DNA of 63,310 nucleotides, the filler included, from Lenisia limosa (taxonomy: Eukaryota; Protista; Breviatea): NCBI GenBank assembly GCA_001655205.1. It is 14 parts of 14 records of this genome, joined end to end, with 100 filler letters (N's around TTAATTAATTAA, not from the genome) between each part and the next. Parts side by side here need not be neighbours in the genome. Positions count along the whole stretch, not along the records: positions 59,671 to 63,310 come from LPNZ01002392.1; 13 more parts are not named here. One strand, written 5' to 3'. Below the pieces are notes generated by a model that saw only the letters and a program-made list of their open reading frames with translations, was not told the origin of the DNA and ran no database searches. A program made the translations under genes and the position numbers. Position 1 is the stretch's first letter, and every line of letters begins with the position of its first letter. This document shows, piece by piece, positions 1-63,310 of this stretch.

Positions 1-319
1 AATACTGTTATGCTCTTATATTACTATGATATATAGAGTTACTGTGGTAAGTTTTGACTTACGAACCCTGCAAACTAAACCATCATTTTCCAAGTTCTCA
101 AAAAAATTATGACTGCACATTCAAAATGTGAGGCCTATGGTATAATATATCGACATATAGTTATATGATATATAGCTGTAATATATGTATATATTGCAAC
201 AGTTTTCCGTTTCTCAAATATCTCTATCAGCCGAAGCCGTTCACGTCTGACAAGATATATTGAATTATAGTGTAATATTAAATCGCCCAATCATTTGCCT
301 TACAAGTTTGTGTACATAG

Positions 320-1045
320 CTTTCTGCGTACCTCGAATCATACATAAGAGTTTCCTGGTTCTCACGAAGCAGATGCGTGCGATGTCGGAATCGGACAACC
401 TGCGAAAGGAGTATGAGAAGGAAAGGTCCCTCGACAAACGTGTTCGTGGTGACCGCGAAAGTGTCATGGGTAAGGGGGAGGGCAGTTGTTTTTTTTTTTT
501 TTAGGGGGGCGGACATTGAAAGNNNNNNNNNNNNNNNNNNNNNNNNNNNNNNNNNNNNNNNNNNNNNNNNNNNNNNNNNNNNNNNNNNNNNNNNNNNNNN
601 NNNNNNNNNNNNCAGTCGGAGCTCTCAATATGTTCCGCTCACAGCAGTACCTCACTTTGGGCGAAATTAACGCCGTGCTAGCACAGCCTGAGGTTTGCTA
701 AAACCAAGGCTTCCAACCCTACCCAAAATGATGAATTTTTCAATTAATATTATAACTTACTTTTTTCGGACCGAGGCCCAGGTATAAAACGACACATTTG
801 TGCATATTTACCATAAATTCATCACATATGTTGCATAAATGGGCTCTCTACCGTCACAATTTTTCTAATGAATAATTTTACCATCTATGGTGCCCACAGT
901 ATTGCACCTTACAATCTAGGCTTTCCTGAAAGAAATTTTAAGTGAAATTGCTGTCAAACACAAAAAAGGGTCGAATATCCATATGTACGAGCTAAAGCCG
1001 GAATACCTTATGGGAGGCCTCCAGCAGCAAGAGCAACCTTTGTAA
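320..1045 (+). CDS. GTF2F2: Transcription factor IIF beta subunit (RAP30/Tfg2), 3' exons only
   Basis: Hand-spliced exons ~320-469, 616-691 and 920-1045 give KRVRGDRESVM-VGALNMFRSQQYLTLGEINAVLAQPE-AFLKEILSEIAVKHKKGSNIHMYELKPEY...*. This matches the RAP30 C-terminal winged helix (KRARAD..., QP..YLKEIL, ELKPEY). GT-AG junctions keep the frame. Confidence 0.75.
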
Positions 1046-2945
1046 AGTGAGTGAGTGACGAGCTGTTTTGAAGGTGGTGGCTGTTTTCACGGTGGAGGGC
1101 TATTATATTATAAGTGGAGTTCTCTTTATTCTTGATAAGATGGATATGTGACTGTATTTTACTTATTTTTTCAGTTTAGAGCACCAACAACAGTTGTTCG
1201 TCATCAAGGTTAGACGTTTTGTGTTTAATAAAGATGGATATCTCATTCAACTTTTATTCGGGCCATTACCTTGATTTTTTTTTTTTGAGTTACACAGAAA
1301 GCGAGTTATAAGGCAAGGTTTATTAGTATACCTCTGATAAAATTGATGATGTGAACGGCTTCTGATATCTTTGTTTATTTCCCATCCCTTCCATTCACCT
1401 TGATCCCACTGTTGAAATGAAATATACCCTACCGATTGCTTCATGCTTTTCTCTGCGGTCCAATACTATAAAAATATGAAAGTTACGATAAAGCAATTTC
1501 ACATACTCTAATTTCGAAAGTTGACAATTATTGAAAATATTAATTGCACAAGGTCATGCATGTACTCTGGTATTGGATTTCACAGCGAAGCGTTGGCAGG
1601 ATTTTTATTATTCACTGGAAACACTTAATTTTATCCAAATTTAATGAGAATTCCAAAATTCTATGATAATGATGCGCCATAGTGTGAAGCAAAAATACAT
1701 TACAATGACGTCCTGTCAAACGAGGTGCGCTAGTCGATATACTTAGTTCGTTAATAATCCCAAAGAAAAGAGAACTTATTGGAACTTTAAAAGTAAAATT
1801 CTATGCTGAATCTCATAGAAATGTTGACTAAATTTATGCTTATGACTTTATGCAATAGGGAATTGACTCCCCGACATATGATAATCCTACCCATATGTGC
1901 AAAATAAAATATATGATAATTATAATTCTGAATGTTGCATCATACATCATGTCCCCCCAATATGGTTGTCTACTTCAACACTGTACCTATTTCTCCCATC
2001 CCAACCACTACCCTCCATTGATTATATATATCCGCCCCAAACCTGGCCATCTAAATCGACACTGCCGGTTGGAATGGACCAGCGAGCACTCACAATGATG
2101 CTGGTAAGGATATATGCCACAATGGCCACTACCGGTGTGACCGCAACATATCCGAAGGCGGACGAGTCATCAGCTGTGTGGAATTAACGTTAATCAACGG
2201 GTGTGGCAGGGGGATTAAGGATATCGAATAATGTGTGTAAATTAAGGTTAATCAGCTTGTGTGGTTGGAATTATCGGTTTATCATTATCTGATGTTTGAA
2301 CAGTGCAAAATCCATGAGTGTGTAATATTAGAAAAGAAAAACGGTAGTTAAAAGGACAAAACTCTCAAATCATCACGCTTCCGGGGTTACAGTCATATTG
2401 TATTTATTAAGTTTATTGTAAATCGTGAAATAGCAATAATATTTGGTACTGGCTAATTTGGGTTATGTCTCAATCTTTTATCTGATTTTTTTGAGAAAAT
2501 CACAACACCCCCCCCCCCCNNNNNNNNNNNNNNNNNNNNNNNNNNNNNNNNNNNNNNNNNNNNNNNNNNNNNNNNNNNNNNNNNNNNNNNNNNNNNNNNN
2601 NNNNNNNNNNNNNNNNNNNNNNNNNNNNNNNNNNNNNNNNNNNNNNNNNNNNNNNNNNNNNNNNNNNNNNNNNNNNNNNNNNNNNNNNNNNNNNNNNNNN
2701 NNNNNNNNNNNNNNNNNNNNNNNNNNNNNNNNNNNNNNNNNNNNNNNNNNNNNNNNNNNNNNNNNNNNNNNNNNNNNNNNNNNNNNNNNNNNNNNNNTAT
2801 GCATATATGTATATATATTATTGATATATGAGATATGTACTGATGATTGTGATTTCAGGTTTTTTGGCTGGTTAATGAGATTCAATAATTAGTGTGCAAC
2901 TTGACACATGACCAAACCTTCGAGTCTGAATCATAATAAATGGCT

Positions 2946-5030
2946 CGTTACTTTGGTAGCTGTGGAAAAGGCTTTTGATTTGGAAGCAGTACAACTAAGC
3001 GAAGGTAATTTTACTCATTCAGAATTGACATTTATGGATGATAATTACGTAATTTTGTACCAGAAAACCAAATAAATTGTACTTTTAACTCTGCATTCAC
3101 CTACCAGCGTACCTCCAAAAATTGGTTATTAATTCCATTAACTAGATTCATGCAATAATCCTCCACACACCACAGAATATGTAGTCATTCTGGCAACTGA
3201 TGCGACAAAGAAGCCAAATACCCATCTACATCAAGATCAACTTTTAAAATAGGAACCCAGTAAAATATAGGAGCACTTACTCTTTGAATAAGGACAAACA
3301 TGTTTTTTCCAGTTCAAACCTTCCCAAAATGCACTTGCTCTGTGAACCTGTCAGCTGATACTCCGGAGATGAATCATAGTGACATCCCGCTACCTACAAA
3401 TATATATTACCTTGGGGTTTCATGTACAAAAACCTTTATGATTTACAAAAAGGTGACTACACTATTTCAACTCATCCCCTCTCAATTTTCCATAGCTTGA
3501 AAATGTATTTCATGAAAAGCGGAGATGTATATGCCTTTACCATATAATCCACACTGCTGTTAATATCACCGCATTGTTGTGAATAGGTTGTTATAACTCA
3601 GAAGTGATATGGATGTTTGGTATTTCATAAATCACATAGAAACATTATACACCTGCTAAACTAGGAGCTTACTGTGATGTAGTGGAGGTACATGATGATG
3701 AAGAAGAAAATCAGAACCACAAAGAAGGCAATAACAATGAGAACCGAAGTACTGATCAGTTTCATAAGTAGTAGTACATCCTAAAAGATGATCGCGTTGC
3801 CTGAAAATTGGCAATACGTGAAAAATACTCAAGTATTGCAAATTATAGGTGAGTCTATATCAAATCTAAGAATATAAACAATTTTAAATAAAACATCTTT
3901 ACCTTGGCAACATTCTTCCATGTGACTGATGATTTGAAGAATTCACCAAATGTTGTTGTCAATTTGAACTAATTATCGATTAATTAATCATCATACTACG
4001 ATTTCCCTGATGGAAATGGATATTCAAAATATTTAGTCACATTCATCAGAGTGAAGCCCGGCATACACTGGTTGGAGGTCCGGTGACTCTATAGGGAATT
4101 CCGCATGACGGGCAGACACCTCTGGCTTTATCCTGAAATAATAAACAAAATACGAATTTCACTTTTGGTTTCACAAAATCAATATCGTGGTTTATCGAGA
4201 ATTCAATATTTTGGAACCGAGTGTTAAGCTCTAAAGAATAATATTTACTAATTTGAAGGAGATGAATACCAGTGTTATTCATTTTCGCAATTGTGTCGCA
4301 ATAATATTTAAAACTTTGCTCAGTTAAAATCAATCAGTTCCCACCAATTCATACTTAGGAACTGTTTTGCCTAAACAAACTACCAACCTTTCCAAGATGA
4401 TTTTGTTGAGCGTCAAGGCACTCTCTTGATTGGTAAGAGTGTTGTTGATACAGCTATTTATTATATTAAAACAGCAATATTTATAGAGTATTTATTATTG
4501 AATCAGACATTTGTTGGAAGTGAAACTCTGTTCCAAAACACCAACCTGTGAGCCCATCTCATGCTGCCACCGCACAAACAAGCATCTGCAATCATGCTTT
4601 CCTCTGGCCCTTCATCCAAGCAGAACCTAATAAATGAAGAAGTAATCGATAGTTTAAAGTATCCTTATGAGCGTGGTCACTGGTATATATAATACTGTCC
4701 TCATATTTATCATATCAAGCTATATGGATCTGAATCACTATTGGAAATATAATTTTTGCTCATTAATACCCGAAGTAAATTCAAAACAAAGTTGACGTTC
4801 ATATCGAATTTCTATTATGGTTTAGAATGTGACAAGTGACAACTTTCGCCTATTATACTCTCGCCCGGTATTTGAAATATAAAACAGAAATGAATGCTGA
4901 AATATAATCATCCATACTTGAATTTTTAAAGGAATATAACTTCTTCCAAACCTGCATTCCACTTCATCGTCTTCCATTTCCACTTCCCTGACGGCAATTC
5001 GTGTAATGGTTCCGGGTTAGAGTTGTGCTT
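2946..5030 (-). CDS. RINGv (C4HC3, MARCH-type) E3 ubiquitin ligase with downstream transmembrane exons; ends uncertain
   Basis: Exons near 4950-5030, 4548-4625, 4390-4425 and 4080-4135 splice to EDDEVECRFCLDEGPEESMIADACLCGGSMRWAHRECLDAQQNHLGKDKARGVCPSCGIPY. A hydrophobic exon at ~3665-3775 reads DVLLLMKLISTSVLIVIAFFVVLIFFFIIMYLHYIT. Confidence 0.72.
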
Positions 5031-6359
5031 GAGAGTAAATTTCAAAATTTCTTCACATGTCACGTTGAAAATTAATGTACAATTAATAGAACTATCTCAG
5101 AATTGAAGTGATAATTACAAATGAGAAATCACTTCAAAATAAATAGTTGGCTTGTTAGTATCAAATTTAATGTGGGAGGGGTGGTGTGTCAACTGTACCT
5201 GTTTAATTTGTTTACTATCCGCAGCTTCACTGGGTATTTTGACAATCAGAGGATGGAATTACAAATAATAATTAACCTTACACAAATAACTAAACCGTAA
5301 TATCTAAATAACTGTCTGTTTTCCCCATTTGGAAATATACCAATAATTATACTGTGGGCATCAGCACTGATTACTTTTGATAGCTTTCATGCTTCCAGTA
5401 AAGTAAAGCCAGCAGGCAGAAGCAGATGGCACTGGGTATTAATATAAACAAGTTCTTTATTTAAATTTAGATTTACCAAACTACATAAAACAACATATGA
5501 TAGATGTGGCATTTGGCAAGGAAAAATGAGATCTCAAACAGAAATCCCTATTAAAGAACATTACCTACTAGCCTTATGAGTGAATGTCTACGACCTTGAG
5601 GAGACGCTTTTTTCTTCAGTTTATTATATATCACCACCAGCTACTATGTGGGTAATTATACTGAATTAAGAGTAATTCTAGGAAGGATATATTCCTCCAA
5701 GAGTAATATACCCGTCAGGTTTCTAATTGTTTTTTTAGGGATAAAAGGGCGGGTCGTTCAGCTCGCCGGGGGCAAAAAGGGGTACGTTAGGCAAGAGTCA
5801 ACGCGACTCAAGCACAGGTTCAGGCATGCAGGCAAGGGAACGACCCTAGTGTTACTGGAATGGTACAACGGACGTAAATAGATTCGAAGTACCACACCAG
5901 CATAGCGAACGCAATGAAGCGTCAAGAGCGCCAGGTGGAAAGATGATCGTGACCACCAAGGCAGCTCCTTGTCGGAATAAGTTCTCCTGGGACGACTGGG
6001 TCATCCCAACTAGTATGAGAACGAACTCTACAACAGTTTGCATGCAACGGGGTGACGAGAAAAAGACGATCGTCATACTGAAATAGGAAATGAACTGGAC
6101 TTTGAGTGGGCGCCGGGCCAAATGCGGTAAGTTTAGATTTTTGGAGATATTGCTATGTCATTTTGTTTTTTTTTGATAGTTCTTTTCAAATCAAAGGAGG
6201 GGATTGAAGGAAGATCCTTAGAGCCTAATGTGTCACTCAAACCAGTCTGACCGAGCCATTTTACATTATAAAGAAAGGAAAATTGTGTTATTTTTGTTTG
6301 CTTACAACAGATATGATTGTCAATAGGTTGAATACGAAGTACTAGCGTAGATATTCGGG

Positions 6360-9300
6360 ATGAATGATCTTCAGTCTGAACCTGATCACCTTACGAAAGG
6401 GCTACAGAAGTGGTTTGGCCATGATTCCTTCCGCAAAAACCAGAAAGATGCCATTTCCGCTTATATGGAAAAGAAAGATGTCTTTGTCCTTGCACCAACT
6501 GGTGGAGGAAAGTCGCTCTGCTTCCAGCTGCCTGCGTTACTATCATCTGGAGTGACTTTAGTCATTTCACCGCTGATTGGTTAGTTAAATTCCCCTTCTT
6601 TCTCACATTTCTATCTAGCGCTCATGCAGGATCAAGTAGCAAACCTCAAGAGCAAAGGCATTAGTGCGGCTTGCCTCAATGCCAAGGCCAAGGACAGGAA
6701 GGAAATCGAAGTTTGTTGGGGAGAAGGGATTGAGTTCGTTTATGGATGTGGAGTATTCTATCATGTTCAGCTCTGTCATATGACGGTTATCTGTGACCTA
6801 TAGAACTCTCTCTGTCGGTTGCAATAATACGAGCACATGTCGATTTATACAGTATCTCAGGTTAATCAAGATTTCAGGCATTAATAAATTGAAATATCTT
6901 TTTACAGCATTAATCTATATTATATATAATATATATATATTTGACATGAACTCTAACTTTACCATACAGTAAACGGGATTACTGATTTTCCTTGGGAAAT
7001 CACATAGCAAATATGTCAAGACTTTTCCCAGTCACTGTATATTCCTCTCTGCACTAGAATACCCTGGGTGGTAAAGGGCAGAGCCAAAAAACTGACAAAA
7101 TATCGTTAATTATCGAGGATTTATCGAAAAATTCAGTCATTTTTGGAACCGAAAGTGAAGATCTAGAAGTGGAATCAATATCGGACGTCTACCAAGTCGT
7201 TTTCTGATTCCCTTTAGGATGATCTGCGCTCATCGAGGCCGTTTGCCAAGCTTGTCTATGTCACACCTGAGCTTATCTCCTCAAGTGGCTCGTTCATGTC
7301 GATCTTATATGGACTCTCAAGGTAGCTNNNNNNNNNNNNNNNNNNNNNNNNNNNNNNNNNNNNNNNNNNNNNNNNNNNNNNNNNNNNNNNNNNNNNNNNN
7401 NNNNNNNNNNNNNNNNNNNNNNNNNNNNNNGACTGAGTTTCTCGATAAATCTTCAAAAACTATTTAGTGTTAATTTTTCGAACCAAAGTCTAGGTGGAGG
7501 GCATGTTGCAGAAAAGTTGGAGGTAAATATTGTGCTGGTGGATCGATTTGTGTGTATTGGGGGACCTCATAAGCCTGTTTAATTACAACAACGGCTTTGG
7601 TCAGATACAACCTTATTTTTTATTTCTCATTGCTATATATTCACTACATTGGAATAATTAGAAAATGATGATAACTCTGTTTTCCCTGTTTTTTTTCTTC
7701 TATTTTATTCCCAAATTTATTCGATTCAGGGCCAATCTCTTGGATGGTGTGGCAGTTGACGAAGCACATTGTATTTCATCCTGGGGGCACGACTTCAGGT
7801 AACAAGGCGGTGTATATTCTTGATTCCAACAAAAACAGAGAAGTAAAAAACACAGTAAATAAACAAAAAAGAAGGCTGATAAATAGTATTTGTCTTTTTT
7901 GGACTGCTAGGGAGCTATGGTAGTAGTAGAGGATTCTCTATCCCAAGAATTTTTTTAGTTTAATGTGATTTCTTGCTATCAGTAAAGTGGATTTTGCCCG
8001 TCTTAGATTATCCTATTGGGCACAATAAAGGTCGGTAAACTATCGAAATATATTGATGCCTTTTAGATCCGCCTATCGAGCTTTAGGCGTTATCAAGACC
8101 AAGTTCCCAAGGGTTCCTATTATCGCGTTAACTGCAACTGCTACAAGAAGGTTTGATCGATATCCGTATTTCACTATAAATAGGACTCTTACTGTTTTCT
8201 CTTTTGTTCAAAAACTCGATAAAATATCGACGAATTGAAGCCATTATGATTACTGTCCAGGGTTTGTGATGACATATTGGTGTCTCTCGGAATTACAAAT
8301 GCCCGCGTCTTCAGAGCATCATTCAACAGACCAAATATCCGATATGAGGTATGTGGATTTGGTTTGGTAATAATATTAAACAATAATCCAATATCTCTTT
8401 TAAGAGTGATGTCGTGGACGGCTTCGGCCAGGTAATATAACTTTTTTTTATTTCTCATTAATATATGTGTGGAACAGATATGACGAATAGTCTGTGAGAT
8501 TTTGCAGATGATTATCAATTATTCTCCTTAGTGGCCTTTTTTTAGAAACCTCCCATCTCCCATCAGGCCTGAAACTCCCTTCATTTCCCATTTCTTTTAA
8601 TATTTATTCCTTTAGGTTCGATACAAAGATGGCATTGACAATGTGGAAGAGGACATTCTGGTTTGCGGACGGTTGTTTTGGATAAGATGGTTCATCTAAA
8701 AATGGGATGGTATTTTGTTTGTTAGAGACTCTAGCTAAAGGGATAAAAGATGTTTTTGAAATGAAAATATTTAAAACTAAGACCGATTTTTTCAAGTTTT
8801 TTATTTCTCATCTCTCTATACTACTAAGGATTCCTCTGATTCCCTAGCGAGTGATCAAGTCCATGGGTAACGACGAGGAACAGGCATGTGGCATTATCTA
8901 TTGCCATACCAGGGCGTCATGTGAGGAAATCTCGGCCTTTCTCAACTCTCGAGGTCTCAAGGCAGCTGGTGGGGAATTAAGTTTTTCCCATGAAATTTAT
9001 TACATAATGTATACTACGTATATGTTATAATCATGTTCTTTTTTCTGAGCAGTACTGGCCACGTTGTCAGATACCTCATACTTTCATTTGAAAAAAACAA
9101 ATATAATGCCCTTGTGACGCTTTAGCGTACCACAGTCAAGCAAAAGACAGAGACTATATCGTGGAATGCTGGCAGGTGAGCTCATAGTATTAATTTTTCT
9201 TGGTAAAAAAAAGTATTTTTCTCAAATTAGGCTCCTTCATCGTTATTCGTTTTTAAAAGCAGCCTAACCTGGTCAGAACAAAACGCTTCACCTTGTTTGC

Positions 9301-11227
9301 TCAACAGTTGCCTTCGGCATGGGTATCGACAGAGGTGATGTACGGTGTGTGGGAAAAAAACCCTACAGAATAGGAGGGGTGGGTGGGGGTGCTTCAGTTT
9401 CAGTTTTAAAAGAATATTATTTCTCAAAGAATTCAGCCTTTTTTGATAGGTTTTTTTATCTTTTCATACTTGCTCACCCCCTCTCTCTCTCTCTCTGTTA
9501 ATGTCACACCAGATGGTATTTCCACTCCCCGGGCCACCAGGGTTGGGGGGCAGTAACTTTTCTCATTTGTTCAGATTTGTGATCCACTATGACATCTCAA
9601 AAAGCGTTGAAGGCTATTACCAGGTTGGCGATGTAGCAGCTGTGTGTTTTGTATGTCATATTTAATTGCATATTATGATCAATCTTAGACTCAGAGGTAA
9701 GGAGAAATACACTGACTGCTCTAAGTCCTTTCAACTAACGATTAGGGCTTCCCTACTCTCCGAAAAAGACCGGTCAAATATCAATATTTAACGAGGATTT
9801 ATCGAGATATTCGGTCTTTTTTGGGACTGTAGGGAACCGCTACTAATGATAAAGCTCAATATTCGTGCGAGGACTTATTGCGGTCACTGTCTCTAAAGGA
9901 CAGTAGACAAAAACAGATATTTATGGCATGTTTAGGTCTTCATTCCGGCTGAATTTCTCGACAAATCACGGATATATTTCAAGAGGAAGTGAAGCCCTAC
10001 CTATTGTTATTCATGTTGACCCAAAAGGAAAGCGGCCGAGCTGGAAGAGACGGTCTACCTTCCCGCGCGATTCTCTACTACAGCGCTACTGATCGTGATA
10101 AGCATCTCTTCCTCATGCAGTGGGTTATAAGTGGGGCTTCCTACGGTCCGAAAATGACCGTAAAACATCGAAACTTTTCGAGGAGTTATTGATTCTGTCT
10201 TTTTGGGAGAGGGTCTCAATTAAGTTAAAAGAGAGGGAAATTATCTAGTCCTATTCTAATTCATGCGGAGATCTGTGATTTGTTTGATTTAATCATGTTC
10301 TTGAATAGGTCATTTAGCCTACATCACAAAAAACACACTTTTTTTCATTGACCCGACCGTTCACTCTAGGCAAGACGTGAAGCGCAAAAACGGTGACAAC
10401 CCTGAGAGTGAGGAAGACAAGGCATCTAGAGAGGCGTTTTACAAGGTCTGGAGAGGGCATTTGACCAGTGTGTAGCTTGTCAAGACTTGTATATGACCCA
10501 TATAGATACTATGAATATACTACCTTGTGTGGAAATTGACCAGTTTAGCTAGTTGAGATCTGTGAGCACGCAAACTGTCGCCGTGCTGGCCTGTTAGCCT
10601 ACTTTGATGAAACTGCCAACACCAACCACATTGATAAGGTGCGCAGCTTTGGTCATTGGTTCAAGCTAGGGATTCACTATAATCCTAAAAAAAAGACTGA
10701 ATTTCTCATATTCGATAAATATCGATATTCTCCAGGTCTTTTTTTTTGGACTGGAGTTTAGCCGTAGCTATCAACTTAGTAGAAATGTTGGCCTTTTTAT
10801 TTGTAATCAAACTGCATCTGTTATAATGATTCCTTTCTATTCATTTGGTTTCAGTTCAAAAAATTATAAAACCTTAAGCCTCACGCGACTGACCTGACCT
10901 TTATTTCAACTCTCGTGTGTTGCTAGCCAACAGAGTTGATTTTGGGCTTTTTTTGTCTCATTTTTTCCAAATTTACCCCCCCTCCTAGGTCAATTGCTGC
11001 GATGTGTGCACAACTCCAATGAAAGTTAGACAACTTCTCCAACGGTTTGAAAAGTGATTTCTGTGTACACATTCCTTTTTAAGCAATACTATCTTCACAT
11101 CTCATATCCCAATATACTACCACTATATGAAGATTTCTTTATTGCCCAGGTTGAACATTAAGTCGAACCAGAAAAGAGGCCCTAAGTCAAGTGTCACTGC
11201 TAGGGACCTGAAGCATCCTCAGCCAGG
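6360..11227 (+). CDS. RECQ: RecQ-family DNA helicase, about 15 exons, 3' end cut by a linker
   Basis: Motifs in order across GT-AG introns: [97 protein letters not shown], and RQC zinc cysteines ([10 protein letters not shown]...CCDVC). The first intron (6580-6618) is 39 nt. Confidence 0.95.
8385..8432 (+). repeat. Repeat family D: ~50-bp dispersed repeat
   Basis: AATCCAATATCTCT...GTGATG..GTGGACG(GCTTCG) at ~8385-8432, ~13996-14043 and ~39823-39870. Confidence 0.6.
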
Positions 11228-11639
11228 TGGGGTTTATTGAAACTAGGATCATAAAGATCCAATGGTTAACTTTACACAACACACCTATAATTCGGACTAG
11301 AGCTTCACTTTCGGTCCGGAAAGGAATCTTCCATAAATCGTCGATAAATCTTGATATTTTATAAATATATATATATATGCTGCTGCACCAAAACCGTGTC
11401 ATTAATTCAGAAACCGTGTCATNNNNNNNNNNNNNNNNNNNNNNNNNNNNNNNNNNNNNNNNNNNNTTAATTAATTAANNNNNNNNNNNNNNNNNNNNNN
11501 NNNNNNNNNNNNNNNNNNNNNNGTCAAACTTTTTCTAAAACTAGACTGGAGTGCTGGGCTTGGTTTTGTTATTTTCATCCTACCTTATACCCCCCATACT
11601 CTCTCTCATAACCTCCATATACTCCCCACCCCCTTTATA

Positions 11640-13970
11640 CCCTCACCTGTTTGACCGGTCTGACATTGAGGACTTTCTTCTTGTTGGACAGAGGGTTGGC
11701 AGCCTTCGCTCTCTTCACGTGTTTCTTCTCTCCTGAAATGTAAGATTAAATTCCTCTTCTCAATGTAATTGATTAAACACTTCCTCTTCTCTCTATGCAA
11801 TGATTAAACACTTCTTTTCTCTATTGTGTAATTGATTAAATAGACTCATATCTCTGCTGACTTGTCACCCACATACCCATCATATCTCTGATGACCTGTC
11901 TTTCCTCTTCGACTTTCCTTTGTTCCATTTCCTCCTTCTGCGAGGGGTTAAAATTGAAAGTACCTACGGCCCGAAAAAGACAGGTAAAATATTGGTACTA
12001 TCGAGGATTTATCGAAATTTGGTCGTTTTTTTGGATCATTGGGAAGCCCTGGATAGAAGTAGGTGCCAGTAATCTTCTGACAATANNNNNNNNNNNNNNN
12101 NNNNNNNNNNNNNNNNNNNNNNNNNNNNNNNNNNNNNNNNNNNNNNNNNNNNNNNNNNNNNNNNNNNNNNNNNNNNNNNNNNNNNNNNNNNNNNNNNNNN
12201 NNNNNNNNNNNNNNNNNNNNNNNNNNNNNNNNNNNNNNNNNNNNNNNNNNNNNNNNNNNNNNNCTCCATATTTGACTTAATAGACTTCATGGGGGGAAGC
12301 AGTGTGACAACTAGGTGTGTGAGTGGATTTTGGAATGAGAAAATGATTACTATAAATATCAGTTTGGACAAAGCCGTCCACACCATCAGGCTTTCCCCTC
12401 CCTTTGTTCATAGTAAGGGTCAAAATATGGCTACCTTATAGACAATAACCCCATTCTATACCAGTGACCGGGATTCTTGACCGATTTTCTCGGGGAAATC
12501 AAAGAGCAAATCGGTCAAGACTTATCCTGATCACTGTACACAATATCACCCCCCCCCCCCNNNNNNNNNNNNNNNNNNNNNNNNNNNNNNNNNNNNNNNN
12601 NNNNNNNNNNNNNNNNNNNNNNNNNNNNNNNNNNNNNNNNNNNNNNNNNNNNNNNNNNNNNNNNNNNNNNNNNNNNNNNNNNNNNCCTCGGGACCTTTTC
12701 CAGTTAATAACAGGGGGGGAAATGGAAGGGACCTTCCAGAATAGCGGGGGACATGTTGTGGGTTACTTTGGGAAATATTGACTGTATTTTGGGTTAAATT
12801 AAAGGGATGAGTAGAGATGCTAAATAATGGCAGGAAGTATCTGGCTGAAGGCGTCCTCACCATCACACGTGTTGGAAGAAAGTTGTAATATATTGGTTTA
12901 ATGGGATAATACAGAATTAAAGCGGCTTTGGGGAGAAAAGAATCAAGATAATATTTCCTGAGTTTTCTAACAGGTTACTTTTTGGGATGTTTATTATCAA
13001 TCGTGGAAATAGTATAAAAATAGGGTAATTTGAATCAACAGATTCGCTTCAACGGAATGCTTTAAGTTGAAACACGAAAATTTGCTGGAACAAATTCTAA
13101 AACAAGATAAAAAGAAGCAAAAGAAATTTTATAAAAATAAACATGATAAAAGAAACAAAGAAATTTCATAAAAAAAACCCTTACCGTCTGCAGCGATGGT
13201 AGGGTGTTGTTGCTGTGCGACTAAACTGGGGGGGGGAGTAAAACTGGAAAATTTATAAAATAAAATAAAAAAAAAATCAACTCTATTGGCTGACAACACA
13301 AAAGGGTTGATAACAAAAAAACAAAAAAAAAAGCCCAAGCCAGTCGCTTCGGCAACACCGCATCCCATCACTCCAGCGTAGCACATAAGGATCATTGATA
13401 TATTTACCCTCAACACCTAAAACGACAACAGATTGCCCAATAAAGACACTAATATTTCCCCCAAACACACACCTAAAACGGCTGCCCCCCCCCCCAAAAA
13501 AAAAGAAGAAGAAGATCCCTCTCCCTAAAAAAACCACGCACCTAAAAAGGCACTCGATTGCGGGTTTGGCATTANNNNNNNNNNNNNNNNNNNNNNNNNN
13601 NNNNNNNNNNNNNNNNNNNNNNNNNNNNNNNNNNNNNNNNNNNNNNNNNNNNAAGATGGATAATTTGGGAAATTGGGAACTTTATAAAACAAATTTATAA
13701 ATATTTAACAAAACAGCGACAAAACAAATAAAGTCTAGCGGCAGATCAGCAAATAAAACGAGACAATTTTGATTATCGCTTAATATATCTACCCCTTTTC
13801 TCCCCATCCGCCCACACACCTCAATGTACTTCTCAACTTGCTTGAAAATGGCCCTGTGGAATGAGAGGGTGATACGATTTTGTGGGTGGGAGTTGTGTGA
13901 CGGAGGTGGAGGGTTGATGGGAAGTCTCAGAGTCTATCACTTCGTAATTTGACAGAAACCATTTCACATT
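11640..13970 (-). CDS. Exons of an unidentified low-complexity protein
   Basis: AG/GT-bounded open segments at ~11648-11735 (GEKKHVKRAKAANPLSNKKKVLNVRPVKQ), ~11897-11940, 13184-13226 and ~13840-13970. No recognisable domain. Confidence 0.4.
13227..13385 (-). repeat. Repeat family B: intronic ~100-200-bp element that usually ends at a 3' splice site (representative copy)
   Basis: Core GTTGCTAGCCAACAGAGTTGATTTT...TTTCATAAATTT..TTTAC-C-tract-AG. Copies at ~10917-10987(+), 14977-15049(-), 20641-20720(-, degenerate), 38340-38473(+), 42575-42695(-), 47850-47948(-), 49915-49945(-, partial) and 53578-53645(-). Confidence 0.8.
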
Positions 13971-14869
13971 AGCTTGCAAATGGTTATTTATATTAAAATC
14001 CAATATATCTCTTATAAGCGTGATGGAGTGGACGCGTTGAAAATGACTGTTCGAACGAGTTAAAAGACCCAAAAAATGTTACGTATGGTCCAGTAAACCC
14101 TAATACTATGTTTGATACTGTTGTTTTTTTTGGTATTCCCAATAATCTATTATCTGCATTCCAAGTCGGGTAATCAAATACTTATCTATTCTCTTCAAAA
14201 AACTACCCTCCCCCTTTCTCACAGCTTTACACCCNNNNNNNNNNNNNNNNNNNNNNNNNNNNNNNNNNNNNNNNNNNNTTAATTAATTAANNNNNNNNNN
14301 NNNNNNNNNNNNNNNNNNNNNNNNNNNNNNNNNNTGGGGATGCTAGAAAAATAGAAATATCATTGATATTCATCGAAGGTACTGTACCCTCCACAGTAAT
14401 ACTCAAATGTAATCGTTTCCAGATTTCTCAATTTCGAGTAAAAAAAGATGAATATTTACAATTGTTGCTTTGTTTATAAAATTCTTCGAAAACGCAAAAA
14501 AAAAATCTAAAATAACATCCCCTTGCAAAGAGACAATTCAAAAAAAACAGTGTCAAAAAAAGCAAAAACAAAGCCANNNNNNNNNNNNNNNNNNNNNNNN
14601 NNNNNNNNNNNNNNNNNNNNNNNNNNNNNNNNNNNNNNNNNNNNNNNNNNNNNNNNNNNNNNNNNNNNNNNNNNNNNNNNNNNNNNNNNNNNNNNNNNNN
14701 NNNNNNNNNNNNNNNNCTCGTAATTATATATATTATTTCATTTGCTTTTTTGAAGAAGAGATTATGTCAATAAACCTAGTTCTCTTGTCCAAAAAAATAA
14801 AATAAATTAAGGTTATTTCAATGAAATTGACAGTGAGTTATCTTATTCAAAAAAAAGAAATAAATGTTA

Positions 14870-16470
14870 TGTCAATGAAAGAAATGGGCACTATTTTGCC
14901 CACAAGTCGCCTAGCAGGAGGCTGTTGGTTATCAAGGACGTCAGCTGGCATATCAAGATCGGGTGGCCTGGGAGGGTGAGGGATTAGACTGAAGAGGAAT
15001 GTAAAATTGAAAAATTTTGAAACAAAAAAAAAAACCCAAATCAACTCTGNNNNNNNNNNNNNNNNNNNNNNNNNNNNNNNNNNNNNNNNNNNNNNNNNNN
15101 NNNNNNNNNNNNNNNNNNNNCACACAAGTGTTGATAACGTGAAGAAGGTGAAACAGTAATTGAAGAAAGATTCCTGATTTTCATCTCACCCCCAACCTCT
15201 GGAAACCTTCATCCTCCACGTTGATATCAGCTCCGCCGTCATTATCGGGACCGAAGGTGTTCTCTCCGGTCATAATATTGCGAAGCATCTACGCGCGTTA
15301 GGCAGGCACGGGTGAGGTGATAGAATTTTGTTACTATCAACTCATCTGTACAAAATGTGCATTTTTTGTATTTGTCTTCATATTTAACATTCTTGTGAAA
15401 AAAACAAAACAAAAAAAACATCATCCCTAGCTATATTTTTGGATCCAGATCCTTGATTTTGGGGGTAGAATCTAAACAGATACTCTCTAGATCTGGTCCC
15501 ACAAACCTCTCGCACGGCACCCTGGTTCTGAGTCTTTTGAGCGAGTTGCGTGAGGTCAACTGCTGATGTACCTTGAATGATTTCTTCAACAAGTCTACGG
15601 GGGNNNNNNNNNNNNNNNNNNNNNNNNNNNNNNNNNNNNNNNNNNNNNNNNNNNNNNNNNNNNNNNNNNNNNNNNNNNNNNNNNNNNNNNNNNNNNNNNN
15701 NNNNNNNNNNNNNNNNNNNNNNNNNNNNNNNNNNNNNNNNNNNNNNNNNNNNNNNNNNNNNNNNNNNNNNNNNNNNNNNNNNNNNNNNNNNNNNNNNNNN
15801 NNNNNNNNNNNNNNNNNNNNNNNNNNNNNNNNNNTTTCTCAATGGAGTTCGACACCAAAAGCCGAACGACAGTAATCTGGAGGGTGATTATGGGTATAGC
15901 TTCAGGTTCTGATAGATCTTAGAAAAAAGATTCCCCCAAGGTTTCTAATAGTATATTGCAAAATATTTTTCTGTTCAAAAAAAAAAAAACTTACCGGCTT
16001 GGTTTGANNNNNNNNNNNNNNNNNNNNNNNNNNNNNNNNNNNNNNNNNNNNNNNNNNNNNNNNNNNNNNNNNNNNNNNNNNNNCTGGTACTCCGCAAATG
16101 GCTAAATACGTTATATATAAAGCTGGGGAATATATCAAGGGTGTCCTCGGCGGATGGCGAAGTAGCGTTAGAATTCAACCTTTATTTCAGTAATATTTCA
16201 GTAATATTTCAGTATTCCCAGTTTGGTTCAAATGCATAACGGTCATTTTACATCTATAATACATAATAAATAGTGTTAATAAAACAACAGGCCCGAAGCC
16301 TACGTTCCACCAAGGATCTAGGAAAATAACAATAGAGGCTTCGGTTAGAGTGAGACCTTCTCCACCGACCTGAGAATAGTTACTTTTAAGGAGATGTTGA
16401 GAATATGCACAGAGCTTACTCAAAAGTGAGCAAGAAAACCACAATATATCAAGAATTTTGGGAAAATATT
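14870..16470 (-). CDS. SNF2/SWI2-family helicase, C-terminal helicase domain and tail (partial)
   Basis: Exons give VFLLT..., VGGEGLTLTEASIVIFLDPWWN|PFAEYQ and ITVVRLLVSNSIEK, i.e. SNF2 motifs V-VI and the following region. Confidence 0.8.
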
Positions 16471-16720
16471 TTACAGAGAACGTAGAGCTGGGGAGATTGG
16501 AGGATTCGCAGTTAGTAAAATAAAGAGGTGGCAGAGAGGAACACCTCTACGAATACCGCCCTCCCCCTCTATTCGATTAAATGCCAATTGATCACCGGCA
16601 CCCCCCCCCCTCCGCAGACCNNNNNNNNNNNNNNNNNNNNNNNNNNNNNNNNNNNNNNNNNNNNTTAATTAATTAANNNNNNNNNNNNNNNNNNNNNNNN
16701 NNNNNNNNNNNNNNNNNNNN

Positions 16721-19700
16721 CATCCCTCGGAGGGCTCGAGACATGTCTTGTTGTACCTGGGGGGGGGGGTGATTGAAATGTTCATGATAACTCACAAAAA
16801 CAACAGCTTATTGGCTAAACCTTTGAGACTGAGTCATCTCATTGAAACGTTATCACAATTCCCACAGCCATATCAGTGGCGTCGGCGACAGTGTCGTTCG
16901 TTGTAAGGGCTTGGTCCTGGTCCTCAATCTCGTAACCGAAGAACCGAGCGGGTTGCTCTTCATCGTCCAGTTGTGGGGCAGAGTACTGCGAGATGAAACA
17001 CGAAGTATGAATCTAAGATACGAAAGTTGATTCTGCCATATCCCAATTATCCAGGAGATTCAAGAGGAGTAAAGAAAAAAACGCAGGCGAAAAGGCCTAC
17101 TTTGGGGAACGTTTCGCTCTGCAGTTCTCCGGACACCTCATTTACTCGGTCTAATCTGAAAACCGTAAGACTCAAAACAGTAAATTATAGCAATATTAAT
17201 AGAGATAAAAAGTTGAAATGAATCTACGTCAAGAAAGGAAACTGAAATATATCGATAATTCAATCACTCGCCTTACAACTGCCTTCCACTACAGTCAGCC
17301 CCCTCACCTGTCTTCCACCTTGGAAATGGCTGCGGCTTTGGCGGCCAAACACTCGTCAAACTTCACATTGAACGCCTTCTTCTCCTCCCTTAGCCGATCG
17401 CCTGCGGGGTGAGGAATTAAGGGGGGCTATTGTGAGTATTAAGGGGGGCTACTATGAGTACAATACTCCAGTGTTGAAAATGAGATTAATTAAGCACATC
17501 CAACACTCGATTTACTTATTCTGTTCCATTATTCAACCCACAGAGAAGGAATATCTGCATTGTCTTCGCGGAGCTCGCGGCAAGCTGGAGGGGTGACGTG
17601 TAACAGGATATCAGCTAAGCCCACTACTGTCGATTCAGCTAAGCCCACTACTGTCGATTCAACACCTGTTCCATTTCAGCGTACCTGGAGGGGGTTGAAG
17701 GGCAGATCAGCGTCCGTTATTTCGGTGTCGNNNNNNNNNNNNNNNNNNNNNNNNNNNNNNNNNNNNNNNNNNNNNNNNNNNNNNNNNNNNNNNNNNNNNN
17801 NNNNNNNNNNTTGCGACGAGGGTCGGCCACGTGAGGACTGCGAATGTTATTAATCGACACAATGAGTTTACAGTTCATTTTAAATAAAATGACCTTTCAA
17901 ATACATCCCGCAAGTATGTTGACAAAAACGAGAGATGAACCGGTCTCACAGAATAGGTATGAATGTTTGAAAAGAAGTAAAAATATATATAAAAAAAAAC
18001 AATACACAGGGAACAGAGCACCCCGCATGGAAGAGACAATAATGATCAAGTCAAACCTGGGGTGNNNNNNNNNNNNNNNNNNNNNNNNNNNNNNNNNNNN
18101 NNNNNNNNNNNNNNNNNNNNNNNNNNNNNNNNNNNNNNNNNNNNNNNNNNNNNNNNNNNNNNNNNNNNNNNNNNNNNNNNNNNNNNNNNNNNNNNNNNNN
18201 NNNNNNNNNNNNNNNNNNNNNNNNNNNNNNNNNNNNNNNNNNNNNNNNNNNNNNNNNNNNNNNNNNNNNNNNNACCTGAGAATCTTGATTTTGCGAGTTA
18301 CTTCATCAATTTCCTTATTAGGCAAGAGAAGCGGGTAATTTGGGACGGTCAATGGAGCATCAAATGCCTTATAAGGTAAATGGTTTGTGCAGCTATGAAC
18401 TCAGATAGAAAAACCGGGAAATAACTACCTTGATAACAGTGGCGTGAACATCCATGAGGTCGTGGCAGTTTTCTTTAATGCGAGCAGCCACTAAGTCGCA
18501 GGCAATCTCGTCGTCACGTGCGGCCTGCCNNNNNNNNNNNNNNNNNNNNNNNNNNNNNNNNNNNNNNNNNNNNNNNNNNNNNNNNNNNNNNNNNNNNNNN
18601 NNNNNNNNNNNNNNNNNNNNNNNNNNNNNNNNNNNNNNNNNNNNNNNNNNNNNNNNNNNNNNNNNNNNNNNNNNNNNNNNNNNNNNNNNNNNNNNNNNNN
18701 NNNNNNNNNNNNNNNNNNNNNGGGGTTTATTAGAGCCTCCTCTCACCGAGTGCAATGAGCTCATTGAGACGTTGCGTGTTGAGCACCAGGTCTTCTTCCG
18801 TCACCTACAGGACTATTATTACAAGGACTATATATATGTTCCGATCAAGGTTATCGTCAAGCTAATAATAAAAATAATTTTTACCTCAAGTGGTGTCCAC
18901 GAAAATCCCTTCATTCTACCCTCGCCGTACCTGTTCAGCTTCAACCGCTTTTGCATTCTCCAAAACAAGCAGCGCGTGTTCGCTTCGAATGTGGTCTGTG
19001 GGGTCAAATATGGTTTTAGGATGACAACCTCCCCATAGCCTCCCCATAACAGATGTGACGCGACAAAGGCCCCACCAATTTGGTCGATCAACTTCTGCTG
19101 TTGTGCAGACTGGCTTTTTCGCTCCATTTCCTTCCACCGCTAAACTGTTGGTAGCTGCAAAATAGGAATATAATATTGGCTCTGAAAAGCGAGTAGACTG
19201 ATGAAGGGAAACAGTTCAACAAATCAACACAGCCCAATCCCACTCTGTCAGATTCAGCCACAAAGTCAAGGCTGCCTGCTTCAGCTGGAATCTCATCCTC
19301 TGCCTGAAGGGTGACAAGACCGGAAAGGGGTATGAAATGTCGAAAAATCCTTAAAAAGTACGATTCAAGGGTAATTGCGGAAGAAAACATCCTCTGGACC
19401 GAATTGAATGATTAGCAGGTTGACCCCCCCCCCCCCAANNNNNNNNNNNNNNNNNNNNNNNNNNNNNNNNNNNNNNNNNNNNNNNNNNNNNNNNNNNNNN
19501 NNNNNNNNCGATGTGGCCACAAGGCTGCGCTGCGGCTGCGGCTGTTACCAAAAATTCCAATGGGTAGGTTTGTGTTACAAACAATACATATCGCTACAGT
19601 AAAACCATTCTCTCATATCAATATGATAAGGTAATTCGCTCATTCAGAATATTATTATTAACCAAGTTCAAAACCTTGTAAACTCATCTTGAATCTCAGT

Positions 19701-21307
19701 TAAGTTTGATTATGCGATATTAACGATTTGGTGTTTTTCAGGTGACAGAATCCTGTCATAAAATATGAACCCCATACGATATGCCTGTCCCCCCTCAGGC
19801 AGGGGCCAGAAGATGATGAAGCCCTCAGCGTCCGTAGTAGCCATCCAGCGGCTGTCTGTTGAGAAAGCGACACTCGTTACCTCGGCCTGGAGCGTGAGAT
19901 CCTAACAGGTTGAGCCAAGGCCTACATTGCTGCCTCCGCAATGGAACCTTGCAGTGCTGCTCTGCGACAGGTCATTGAGCGTCCTCACACTGACCGCTCC
20001 GTCCTTACCGCCTGCAGTGTCAAATGGGTGAAGGCCAAATCCACGGGCTTCGCTTCGGTCTCATATTAAATCTTCGTGTATATCGACATTATAGAGTTAT
20101 ATTCATGGGGCTCCGCTGGTCATAATAATTGCCCCGCAGACCGGTGACAATGTACTGCGAATTGGGGGAGACGGCTATGAATGTTCCAGCCATTTCATGG
20201 GCAACCTGGGGGGGGGGGGGGGNNNNNNNNNNNNNNNNNNNNNNNNNNNNNNNNNNNNNNNNNNNNNNNNNNNNNNNNNNNNNNNNNNNNNNNNNNNNNN
20301 NNNNNNNNNNNNNNNNNNNNNNNNNNNNNNNNNNNNNNNNNNNNNNNNNNNNNNNNNNNNNNNNNNNNNNNNNNNNNNNNNNNNNNNNNNNNNNNNNNNN
20401 NNNNGCGTTGTCAAGAAGAAGCCGCGGAATGTCGGTCACAAGGAGCCGTCTGTCGGAAGTGACGCAACACACCGACTGCTGTCCGTCAGCTGCATGGACC
20501 TGGGGGGGTATGAATGTTTAGCCGTTCACAACGCCCTCCATGCGGCAACAAACCTTCGGTAACCCGACAATAGCTGAGGTTGGATGCGACAGTCGAAGCC
20601 ATCCACGCCCAACGTCAACAGGGGAAAGCTCGTAGCCGGTCTGGGGGGAGTGGGTAATACCATTCGACGAAAATACAAGAATTGAAATTCAAAAAACAAA
20701 CAAATCAACCCTATTGGGCCATATCGTAGTAGAATATAGTATTGAACTAGATCATATGGAGGCTGTTTGGTACCAGATCACATTATAAAAACTAAGCTTG
20801 AGGCTTGTGATTGTGTGATTTTGAAACATAATCGAAAGCGTGACTCTAGCAGTAATATGACATAATAATGAGGAGTCATCAAGATAGGCCTCTCCCAACC
20901 TCAGATGACGCGGGGTTGGTGGGGGCATTGAGGCGGTATACTGCGGAGGAGCAGGCAATAACANNNNNNNNNNNNNNNNNNNNNNNNNNNNNNNNNNNNN
21001 NNNNNNNNNNNNNNNNNNNNNNNNNNNNNNNNNNNNNNNNNNNNNNNNNNNNNNNNNNNNNNNNNNNNNNNNNNNNNNNNNNNNNNNNNNNNNNNNNNNN
21101 NNNNNNNNNNNNNNNNNNNNNGCTAGTGACTAAACATTTCAAACACAGAAGATACTACACAAACCAAAAGAGCAGGCATTATTCATACCTGGGGGAGGGA
21201 TGAGGCTGAGGGCAGTCGGCGTGGCAGGCACGGAAGCCCAGCCCAGCGGCGTGAGTGCGGTGGCGGAGGGACGCAACATGGCCACTCGACCTGAGCCGCT
21301 GACGGCA
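16721..21307 (-). CDS. CFAP43: WD40 plus coiled-coil axonemal protein, CFAP43-like (both ends cut)
   Basis: WD40 exons (VTSVAFSTDSRWMATTDAEGFIIFW; IAVSPNSQYIVTG) are followed by IKENCHDLMDVHATVIKAFDAPLTVPNYPL, KKAFNVKFDECLAAKAAAISKVEDR and DMSRALRGM. These resemble CFAP43 C-terminal blocks as I recall them. Orthology has not been tested by search. Confidence 0.65.
17611..17661. repeat. 24-bp tandem duplication
   Basis: (TCAGCTAAGCCCACTACTGTCGAT)2. Confidence 0.85.
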
Positions 21308-21407
21308 NNNNNNNNNNNNNNNNNNNNNNNNNNNNNNNNNNNNNNNNNNNNTTAATTAATTAANNNNNNNNNNNNNNNNNNNNNNNNNNNNNNNNNNNNN
21401 NNNNNNN

Positions 21408-23981
21408 TGGGGGAGGGATGGGGGGTTGAGCATTTGGGGGAGGAACTGGTGGCTGCACATTTGGAGGAGGGGCTTCTAAAAAATAAGTAAATAGGCAGAT
21501 AAATGAGAAATGAAATATGAAGTTGTCAAAGGAGGGCAAACAAATAGCATACGGGAGGCCGGGGGAGGTCCGCTTGGTGGAGGAGGCTGGCCTTCAGGAG
21601 GGGGAGGCTGGACACCTAGGAAAATCAACACATCAACTTATGAGCAACGTTTGAATATTCCATATCCGTACCGGGGGGAGGCGCCATGGCAGCGTTCTGG
21701 GTCTGGGCGGCCTGGGCAATAGCGGCACTTGCGGCAGCAGCAGCTCCGGCGGCGGCTTGCTGGGGGTCCGTGCCCTGGGTGGTGAGGAATGATCTTGGTT
21801 GGGACAATAACAATAAAAAAAAGACAGCTGAATATGACTTCGATCTTTGACAAAGTGTTAAATGATAACCAGGGTCTCAAGAGCTCACGGGGGGATACTG
21901 AGCATAGTAAGCCTGGTAGTAGAGCTGATACTGCTGCATCAGCTGGGCTTGGGCCTGAGCTGAGTGAAAAACGCCACAGAGAGAGCAATAACCTGGTGGT
22001 TACCCTCATTGTAATCCTGAAATCCGTGCTCACGGCGGTGTACATGCTATCCGTGGACTCTTCCTCTCCTGGAGCTCCGGGGACAGCTGCAGCATAGGGG
22101 TACGGGGGGTAAACATAAGCTGCGGTGTGAGGAGGCTGCTCAAGAGAACACGAATAGAGTGGGGTGTCTAGGCAAATATGACATGATACAAAATTGAGAA
22201 TGCGTTCAGTGCTGAAAGCCCCCCCCCCCCCNNNNNNNNNNNNNNNNNNNNNNNNNNNNNNNNNNNNNNNNNNNNNNNNNNNNNNNNNNNNNNNNNNNNN
22301 NNNNNNNNNNNNTAGGGCTGATGTCTGCGGCCTAATTCGTTAGTTGAAATAATTTCATTTTGTAATAAAGTTCTTGGTGTTGAACGGGTTGCTATAAAAA
22401 GACAAAACCCCTGCTACTCTTTCCTCTCATCTGGGCACCCTTGCGCTCATATTCCACTAGGTCATCTTTCACGGTTGCAACGAGACTGACTACTAGCTTC
22501 TTCCCCTCCTCCAGTTGGGCGTCAGTGTTGGCTACAATTGTGAGCAAAACTGCAGACTAAAGGAATCTTGGAATGGGACTTCAAGTTTTCCCCCACTTAC
22601 CGATAAGTTGTACCCACATTTGCTCGCTGCCTTCTTCTCCCTGAAATGTAAGAGTGGAGCAAAATAGACAATAGATACCCCTCACAGTTTCAGGTTCAAG
22701 ATAATTTGAGCCGCGACCGCGAAGTTGGACCTTGCAGCCTGTTTCCTGCTGGATGTGCTTGACATATGACCCTCCTGCTCCGATAATGCGGCCCTGAGGG
22801 GGCAGGTAAATAGGAAGCCACAAAACAAAGCAAAAAAAAACAAAAACAAAGAGGACATGATTTTGAAATAATAATCAAGGCTTGATAATAATATATCAAA
22901 TATATGATACAAAAATTTGTTGAAAAAAGTAAAAACAAAGGGGAGATAACAAAAAAAATCGACTAGTGCAGGATTTGAACCTACGCGGGCAGAACCCAAC
23001 AGATTTCTAATCTGTCGCCTTAACCACTCGGCCAACTAGTCACTTAAAAAATTTTTGAACCAGATTGGATGCCGACCGTAGTTTTTCGCGCCCTCCCGGC
23101 GCGCAAAATCACTTTCCCCAACAAATTGCAATATAACTAATTCTCAAAACTGGACCAGTGTTATACCGTTTTTTGGGTTATTGTCAATTTCCCTTTCTTT
23201 GTCAGACTGTTTCCCATCCCCTTTCCAAGTAGTTAATTAATACATGTCTTTGTAACTAAAAAGCAAAAATGTCAATTTTTCGATTTTGTTCTTTCAAAAC
23301 GTGCAAATTGATTTTCACCAGTCAACCGCCGGTTCCTGATTTTATGAAGACAATTATGTGAAAGAAAAGGACACCCCTCACTCGAATGTTGAATCCTCTG
23401 ACATCATCAAGACCAATCTCAACTCGTGTGGTGGACTAAAAAGTTAATGTCACCCAGGGTGGCCTCACCGAAATATTTGGAACTTGGTCGACTACTTACG
23501 TAAGGAACCCCCGGCCTACTTTGCCAGCATAGTTGTTGACGGTGCCTTGAAATCCGAGCCCCGAGCGAGCTGATGGGCCAACGCCTGCACCAATGGGACC
23601 GACAANNNNNNNNNNNNNNNNNNNNNNNNNNNNNNNNNNNNNNNNNNNNNNNNNNNNNNNNNNNNNNNNNNNNNNNNNNNNNNNNNNNNNNNNNNNNNNN
23701 NNNNNNNNNNNNNNNNNNNNNNNNNNNNNNNNNNNNNNNNNNNNNNNNNNNNNNNNNNNNNNNNNNNNNNNNNNNNNNNNNNNNNNNNNNNNNNNNNNAA
23801 AAGTCATTATTAAAGTGCTAACCCAATCCTTAATAGTTATCGATCCGAGCATCATTGCGTGACCTTATTTATATATATTGAAGTGAAGATCCATGTCATT
23901 ATTGTAATCTTCCTGGATACCCACCTCCAGCCATCGCTTCCTCCACAAGGGCACGCGCCTTATCAACACCACTCTGTGGGG
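21408..23981 (-). CDS. KH-domain RNA-binding protein, KHDC4/BLOM7-like (partial)
   Basis: STTRVEIGLDDVRGFNIR|GRIIGAGGSYVKHIQQETGCKVQLRGRGSNYLEPET|GEEGSEQMWVQLI...EEGKKLVVSLVATVK (GxxG KH loop), followed by Ala/Pro-rich exons. Confidence 0.72.
22960..23041 (-). tRNA. tRNA-Ser (anticodon AGA), intronic
   Basis: GACTAGT/ACTAGTC acceptor stem, TGGCCGAGTGG A-box/D arm, ACAGA-TTAGAAA-TCTGT anticodon arm, long variable arm, GGTTCAAATCC B-box, discriminator G, and an oligo-T Pol III terminator just downstream. Confidence 0.95.
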
Positions 23982-24212
23982 NNNNNNNNNNNNNNNNNNN
24001 NNNNNNNNNNNNNNNNNNNNNNNNNTTAATTAATTAANNNNNNNNNNNNNNNNNNNNNNNNNNNNNNNNNNNNNNNNNNNNAGTGCTGAGAGCTATCTGG
24101 TGCACATAAGACCGAAGCTTCACAAGCTCTCATATCCAAAACAAGCGAATCCATAATCGATGACTCACAACGTAGAAATAAATGCATATTACCATAAGAA
24201 AAGATTGTCAAA

Positions 24213-25354
24213 TTAGTAGGCGGAGCTCTTGTGTTTGGGGGTGAAGACATAATTCTCAGGAACTACAAAGAGGTAAGGGTTGAGCAACAGAAATAACACT
24301 TCAATGACACCACCACTTTCTTCAATTGTCCACAAAGCCCAATCAGTGCAAGTATCGAAACACCCTCCCTACCCTTTCCCAAAATGTGTTCTGAGATTTT
24401 GACCCAATCTGAGGCCGCAGGAGAGCCCAAAAGAGTTTCCATGTCACAGCGACCTGGTAGCTTTAGTCAGCAAAGGATGACTTGTCACAAAAGTCGATAT
24501 CAGGGAGTATTTTCCTGTGAGCCTTCGGAAGCAACAAATATAACGAAACATCACAATAGTCCAAAAAGTCGAAGATACTCTTGCTATTCTGCTGACCAGT
24601 GTAGGGGGGAGGGCGCTGGTTCATTCTGAGTGTGTGTCCACTTTCTAACAGGCCGTGCTTGGGGGTAAGGGTTCCATAATGGTGAAGTTTTGAATCAAAG
24701 ATCAGAACTTCAAGACCCAAGAATATAACATTTGTTGAAATTCAAGAAACAATCGTCATTATTTGGAAAAAACCCCTACTAAACGTATTGAAAACCCAAC
24801 AAGTCAGCACAACCTACCGGAACATATCGGGTGTGGAAAGACAGGAATTCCAGAAGGTACGTGCGGGTTGTTTCAATTCCCTGAAGCAATAAGAAAATCA
24901 ACTTATTTTGATAATAGTCAGAGCACCAGCTTGCACGCACAATCCCCCTTTCTTGNNNNNNNNNNNNNNNNNNNNNNNNNNNNNNNNNNNNNNNNNNNNN
25001 NNNNNNNNNNNNNNNNNNNNNNNNNNNNNNNNNNNNNNNNNNNNNNNNNNNNNNNNNNNNNNNNNNNNTTGAGCATTTTCATCCGATCTGTAGCCGACAT
25101 GTCAATGTCGCGCTTTTGACCAATCTGGGAAGACAAGCTCATTTACAATGGGTTGTTCAAGAAATAGTCCTTTGTGACTGTAAGAACCATATTCATTCAG
25201 AAAGTGTGCTCAGTGCAGTTGCATAAAAAAAACGCCCAAGTCCTTCAGCTCGAAAACGGCCATGTCGCTCACCTCAGAGAAGATCCAAGGCTTCATAAGG
25301 GCGCCTCTAGCCAGCATCACAGCGTCACATTCATTCGCGTCGAGATGGTTGTAG
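24213..25354 (-). CDS. DUS3: tRNA-dihydrouridine(47) synthase DUS3, C-terminal part
   Basis: [19 protein letters not shown]|[18 protein letters not shown]...GLLE...NQRPPPYTG|[26 protein letters not shown]|[16 protein letters not shown]. This is the diagnostic DUS3 C-terminus. Confidence 0.9.
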
Positions 25355-26280
25355 NNNNNNNNNNNNNNNNNNNNNNNNNNNNNNNNNNNNNNNNNNNNTT
25401 AATTAATTAANNNNNNNNNNNNNNNNNNNNNNNNNNNNNNNNNNNNNNNNNNNNGTTATTATTTGGGCCGACTTTCAGGTTTTTTGAGTACCTTCTTATT
25501 ACTGTATAACATTCTTGTTACTGTACTCAGATCATATCATATTACATAATATCATTAATATCATTAAATTACCATATTATTGCTGTACAAACTAAAAACC
25601 TCAGGTGCGGCTACTCACCGTCCATCGGAGAGCCAACGACAGCCTCCTAACACGTCTGCAGGGGGGGGGGGGNNNNNNNNNNNNNNNNNNNNNNNNNNNN
25701 NNNNNNNNNNNNNNNNNNNNNNNNNNNNNNNNNNNNNNNNNNNNNNNNNNNNNNNNNNNNNNNNNNNNNNNNNNNNNNNNNNNNNNNNNNNNNNNGCGGC
25801 GAAGGCAACAACAAGGCGCCCTTCACCCCCTAGCTCCCCCGCTGGTATGCTAAACCTTTATCCAATCCCCATCAATGAACGCGTTGGGTTTAATCTTGCT
25901 GATCTTGATGAATATTGTTGACGACTTTACAGACCCCTATACCATTCCCATATTCTATCCTCATTGTTCGAATATTCTGTTTCTGTCGTTTTCTATCAGG
26001 TGCTTATTGGTAAAGCGTGCCGGTTTTTTTTTATGTTTCAATCATCCTGTAGAATTGGTACCACAAGCCAGCCAAGGTCACAAGACAACTTGGGCCTAGA
26101 CCCTTCTAATGTTTCTTTTTTGTATTCTGTACAGTAGCGTGATTATTTAGGTATTTGCCCCGTTTTCTTAATACCGTGTTTTTATTTCTTGTTATTGCAC
26201 ACAAATATTCTAAATTCCTTCTATGCGATACTGTGGTAAGGTAATACGTAATTCATTTCCACAACATAAGAAACAAAGCA

Positions 26281-26420
26281 TTACTCCTCCTGTTCGCTTT
26301 CCATCTCATCATTACCCTCTTCCTCTGCTTCCTCAACAATCTCTTCCATCTCCGCCCCCTCCGTCTCTTCCTCCATATCGGCAGCACTCTCCAAGGAGTC
26401 TTCCAACGCTTTGCATATGC
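26281..26420 (-). CDS. Last exon of an unidentified gene with an acidic tail
   Basis: ALEDSLESAADMEEETEGAEMEEIVEEAEEEGNDEMESEQEE* with an upstream AG acceptor. Confidence 0.4.
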
Positions 26421-26953
26421 TGAACAGAAAAGTGGTATCACAGTGGCTTGGTCCGCGACTCACTACCGAACACCTAGGCGAGGGGGGGGGGTAACGAAGG
26501 AGAAAATTGGAGTAAAGGTCCATCACAAAGCGAATATTCTGAAACTCCAAAAAAACGAGAAAGAGACTCGAGCAGGGTAAAGTCTTTGAATTCACATAAC
26601 CCCTAGAATTAAAGAAGAGAGGGAAATTTCAAAAAAACCCAAAATACACCCTGGTAGTCTTGTGAATACGTGAGAATTCTCATTTTTTACACGGAAATCC
26701 CATGGAATTTTATGGAAAACAGAAGAAATTTATGGGATTCCCAAATAATACAAGGGAATTCCAAGTCCATGCGCCGCAGTGTAGACATACGAGGGTTGAG
26801 AACAACAGTTGGGGAGGGAGCGGAGGGGGGGATGCTGAAAAAAGCAAAACAAANNNNNNNNNNNNNNNNNNNNNNNNNNNNNNNNNNNNNNNNNNNNTTA
26901 ATTAATTAANNNNNNNNNNNNNNNNNNNNNNNNNNNNNNNNNNNNNNNNNNNN

Positions 26954-29900
26954 AACACAGTTCTGGGAAATATTCACGGTGTATGTAGTTACATATCTTA
27001 CATACCACAAGACTGAGTGTTACATTCGCGTTCTGCAGTTGGTTTATTGGTATCACAATTAGTCCTAGAATCTATAAACAAAAATGACTGACAGTGCGTA
27101 ATACAAATAGATAAAAGAATCCCATCTTTGCCAAAGAAAGCCCCAGAAAAAAAACAGAAACGATAATAAATGCCCATCAGGTCATATAGTATTAATCTTC
27201 AGGTGTCCTTAGTACAACATAGCAAGCTCACGCATTAGAAGCCTCTCCATCATTATTCTGACAAAAAACGGGTCGTGTCTGAAGGGTTAATAACAAGAGG
27301 AATGTGATCAGGAAAAGAGCTCGCTAGTGGGAGTAGCAACGAATTATCAATAAATTATCCTAAATAGAAGAGGTTTCCATTTATCACTGTTGGTGGGACA
27401 CACCTGTGTTCCCGTATCACATTCTTTGGAGCAGACATCCCAGTCTCCAGAGAACCATGAGTAATCAACTGGGAGTGTCAAGAAGGAAACAATTGAATCA
27501 AGGAGTGAATATGCTGTAAATGTAGAATTGACAAAACAAATAGTGTCAAGAACAATAAAATAAGAAATGAAAGAATCTACTATCTAATTTTAGGCCTGAC
27601 CCCATAACCCCNNNNNNNNNNNNNNNNNNNNNNNNNNNNNNNNNNNNNNNNNNNNNNNNNNNNNNNNNNNNNNNNNNNNNNNNNNNNNNNNNNNNNNNNN
27701 NNNNNNNNNNNNNNNNNNNNNNNNNNNNNNNNNNNCCACCCTTACTCGACGATATAAAATAATTGAATTTTGCTTTTTTAAAGCTCATTATTTAATACAA
27801 TTCTCCACCCTTTTCAATTACCAAAACAGGAAACACTATACAGATTAAATATTCTATTTATAATAAACAGTCCCCCAAACCACAAGGGTCTGTTCCACAG
27901 GCTTCCTCAGATTGTGGCTTTGCACCTGAGTCAGCGCACATCTCATCTCTGGATGGAAAGTGACCTTAACATGTTTCATCTGTATCATAGCCGACTCATT
28001 ATGTTGATAAGATGCAAAGAAAATGGATCATTTGAGTAATGATGACATAAGACCTCCTCCCATGCCGACTTGACATATCGGCCTTGGCTGTCTGAACAGT
28101 AAACGGAGCGGAGCCTTATTCCGCCGCCGCAAGTGGCCGTACAGAGTCCCCATTGTCCGACATGGTAGTTATATGCATCTGGGTGGAGGGTTAATAAAAA
28201 ATGAAGTAAAATTTGTTTTTTAAAGGAATAGTTACGTATTTATTGATCATTGATGAAGAAAAGAAAATGGTCTTGAAAGAAAAAAGAAAGGATTACAAGT
28301 CCAGTCCAAGCATACTGCCACCCCCCGCATTCGAAGGCAGGCAAAGTGTCAGCTGCACCGGGTAATGGTCTGAGATGTCGAGTGCAAGGCTCTGGCCCAT
28401 CTGGTAAACCTCATCAAATTTGAAGACTTCTGCAGAGTTGTCGAGAAGCTATAGGATCAGTATTTCATTATTATGAAAAGGCCAAGGCAGTACGTTTATA
28501 AACACCCCCCCCCCCACAAGGTCTAAAATAGAATCGGTGGCAATTATTCTGTCGAAGGCACTGCAAAGTCAAAGGAGGTATTTGATACACAGTTTAAATA
28601 TTCAATTCGAGCGATTCAACACAAGAACCACAAGCAACTCCGAACAGAGTCATTGGTCTTACGGGTCTATTAAATATGTAACCCCACCCCCACCAATCAT
28701 CGTCAGTAATGGTTGTATCTTGTCCTTCATCAATCAGAAAACTGAACAGTTAAATGCGCTGTGGCAAAGAAGGTTGATTCAAGTAATATTATCCATCATT
28801 CACTTGATTTTTTGAGAAATCATCACCTACGTAAAGCTGTCATCATTAAATATTGGAATAGCAGGCAGTTTATCTGGGGTCAAGTAGTCACAATCCGCTT
28901 TCATGTCTCCCTGAGTGTGTAAGCAAAATTTGAATCAGAATTACTGCTCTGAAGAAATAGCGCTTTGAAAAAGAAACTCCAAAAATAAAGAAAAAAATAA
29001 AAAAGTTTTTTTAAAAAAGTAATCACAAAAAATGATTCCAAACGCTAACCATAAAGACCACTTGGCTATCATAGAGAGACTTGGCCTCCGTGTACACTGG
29101 AAGTATAATGTGATCGTAATGCCAAAGCACTGACGTAATTCAATGACACATAACAATAAACTGTATCAGCCGACGCAAAAAACCCAGAATATGCAAATAA
29201 TCAGACACCTCCAACCATCAACCAAGTTTTTCAGCTCTGCTTCAGTGTTTTCAGGCTATTGAATTAGTAGAATTAGTAGATGATTATCATCACTAGAAGG
29301 TATCCCCAGCTGTACACCGAAATTAGGAAGAAAAACAGCTTTAAATAACAAGTTTAATTGAAATGTGGAAGAAGATAAATTGCGGATATTGCCTTTCTGT
29401 GTTTTTTTTACTCTTTTTCTCATTTACATCGCCGACATTGGAACGGATGGCAATGAATGTCATTGCAGCCGGGACATCCACCGCTTCCAAACTCTTAAAC
29501 TAAAATATAATTCACCATAGAAGTGTGAGAAGAAAGAAAACAAAACCCAAGGGTGGAGCAGTTTATACATTATAATACATTTTAGAAATATTTCATATCG
29601 ATACCATATGATAGTAAATATGATATACTATATCATATAGATAATATAAAATGAGAAATAAAAAAATAAGGTAGTATCTGGCCGAAGTATTATTCTACAT
29701 GTAATAAAATAGTAACCCTCCAACTCTGACAATAAACGGAGTCACGAGAAAAGTGTCGACGCCTGGTCCGGTGTACAGTGACTAAAGAGTTACTGGGTGA
29801 AATGATTAACGTGAAGTGGGGGAAAGATAATGGAAAGTAGCAATACCCTATACAGCGGTCGGCTATTTTGACGTATTTTTTTTCGTTGTTGAAGTAAAGC

Positions 29901-31248
29901 CCCTGATAATGACTTTAAAATGTTTGCAGATCTGTGTTGGAAGAGGTTGAAAGACTTCCGGAAGGAGAAAACAGGCATTTTTGGGCAATCCACGCCAGTA
30001 TCACAAACATACTAAATAGACGGTATACAAAGGCTCAGATAAGTTAGTGACGGCAACCTTCCAGATAATTAAGGTAGTTGAAGAAGATATTGTCAGCTCA
30101 GATTGTGTTAATAATAATGCTAAAAATGAATACTCGAGGTTTGAAATCATCAGCCCTTCTGGTGAAAAGTAGGCTTGCAATCATACAATTGGTGGTTCAT
30201 TTTGGTAATTAAAGTGGGTGATCTTCCCATTTCTCGATGTATCTTGAAGAGCTTAAAAAAAAAGTAATTTCCGGGGCAAAGCGTTCTATCTGTCATACTC
30301 ACTGCAAAGGTGAGGTTTATTTCCACTCTTCGTTAATAGGTATAATACCACCCTCAAACTGAATCAGAAACGCTGACAATTTCTTCCCGGTATAGGAATA
30401 CAAACTTCTCTTTAAGTGCCAAAGGACCCAAGCTCGGGCTCACCACAGTCTAAACCGTCATTTCACACATACTATAATCTTTCTAGATACTTACAAATAC
30501 CAAAATAACTTTCTTCTAAAATTCAATTACAAGACAGTTTTGATAAACAATAAATAAGCAACTTCTTGAACTTCCAAAAGACACCCAATCCTACGCGATA
30601 CTTTGATGACGCGTTGTCATTGACCTTCGCCAAAACGGAGTCAATGAGGGTGCCATCATTATCATTGACTTCTTCAAGGAGAATAACGTCCTGTTAACGC
30701 CGTTACTCAGTTGCAGTAGAACTTTCACATCAATAACGGAACTAATTGCCATATATTTGAGTCGTTTCCAACTTACATAACGGAGGATGATTGCAGTGAT
30801 AATTGGTTGCGAGTCTGTGAAATTAGTACAATAGTGTACCTCCCAAGTATCTTCAAAATGGATTTTGTGACAAGAAATATGTCCGCACACCTTCATCATT
30901 CCATTTGGCGTTAGTCAGGCCTCTCATATTGAAGGAGGCCACCGTGAATGACACATCCAGTTCGCATGATGATAGGCCTGTAGGTATTAAATAAAATAAA
31001 AAAATAATAATAATAAAAAGGAGATAGTGACATCTGTATAAGATGGCTATTTCAAAAAAAAAAAAAAACAAAAAAAAAANNNNNNNNNNNNNNNNNNNNN
31101 NNNNNNNNNNNNNNNNNNNNNNNNNNNNNNNNNNNNNNNNNNNNNNNNNNNNNNNNNNNNNNNNNNNNNNNNNNNTATTGCTTGACGAGAACTCACCGGA
31201 GTAGCATGTCTGAAAAAGGAATAAAAGAAAGGCTGCTACAAGGATCAT
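26954..31248 (-). CDS. Secreted DNase I-like domain fused to at least two thrombospondin type-1 repeats (3' end cut)
   Basis: Signal peptide MILVAAFLLFLFQTCYS, then VASFNMR, RY|DVILLEEVND, VVSPSLGPLALKEKFVFLYR, FIAIRS, ELKNLVDVY, FMGDMKADCDYL, DTTITDDDCAFDRII and ISDHYPVQLTL, collinear with DNase I. Then GQWGLCTATCGGGIRLRSVYC...CGTDPC and GDWDVCSKECDTGTQTRPVFC...CNTQSC (TSP1). Confidence 0.85.
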
Positions 31249-31599
31249 TTTCGTGAGTACAGCTGAAGAGATTTCATCTTCATCTTTTCATCTTTTAAGT
31301 GTTTTTTCGGTGTTTTTGTTGTACTGTTGTGCTGTTGTTGTGGAGTTGTGGAGTTTGTGGTTTGCATTTTCACGTTTACACCCCGGCACAATTGCCATTT
31401 CACGGAACGCTCGCGGAGTAATTAGATCCTCCTTCTAGAAGCATGCAGCGAAGAAGAGTATACACCCCCAGATTATTGATGAATTAAAGTTCAAAGTTCA
31501 AAAGTTCAAAGGTTCAAAGAGAACGCTGAGTGGTTGAGAGAAGCCGGTGTGAGGTGAGAAGCACAGAAGAAGAAGCACAGAAGAAGCGGTTTGTGGCAA

Positions 31600-34500
31600 T
31601 GCAAGCTCTCCCTTCGGTTTCTTCCAGTTCCAATCAACTTCCTTAATAAAATCTAGAACGATTCGCTCACAGTCGATACCTTAGTTGTGTAGAATGGTGA
31701 CACTTTCCTCTCACATGACGGTACTGCTGCTTGTTTTGGTGCTTTCTTTTGCCCACTTGTTTCATGGTAAGTGTAGCATATCAAAGACTGAGTTTCACAG
31801 TTAATATCCCTCAGCTCTTCTGCTTTCACCAAATGGAGAAGTCCTTTCAAGCAACCCAATGATTTTGGGTGACACTACTGTGGGTGCCCCCCCCCCCCCC
31901 CCCCNNNNNNNNNNNNNNNNNNNNNNNNNNNNNNNNNNNNNNNNNNNNNNNNNNNNNNNNNNNNNNNNNNNNNNNNNNNNNNNNNNNNNNNNNNNNNNNN
32001 NNNNNNNNNNNNNNNNNNNNNNNNNNNNTCTGCAAGTGACAACATTTGTGAAGGTTTGTTGAAATTTCTTCTTACATGGAAAGCAAGGGGGATAACATTT
32101 GGGGTGACTCTAACGGATTTGTTTGTGACAACGCTCTATTTTTATCTTGGTTGCAGTTTGGTAATATTTATTTAACATTTTCGGTACTCAAAGTCTCAAT
32201 CTAATTATCTATTCATAGACGGTCTCAGTGGGCTACACCTTGAATGCCTGTTTAAGTGACATGGCAATTGTAGCGGAAGAGGTCCCATTTGCCGGCGCTT
32301 TGAGATGCGTTGTTCNNNNNNNNNNNNNNNNNNNNNNNNNNNNNNNNNNNNNNNNNNNNNNNNNNNNNNNNNNNNNNNNNNNNNNNNNNNNNNNNNNNNN
32401 NNNNNNNNNNNNNNNNNNNNNNNNNNNNNNNNNNNNNNNNNNNNNNNNNNNNNNNNNNNNNNNNNNNNNNGTATACATATCATACATTATATATTGTAGT
32501 ATTATATTATTATATAATATAATGATATGTATAAGCAACCCCACAAAATGACGTGTCTCACAGAGTCCTAATTTCCCCTATTAGTTTTCCTATTAACCCC
32601 GAAATAAAAGATATATATATAATATGTATACTATATGCAAAAAATTATATCTGATAATACACGAATATCATATGTCATATGTCATATGCATAGATGTGAA
32701 TGTATATGTATACTTACTAACCGATAAGTCCTGATACGTANNNNNNNNNNNNNNNNNNNNNNNNNNNNNNNNNNNNNNNNNNNNNNNNNNNNNNNNNNNN
32801 NNNNNNNNNNNNNNNNNNNNNNNNNNNNNNNNNNNNNNNNNNNNNNNNNNNNNNATATGTCTTTATGTAGAAATACAATAAAGGTTCTACTTGGTCAAAT
32901 TCGTTTATTAGTCATACCCTAGATACCAATGCACCAGAATGTGTTTGAATTTCGATCATAACAATTTAGATTGGGGGAACTTTTGGTACCCCAAGGGCTC
33001 TTGCCCTTGATTCAAATTTCTGGATCCGGCGTCGGAGTGTCAATTATCCAGTAAGAGGGGTATCCTAGATGTTGTGATTCAGATTCCTAGATGACTAGTG
33101 ACTCATGCTAATAAACGGAATTTGGGGGTGAAAGGAGGGACTGGTAACAGAAGTTTTACAGTATGGACTTATCCAAGAATTTTAATACCTCGTCCTTCTG
33201 TGGTAATTATTTAGTATTAGTTGAGTACCAATTCACACGATTTTCTTTGAATTATTTGCCATATAGGAAAGTGGAAGCCTTTCACACCTTCTCGAAGGTT
33301 GTCTTCAAGGATGTGACCATTGAGCAAACGGACGGGTTTAGTAATTGTTTTAAAGTCCTATCCGCCGGCTTTCTACAGTTCTTTGTGAGTGGCAGGTGCT
33401 CTGAAGTTTTTGAAACCTTTATGTTCGTAATTATCGTCGTAGAATTGCGACATCCAGTTTCCATCTGTTGGCTCCTACCCCTTTTGGTCCATGGGTGCCA
33501 TTGAGTTCTATAATTGTCGTGTGAGTGGGTTCTATAATTGTCGTGTGAGTGAGTTCTGTTACTCTGATAACCTCCCTGTTCTACTTTCCACAATATGTGC
33601 TATAAAATATGTATCTGTAATAATGATATTGGTAGGGATGGTAACAGTTTTGATGTAGATTTAGGTCAACAGTGCACGCTATGGTGTTTGGAATGAAAAG
33701 ACCCTTATGGTTTATGTTTGTGGGTCATCAATAAAATTTTTCAAAGCTCTATTCAGGCTGTGTAATGTTTTGAAATCAAATTTGTGCGTTTGATAGTTAA
33801 CTGCAGAATCCTGAGATTCACTCTCTTGTCTAACTGCCTTCAGGATAGCGAGTTTACAGTTCGCTCTCACTTGACTCATTCAATGGGCGCAACCTTTGGA
33901 TTGGAAAATTCGAACGTCACTGTTACTGCCACTGACGCCGGTATCTATGAAGTACTGTCTGTGGGGGGAATCGCATTTTTTTTTTGAATAAAACTGTCCT
34001 TTTATCAAAAAACCTTTTAACAGTACTTTTTCGTAGTCTTTTTTTTGGGGAGTGGCAAAGAGCGTGAGAAAACACCTTTGAAGTACTGTGGTACAATGTG
34101 TACCGTATGAATGATATTTATATATTTGAACATTAAAGCCTTCACCACTAACACCGAAAGGCTCCTTCGCGGTTCCCACAGTCACCTTTCAAGATCACAA
34201 GTGTTCAATACGGGTACAGGAATTGTACGTATATTGACGGATGCTGTGGGTGGAGGGGGGGGGGGGGNNNNNNNNNNNNNNNNNNNNNNNNNNNNNNNNN
34301 NNNNNNNNNNNNNNNNNNNNNNNNNNNNNNNNNNNNNTATGGGCAGCTTCGTCCAGATCCTATTGCTTCTTTCACTATTTAGGGGACAATTGCTAGTTTA
34401 TCAACCAGCTGCGTTGATAACTGTTACTACATGTTTGACACTGGGTATGTTGTTTTTCCGTTTACGTTACATTTTTATCTTTGTCATGTCAACTCCTATT

Positions 34501-35040
34501 TTCTGTCAGTTCCTCATTATGATTATCTATTGTGTGTAATATTTGGTCATCCGTTTTCCATGAACCTTTCCGAGTTTTGTGTTGATGTTTTTAGGGCCTC
34601 CGGCTATATCTATGACAACCATGTCAACTCCACCTCCAGCCCTATAGTGATGTACCGCTCGAGTACCATTGAACTCTATAGTACAAGCCTGTACTCTGAT
34701 AGTATGTGGGAACGCAAGTCTTTTGAGCTTCCGTCTTTATTTGAGCCATTATTTATCGAAATTCCCTTCAATTAACCCTCCCAGCCAGTGCGTGTGTTTC
34801 AATGCAAAACTCTACTGAGTACAGGAACCGCCTTGCCAGCTTCAATTGTCCCACTGCAGAGGCATATCTTCCCTAAAGCTCTCCCCCTTTATATATATGT
34901 AGTATTTTGTGCCTCCTTTTTGGTGGTTTAGTATGTGGTTTGGTGATAGACTGTTGACGGACCCACAATGGACCGATTAGGAAAAAACAGAATCCCTGAA
35001 GCCAGAGAAGTCGATGTCAACGATTGAAAGCAAACAGAGA
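31600..35040 (+). CDS. Multi-exon gene of unknown function
   Basis: Series of AG/GT-bounded open segments, e.g. ~33266-33333 KVEAFHTFSKVVFKDVTIEQTDG and ~33844-33951 DSEFTVRSHL...DAGIYE. No family recognised; start and end uncertain. Confidence 0.4.
33503..33557. repeat. 24-bp tandem duplication
   Basis: G(A/G)GTTCTATAATTGTCGTGTGAGT twice plus a partial third copy. Confidence 0.85.
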
Positions 35041-35719
35041 ACAAACATACTGTAAAAGGCTTACCAGTCTATTTGGAGTTCCCCCCGTTCCGATATCCTC
35101 CCAACTACCCCTTTTGCTTTTTTTTCCAGTTTTTTTTCTTACTACTCACTTATGTTTGTAACAATTGGTGAGTCAGTTTGGTGATTTGTTGTTGGTTGAT
35201 TCAATCTGAGTTGAATGACCTCTTGATATAAGACGCCGATGGTAAAGAAGTATAAGTATGATTCGCTTTACCGTGCTATATGGCGCGTTTGTAGTATTAG
35301 TAGCTATGGCGTATTCTCATAGGTCAGAGGGGAGAAGAGGTGTTTTCGTTTCTCTTTTTTTTTTCTCGGATCAATCACCCTTTGTCTTCTTCTTCACTGT
35401 TTCTTGAGTGTATATTGATGAACGGAGATCATAGACTCTGCCTTCAGCGTCCTTCTCCTTCTCATTTTTTCTCCTATCAGATTTCATCTTGATCAATGAG
35501 ATTTTGAGGTTTTTGGAAAAGAAAAAAACAAAACAAAAACAAAACAAAAACACAGGAAAATACACATATATGACGATCCAGGATAAGTCAATTGGAGGGG
35601 TTTCAGCTTGATGGAGATAGGGTTCTTTCCACCAAAAATCTTGTGCTTACAAGGGTAAGGGTTTTGGAATGGGTGACAGAGAGGGAGTGAATTGTGCTGC
35701 ATACATTAGCCCTCGCCTC

Positions 35720-38000
35720 TTCTCACTTCAATAGGCTGATGATCTCTGGAAATCTTCTGTCTATTTAACACAAGTTGTGAAGGTTTGTGTAAAGTCTAAT
35801 TTTTGTGCATCTATCCCGAGGAGGACCCATTATTCCCTGTTTGAAGGTTTCTTTTTATCACTTATGTTCTCATTTTTGCTCAGGATGACGTTATCAACAA
35901 AGAAGAAGGTTTGAGCAATCACTATTTTTCACACGCAGCTTCTTTTTTTGATATACATTCGGATATTAATAAAAAATGTAGAAGCATTGGTTTCCCTTCT
36001 AGGGATTTGCTATTTCGGGTTATTCTCCAGGATATCATTGTTTGTCCCCGACAGTTAGCCTGCCGTTGGAAGTTGAATTGACAAACCTTAAATTGGGAAG
36101 TTCTGTGGAAGCACAAGTAACTCTTGTTGTTGGAGGGTGTTTTCCTCTTTATTTTATTATACCTTTGCTTTGAAGCCATCTTGACGTTTCCAGGGGGACT
36201 GCTACCCCCAACACAAGCCGTTCAACTTGAGGCTGGCCGAGTGCACTAAGGGCATTTGGAGCGTAGCCATGGACTGCTATTCAGCTTGTGGGATCTGCAT
36301 AGGAAATGCACAGTACCGCAAAACTGCATGTACAGGTGGGTATGATGGTCTTTTCCATTTTTGTAACTGATATATATATATATATTTTTTTTTGATATTT
36401 GCTTTTTTTATTTTTTATTTACAAATTCAAACCATTTTAATCACATGTTATGTCTCTTTCTTCTCAAATAAATTTCAGTTTTACTTCAACCCCTCCCAGC
36501 ATCAGCTTCCGATGTTTGCGGACACTGTACTTCCCTGTTCCGAGATATTCAGGTAATAAGTGTTGGGATTTGGAAAGCGTCCGATGGTAGATTGCATCTT
36601 ATTGAAATGGACTAATTCCAAAGACTACCAATATTTGATTGGGTGAATATTATTCTCTCAAGACTATCATTTTTTTTATCACAGAGTGTGGGCAAATTGG
36701 CATTTTAATCTTTAATTTTCTCAAACGTAAGTTAACACTGAACAGGCAGGCGAACTCTGCGGTAAATGTTTGACAGGGCGATTCAGCTCATTTGGCGAAG
36801 CTGACTATGTACAAGGCAATACCACGTGTTCTGGTGGGGTGTTTTTTTATTATTGCGAATCAGTTGGAAAAAAAAATGGATTTACACAATTGAAGTAACA
36901 CATCTACAACTGAGACCGCCTACATCAAGCAATACGTCACCATTTTAGCCTGTGATTTGTGTGAGGAGTCCGATCAATTTATTTCGATTGGCTGTTCAAG
37001 TATGGCGGACTTTTTTTTTTGGAATAATGTGAAGCCGTAGTGCATTTATAAGTCCATATTTATCCATACCCAGATACAGCAACCTCTGTTTGTGGCAGCT
37101 GTTCTGCTCAGAACCGAAACGGCAAAACAGGTGCAACTTGCGGCTCTTGCATCGGTTGGGGTAGGGTTAATCCAATGTTTGGACTGTAGTGGAAAGGTGA
37201 TTGACCTGAATATTTTGAGTTCTAAAGCTTTATTCTTGGTTTTTGTGCCTATTGTTTGTAACAGTATCTTGGTTTCACAAAACAGATAAATACTACAGCA
37301 CAATCAGCGAATCAGACTATGATGAAAGTACAACGCAGTGTTCTGGTGAGTCTTCTCCGTGAACTAATCTTAGCAACAGCAATTGTTGATAGAATATCTA
37401 CTTTAAATTGCTTTATTTGATGTTTTCATTCACCATAAACGTTTGTCACATTTTGATGAATCGACAATTGTGTCAGAATTTCCACTGACCCTCATTTAGC
37501 GTGTCTTCTCTGTGAAGGGGAGAATGAGTATCGCTTTTCACCTTGTACTAGTATGAGGGTTTATTATGAAGCGGAAATGAACCGGGGTTCATCATAACAG
37601 CTAAACCTTGAATCACAAATCACCCTGTGTTTAGGACCATTTCATTGTCGTGTTTTCATTTCATATATTCTTTCGCCAACATCCACAGAAGATACCATTG
37701 ACGTCTGCCAATCTTGTGACTCAGTTAATCGCGGTTCACAAGTGGGAACGAACTGCGGCCAGTGCCTCTCTGGCTACTACAGTACATTAGGAACGTCCAC
37801 TGATTATCTGGAAGGGGTAACCACTTGCTCAGGTACATGAATGGTCAAACTGCTGGGAAAGGAACATAATGCGGTGTATAAACGTGTGTTTGATTCCATT
37901 ATATCATACATAGCTTGAGATGTAAGCTGTGTCTGGTCTTATAGTTTAGACTGCCTTAAATGCGATGACTCTGCGAACTACCTCAAAGTGCCGTGTACAC
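35720..38000 (+). CDS. Cysteine-rich repeat (CxxC) protein, probably extracellular (partial)
   Basis: Repeating units such as CGICIGNAQYRKTACT, CGKCLTGRFSSFGEADYVQGNTTCS, CDLCEESDQFISIGCS, CGQCLSGYYSTLGTSTDYLEGVTTCS and CLKCDDSANYLKVPCT. Confidence 0.6.
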
Positions 38001-38199
38001 NNNNNNNNNNNNNNNNNNNNNNNNNNNNNNNNNNNNNNNNNNNNTTAATTAATTAANNNNNNNNNNNNNNNNNNNNNNNNNNNNNNNNNNNNNNNNNNNN
38101 AGATATACACCCCCGTGTTTTTTTTTTTTGATTCATTAATTGTCCGTAACATAATGTATACGTTTATCTCCCCCAGGAGTAACATAAAGTATCCGTTTT

Positions 38200-39650
38200 A
38201 TCTCCCCCAGGAGTAACATCAAACCCCTTTGGGAAGATCCGCAAAACGCTGCTGGTGGAAGATGGGTTAGTGGGGGGGATGGTATGGATTGTTGTTCTCA
38301 ACTCTCGTGTATTTCTTGCCAACAGAGATTATTTTGATTACTGGAGTGATGGGATGCAGTGAAGAGACTGGCCTGGGCTTTGTTTAGTTGTTATCAACCC
38401 TTGTATGTTGCTAGCCAACAGAGTTGATTTTTTGTTTTGTTTCATAAATTTTTACTCGTCCCCCCCCCCCCCCNNNNNNNNNNNNNNNNNNNNNNNNNNN
38501 NNNNNNNNNNNNNNNNNNNNNNNNNNNNNNNNNNNNNNNNNNNNNNNNNNNNNNNNNNNNNNNNNNNNNNNNNNNNNNNNNNNNNNNNNNNNNNNNNNNN
38601 NNNNNNNNNNNNNNNNCATCTTGAATCCTGTAATGATCTCTCCTAATATCATCTCTAATCATCCCTACTATCATCTCTAATTATCGCTGATAATATCTAA
38701 TCATCCCTAATATCATCTCTGTTCATCTCTCATCATAGCTAATAATCGCTCATCTCTTATCATCGCTAATATCATCCCTATTTATCCCTATTCATCTCTC
38801 TCATTTCTAAATCTTTAGGGCTTTATCCCAGCCGTCTGTGGGATCTGCTTGATCATCAAGCCGAAATCAATGAAAATCCACGTTTGGACTCCCGGACCCC
38901 CATCTTCGGATAAAAGCATATCGGTACGGTAGTGGGGAGTACAAGTGGAATTTTGTGAAATAAAAAAATGCCCAGCTATACTGTTTTAACCCCATTTTTA
39001 GCCGCTTATTGTTTTAGAACATCCCGGTGAGACTCTCGAAGTCCGTGCCGGGGATGGACCAATTGCCCGAATTCAGGATGCACAGAGTTGGGGGGGGGGG
39101 GTCAGTTCGAAAAAAGACAGTAAATCCTCGAAAATTATCGATATTTTACCGGAGTGCATTGCTATGTATTTGAGGGTTTTCTTTTGTGCTTTCTGGCATG
39201 ACAAAGGTAGCAGGAGCGCCTGGTTCTTTTTTTTTGAACCTTGGAATAAACAGTTCATGACCAAGTGTGTGTATGGGGGAGGGGGGTAATTGATAGAGTG
39301 GGGGAGGGATGCTGCTCATCACATCAACCATCCTCCCAAATTTTCTAATAGCGGTCAAATGGTGAAATTTTGCATGAGAATCTTTGAGTACTTCAGACTT
39401 CTCCACCTTGGTTTGGGCTTATATTGTTTCATAGATTTTATATTATTACTTCCTTCCCCCCAAAAACTGCATTAATGTCCACCCAGGCTTCCGTATTCCT
39501 CAACGCCAAGCTCCAAACCAAGCACGACCCAAATAGCCCGTCCCTGGTTCCGATGTCTCCGAAGACGCAGAACGCATATCAACAAGCCCGGGTCGCGTCG
39601 TTGCGTGGCGAAATGGTGGCGCGCACGCTCAATATGACCACTCTGTTGGG
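38200..39650 (+). CDS. Exons of an unidentified gene
   Basis: AG/GT-bounded open segments at ~38832-38928 and ~39487-39615 (ASVFLNAKLQTKHDPNSPSLVPMSPKTQNAYQQARVASLRGEM). Confidence 0.35.
38616..38810. repeat. Degenerate minisatellite
   Basis: Many variants of ATCATC(T/C/G)CTAAT in tandem. Confidence 0.7.
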
Positions 39651-39669
39651 GGGATTATGTTACTAGTAA

Positions 39670-39764
39670 GGCTTCACTTTCGGTTCCAAAAAGACCGGTG
39701 AAATATCGATAGCTATCGAGGATTTATCGAGAATTCAGTCTTTTTTGGTAGCCGAAGTGAAGCC
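39670..39764. mobile_element. Repeat family A: ~95-bp MITE-like element with long TIRs (best copy)
   Basis: TIRs GGCTTCACTTTCGGTTCCAAAAAGAC ... GTCTTTTTTGGTAGCCGAAGTGAAGCC around a core ATCGAGGATTTATCGA. Related copies at ~7075-7166, 9744-9841, 10134-10217, 10667-10767, 11297-11356, 11958-12052, 39100-39150 and 49570-49660, in both orientations. Confidence 0.75.
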
Positions 39765-40639
39765 CAAGTTTCTAGTGTTAATTTTCTTGGGGGAAAGTCA
39801 TAACTAAATTAATATTATACTATAATCCAATATCTCTGAAAAGCGTGATGGTGTGGACGGCTTCGCCTAGACACAACTTATTGTGTATTTCTCATTGTTA
39901 TATATTGTTACTTGTGACAATTATGTGNNNNNNNNNNNNNNNNNNNNNNNNNNNNNNNNNNNNNNNNNNNNTTAATTAATTAANNNNNNNNNNNNNNNNN
40001 NNNNNNNNNNNNNNNNNNNNNNNNNNNATATATATATATATATATATTGTGTGTGTCTGTGTGAGTATATGTGTGTGAGCTGCTTTCGTTATGAATCATA
40101 AATTTCCAGTTTAGTATTATTTTAATTCTGGTCAGAAATTACAATACCTGGCGGGGAAATTGCTTCGGTCCTGCACCTACACATTCGAAAGACCGTTGCA
40201 CCTGCTTCGGCAAACAAACCAGCTGGAGGTGAGTTGGGCTACAAATCAGAACCGAATATGTCTGGACACTTTCGAGTAGATCATCCTGTCTTCCTCTTCC
40301 CTTCTTAAGAGCATCCGTTTTATAATNNNNNNNNNNNNNNNNNNNNNNNNNNNNNNNNNNNNNNNNNNNNNNNNNNNNNNNNNNNNNNNNNNNNNNNNNN
40401 NNNNNNNNNNNNNNNNNNNNNNNNNNNNNNTTCAGACCCGCCACAAAAAAAGTCTAAGGGATGTTGTACAATTTTGTAATCTGTCTGGGAGTGACACGCA
40501 CCATATTTATTTTAGAGTTTCTTTCTTATCGTTATGTATTTTCACATTAGTTTGGTTCATGAAATAAGACCAAGAGATCAAAGAAGTGCTGCAGATGACC
40601 CAAAATGACATTGACATGATAAAGATAAATATAGTAATA

Positions 40640-43600
40640 TTATTTGGACTTGAGGGTGGTGGTGGTTTCGACGTCATAGTCCTTGGTGATCATAGCGTGC
40701 CATTCGCCATTGCGCCACATCTAAACGATCAAAGTGACCCTCTGACATGAAGCCAGGTGAATTAGAACGACACCCACCTCAACCCAATCATCGTAGTTTT
40801 CGTGGAAGATGTTTCCATTGTTTCCTAGAAAAATGAACTGGTCGCAGAAGACAGTCAGAATCCCTATAATCAAGTGTAGCTTTCTACCTCTAAACCACCT
40901 ACCAAGAGGCATCATAAAGAGAGAGCTCTCAGGGTCAGCAAGATCAATAACCTGTATTATTAGAAAGCGCTTGTGCTGTCAACTACTTTTCTCTTCTGAT
41001 TGTTAAAAAAAACATAGAACCAAATAAGGCCTCTCACCTGTCTGTATGAAGGAATATGTTGGCCATCCATGGTGTCTGGGTTGTAGGGACTGTCACAGTA
41101 AAAAAAAAAAAAAAAAAACCCAGCAGCAAAACACAAATTCAAGAAATGAAAAGAATACATTACATGTCGATGTATATATATATATATTATATACTATCAC
41201 AAATCAACAACAATTCAGCATATTATAAGATATCAAATATAATCTAATCTACCAGCTTACGATACATTAATGGTGGTGGTGTCGCCACTGTTGCCGATTT
41301 CTCTGTACCACAGGTCCTTGATGAAGGGAACGTTGCCAAAGAGAATGCTCCTAAAAAGATGATCAAGATCCTTGAGTTGACATGATCTCGGCTCCCAAGC
41401 TCACTTGAACATCACCTTGTGGTGGGTGCCCCATGAGTCCCCAGCCTCAGGCGAAAGCGCCTCCTTTTGGAAAACTGATACGTAAATTAACATACTTCAA
41501 AAAAGACATAACAAGCACAACGCTTACTTTCAGCAAAGATTTCGAGACAGCTCCTCTCTTCACGTACGCAGACAGCGTCCTCCATTGTGACAAGAAGGTT
41601 GATCAGGAAGTGGTAATTCTCCCAATGGTCGCCTTGCTCAGCAACAAAGTAATCCAGTACCTGAGACACAAATCTCTCATACACTAAGGTGTTAGCAAGC
41701 CAGCAAGGTTGCGGTATTCATGCGCTACTATTACAGCTGAGGATAGTCTAGATATTCGATACTCTTCACCAGATGCAAAATCTTAACTATAATTTAGGCT
41801 ATCTAATAAAGATGCAACAAATGAGCTGCAGGTAAAAGTAGGCAACACCCTTCTCACGATAGGCCTCAGAAGAGTCTTTGCTAACGATGGCGTCCCACTC
41901 GAGGATCTTCTCCAGCCACTCAACGGCAACATAGTGCTCAACATAAGGCTGCATCTTCTTGAGGGTGGGAAGGACCTCCGCGAACATTGTGCTGGACTGT
42001 TAAACCCAGTCCTTTCCATTGCAAAGAGTGATATTCATCACATTTGAAATAGCAATGTGAGCTTTTAACACACAACCTATTTGACCCACTTTTTGATGTC
42101 GAGGATCATTTCCTCCATATCAGCCCGGGTGATTGGCTCCGCGCCGGCAGCTATAAATTGTCAAATATTGCAGGGGGTGGGGGGTAAAATGGGAAACAAC
42201 TTTTGCCAGAAAATTACTCTATTGTTTCCAGGAATATTATTGGAAAAGTGGGAAAATCCAGACTCAAATGTTTTCCATTCGAAATCCCCCTCTTTTTTTT
42301 CACCGTGACTGTAATCTTATTTTTTGGCCAGAAAACTCCTTGTAAAAAAAGCAAAAAAAAAAACAACTCCCAAGAAAAAAAAACTCGGGGTTTTGAATGA
42401 AGTGGGTGGATCCATTAGTGAGCTTTTCCATGATCAACTGATCTTTTCCTTGGATCGTCACCAAAACAACAAGACAAAATCTCTTTTAGAGTGAATACGC
42501 TCCTATATTGAATTGAGAAATAGAGTAACGTAGTTTTCCAAGCGAATTCAGTTAATTCCACCCGATTAGATTTCTTATATGAAAATTTATGAAACAAAAA
42601 AAGGCCAAAATCAATTCTGTTGGGAAAACACGATTTGATAACAACAAAACAAACAAAGCTAAGGCCAGTCGATTCTGCGGCACCGCATCGGGGTGGAAAG
42701 GGGGCTATGTATCATTTCAATATCTAGGCAGCGGTCCTACCAGTCTTGGCATCAAGAATTTCTTCAATTCGAGTGGCACGATACTTAGGCTGCATATCCC
42801 GGGTTTGGGACAAGTCGTTACCAACACTGATGGTGTGAGGATTATGAGCCCAGATCGAAGTTCGAAGTAGCAGCATTAATATGGGTCGATTAGGGCCACA
42901 ATTCATTTTAACAAGAACAGTCATATTCGGTAAAGAAGCGAGGGACAGAAATTGAATGAATATTCAGAGCCCCAAGGTCACCTAGCAGGAAGGTGACGGT
43001 TGTTGGCAGAGTAGACGTAGGGTGCGTTGATCTAAGTGGATCAGTCTTAGCTGGGGAAGAGCGAAATATCACAGCAGTTTTGGAAAGAAATTGTTACCAG
43101 TATAAAAATACACGAAAGGCACTGGGTCAAACGATTGAAAAAGACACAGCACTTGATAAAAACCTTTGTCTAAGCGGAAAGCTCCCAGCAAACCTTACGG
43201 GGGTTGGCGTCCATGTCCATGTAGCCGAGCCAGTCATGAGTTCCATCACCTTTGGCGGAATTAGTCCTTCAATTCAAGCACAGTATTCCTATTTCAATAC
43301 AATCACTTCTTTCACTCCAGGCATACCAGTAGTGGGCATATCACCTTCGTGTCCGGGAACTCGTTGAGGCATACGGCCAGTAGCTGAACAGTAAGATACT
43401 TGAGTATGTGGGGGGGGGGGGNNNNNNNNNNNNNNNNNNNNNNNNNNNNNNNNNNNNNNNNNNNNNNNNNNNNNNNNNNNNNNNNNNNNNNNNNNNNNNN
43501 NNNNNNNNNNNNNNNNNNNNNNNNNNNNNNNNNNNNNNNNNNNNNNNNNNNNNNNNNNNNNNNNNNNNNNNNNNNNNNNNNNNNNTCTGAATTGAAGGTT

Positions 43601-46150
43601 AATGATCTTCTTGATGTGACTCTCGAATTCACTCATGTTTTTGGAGGATGCAATATCAAGGATGCCGTCGTATGATGTATCACAAACGTCGTCGAAAGCA
43701 GGCCATCTAGTACGTTAATATATGATATTATATGGAATGATGAGTGGCAAAATATGAATAGTGATGAGTATGCAGTCGAGTGTGTGAATTGTGTTACCAA
43801 TAAACAATAAATAATAATGAAAGAAACCACATTTGTTGCAAGAAAAATCCTTATCATATGAGATATCAAGAATATTCGGGTACAAGTAATTGAAATGAAG
43901 TGAGGAGGAAGCCAGACCTGAGGGCCAGCTTGTGCTTCTCATCAGTCGGCATGATTTCATCAAGGACCTCGAGCCGCTCAAGAAGAGGACCGTGAACAGT
44001 CTGGAACACAGCTGGGGGNNNNNNNNNNNNNNNNNNNNNNNNNNNNNNNNNNNNNNNNNNNNNNNNNNNNNNNNNNNNNNNNNNNNNNNNNNNNNNNNNN
44101 NNNNNNNNNNNNNNNNNNNNNNNNNNNNNNNNNNNNNNNNNNNNNNNNNACATTGAAGAAAAGACCATAACCCCAGCTTACTGAAATCAACATCGTCATC
44201 GCCCTTCACTTCAATGGTGTACGGGATGCTCCAGTAGTACTTGTCTTGTCCGTTATGGCGGTAGGTTCCAGGCTATTTAAATGAGACTTGATAAACTCCG
44301 AGTCCAATAACCCGTCAAGGTTAAAAAGAATACCAAAATAGGGGATTGGACTTGAAAAAGCATAGAATTCAATTGCTCACCGTTTCACCATCCTCGATAA
44401 CATAGATGTCAGTCATATCAACGAGAGTCAGGGTCACACCCCAGGCAACGTGGTTGTTGCGTCCCTAGGTTGTTTAGAAAAAGTCAGGCAAAGTACTATA
44501 TACTCTTTCATCTATCAATAACTAATCATAGTGCTTGGACCTACAAGAAGAATACTGGGGGCTCCGGCGATGCTAGCGCCAATGGCGTTGAAGTCTAAAC
44601 ATTTACGGTCACAAAATGAATTGAATGGATGAAAATCTGGGCTTCCCTACGACTGATTATTTATTGATATGATATATACTAGTATATATCATATATTATA
44701 TCATATGTACTTCGTAGAGATATATGATTTCTATTGAGGATATACAATAGAAACCTGTTTGGTGGATAGGTTACATGAATATATATAAAGATGAAGATGG
44801 CAGTATTATCATGTTCATCAATGAAGTTATGCAACTGTTAGATCTGACAAAGCCGCCATACCCTCTTTGGTGGCCTTGATGTTGGCAAGGTACCAGATCC
44901 AGGGGGCTCCACCGGTGAGATGCGGGTCATTACAGAGTAGTGGCTTGCCGGTGCTGGTCTTAGAGCCGTGGATAGCCCTGGAAGGTGTAAGAAAATTCAG
45001 GAAAAAATATCGCATTTGTTTGTATCGGTTAGCCTTTCAAGTTGTCTTTTCCCAAATTCTAAATATCGTGTTCTCAATTCGGAAGTAGTCTTCTCTATTT
45101 AATTACATCTTACACTATATGGTAGACGGCCACGATTTGCCTACCAGTTGTTAGAACCCATCACAGCGTCACGGGAGGTGATACGCTTGATAAACTCGCG
45201 AGCAATACTTTTCTTCTCTGACATGCTAGAGGATAAAATAAAAACTGAAAAAACAGCATCATGAAAAGTCAGAAGGGATTTAGATGCAATACCTCTTCTC
45301 GTTGACGGCAAACAACTCATTAATGAACTCGAAAGAAGACTTGGGTCCAGGAGTCGCACCTGTGTGATCAATAAAAAGGACAATAAACAATGGACTATCC
45401 TTGAGCTTATTTTGACGTACCGAAGGGAGCATTGAGGGGACCTTGTGTGCCATTGAATTCAGCACTTCCAAACAACTGTGTACCAGTCACGTCTGCTTCC
45501 TTCAGAATTGTGGGTCCATCCTACATTTCTGTCAACCTGGGTTGTTGGAAAGGACCGAGGTGAAGAATGATTCAGCTGTTTCTTATAATCAGTGAACACA
45601 ACTGCATAAATATTCCATCTCAATTGCTTAATGTATCAAGAAGCCATTGTTTCCGCCTTACATCGGGATAGGAGGGAGAAAACTCACGAAGGCGCTCAGG
45701 GGAAACGTTTTCTTCAAGCATGGACTAAATCATGACATGGGATATCATAAATAAATCACTTGGGTCATAAAAAACAAAATATGAGAGTAATATTTGATTA
45801 TAATATAATACTAAGTATTAGCAATATCATTTCAAAAAAACCATTCGGACTGAGGTAAAGATTCACAAAGCATGCCAACTGGTCCATTCAAAATCCAAAA
45901 TGACTCAGCCATACCTTGAAACGAGCCAGCTCTCTGTACCAGTTGCTGGCCATTTGGAAAGACTAAAAATAAAAATACCTTCGAATTGTGTGACAAAGCC
46001 CCATTGAATTTGAGTAATAAAAATAACATGTCAACCGTCAAAAAAGCGCACGATAACAGGTACTTCAGAGCAAATACCCCCATCATCACAAAAAGAGGGC
46101 ACCCAACAAACCACAAAGTGACCGAGCGCGAGAGAGTCCTGGATGATTAA
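40640..46150 (-). CDS. Penicillin acylase / AHL-acylase family Ntn hydrolase (peptidase S45), more than 20 exons, 5' end cut
   Basis: Spliced product contains DSLALG, ASNWYRELAR, YPDDGPTI, G-SNNWAIHGSKTSTGKPLLCNDPHL, GRNNHVAWGVT, TVHGP, ALRW, SANNR, YRATRIEEIL, EWDAIV, WGTHH, SYRQVIDL and GNNGNIFHENYDD. Stop TAA at 40640-40642. Confidence 0.9.
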
Positions 46151-46304
46151 AAGGCCAAACGTAAAGGATCACCCCCCAGAAATACCCCCTGTTAAGAAGA
46201 GAGTNNNNNNNNNNNNNNNNNNNNNNNNNNNNNNNNNNNNNNNNNNNNTTAATTAATTAANNNNNNNNNNNNNNNNNNNNNNNNNNNNNNNNNNNNNNNN
46301 NNNN

Positions 46305-49300
46305 ATACGGGGCAAGGATGTATGGGGTATGGAGTGAGAATTAGGGAAGTGGACAGTAGCCTCCTTGCTCCTCGAACCTTGGCAGCCTCAGTAGCATTTC
46401 CCTCAGCCTCGGCTAGTAACAGTTCGGCATGGTCAAGCTCGTGTTGAGACCTACATGGGGGGTTAAGATGGTGTTGGGACCTACAGGAGGAAAGGATATT
46501 TAGAAATTAGTTATACAAAAGGGAGTATCTGGCCAAAACCGTCAACAGTATCACGATTATTTAACTCTATAAATATAACTACTCAACCATAAATGTTGTT
46601 TTTTTGATAAAAAAAAAAAATAACGCACTTTGGATTATTTCTGATATCCCTAGTTTTTTTATTAAATGAGTTAAATAAATGAGCATTCCAGCCCCAAAGT
46701 AACCTTGCGAGTGCCTGCTTGGCCACGTCAGCGCTGGTCCACGCGGAAACGGCATCCTTCCGCACCGCAACCAATTCGGACCGAAGATGCGACACTTCTG
46801 CGGAAAGAATGGCTACCTNNNNNNNNNNNNNNNNNNNNNNNNNNNNNNNNNNNNNNNNNNNNNNNNNNNNNNNNNNNNNNNNNNNNNNNNNNNNNNNNNN
46901 NNNNNNNNNNNNNNTGGTGAGCAAGGAAGTTATTATTTAAGGTATTAACTTGTCTCATACTCCCGAGTCAAACACATTGCAATCACATAACCACCTTTAG
47001 AATCCGCTGATACAAATTGCCAACCCCATTCTCCAATAACCGCCAACCTGAGCCTTGCTCTGGGCCGACGCCACTATCCTGCCCTCTACGGACAAAACAG
47101 CCGCTCTCATGCGAGCTATCTTCTCCACAGTTAGACCCGAGAGCTCTGTTGCCGACAGAGGCTGGGTCTGCAAGAGCTTCGAGCCTGGTTTGTTAATGGA
47201 GATTGTTTAATCGCTCCGGGTATGCCCCCCCCCCCTCTAACCAACACGGAATAAGTATTATATCATACGTCTATCTCTCACACAAAATGACCACCCACCA
47301 ATACTCGAGGACAAGGATCCCGAGATCTGGCTTTGTCTCAGGATATCGTCCACAACGGACACGTCATCAGCTACGGCCGCGCGAGGCTGCATAAGATAGC
47401 TTGAAGTCAGGTCCGGTTCGTCTTGATTGCGAGGGGTGGCCGGGGCAAGGTCATCCAGTTGAGCCGTTTTGGGAGTTTCTTTTTCGGGAAGGCAGTCGAG
47501 GGCGGCGGCTAGTTCCTCTTCTCTTTCAACGATCAGAGATCTTGTCGCTTCCAGCTCCACCTGTTTAGGAATTAGTTAAAAAAGATAACGAAGTCAAATT
47601 CTACGAAGAAAAGTTGCCGTTTTTTTGCTGAGAAAGTGTTCAACCCTCAACAACTGCTCCCTCGTATGGTAATTTGCTATGTTCCTAGATTTCTAATGTA
47701 GTATCAGACAAAATTAAACAAACACCCGCATAGGCGACCTGTTTGGCGGAAAGGTCAGCCTGGAGTCTTGACATCTCAATGCGATGGCCCTCATTTTTGG
47801 CGTTGAGCGTGCTGCGTAATAGGCCAAGTTCGTCCTCGGCTTGCTTCAACTGCGGGTGGGTGGGTGAGTAAAATTGGAAAATTTATGAAACAAATAAAGC
47901 CAAAAATCAACTCTGTTGGCTAGCAACACAAGATGGTTGATAACAACANNNNNNNNNNNNNNNNNNNNNNNNNNNNNNNNNNNNNNNNNNNNNNNNNNNN
48001 NNNNNNNNNNNNNNNNNNNNNNNNNNNNNNNNNNNNNNNNNNNNNNNNNNNNNNNGAGAATAATAGCTAGGGCATTGGAAATTACTACAAGCTCCAAATA
48101 TAAATTCAAAACCTCAGAGTTGTCTTCTGATATTGCAAGTTGTATATACAGCCACAACCCATGAAACAGCACTCTCAATTCCGACCTTAGCGGCATAAGA
48201 GGAAGTGATTGTGAGTGCAGCTTGGTGTGCATCATGGCTTGCGTACACCTCTGACTTGAGACGCTGAATCTCAGACGCCAACTGGGGAGGGGGGTAAAAA
48301 TGGATGTTTTGTTAAACGAAATACAGTATAATAGACACCAAACCAAATGAAGGAGTCACCCTCCCCCCCACCTCTGCCTTGCCAGTAGCCTCACTGGAGA
48401 TTGCACTCAAAACGGCCTCCGTTCTCGCTTGATGGGATGTTGACTCCTGCAGTTCATGAATTAATTATTTCTGTTTTTAAACTGTTAAAAAGAGTTTGAA
48501 ATTTCGTTCTCGATACAGTATGTCCCATCAAACTGTAACATTAATTGCTCAATTAAGTTAGAACCTATTATTTCGTACCAGCTGAGTCTGTGTGAGCAAC
48601 GCCTGATGTCGGAATATCTGGAAATGTCAAAATGCAACAGGATAAGCCTATAGTGAATGTTTGCAATTTATGCCCTCACACCTCTTCCTCCAAGGCGACG
48701 CATCGCGCAGTCAACCGGTCAGTCATAAGCTGCAAACTCTCAGAATCGTCTTGCTGAATTGCCGAGATGCTGTCGCCAAACTGCTTGTCTGGAGGTGGTA
48801 ATGTTAAACTATTCATTAAACCAAAATGGTTATTTTTACCCAAATTAAAGGAGTTGTGGATTAGTTCAGAAAAGACAGTGAATCTGGTTTGGAGACCCGT
48901 TTAATATAGAGCTCCAAACCTTCTTTATTTGGCAAGTCCTCAAGGGAGATGTTGCCATTTTTGTTCTTCTTTTGCGTCTGAAAAGATAAAACATGATTAA
49001 CATGATTAACATGATGCAGAAATGACAAATAAAACAAAATTGTATCAGGCTGCTGAAGCCGGCCACACCATCACCAATTTTATAGGAGATATTGGATCGG
49101 AATTCAAAGTACAATGACACCAGGAGCTTACATTTGAAGTTTTTGCCTTTGACTTGGTTTTTGAGCTGTTTTGTTTCGAAGAACTTTCCTACTATGGTAA
49201 GTAGATGTTATTTTTTGAAGAAAAATGAGAACCAACAATGATATGGGATGCCATCATCACGTATAACATCGCTCAGACCTCTCCCCTAATACGACGATGA

Positions 49301-50520
49301 GACACCATGTTTCACACATCTCTTTACCTCCCCCCCCCCCTATCACTTGCCGTATCATCACCCCATTATACACGGGGGGGGGGGGGGGNNNNNNNNNNNN
49401 NNNNNNNNNNNNNNNNNNNNNNNNNNNNNNNNNNNNNNNNNNNNNNNNNNNNNNNNNNNNNNNNNNNNNNNNNNNNNNNNNNGTCCTCAATACGGGCGGC
49501 CATTCGAGAGATAAGTCCGGGCCGGGCGGCTGGTGGTGAGTGATTATTAGCGTGTTAAGGGGTAAGGGTAGGATTTCACTTCGGTTCAAAAAAATTATCG
49601 ATAGTTTTCAAGGATTTATCGAAATATTCAGCCTTTTTTCGAACCGAAGTGAAGCTATAGGTGAGGAGTAAAAATGATAATATTCTGAAACAAAAAAAAA
49701 AGCCCAACCATCAACTCCGCTTACCAAATGCATCCCGGCCCGAGCTTTCACCGAGCTCCACGAGTTTGGCCTCCGTCGTGACCAGTCTATTTCTAAGTTC
49801 GGCACAATCGTCTTCACTCGACTTGAGTCGGGCTGAAATGTAGGCGGCGTGGGCCTGGAGGGGGGATAAAAACGAAGGAAATTTCGATGTAGAATATTGT
49901 CGTAAAGGTACTATTATAATTGAGAAATTTATGAAACAAATGTTANNNNNNNNNNNNNNNNNNNNNNNNNNNNNNNNNNNNNNNNNNNNNNNNNNNNNNN
50001 NNNNNNNNNNNNNNNAGACGCCCGGCTTCTAAAGCTAATTCGGCAACTTCCTTATGGGGACGGGACTGGTTGGAGAGGCGACGAATGGCTGCCTATTATG
50101 GTAAGTAAGGATGCCTAGAGTAAGTACCTATGCTAATATGGTAGTAAGGACGCATTTGGTACATAGTCTTGCCTTATATTGTAAGAAAAGACTCTTTCTT
50201 CTCAAACACTTGATTCACACGTATTAACACCATCTTTTTTTTGTAAAAAAAAAATAATAGGGAAGAAAAAAAACTGTCTGCACTTTATGGATAGAAATGG
50301 CAAACTCCGCCACCTCTAGGTTGGCTATTTTGACATTGGACACGGTTTTGGCTCGATCATCGGCGCTCTTTTTCCGCGACTCTTCGATTTTGACCTTCTT
50401 TTGAAGTACCTGTTTAGTCAACACAGATGTGAACATCAATATTACGTATTGCATGCCCCACCCCAAAACAATAACCCTCTTTCTCTCTCTAAGGCGATTC
50501 CCACAACCCCAACTTCGATT
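46305..50520 (-). CDS. Long coiled-coil protein, many exons (partial)
   Basis: Consecutive minus-strand exons rich in E/K/L/A/Q heptads, e.g. LKQAEDELGLLRSTLNAKNEGHRIEMSRLQADLSAKQ and LASEIQRLKSEVYASHDAHQ. No family recognised. Confidence 0.55.
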
Positions 50521-50689
50521 NNNNNNNNNNNNNNNNNNNNNNNNNNNNNNNNNNNNNNNNNNNNTTAATTAATTAANNNNNNNNNNNNNNNNNNNNNNNN
50601 NNNNNNNNNNNNNNNNNNNNGGGGGGGGGGGAATATCGAATAGTATAGTATACTAGTATATATAAATCTATTAGAATCCCTTCGGAAAC

Positions 50690-53600
50690 CCCCATACATG
50701 AAAACGTGTCATTGGCCTTGGACTTCTTATCTGAAGTAGCGACACCTTCCACGCCGTCACCAAGCATGTTGGCAATCTCTTCCAACTGGGGGGATGGGGG
50801 GGAGTAAAACGAGGGAAATTTAGATGACGAATATTGGCGTAAAGGTACGAATCACGAACCGAATAATCTAACAAACACGAGCAACCAAGGTTAAAACTAG
50901 ACAAAAGTCCTACCACCATGCAAAATAAAGTTTATGACACACAGAACCCCCAGAATCAAATATGTTGGCTAAATCTATGAGATACGGTTGAAAACAAAAC
51001 AAATCTCATTGGGCGGGAAGAGGGTAATAGAGTCCAATATTTGCATGGGGGGGGGGGGGGGNNNNNNNNNNNNNNNNNNNNNNNNNNNNNNNNNNNNNNN
51101 NNNNNNNNNNNNNNNNNNNNNNNNNNNNNNNNNNNNNNNNNNNNNNNNNNNNNNNNNNNNNNNNNNNNNNNNNNNNNNNNNNNNNNNNNNNTTTGACCAT
51201 AATTAATGGATTCGGTGTTCGGTTAAGATTACGTAATGAATCTGGTTTGGAGATCTGCTTTAAATGATTCGTTAATACAGCTCGACCCCCCTCACAAGTT
51301 GTCGATCACTGAGGTGCTCCTGAAGCCTATTGATGGATAGGGCTACAAAGGGTCAATTGCAGCAAGTGCTAAAAGTAGTCCTGAAAAGAAACAAAACAAT
51401 ATGTACTGATTATAATAGGTATTCTAACCCAATTGACATGTGGCAATTAAATGCAAGACAGTGGATAAAGCAGAATATCATGAGTGTTGAAAGTGGCAAA
51501 TCAGTCATGTTTCACTTCCGGTACAAAATTGGCCAGTTCACGATTGCGGCTGCCCAATTTTGCAACATAAGTTTTTATAATTTACTCCAACAAAGTTGAT
51601 TGGCTTCTCTCTTCCTTATTTCTTGATAGCTATCAAGTATATAGAATCAATATTCGCCAGAACTTCATCGATTAATTCGGTTTTCTGAGGATCCGATATT
51701 AAAATTACCCCCGCCGCCGCCGTCATTCAATTCCATTAAAATTACTTAAAGTTTCAGATTATTCGGTTCGTCATTAGTACATTTACGCCAATATTCTTCA
51801 TCAAAAATTCCTTCGTTTTACCCCCCCCCCCACATTCAATTTCACCGAGCCTGGCCTCAAGGAAGCAGTCCATGATTCTGAGTGCTCGATTCTGGGGGTC
51901 CCTATACCGCACTGCCTCCAACGCCTGATTCAGTCAGTTTGTAAAGCAGGTCTCATTTATTTATTAAAAAAGAAAAGAAAAAGAAGGAATAAGCCCCATA
52001 TCCCACTTCGTGCAAAGCGTCTCGGGAATCATGGTCAAAAAACGCGATATAGGCCCGGAGGAAGTGCAGACTTCCTGACTTGAGTCCGATAGGCGTGCGG
52101 CACTGCATCGTCAGCTCATCTAGCCGGGCTGGGGNNNNNNNNNNNNNNNNNNNNNNNNNNNNNNNNNNNNNNNNNNNNNNNNNNNNNNNNNNNNNNNNNN
52201 NNNNNNNNNNNNNNNNNNNNNNNNNNNNNNNNNNNNNNNNNNNNNNNNNNNNNNNNNNNNNNNNNNNNNNNNNNNNNNNNNNNNNNNNNNNNNNNNNNNN
52301 NNNNNNNNNNNNNNNNNNNNNNNNNNNNNNNNNNNNNNNNNNNNNNNNNNNNNNNNNNNNNNNNNNNNNNNNNNNNNNNNNNNNNNNNNNNNNNNNNNNN
52401 NNNNNNNNNNNNNNNNNNNNNNNNNNNNNNNNNNNNNNNNNNNNNTCAGGCAGGGCAACGAATAGTTAACAGAGTGAATACAACTGAGAAACTGAATTGA
52501 GCTGACAAAACACCTACCGTCGTATCCCGGGAGGTTTATGATGTCGGAAGGGAACGCAAGTGCTTCGGGACAGCGTTCTAGGCCGACGGTGACGCATTGG
52601 GAAGCTTCCTGTTATGGTAAGTGGGGATCAAACTTCTGATCCTTAGGCAAGTTTCGTTAACTAACAACTTTCTATTCAATTGGCCATTTTGAAACAGTCC
52701 TTCCGAACTACAGTACATATTAACCCCTGAGCTGATGCCTCATTTCAGATGATGCCTCATTTCAGATGATGCCTCATTTCAGATGATGCCTCATTTCAGA
52801 TGATTCATGTTTTCTCACCTCAAAGCGGCCTTGAAGGAAGAGTGCTAGAACAGTGAAAGCACAATAACAATCTCAAATATCAGGATTGTCACAGCCCCTC
52901 CTCAAATGGACAAAATCATATACAACATATCATATACATCGGTATATCATATATCTATATATATATCTATATCATATATATAACATCACAACAAAACCCG
53001 CAAACAAGCCCCAAGCCCGAGAGGGGCTCGACGAACACGTCTGTCCACTTCTGTTGTCACCTAAATTGGTCAGTCATAACAAAACACATCGTAGTATCTA
53101 GCTATACTATAATTCCCCTATTATGGTTTCTGCAATTTTGCGACTGGTTTGACAAAGCGTTCCGCATTAAATGATCAATATAACATAACTTATCATACAT
53201 TAGTTAAATATCACTTAATAATGTTGATCTTCCATACCCCCCACTTTATCCCCCGTAATTCCAGCCAGTCGAGCTGTGGCTTCTCTAAAGGGTCGCTCAG
53301 CTATCTGAGCTTGGTCTCCCTGGAAATTCGTCAAAGCTTGGTCACCCACAATCGAATCTTAAATATACTTACAACACATCCACTAATACCTTTAAAACAC
53401 TCAACAACACATTCTGTCATCACACATTACATTAAGACGCCCAACAAAACCTTCAACAAGTCGTCTCCGATCAGGACAAGACGCACACAACGGCTCTGTT
53501 CGGCCTCGAACTCGCAATTAACTCGCTCAAAGGCATATGCTAAACTGTGGTACCTTTCTTTTGCACGCGAGCTTGACTGGTGGTGGTGGGGGGTGAAAAT

Positions 53601-54863
53601 GCAAATTTTATGAAACAAAAAACAACTCTCTTGGCTAAATACACGAAGGCTGAAGTGATCCTTTGTACATAGCACACGCCACAAAAAACAACACATACTA
53701 CCATATCATATAATATAAGTTACAAAATTGGAATAGTATTGTTCAAATTTACCAGTTCCTTGCCTTTCAGAATATCATATCATTTACTATCTGTAAAACA
53801 AACAAAAGTGCAATTGTACAACAAAAGAAAAACGACAATTTGCCAATACTTTACACACGGCCAACCTTGGCCATATCAATTGCCTCTTCGAAAGCAAAAC
53901 GGAGCACGCGACTGCCTTGGGGGGTATTCTCATCCTGAAGAATAAACCCTGAAGTAAATAGGTGATATCGTATGATATACAACATTGACTTTGGTAATCC
54001 ATGCCCCCCCCCCCCNNNNNNNNNNNNNNNNNNNNNNNNNNNNNNNNNNNNNNNNNNNNNNNNNNNNNNNNNNNNNNNNGAATCCAAGAGCTCTTGCGCG
54101 CTCGTCTCAAGGGTCTTGGCAAAAGAGAAAAAGTCAACCGGATGGTTGCCGGCTGACTCCTCAGCAATGTGGTCCAAAACTGACGGGATGAAAATAAAAC
54201 TAATATGGAAGATACATGAAAAACAAAACAAAAGAATAAAAACAAAAACAGCGTATAATACACACATAATTAAGGTATATAGGAGTCTTAATTAATCTCA
54301 AAAATATGACAAAGGTGTTCTGAAAATGTAAGCAGGCATCCATCCACCGCAGTAAAAACCCTTAATTACCTCCCACATATCATCAGCTCATTACCCCCCC
54401 TTACATGGCTGTATTATCAGGTTCAGTTCATGGACAAAGCCTAATCTGGGGTAGCGATCGCCCCAATCTTCGATGGCTCGGTCCAGCTAGGGGGTGAGGA
54501 AATATGGCTCGTACGGGTGGTATTTGTTTTAGCGTNNNNNNNNNNNNNNNNNNNNNNNNNNNNNNNNNNNNNNNNNNNNNNNNNNNNNNNNNNNNNNNNN
54601 NNNNNNNNNNNNNNNNNNNNNNNNNNNNNNNNNNNNNNNNNNNNNNNNNNNNNNNNNNNNNNNNNNNNGCTGTGAATGTTGATAATGAAGCTTTGGTTTG
54701 ATAACCTTGAATCTGAAAATATGGTTATCAGAAGAGATGCAGTGTCAAGTACAAGTGGATGAACGGGAATAAAATGAGGAAGTAAAAAAGAGAAATCAAT
54801 AGCCTCTGATTTACACACCTGTTTCCGCAGCACCAGTGGTGAAAAGGGGTCTTTTTCAGGCAT
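50690..54863 (-). CDS. Multi-exon gene(s) of unknown function; possible start MPEKDPFSPLVLRKQ at 54863
   Basis: AG/GT-bounded exons, e.g. VLDHIAEESAGNHPVDFFSFAKTLETSAQELLD, RLDELTMQCRTPIGLKSGSLHFLRAYIAFFDHDSRDALHE and ALEAVRYRDPQNRALRIMDCFLEARL. Confidence 0.45.
50785..50880 (-). repeat. Repeat family C: intron-end repeat (representative copy)
   Basis: TACCTTTACGCCAATATTC...AATTTCC(T/C)TCGTTTTA-C-tract. Copies at ~49855-49915(-), 51755-51835(+) and a diverged one at ~26483-26560(-). Confidence 0.65.
52733..52804. repeat. 17-bp tandem repeat, 4 copies
   Basis: (TGATGCCTCATTTCAGA)4 with no spacers, in an intron. Confidence 0.9.
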
Positions 54864-55339
54864 TTACATGACCTATAGAAGTATCTTCTACAAAAATTTT
54901 GAGGGAAAGAGAAGCAAGATCTGGAAATTGCGGTACAACTTGACTGCCAATTTATGGTTATTCTATTCGTTATTCCTGTATAAACAAATTGCTAAACCGA
55001 ACGCGTAGATGTTTGTTGGTTTGTAAAAAATTGCAACCCGAAATGCTCTAGTCTATTATCATAATTAGAGGAATCAGCATTGTGTTTTCCCCTGCAAAGA
55101 ATAAATACTGAATATCTCAACGTTATTAATTTATTAATGTAATTATACACAATATATATCAGAACTATCTTAAATACATCTTTAGTTAGGCATTTCACTT
55201 TCTCACAACTCTATTACCTCATTGTTGGACGTTATTTGGCTATTTAAGTAAAATAGTTGAAATGATGTTCATATTTTTCATTGGTGTAATCTCTATCCTT
55301 CCGTGTACTTTGTTTGACGAATACCATGACTATCACCCC

Positions 55340-56160
55340 TGTTGAATCCTACCACGGCGGTCAAACATGGATGGTAAGCATGCTGTTTTATCACTAACAC
55401 TATTTCCATCACGCTTTCCGCAGTTTTCACCCTCCCTAGGTGTTTACAATTCCTCATTCCTCTTTTGTTGTCTAACCTCCTTCTAGGCCTGCAAGACCCT
55501 TATTGAAGACTTCAGCTTGACCTTGAACGACCTTGGAACTCCCAAAGCTGCTCTTAAGGTGATTTGGGCAAATTTTAGGACTGATATTGAATTCCCTTTT
55601 TTCTGATGTATCTGGAAGACTTCTGGATGAATTTCTTTGACTCTTTTATTTCGTACATGGATTTTCTCAAATTTATTTGGTGAACTGATACACCTACCAT
55701 GTACAGTGCAATATCCTATCAATTAGGTTCATCAAGACATTTAGTCAGTTATCTATGCAAATGAATCTGGGGTGCCTTTCACGCAATTTTATGGTTATTT
55801 CAAACTATAGAGAAGTCCCATTGTCTCATTTACACTATTTGACCGGATATTAACCCTGCAGGCAGCGCAAAACGCCTTTCAAGATGTTGGACATTACCCT
55901 GCTACCGATCAAGGTTAGCTAATAGTTAGTGGACAAGCGCATGGTATCCATTTAATGACATACACACACACACATACTAAACTTAGATTTGGCCTAAGTT
56001 TCCCAAAAAGAATTTTATGATGGCCTCCATTGAAGTACCACATATTTCCTAGTATCGTCACTATCCAGAACCAGCCCTGTCGAGTCTCATTGACTTCCTC
56101 TCCGAGGGAATTGAAGAGCACCGCGACGACATCAAATCTGGCCTTCTTCTCGGCAATGGT
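55340..56160 (+). CDS. 5' exons of an unidentified gene, divergent from the previous one
   Basis: Open AG/GT-bounded segments ACKTLIEDFSLTLNDLGTPKAALK, AAQNAFQDVGHYPATDQ and EPALSSLIDFLSEGIEEHRDDIKSGLLLGN. Confidence 0.35.
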
Positions 56161-56689
56161 GCTTCCGAATTGATTGGTGGGGGGGTGGGTCCGAATTGAC
56201 TGGTTAGGGGCCTAAGAATATTATTTGGTTGTTGGGGGCCTACTTTTCCATTCGTTTTGCTGTTCACACTTTTGTCAGATTAATTTGTTCACCATCATCC
56301 CCTTACCCCCCATCCTCCTAAACCCCCNNNNNNNNNNNNNNNNNNNNNNNNNNNNNNNNNNNNNNNNNNNNTTAATTAATTAANNNNNNNNNNNNNNNNN
56401 NNNNNNNNNNNNNNNNNNNNNNNNNNNTCAATACTTAATATGTTATCAAAACTGATCCCCCCCCCCCTACCACTGCATTGGGAGGGAATGACCACAAGTT
56501 AGTTTGCGAGTCACCTGACGCTCACAGCGGTTGTGATCATGACAGACCTACGAAGGAAAAGTTAGGTATTTTACACTTGAGAGGGAATAAGGGAGATACA
56601 GTGAAAGAAGAAAGGATGACCTGGGAAAATAACAACCAACAAAGAAGAATTCCCCCTCATTTTTTTGGTGGTTGTCTTCTTTTTGTTAC

Positions 56690-56800
56690 TCAGAGTTTTC
56701 TGTTGAGGAAAACACCTTGTCAAAAAGCAGAAAACCACTCTCAGGAAAAAAAACTCGGGGTTTTCTTCAAGGAAAACACGAGTTTCCCCGTCAAGGGGCA
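56690..56800 (+). repeat. Repeat family E: dispersed intronic repeat
   Basis: GAAAAC(A/T)CCTTGT.AAAAAGC...CTC.CA.GAAAAAAAACTCGGGGTTTT shared with ~42320-42397. Confidence 0.55.
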
Positions 56801-57532
56801 AAAAGATGGTTTACAAACAGGAGTGAACTATAATACAGTCATTGAAGAGAGAAAGAAAGCAGGGGAAAACACGAGTCCAAGAGGCATAAAGATAGTTTAA
56901 AAACAGGAGTGAACTTAGGGTGGTCATCCAATATATACATATGTTGTCAGCACTTAATCCGATTATTTTCTATTTTTCAAATTTTAGGACACCTTTTATT
57001 ATTTTTAACAAAGTTCGTTCATAGTTTGTTTGTTTCCATGGTTTATTGTTGTGAAGAAAAGAATGAATTGTTCAATTTCCACGTACCAGTTGCTTATACG
57101 ACATTCAAGTGAAAGAGGGATGGGCACCATTCCCATCATTTACTGTAAAAGTTGATGTTAGGTACATTTTATAATATTTACGGGAGCGGCTTAAGTAAAA
57201 GGGGGCTTTTGTAACAAGATCCAGTCTTCACAAAATTGTGATCTTGTTCACTTAAATAAGAAGAGCTTTATTTGAATTTTTTTGGGATTATATTATATTG
57301 CAAAAATATATGTTCAATTAATTATTAAAACCAGTAATACTACCTTAAATAGAGAACTCACCTCAAGGTGGATTACTTTCAAAAAGTAATCATTGATTAC
57401 TTTGCTCCTTTTACCCCTCTTTACTAATGTCACGACCACATATTCCCTTACTAAAGCTATCTGAGGATCTGCCAAGGCGCGAAGTGACCGAGATTGTAAG
57501 CAAGACAATGAAGCATCCCTCACAAAAGGCAT

Positions 57533-58114
57533 GTGGGCGTTGATGGATATGACCCGTTCCTTGTGGACATACATGTAAATGTTTACGAAAAAGGAGAAAC
57601 ATACCGTCCCCTTGATTACCCACTGGTTTCCCACAATTACCCCCGTGCACTCTTCACACATTCCAACATCCATGTACCTCCAAATTCACCAAACCTTTAC
57701 CTCAAAACCCCCGCTGAACCAACATTCCTCAACACTCCCTCAATTCGACAAACTGCAGAATTCCGCAGCTCTATCCAAGCAGTTAAAGAAGATGGAGACC
57801 TTGCGTATGAACAGGCACTTGGACTCCGTGCCAGAACCTTCCTCAAGAATGACCCCCACACAAAAGAGCTCTCCTCTGAAGATCGCAGCTTTTTGGAGGG
57901 TGTTGCGGCCACCATTTCTTCCGTGTCCCTGCGGAATTCACCCGTCTTTGAGTCATCCTCACTCTATACACGTGTACTTATTGAAAGTGATGTAAATCAA
58001 AACATTGTAAATAAGGCTGTTTTCAGCACCTGCCAAGTTGGACCTACAATTATGACGTACAGCGTCCCTGCCAGTTCTACGTTATCAAACCAGGGAGAAA
58101 CTGATAGCACTTAA
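57533..58114 (+). CDS. Intronless 193-aa ORF, unknown; possibly transposon-associated
   Basis: Unusually long uninterrupted ORF for this intron-dense genome, about 460 nt upstream of a pogo-like remnant. No motif recognised. Confidence 0.3.
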   Translation: MGVDGYDPFLVDIHVNVYEKGETYRPLDYPLVSHNYPRALFTHSNIHVPPNSPNLYLKTPAEPTFLNTPSIRQTAEFRSSIQAVKEDGDLAYEQALGLRARTFLKNDPHTKELSSEDRSFLEGVAATISSVSLRNSPVFESSSLYTRVLIESDVNQNIVNKAVFSTCQVGPTIMTYSVPASSTLSNQGETDST

Positions 58115-58576
58115 GCCTGGACAGGTATGTTTTGAAATTGGCGTATCATTTTAGGTTATCGCCAACCCTGAAGAGTTGAAGAGTGAGAGGAAAACTCAGA
58201 ACAAAACGAAGCGCGGATCTATCCAGGGACCTCACCTTGCTTCCCCTGTCAAGATCAAGGCTTCACAAACTCGCCGTCGCAAAGCTCTCATGAAATGAGA
58301 TGATTGAAGCTTTTGTGTTTTTAGGATTTTTTTTATTAATATTTTGAAATTCTTAATATAGTATTTCATAAAATTGTACGAATATTTCAGTGTTTTTGGT
58401 CATTGGTCTGTTTTATTAATTGTCTACTGTTTTTGTTGAANNNNNNNNNNNNNNNNNNNNNNNNNNNNNNNNNNNNNNNNNNNNNNNNNNNNNNNNNCGG
58501 GAGAATTGACCCGCTTTTTGAAATAAATGACCCGCTTTTTTGATGTTACTGACCTTTTTTCAGGTTTAGTCGGTCA

Positions 58577-59500
58577 GAATCTTTCACTAAATATGTCTGT
58601 GGACACTTATCCCAGCAATTGAGACTGATAAAGCGAGGCTTGGTCTGTCACCAGAAGAGTGGGCGTTGTTTCTCAGTGATGGCCACACTTCAAGATATGC
58701 ACATATGATGCTAGAGACACCTCGGCAACACAGAATTCTGATGTACTTACTACCTTCACACACCTCCCAGTGTACAGAGCCACTGGACCTTCTTACATTT
58801 GGAGTTCTGAAATCGTCACTTGCAAAGAATTTGAAAGAACTCTCTTTCAAAAAGAAGCCCGAAAACGTATCTGCAGCAGCATATAAACGTTGCTGTGCAA
58901 TGAAAGGATGTCTTGAAGCACTGCATGTCGCAACATTAAAGCAAAAGACAAAGGCTGCGTTTGCCAGAGGTGGGATTGTTGTGACTGATAATAAAGTCAT
59001 TATTGACCCTCACAAATTTGCACAACATCTACCCAATCCTGATCACGTTTTCGATTCTGCAATTGAGCCACCTCCAAGATCTGCAATCTACTCCTGCGTA
59101 TCAAACACCAGCAACGACAAACAAAGTTATGGCGACAGGAGGAGCTTGCATGTATTGAGTCTGTCGGAGCAAGGGTCACTCCCAAAATGTGTTCACCACC
59201 GCCACCGCTGAATTCATCCGAGAAATTGCAGTTGCCAAGAAAAAAGGTCAAGATGCTTTGATTGCAANNNNNNNNNNTATTGGGTCCATTGCCACAAACT
59301 CTGAAGAACATTGGTCGAAGCGTCTTTTGGAAGAAAAGAAGATTGAAGTAGCCGAAAAGCAATGTGGGTTCTTTCATTATTGTCAGTGTTACTTCATTGG
59401 GTATTAAACGAAGAAAATGGCTGAGGTTAAAAGGCAAAAGAGGAAAGTGGACAGAAGCGGAAAAACGTTGGTGTACATTGTTTTTCTTGATTAAACTCTT
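58577..59500 (+). mobile_element. Pogo/Tigger-like DDE_1 transposase remnant (frameshifted)
   Basis: WALFLSDGHTSRY...ILMYLLPSHTSQCTEPLDLLTFGVLKSSL matches the DDE_1 pattern (D-G/S-H ... LP.H.S...QPLD..F..LK). The reading frame breaks after ~59200. Confidence 0.75.
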
Positions 59501-59570
59501 AAGAAAAGAAAACAAGAAAGCAGTGAAGGTCTGTGGAAAACTTGCTCTCTATTGTGGTTCTGTTTTTGTG

Positions 59571-59670
59571 NNNNNNNNNNNNNNNNNNNNNNNNNNNNNN
59601 NNNNNNNNNNNNNNTTAATTAATTAANNNNNNNNNNNNNNNNNNNNNNNNNNNNNNNNNNNNNNNNNNNN
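59571..59670. other. Artificial contig linker (last of 13), separating eukaryotic from bacterial sequence
   Basis: 44 N + TTAATTAATTAA + 44 N (stops in all six frames). The 12-mer starts at 11467, 14279, 16665, 21352, 24026, 25399, 26898, 38045, 39972, 46249, 50565, 56372 and 59615. Confidence 0.97.
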
Positions 59671-59692
59671 CAATATAACGAAACATTAAACT

Positions 59693-61048
59693 ATGGGACA
59701 TACAAGAAAACTTATTGACCTATCACTTCTCAATATTAATATAGAAAATCCTCGTTTTGAAATGGTGGGAAATCAAAGAGAAGCAATCAAGACAATGATT
59801 GATGACCAAGGCGATAAGTTAACTAAACTCGCAACTGATATTGTCGAAGAAGGCCTAAATCCGGGCGACCCAATTTTTGTAGTCAAACACGAAAAAAAAG
59901 AAGACCAATTCAATATACTTGAAGGTAACAGAAGAGTAACTGCTTTGAAATTATTGGAAAATCCCGACCTTATCCCTGAAACAAAAAAAGCCTTATTAAA
60001 TAAATTTAGAAAACTGTCCGAACAATATAGCAAGTCACCAATTGATAAAATAAACTGTGTGTTTTTTGACAGTGAGGAAGATGCCGAACATTGGATTGAA
60101 TTAAAACACACTGGACAAAATGACGGAATTGGAACTGTTAGTTGGGATGCTCAACAAAAAGCGAGATTTGATGAGCGTGTAAAGGGTACATCAAGTTATG
60201 CTTTACAAGTCATTGACTTTCTTCACAAAGAAAGTACTGTAGAAAAAGATATCAAGTCAAAATTAAAAGACGTTAAATCTTCGTCTTTACAACGTTTAGT
60301 GACAGACCCAGACTTTAGACGAGTAGCAGGTATTGAAATTAAAGATGGAAAAGTTAGAACAAAATACGAACCGAGCGAAGTTGCAAAACCTCTAACTAAG
60401 GCTGTCCGAGATTTATTGAGAAAAGATTTTACAGTAAAAGATATTTACTACAAAGATGACAGACTAAATTATTTAGAGACATTCAAAAAAACTGACCTGC
60501 CAGATAAAACACAAGAATTAGCTGGTAATTGGGAATTAATAAGCACAACACGACCAAAAAAAATTGACCCAAAAAAGGCAGAAAAGACAAAGAAAAAAAG
60601 TACTGCTCTAATATCAAAGAGAAAAACAATTATTCCAAAAAGTACCATTATTCCTATAAGTCAGCCAAGAATTAATAAAATATACCACGAATTAAAAGAT
60701 TTAGATTTATCAGACTTTGAAAATTCTGGTGCGATAACCTTTAGAGTTTTTATAGAGTTGACATTAGATGCTTATTTAGAAATATTTCCTTTGGCTTCCG
60801 TAAATGAAAATAGTAAATTAAGCCACAAATTAAGTAGTGTTGCAAAAGATTTAGAAACTAAAAAAATCCTATCAAAAGACAAGTTAAAAGGTGCTTATAC
60901 TGCGTCTACAATGAAAGATAGTATTTTTTCAATCAACACATTTAATGCCTATGTTCACAATAAAGATTTTCATCCAGAGCCAGAAAGTCTAAAAAAGAAT
61001 TGGGATAATTTAGAGATTTTTTTCGTCAAAATATGGGAGTTAATTTAA
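59693..61048 (+). CDS. 451-aa protein with N-terminal ParB/Srx-like domain and putative C-terminal HEPN-like domain
   Basis: Clean bacterial ORF. N-terminus has NPRF...GLNP...ILEGNRRVTALKLL (ParB-like); C-terminus has FRVFIELTLDAYL...INTFNAYVHN (HEPN-like, inferred). A-rich leader without a Shine-Dalgarno sequence, as in Bacteroidota. Confidence 0.8.
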   Translation: MGHTRKLIDLSLLNINIENPRFEMVGNQREAIKTMIDDQGDKLTKLATDIVEEGLNPGDPIFVVKHEKKEDQFNILEGNRRVTALKLLENPDLIPETKKALLNKFRKLSEQYSKSPIDKINCVFFDSEEDAEHWIELKHTGQNDGIGTVSWDAQQKARFDERVKGTSSYALQVIDFLHKESTVEKDIKSKLKDVKSSSLQRLVTDPDFRRVAGIEIKDGKVRTKYEPSEVAKPLTKAVRDLLRKDFTVKDIYYKDDRLNYLETFKKTDLPDKTQELAGNWELISTTRPKKIDPKKAEKTKKKSTALISKRKTIIPKSTIIPISQPRINKIYHELKDLDLSDFENSGAITFRVFIELTLDAYLEIFPLASVNENSKLSHKLSSVAKDLETKKILSKDKLKGAYTASTMKDSIFSINTFNAYVHNKDFHPEPESLKKNWDNLEIFFVKIWELI

Positions 61049-61986
61049 AAACAAATCATTATTCACCACTTCGCTATCCTGGAGGAAAAGCGAAATTATC
61101 ATATTACGTACAGCTATTAATAGATTATAATTTAATTAATGATGGCCACTATGTTGAGCCATATGCTGGCGGAGCAAGTGTTGCACTTTCACTTTTGTTC
61201 AACGAATTTGTAAGTGAGGTTCATATAAATGACTTTGACAAAAGAATTTATTCATTTTGGAATTCAATTCTTGAAAACACAGACGAGTTTATTGAAAAAA
61301 TAGAAAAAACTGAATTGAACATTCAGAATTGGAAGAGACAAAAAATTATCCAACAAAACTTTGAGAATTATTCAGAAATGGAAGTTGGTTTTTCAACGTT
61401 TTTCCTCAATCGAACAAATAGGTCTGGTATTTTAAAAGCTGGCGTAATTGGTGGAAATGCTCAAGAAGGTAAATGGAAAATGGATGCACGTTTCAATAAA
61501 GAAAATTTAATCCAGCGAATTCAAAAAATTAGTCGTTACAAAAAACGAATAAATCTATATAACGAAGATGCAGTAGATTTAACACAGAAACTTAACAAAA
61601 CACTTCCTCAACAGACACTTTTTTATTTCGACCCACCATACTACAACAAAGGAAAAGATTTATATATTAATTTCTACGAACACGCTGACCATAAACAAAT
61701 CGCTGATATTATTGCAAAACTTAAAAATAGATATTGGTTGGTTTCCTACGACAATGACAAAAATATTAGCGATTTATATTCGAACTTTCTTCAGCGGACT
61801 TATCAATTAAATTATCACGCGAACAATGCAACCAAAGGCACTGAAATAATGATTTATTCAGACAATTTAATTGTTCCCGAAATGAATAATCCAGTAGATA
61901 AAGCTGAATTGAAAGAATTTAATGAAAATGGATTGAAAGCTGATTGGATATATCAACGAAAAAATACTGTGCCCAACAATGTATAA
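61033..61986 (+). CDS. DNA adenine methyltransferase, D12/Dam class
   Basis: SPLRYPGGK, YVEPYAGGASV (motif I), NDFD and FYFDPPYY (motif IV). Overlaps the upstream ORF by 16 nt. Confidence 0.93.
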   Translation: MGVNLKTNHYSPLRYPGGKAKLSYYVQLLIDYNLINDGHYVEPYAGGASVALSLLFNEFVSEVHINDFDKRIYSFWNSILENTDEFIEKIEKTELNIQNWKRQKIIQQNFENYSEMEVGFSTFFLNRTNRSGILKAGVIGGNAQEGKWKMDARFNKENLIQRIQKISRYKKRINLYNEDAVDLTQKLNKTLPQQTLFYFDPPYYNKGKDLYINFYEHADHKQIADIIAKLKNRYWLVSYDNDKNISDLYSNFLQRTYQLNYHANNATKGTEIMIYSDNLIVPEMNNPVDKAELKEFNENGLKADWIYQRKNTVPNNV

Positions 61987-62091
61987 AAATAATAGCGGTT
62001 TAATCGCTAAAACAAAAGTAAGTAAAAATAAAAAAAGGTCAGTGTTTAACTGAAAAGTAAGGGCTTAAAATCCGCTACTATTCTTATACGT
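61971..62091 (+). other. attC-like cassette recombination site (imperfect inverted repeat), truncated by the IS110 insertion
   Basis: GCCCAAC (RYYYAAC, R''-like) at 61971-61977. Arm GTATAAAAATAATAGCGG (61981-61998) is inverted against CCGCTACTATTCTTATAC (62072-62089), 16/18 identical. The methylase stop codon lies inside the left arm. The expected GTTRRRY is replaced by the IS end. Confidence 0.6.
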
Positions 62092-62118
62092 ATTCCAAGG
62101 TAAAAAACAAGTGTTTTT

Positions 62119-63111
62119 TTAATAATTTACAGCTGCTATATTTACAAAGGGCGTACCTCTTTTTATTACTGCAAAACTTCTTGCCAATATTTTGTTTCTA
62201 ACATTGTTTAAGGCTATCATTTTGTGTTTACCTTCTTCGAGTTTTCTATGGTAGTATTTCTTAAGTTCTTGGTCTGATTGAATAGCTGATACGGCTGCCA
62301 TGCTCAATAGGGTCTTCATTTTTCTATCACCTATATAATGGCTCTGTTTTCGCCGCCTTATTGAGCTTCCTGAACTGTACTCGAACGGTGCTATACCACA
62401 ATAACTTGAGAAGGTTCTCCATGTACTGAATTTAATAAAGTTAGAGGTGTGGTAGAGCAATTGGCAGCTAAGTATAAGACCTACGCCTTTTACCGAACGC
62501 AGCAACTCATAGTTTTGCCTTAAGGTATCATCGGTCTTTACCAATGTTTTCATCTGGCTTTCTAAGGCTTCTATTTGTTTGTCTATATGTTTTATAGATC
62601 GTTCTAAAATCTTGCAGCAAACATCTGTGGATGGGCTTGACAGCAAGTGCTTGTTTTCTTTTAATGTAGATTTTAACCCACTTCGATCTCTAACCAATTG
62701 GTCTCTTAATGAGAGTATTCTTCCCAGTTCTTGAAAGATCTGTGGTTTCATATGACTTGGCTGAAGCTCTTCTCTATACATCCATCCGAACCTGGCTATC
62801 ATATAAGAGTCTAGCTTGTCTGTCTTCTCTCTTGTAAGACCTGTACTGCGCTTTATGCGCATAGGACTTTCTTCTACATAACAAACTCCACTTTCTGATA
62901 AAAAAACAGATAGCTTTAGTGAGTAATTGCCCGTATTTTCGAAACATAAAAAATACGAATCACTGCCAACTTGGTGATTTGCCCATTTAAGGAGTTTTGA
63001 ATAACCTGCTCTATCATTGGTAAATACAGCATGATGCTCGCTTTGGTATGCTGTTGCATCTATGGTTTTCTTGGATACATCTATCCCGATTACATCTCTA
63101 ACATTTTTCAT
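62119..63111 (-). CDS. IS110-family DEDD recombinase/transposase
   Basis: VIGIDVSK (D), CFENTG (E), KTDKLDS (D..D), and the Tnp domain GVG...YCGIAPFEYSSG with the catalytic Ser. 330 aa. Confidence 0.95.
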   Translation of the reverse strand: MKNVRDVIGIDVSKKTIDATAYQSEHHAVFTNDRAGYSKLLKWANHQVGSDSYFLCFENTGNYSLKLSVFLSESGVCYVEESPMRIKRSTGLTREKTDKLDSYMIARFGWMYREELQPSHMKPQIFQELGRILSLRDQLVRDRSGLKSTLKENKHLLSSPSTDVCCKILERSIKHIDKQIEALESQMKTLVKTDDTLRQNYELLRSVKGVGLILSCQLLYHTSNFIKFSTWRTFSSYCGIAPFEYSSGSSIRRRKQSHYIGDRKMKTLLSMAAVSAIQSDQELKKYYHRKLEEGKHKMIALNNVRNKILARSFAVIKRGTPFVNIAAVNY

Positions 63112-63129
63112 ATATTTAAAAAAATTATC

Positions 63130-63285
63130 ATTAATGATGTTTTGTAACTATTTCCTTTAATGAGCCAATAGGGCTAGGTATTCCAATTAGTTCTTCAAAA
63201 CATCCTACAAGAGACTGAGAGGACTATTACGTGTAATGGATATTATCTAAAGACCGTTCGAGTTCTCCTCTCTTCTCTTGTTAAA
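63130..63285 (-). ncRNA. Putative IS110 bridge RNA (target-binding loop 63208-63280, donor-binding loop 63136-63204)
   Basis: Two stem/internal-loop/hairpin units. One is GATGTTTTG..AACTA[ATTGGAATACCT]AGCC-CTATT-GGCT[CATTAAAGGAAA]TAGTT..CAAAACATC; the other is closed by CAAGAGA/TCTCTTG and AGAGGA/TCCTCT. Loop segments match the IS end and the flanking DNA. Confidence 0.75.

Positions 63286-63310: not shown

Follow-up and report, generated by a model that had tools for sequence, protein, structure and literature searches.

Whether a two-gene module that ends in an inverted repeat is a mobile gene cassette, and what kind of recombination system could have moved it, is the question raised by the last piece of the window (the whole stretch of 63,310 nucleotides, filler included, analysed from the Lenisia limosa assembly GCA_001655205.1), in which positions 59,671 to 63,310 come from LPNZ01002392.1. 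The preferred reading, with a probability of roughly 85%, is that positions 59671-62089 and 63306-63310 together form one mobile cassette belonging to an integron-like system of the Bacteroidota.

The cassette has a 5' leader of only 22 nt (59671-59692, + strand), followed by the ATG at 59693 and by two genes that overlap by 16 nt. The first gene (59693-61048, + strand, 451 aa) matches the PADLOC profile PD-Lambda-5_A (E 5e-164, aa 5-449 of 451), with weak ParB-like similarity in its N-terminus (TIGR00180, E 2.7e-4, below the cut-off) and 0 hits in a search of Pfam. The second (61033-61986, + strand, 317 aa) matches PD-Lambda-5_B (E 5.6e-125) and Pfam PF02086 (E 1.8e-20), and its product is predicted to be a D12/Dam-type N6-adenine DNA methyltransferase. 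With both PADLOC profiles matched by adjacent genes, almost over their full length, the module is, by profile homology, the known PD-Lambda-5 anti-phage system. No difference from the PADLOC models was seen in the window cassette, whereas the cassettes of three related loci (L057, L060, and L061) hold an additional gene of 207-212 aa. A phage collection that was searched for both the cassette and the site contained no copy of either.

The piece begins 8 nt past the G of the upstream R' box, and GTTGGGCA is absent from it. The missing boundary is provided by L053, which is 99.65% identical to the window over 59671-61979, and is probably of the same species as the source of the window. Directly upstream of the base that corresponds to position 59671, L053 reads ...AACGTTGGGCA, and its positions 3606-3635 consist of GTTGGGCA followed by the first 22 nt of the piece, a junction that is shared with L054, L055, and L071. 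The start of the cassette, GTTGGGCACA, which is present in L053, L054, L055, and L060, and TGTGCCCAAC at 61968-61977 are exact reverse complements of each other, with a match of 10/10 for the window cassette via L053. The cassette start can, then, pair with its own R'' box, as predicted for a crossover at G|TT. The same cassette has differing upstream neighbours in L053, L054/L071, L055, L056, and L063, and the homology begins at GTT.

The inverted repeat behind the module appears to be a real attC-like recombination site that has been split by an insertion sequence (IS). The R'' box region (TGTGCCCAAC, 61968-61977, + strand), with its core GCCCAAC at 61971-61977, which fits RYYYAAC, is followed by a 3-nt spacer, AAT, and then by the left arm, L'' (61981-62001, + strand). 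This arm of 21 nt pairs at 18 of its 21 positions (86%) with the right arm, L' (62069-62089, + strand), across a central part of 67 nt (62002-62068), which is variable in length in the family, with conserved ends. On the - strand, all 14 of the arm positions nearest the IS are paired, with G.T counted, and the folding of the DNA against shuffles returned z -2.6 for the + strand and z -3.7 for the - strand. The last codons of the second gene, AAC AAT GTA TAA, lie within the site, with the stop codon at 61984-61986 inside the left arm. The right arm terminates at the IS junction, and the rest of the L'-R' spacer, GGAGA (63306-63310, + strand), is found beyond the IS, where it corresponds to the left flank of the complete copies of this element, which in all cases reads ...YAACGGTCTCC, with the IS next. 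The R' box of the window site (CCGTT...) would therefore lie past the end of the piece, which has no GTT partner because the IS110-family element separates the right arm from R'. With R' taken from the relatives, the site runs from R'' GCCCAAC through 3 nt of spacer and a hairpin that is long and imperfect to a 5-6-nt spacer and R' CGTT.... A first-pass annotation made from the sequence alone had already described the 22-nt leader and the ORF2 stop codon inside a repeat preceded by RYYYAAC, both of which are confirmed; its arms of 16/18 around some 70 nt have become the longer arms given here, and the cassette start that it had predicted from two nucleotides (CA) proved to be that of the relatives.

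The site recurs, with an identity of 75-90%, in unrelated genomes, including L015 (4710-4826) and the replicons of Flammeovirga and Persicobacter. The uninterrupted copy in L015 (4701-4825) is 90% identical to the window site, and has the R' box GTTAGGC. The site on the Flammeovirga plasmid p1 is 85% identical, and has neither a dense array nor an integrase within 20 kb. Searches of Rfam with the window and L053 returned nothing relevant, which indicates that no described RNA family covers the site.

Across the members of this family, the whole site varies in length from 58 to ~190 nt, and has conserved ends. In the consensus fold of 10 seed sites, an R helix of 5 bp is joined through an asymmetric loop to an uninterrupted L helix of 16 bp; compensatory changes are found in 12 of the 21 pairs, and three G.T pairs are invariant. 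AACA and CGTT are also invariant among these sites (10/10). The 3-nt spacer on the R'' side is kept across the class, and is asymmetric with respect to the 5-6 nt on the R' side. When IS-adjacent sites were picked irrespective of pairing, the partner arm matched at 12 or more of the 14 positions in 18 of 22 sites, and was followed by NNTGTT or a near variant in 17 of these 18. In 26 of 32 sites (p 3e-5), it is the bottom strand that folds with the greater stability. Within one standing site, R' and R'' were never a perfect match (0/73), and many of the R' boxes are GTTRRRY, with deviants such as GTTGGCA and GTTGTGN. The class thus has the R''/R' and L''/L' imperfect inverted repeats, the variable length, and the AAC...GTT of attC sites, and is devoid of the extrahelical bases of the integron attC, given that no such base was found in the L box, where the 14-nt arms pair free of gaps, at 14/14 positions in many sites.

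The succession of an ORF and a site is repeated along the related loci. The sites were detected by a home-made scripted scanner with shuffle controls, the first version of which relied on AAC/GTT alone and returned 191 hits, in comparison with ~145 in the shuffles, and was then tightened. The tightened scan recovered 45 sites in the orientation of the IS, versus two on the opposite strand and ~11 in the shuffles. The pattern of ORF and site was observed in L031 (four sites), L019, L017, L015, L013, and L027, with further arrays of co-oriented cassettes in L054 and L058. The window's own piece has neither an array nor an integrase, as the first-pass annotation had remarked of the latter, and its link to the system is made through the relatives and L053.

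The 7 nt that follow the GTT of one site are the reverse complement, at six or seven of the seven positions, of the 7 nt that precede the AAC of the next site in 29 of the 42 adjacent pairs (7/7 in 20 pairs, 6/7 in nine), whereas random pairs have a mean of 2.2/7, and are perfect in 0.9% of cases. Several of the 13 pairs that do not match are taken to be false positives of the scanner, that is, hits within coding sequence, and the type I R-M cassette of L053 (3/7) is a genuine exception. The + strand ORFs beside the arrays comprise further copies of IS110, a Mu-type transposase, an AraC regulator, and one Bacteroidetes-type integrase (L005), with no relative of IntI among them.

An IntI-related tyrosine recombinase is located directly upstream of the arrays at three loci. 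The recombinases at L061:7884-9263 and L017:3434-4165 have 31-32% identity to IntI1 (E 1e-33 and 3e-31, respectively), and are on the same strand as the cassettes; the third combination of recombinase and array is found on a 15-kb Chondrinema plasmid. In L061, L017, and L094, the GTT of the first cassette lies 60-140 nt past the stop codon of the integrase, a junction that is a candidate for an attI-like site. The best Foldseek match among the solved structures is VchIntIA (2A3V, E 4e-18), and the copy in L061 is devoid of the catalytic Tyr. The additional domain that is specific to IntI is absent, with a 31-aa gap opposite IntI1 196-226 in L061, L017, and seven database homologues, and TIGR02249 matches in two stretches that skip ~185-240 of the model, with 193-217 bits against a cut-off of 265. 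The IntI-specific domain is the reader of the extrahelical bases. The recombinases have, in addition, an extra N-terminal domain of 95-170 aa, for which the protein atlas returned unnamed Bacteroidota clusters only. The identity of the integrase, which is not a canonical IntI, is one of the points that go beyond the first-pass annotation, together with the recognition of PD-Lambda-5 and of the IS110 element that splits the attC-like site.

The absence of the IntI-specific domain is also what would be expected if a Xer-like recombinase were shuffling the cassettes at duplex sites, as in the pdif modules of Acinetobacter, with the attC hairpins uninvolved and the palindrome incidental. The core of the recombinase resembles the archaeal XerA as well as IntI (VIA-align Z 21.9 vs. 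19.7), and its best NCBIfam model is XerA/integron integrase. Such a scenario is nevertheless unlikely, given that R'' and R' are 58-190 nt apart and are joined only through the folding of the hairpin, that the stem covaries (12 compensatory pairs), and that the conserved G.T pairs let one strand only fold well. The orientation of the pdif sites also alternates, whereas the sites described here are all co-oriented.

A lower probability still is assigned to the possibility that these are REP/MITE-like intergenic palindromes that spread by themselves and are mere landing pads for IS110, with the intervening genes not being mobile units. The elements are repeated and palindromic, and REP sequences are among the known targets of IS110/IS1111 elements (PMC11187229), but the flanks beyond AAC/GTT are complementary across the intervening gene and not across the element. 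One cassette with different neighbours, and a break at GTT, also argues against this scenario, as does the IntI-like recombinase that adjoins the start of the array at three loci.

The stable hairpin between the convergent methylase and transposase genes could, in principle, be a rho-independent or bidirectional terminator, which is more improbable again: there is no T-run after the stem on the + strand, for which no terminator is predicted, the RNA of the coding strand turns the conserved wobbles into A.C mismatches, the conserved AAC/GTT boxes are 3-6 nt outside the stem, and the convergent arrangement is itself secondary, given that the IS arrived later. The least credible view, that the repeat is part of the IS, either a sub-terminal repeat or an IS1111-type 3' seeker RNA, draws on its position directly 3' of the transposase gene, the side on which IS1111-type elements have their guide RNA (PMC11187229). 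It is refuted by the IS-only contigs, which finish 30 nt beyond the stop codon with ...CTTGGAATACG, and by the uninterrupted copies of the repeat that exist free of any IS. The long non-coding region also precedes the gene, in keeping with the IS110 type.

The interpretation given in the first-pass annotation is supported. The non-canonical attC that the first-pass annotation had proposed, with a 3-nt R'' spacer and no extrahelical base, holds across the class, and its suggestion of an overlooked cassette-shuffling system is supported by the arrays, the boundary complementarity, and the IntI-related recombinase of the relatives, where the two signs that it had recommended looking for, periodicity between co-oriented ORFs and linkage to a tyrosine recombinase, were both found. 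The outcomes that it had considered to be fatal, that is, a single-copy repeat, the lack of a GTTRRRY partner, and the behaviour of a terminator or REP element, did not materialise: the site is multi-copy, the uninterrupted L015 copy has GTTAGGC, and the last two explanations are both disfavoured.

The IS (62090-63305, - strand) is an IS110-family element of ~1216 bp, the ends of which were placed to +/-2 nt from three contigs that consist of the IS alone (L008, L018, and L024) and from the points at which blast alignments stop. It is antisense to the cassette, with the L' arm on one side and the L'-R' spacer on the other. It encodes a DEDD recombinase of 330 aa (62119-63111, - strand) with DEDD catalytic and Transposase_20 domains (PF01548, E 2.7e-20; PF02371, E 6.6e-19), which matches NF033542, the model of the "IS110 family RNA-guided transposase", with 166.6 bits (cut-off 140). 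The 194-nt 5' non-coding region upstream of this gene (63112-63305, - strand) is a putative bridge/seeker RNA (RNA fold -43.7 kcal/mol, z -3.2), with two stem-loops that have large internal loops, and no match to an Rfam family. Loop 1 contains AACGGUCU, which is identical to the left flank of the target, and changes in the AACGGTCT loop go together with changes in the target flank in L013, L019, and L020. Loop 2 contains UUGGAAUAC, the right end of the IS, and UAAAGGA, the reverse complement of the left junction, so that the two loops match the target and the donor, as in IS110 elements. Every relative of this IS, in many genera of the Flavobacteriaceae, has the identical position and orientation in such a site. 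Group II introns are also found within the same class of sites, in L057 (RF01999, 106 bits) and the Chondrinema plasmid, in orientations that differ between the two.

Overall, the site looks like a member of a widespread integron-like cassette system of the Bacteroidota, and this system like a non-canonical class of integron. In the proposed mechanism, the recombinase would cut the G|TT of the folded bottom strand, presumably in its single-stranded form, and the cassettes would be excised as circles and inserted at the attI-like site by the 3' end of the recombinase gene. The choice of strand and the recognition of the hairpin may rest on the G.T wobbles, which are A.C mismatches on the coding strand, and may also rest on an N-terminal UvsW/XPB/HARP-like domain. 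In the window, an IS110-family element with a putative guide RNA of its own has landed between the right arm and the spacer that leads to R', which parts R' from the site and probably immobilises the cassette.

A broader proposal, towards which the balance tips only slightly, is that the Flavobacteriaceae and Cytophagales have a distinct and widespread class of integron, in which the integrase either lost or never had the IntI-specific domain, and has instead, at its N-terminus, one or two structure-specific DNA-binding domains of the UvsW/XPB/HARP-like type. The attC sites of this class would be marked by wobbles, with no extrahelical bases, and the class would store defence systems, have parasites that are specific to its attC (a bridge-RNA element of the IS110 type and group II introns), and may be the source of the "xerD"-tet(X3) unit of the Acinetobacter plasmids. 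No intact hairpin was found downstream of tet(X3) (fold z +0.26). The gap in the integron surveys of the Bacteroidota would then be due to an integrase that, being devoid of the IntI-specific domain, fails the survey criterion.

Bacteria capture genes to a large extent through integrons, and a Bacteroidota class would widen their known range. It would also provide a natural experiment, in which a different recognition module reveals the essential parts of the IntI/attC mechanism, and would open up, in the marine Bacteroidota, a large reservoir of cassettes that is as yet unexplored, with defence systems like the PD-Lambda-5 pair among them. The IS110-type guide RNA would be a natural case of programming against a folded recombination site, and the fragment of a tyrosine recombinase that accompanies tet(X3), a gene for tigecycline resistance, would gain a testable origin.

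No description of such a class of integron was found in the literature. Under the definition of Cury 2016 and Messier & Roy 2001, which was applied here, the tyrosine recombinase of an integron has an IntI-specific domain around patch III, and the recombinases of these arrays do not. The system shares with the classical integrons the arrays, in which the ORFs have a common orientation and very short leaders and each precedes an imperfect palindrome that varies in length, the R'' xxxxAAC and R' GTTxxxx boxes, the predicted G|TT crossover, with a cassette start complementary to its own R'', and a candidate attI-like junction beside a tyrosine recombinase that is 31% identical to IntI1 and VchIntIA. 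Integrons also carry defence systems as cassettes (bioRxiv 10.1101/2024.07.02.601686). By contrast with the classical integrons, the recombinase is devoid of the IntI-specific domain of ~31 aa, has the additional N-terminal domain of 95-170 aa, and is co-oriented with the cassettes, with the candidate attI-like site beside its 3' end. Extrahelical bases are missing from the attC-like sites, in which the L helix is at least 16 bp long and contains invariant G.T wobbles, and the spacers are unequal (3 nt vs. 5-6 nt). The hosts are Flavobacteriaceae and Cytophagales, in a phylum that has been listed as lacking integrons, and is treated as almost devoid of them.

The pdif or Re27 modules of the Acinetobacter plasmids, which depend on XerC/XerD, are similar in being discrete gene modules between recombination sites, and in having a Xer-type tyrosine recombinase with no IntI domain. 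Their sites, however, are 28-bp duplexes of alternating orientation, with neither a hairpin nor AAC/GTT boxes, and the modules have no dedicated integrase beside an attI site.

The parasites of the sites also have known counterparts. The IS1111-attC group (ISPa21, ISKpn4, and ISPst6) likewise consists of DEDD elements that insert at one end of attC, always in one position and orientation, and the target is chosen by an IS-encoded RNA (PMC11187229), whereas the window IS has its non-coding region upstream of the gene, as in the IS110 and not the IS1111 type, has no visible sub-terminal inverted repeats, and occupies a different class of attC in different hosts. The group IIC-attC introns, finally, are paralleled by the group II introns that occupy these sites in L057 and the Chondrinema plasmid.

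The 3640-nt piece studied (59671–63310) contains three genes. The first two overlap by 16 nt on the plus strand, and match the PADLOC PD-Lambda-5 profiles at near full length: ORF1 (59693–61048, E 5e-164), which has a weak ParB-like N-terminus, and ORF2 (61033–61986, E 5.6e-125), a D12/Dam-type adenine methyltransferase (PF02086). The third (62119–63111, minus strand) encodes an IS110-family DEDD recombinase, which scores 166.6 bits against the “RNA-guided transposase” model NF033542 (cut-off 140). The inverted repeat reported by the first-pass annotation is real, with arms (61981–62001 and 62069–62089) that are complementary at 18 of 21 positions around 67 nt, GCCCAAC 3 nt upstream of the left arm, and the ORF2 stop codon within that arm; the region also folds better than its shuffles. 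This piece thus comprises a single cassette, a single split attC-like site, and the insertion sequence (IS) that splits it; the arrays and their recombinase are known from relatives only.

The IS recombinase was scanned against one genome per species, which recovered 52 loci (numbered here with the prefix L, as are all related loci), nearly all from the Flavobacteriaceae. Several of these are 1.2-kb contigs with the IS and nothing else, which, together with the blast end points, place its boundaries at 62090 and 63305, with the termini TTTACTTTGA...CTTGGAATAC in the IS orientation. The repeat is not part of the IS, because it falls outside these ends and because an uninterrupted site, 90% identical to that of the window, exists in Hyunsoonleella (L015:4701–4825); the IS is a later arrival, and not the origin of the repeat. 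The Hyunsoonleella site stands behind an unrelated 697-aa ORF, which likewise ends in ...AAC AAT GTA TAA, and the last three codons and the stop (NNV*) of these unrelated ORFs are provided by the site itself (window 61975–61986; L015:4814–4825). Copies of the site are also found on large secondary replicons of the Cytophagales, in Flammeovirga kamogawensis p1 (L092:14806–14928, 85% identity to the window's site) and Persicobacter psychrovividus (NZ_AP025294.1, 76%). Nearly all the complete IS copies share one position, in Tenacibaculum, Flagellimonas, Lutibacter, Seonamhaeicola, Hyunsoonleella, and others: ...YAACGG and a further 3–5 nt form the left flank, and the IS is followed by a G and one arm of a palindrome whose distal end reads ...NNTGTT. 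At two loci of Tenacibaculum sp. A30 (L005 and L007:2806–4426), the full IS copy is immediately preceded by a partial one of 404 nt; L005 additionally has a Bacteroidetes-type integrase (Arm-DNA-bind_5, SAM_5, Phage_integrase) some 180 nt past the site.

A scan of metagenomes with ORF1 yielded 38 loci. One of these, L053, matches window positions 59671–61979 at 99.65% and extends further upstream, where an attC-like site (3485–3608) ends in ...AACGTTGGGCA immediately 5' of the base that corresponds to 59671. The window's cassette therefore starts with GTTGGGCACA, as had been predicted from two bases alone. This start is the reverse complement of TGTGCCCAAC at 61968–61977. The same cassette (95–96% protein identity) has differing upstream neighbours in L054/L071, L055, and L056, and a less similar version (78%) in L063 is preceded by still another, with the homology starting at GTT in each case, and the cassettes found downstream of the R' boxes differ among L054, L058, L060, L061, and L063.

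In L053 (5915–6000), homology to the window ends at 61979, and the sequence reads GCCCAAT AAC TAA, after which the DNA is unrelated and its genes lie on the opposite strand; the cassette's site has been lost here, at either an array end or a deletion. In L056, the usual site is missing after GTGCCC, and a direct repeat of another kind, about 220 nt long (593–815, 1550–1773, and 4064–4286), ending in ...GGAAGTTG, separates the PD-Lambda-5 cassette and its neighbours, and may represent a second class of site. On the long contigs L059 and L080 (12280–12330 in both), PD-Lambda-5 relatives retain only the R''–L'' half-site (…AAAGTTTATAAGTAATAG), without a partner arm, and look like decayed cassettes outside arrays.

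Alignment of 10 uninterrupted elements, the shortest two of 58–59 nt, revealed an invariant AACA at one end, CGTT at the other, and highly variable centres. On the strand opposite the ORFs, the consensus structure consists of a 5-bp R helix (YAACG/TGTTR) and a 16-bp L helix free of bulged bases, joined by an asymmetric internal loop. Compensatory changes are found in 12 of the 21 pairs, and three G.T pairs, which become A.C mismatches on the coding strand, are invariant. A purpose-written scanner (AACG, 14-nt arms pairing at 12 or more positions, followed by TGTT), applied after the removal of the IS in silico, found 45 sites in the IS orientation and 2 on the other strand, against about 11 in shuffles. 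The locus maps show one or two ORFs, all on the strand opposite to the IS, followed by a site within 10–25 nt, in up to four repeats per 7-kb locus. The pairing is not due to site selection, given that the partner arm matches at 12 or more of 14 positions in 18 of the 22 IS-adjacent sites picked by IS position only, and NNTGTT or a near variant follows this arm in 17 of the 18, in widely different arm sequences. The bottom strand gives the better fold in 26 of 32 sites (p 3e-5).

Integron crossover takes place between the G and the TT of R', and the first bases of a cassette therefore pair with its own R'', not with that of the adjoining site. In 42 pairs of adjacent sites, the 7 nt after the upstream GTT were compared with the 7 nt before the next downstream AAC, and were perfect reverse complements in 20 pairs and matched at six positions in a further nine, against a mean of 2.2/7 and 0.9% perfect in random pairs; R' and R'' of the same standing site were perfect in 0 of 73. 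At the sequence level, an integron-type boundary signature is present in the arrays. Several of the non-matching pairs involve scanner hits within coding sequence, taken to be false positives. A genuine exception is the L053 cassette that encodes a type I R-M system.

A tblastn search of all loci with IntI1 of plasmid R100 recovered two relatives, L061:8385–9248 (31% identity, E 1e-33) and L017:3434–4165 of Flagellimonas okinawensis (32%, E 3e-31). Each immediately precedes the first cassette of its locus and has the same orientation as the cassettes. In L061, ...AAACGTTGGGCACAATAT..., the start of the window's cassette, is found about 75 nt past the recombinase stop codon, and in L017, ...AAGTTGTAGTGC, about 140 nt past the stop, is the reverse complement of the R'' of that cassette, GCACTACAAC. 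A third recombinase-headed array lies on the 15.4-kb ParA/Rep plasmid of Chondrinema litorale (NZ_CP111070.1, L094:6870–12140), in the order integrase, GTTAGCTGC, GNAT cassette, a site interrupted by a group II intron (ltrA) in antisense orientation, sigma-70 and SDR cassette, and a 44-nt site; this plasmid additionally encodes an IS110-family transposase. The first cassette of L061 has an extra 207-aa gene ahead of the PD-Lambda-5 pair, and cassettes of about 80% identity with the same GTTGGGCACA start carry such a gene (207–212 aa; L061:9372–9995, L060, and L057:125–763) upstream of PD-Lambda-5 A. No family match was found for this gene, which may be a third PD-Lambda-5 component or a separate passenger.

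The recombinase family is large, with a 371-aa form in the Flavobacteriaceae (Flagellimonas, Tenacibaculum, Polaribacter, Mariniflexile, Cellulophaga, and others) and a 455-aa form in the Cyclobacteriaceae, named in databases as XerD, “tyrosine-type recombinase/integrase”, or “tyrosine recombinase/integron integrase”. The IntI-specific domain (31 residues opposite IntI1 196–226) is missing from all the members aligned to IntI1, and all members scored below the integron-integrase cut-off, with TIGR02249 scoring higher than the XerC and XerD models. The closest solved structure in Foldseek is VchIntIA bound to attC (2A3V, E 4e-18), and VIA-align gives archaeal XerA and 2A3V similar scores (Z about 21–22 and 20). 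The predicted N-terminal extension (pLDDT ~85) is a single beta-beta-alpha-beta-beta-alpha unit in the 371-aa proteins and a pair of such units in the 455-aa proteins. Recombinases aside, its best matches in both models are to T4 UvsW and archaeal XPB, in each case to the N-terminal domain (Z 6.8–7.4, rmsd 2.0–2.4, ~60 residues), together with a sub-threshold Pfam HARP match (E 4.6e-4) and a weak match to the SMARCAL1 HARP domain (4O66, E 0.23). As these Z values fall within VIA-align's “common” range, the possible UvsW/XPB/HARP likeness of the modelled extension is a lead, and not a finding. Domains of this type bind branched or junction DNA, an activity that would fit a hairpin substrate. 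In the L061 recombinase (9120–9263), VPVAIGN replaces the catalytic IY of its relatives, with the loss of the catalytic tyrosine; a read error can be dismissed, since 11 database sequences have the identical protein, and the enzyme is probably inactive.

A truncated member of this family is found on an Acinetobacter indicus plasmid (NZ_CP041297.1, L093:5052–7240), as the “xerD” fragment linked to tet(X3). This fragment is 65% identical to the Belliella recombinase P0040 (residues 213–455) and 58% to the array-adjacent integrase of Flagellimonas. The tet(X3) gene lies where a first cassette would be expected, with CTTGTTATGTGCC before it and an R''-like GGCTACTAAC after it, and no intact hairpin was found downstream of it in L093 (fold z +0.26). 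It is possible that the tet(X3) unit was derived from a Bacteroidota integron-like array.

The IS separates R' from the remaining site, and the window's cassette is therefore expected to be fixed in place. A 194-nt region upstream of the IS recombinase gene is predicted to form a pair of stem-loops that contain large internal loops (z -3.2). Loop 1 holds AACGGUCU, which is identical to the R' box and spacer of the target, and varies in step with the flank (target AACGGG in L013, AACGAG in L020, and AACGGTTTT in L019), while loop 2 holds UUGGAAUAC, the right end of the IS, and UAAAGGA, the reverse complement of the left junction. The layout is the same as that of the IS110 bridge or seeker RNAs (PMC11208160, PMC11187229). 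In the attC-targeting elements known so far, which are of the IS1111 group, the RNA is located downstream of the gene (PMC11187229), whereas here the region lies upstream. Group II introns occupy attC-like sites in L057 and L094, which parallels the group IIC-attC introns of classical integrons (PMC3001079). The L057 intron RNA domains (3150–3320, 6607–6724, and 12–87; RF01999, 106 bits; RF00029, 67 bits) start directly after the L' arm of a PD-Lambda-5 cassette site, a few nucleotides from the position of the IS in the window.

In the literature covered, the records for the Bacteroidetes are confined to In0 elements and a single complete integron, in Salinibacter (PMC9024848), and a 2024 integron-field preprint places the Bacteroidota among the clades earlier found without integrons; a CALIN that includes two methyltransferase genes is reported from a Polaribacter phage (PMC9892861). 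No published description of this integron-like class was found, in a search whose coverage excluded most subscription journals, and an earlier description is possible. Judged from sequence, the system appears to resemble integrons in its arrays, its site boxes and crossover point, the position of a putative attI, and its defence cargo. The additional domain of IntI and the extrahelical bases, two defining features of integrons, are both missing here, and the system is therefore not filed as a canonical integron.
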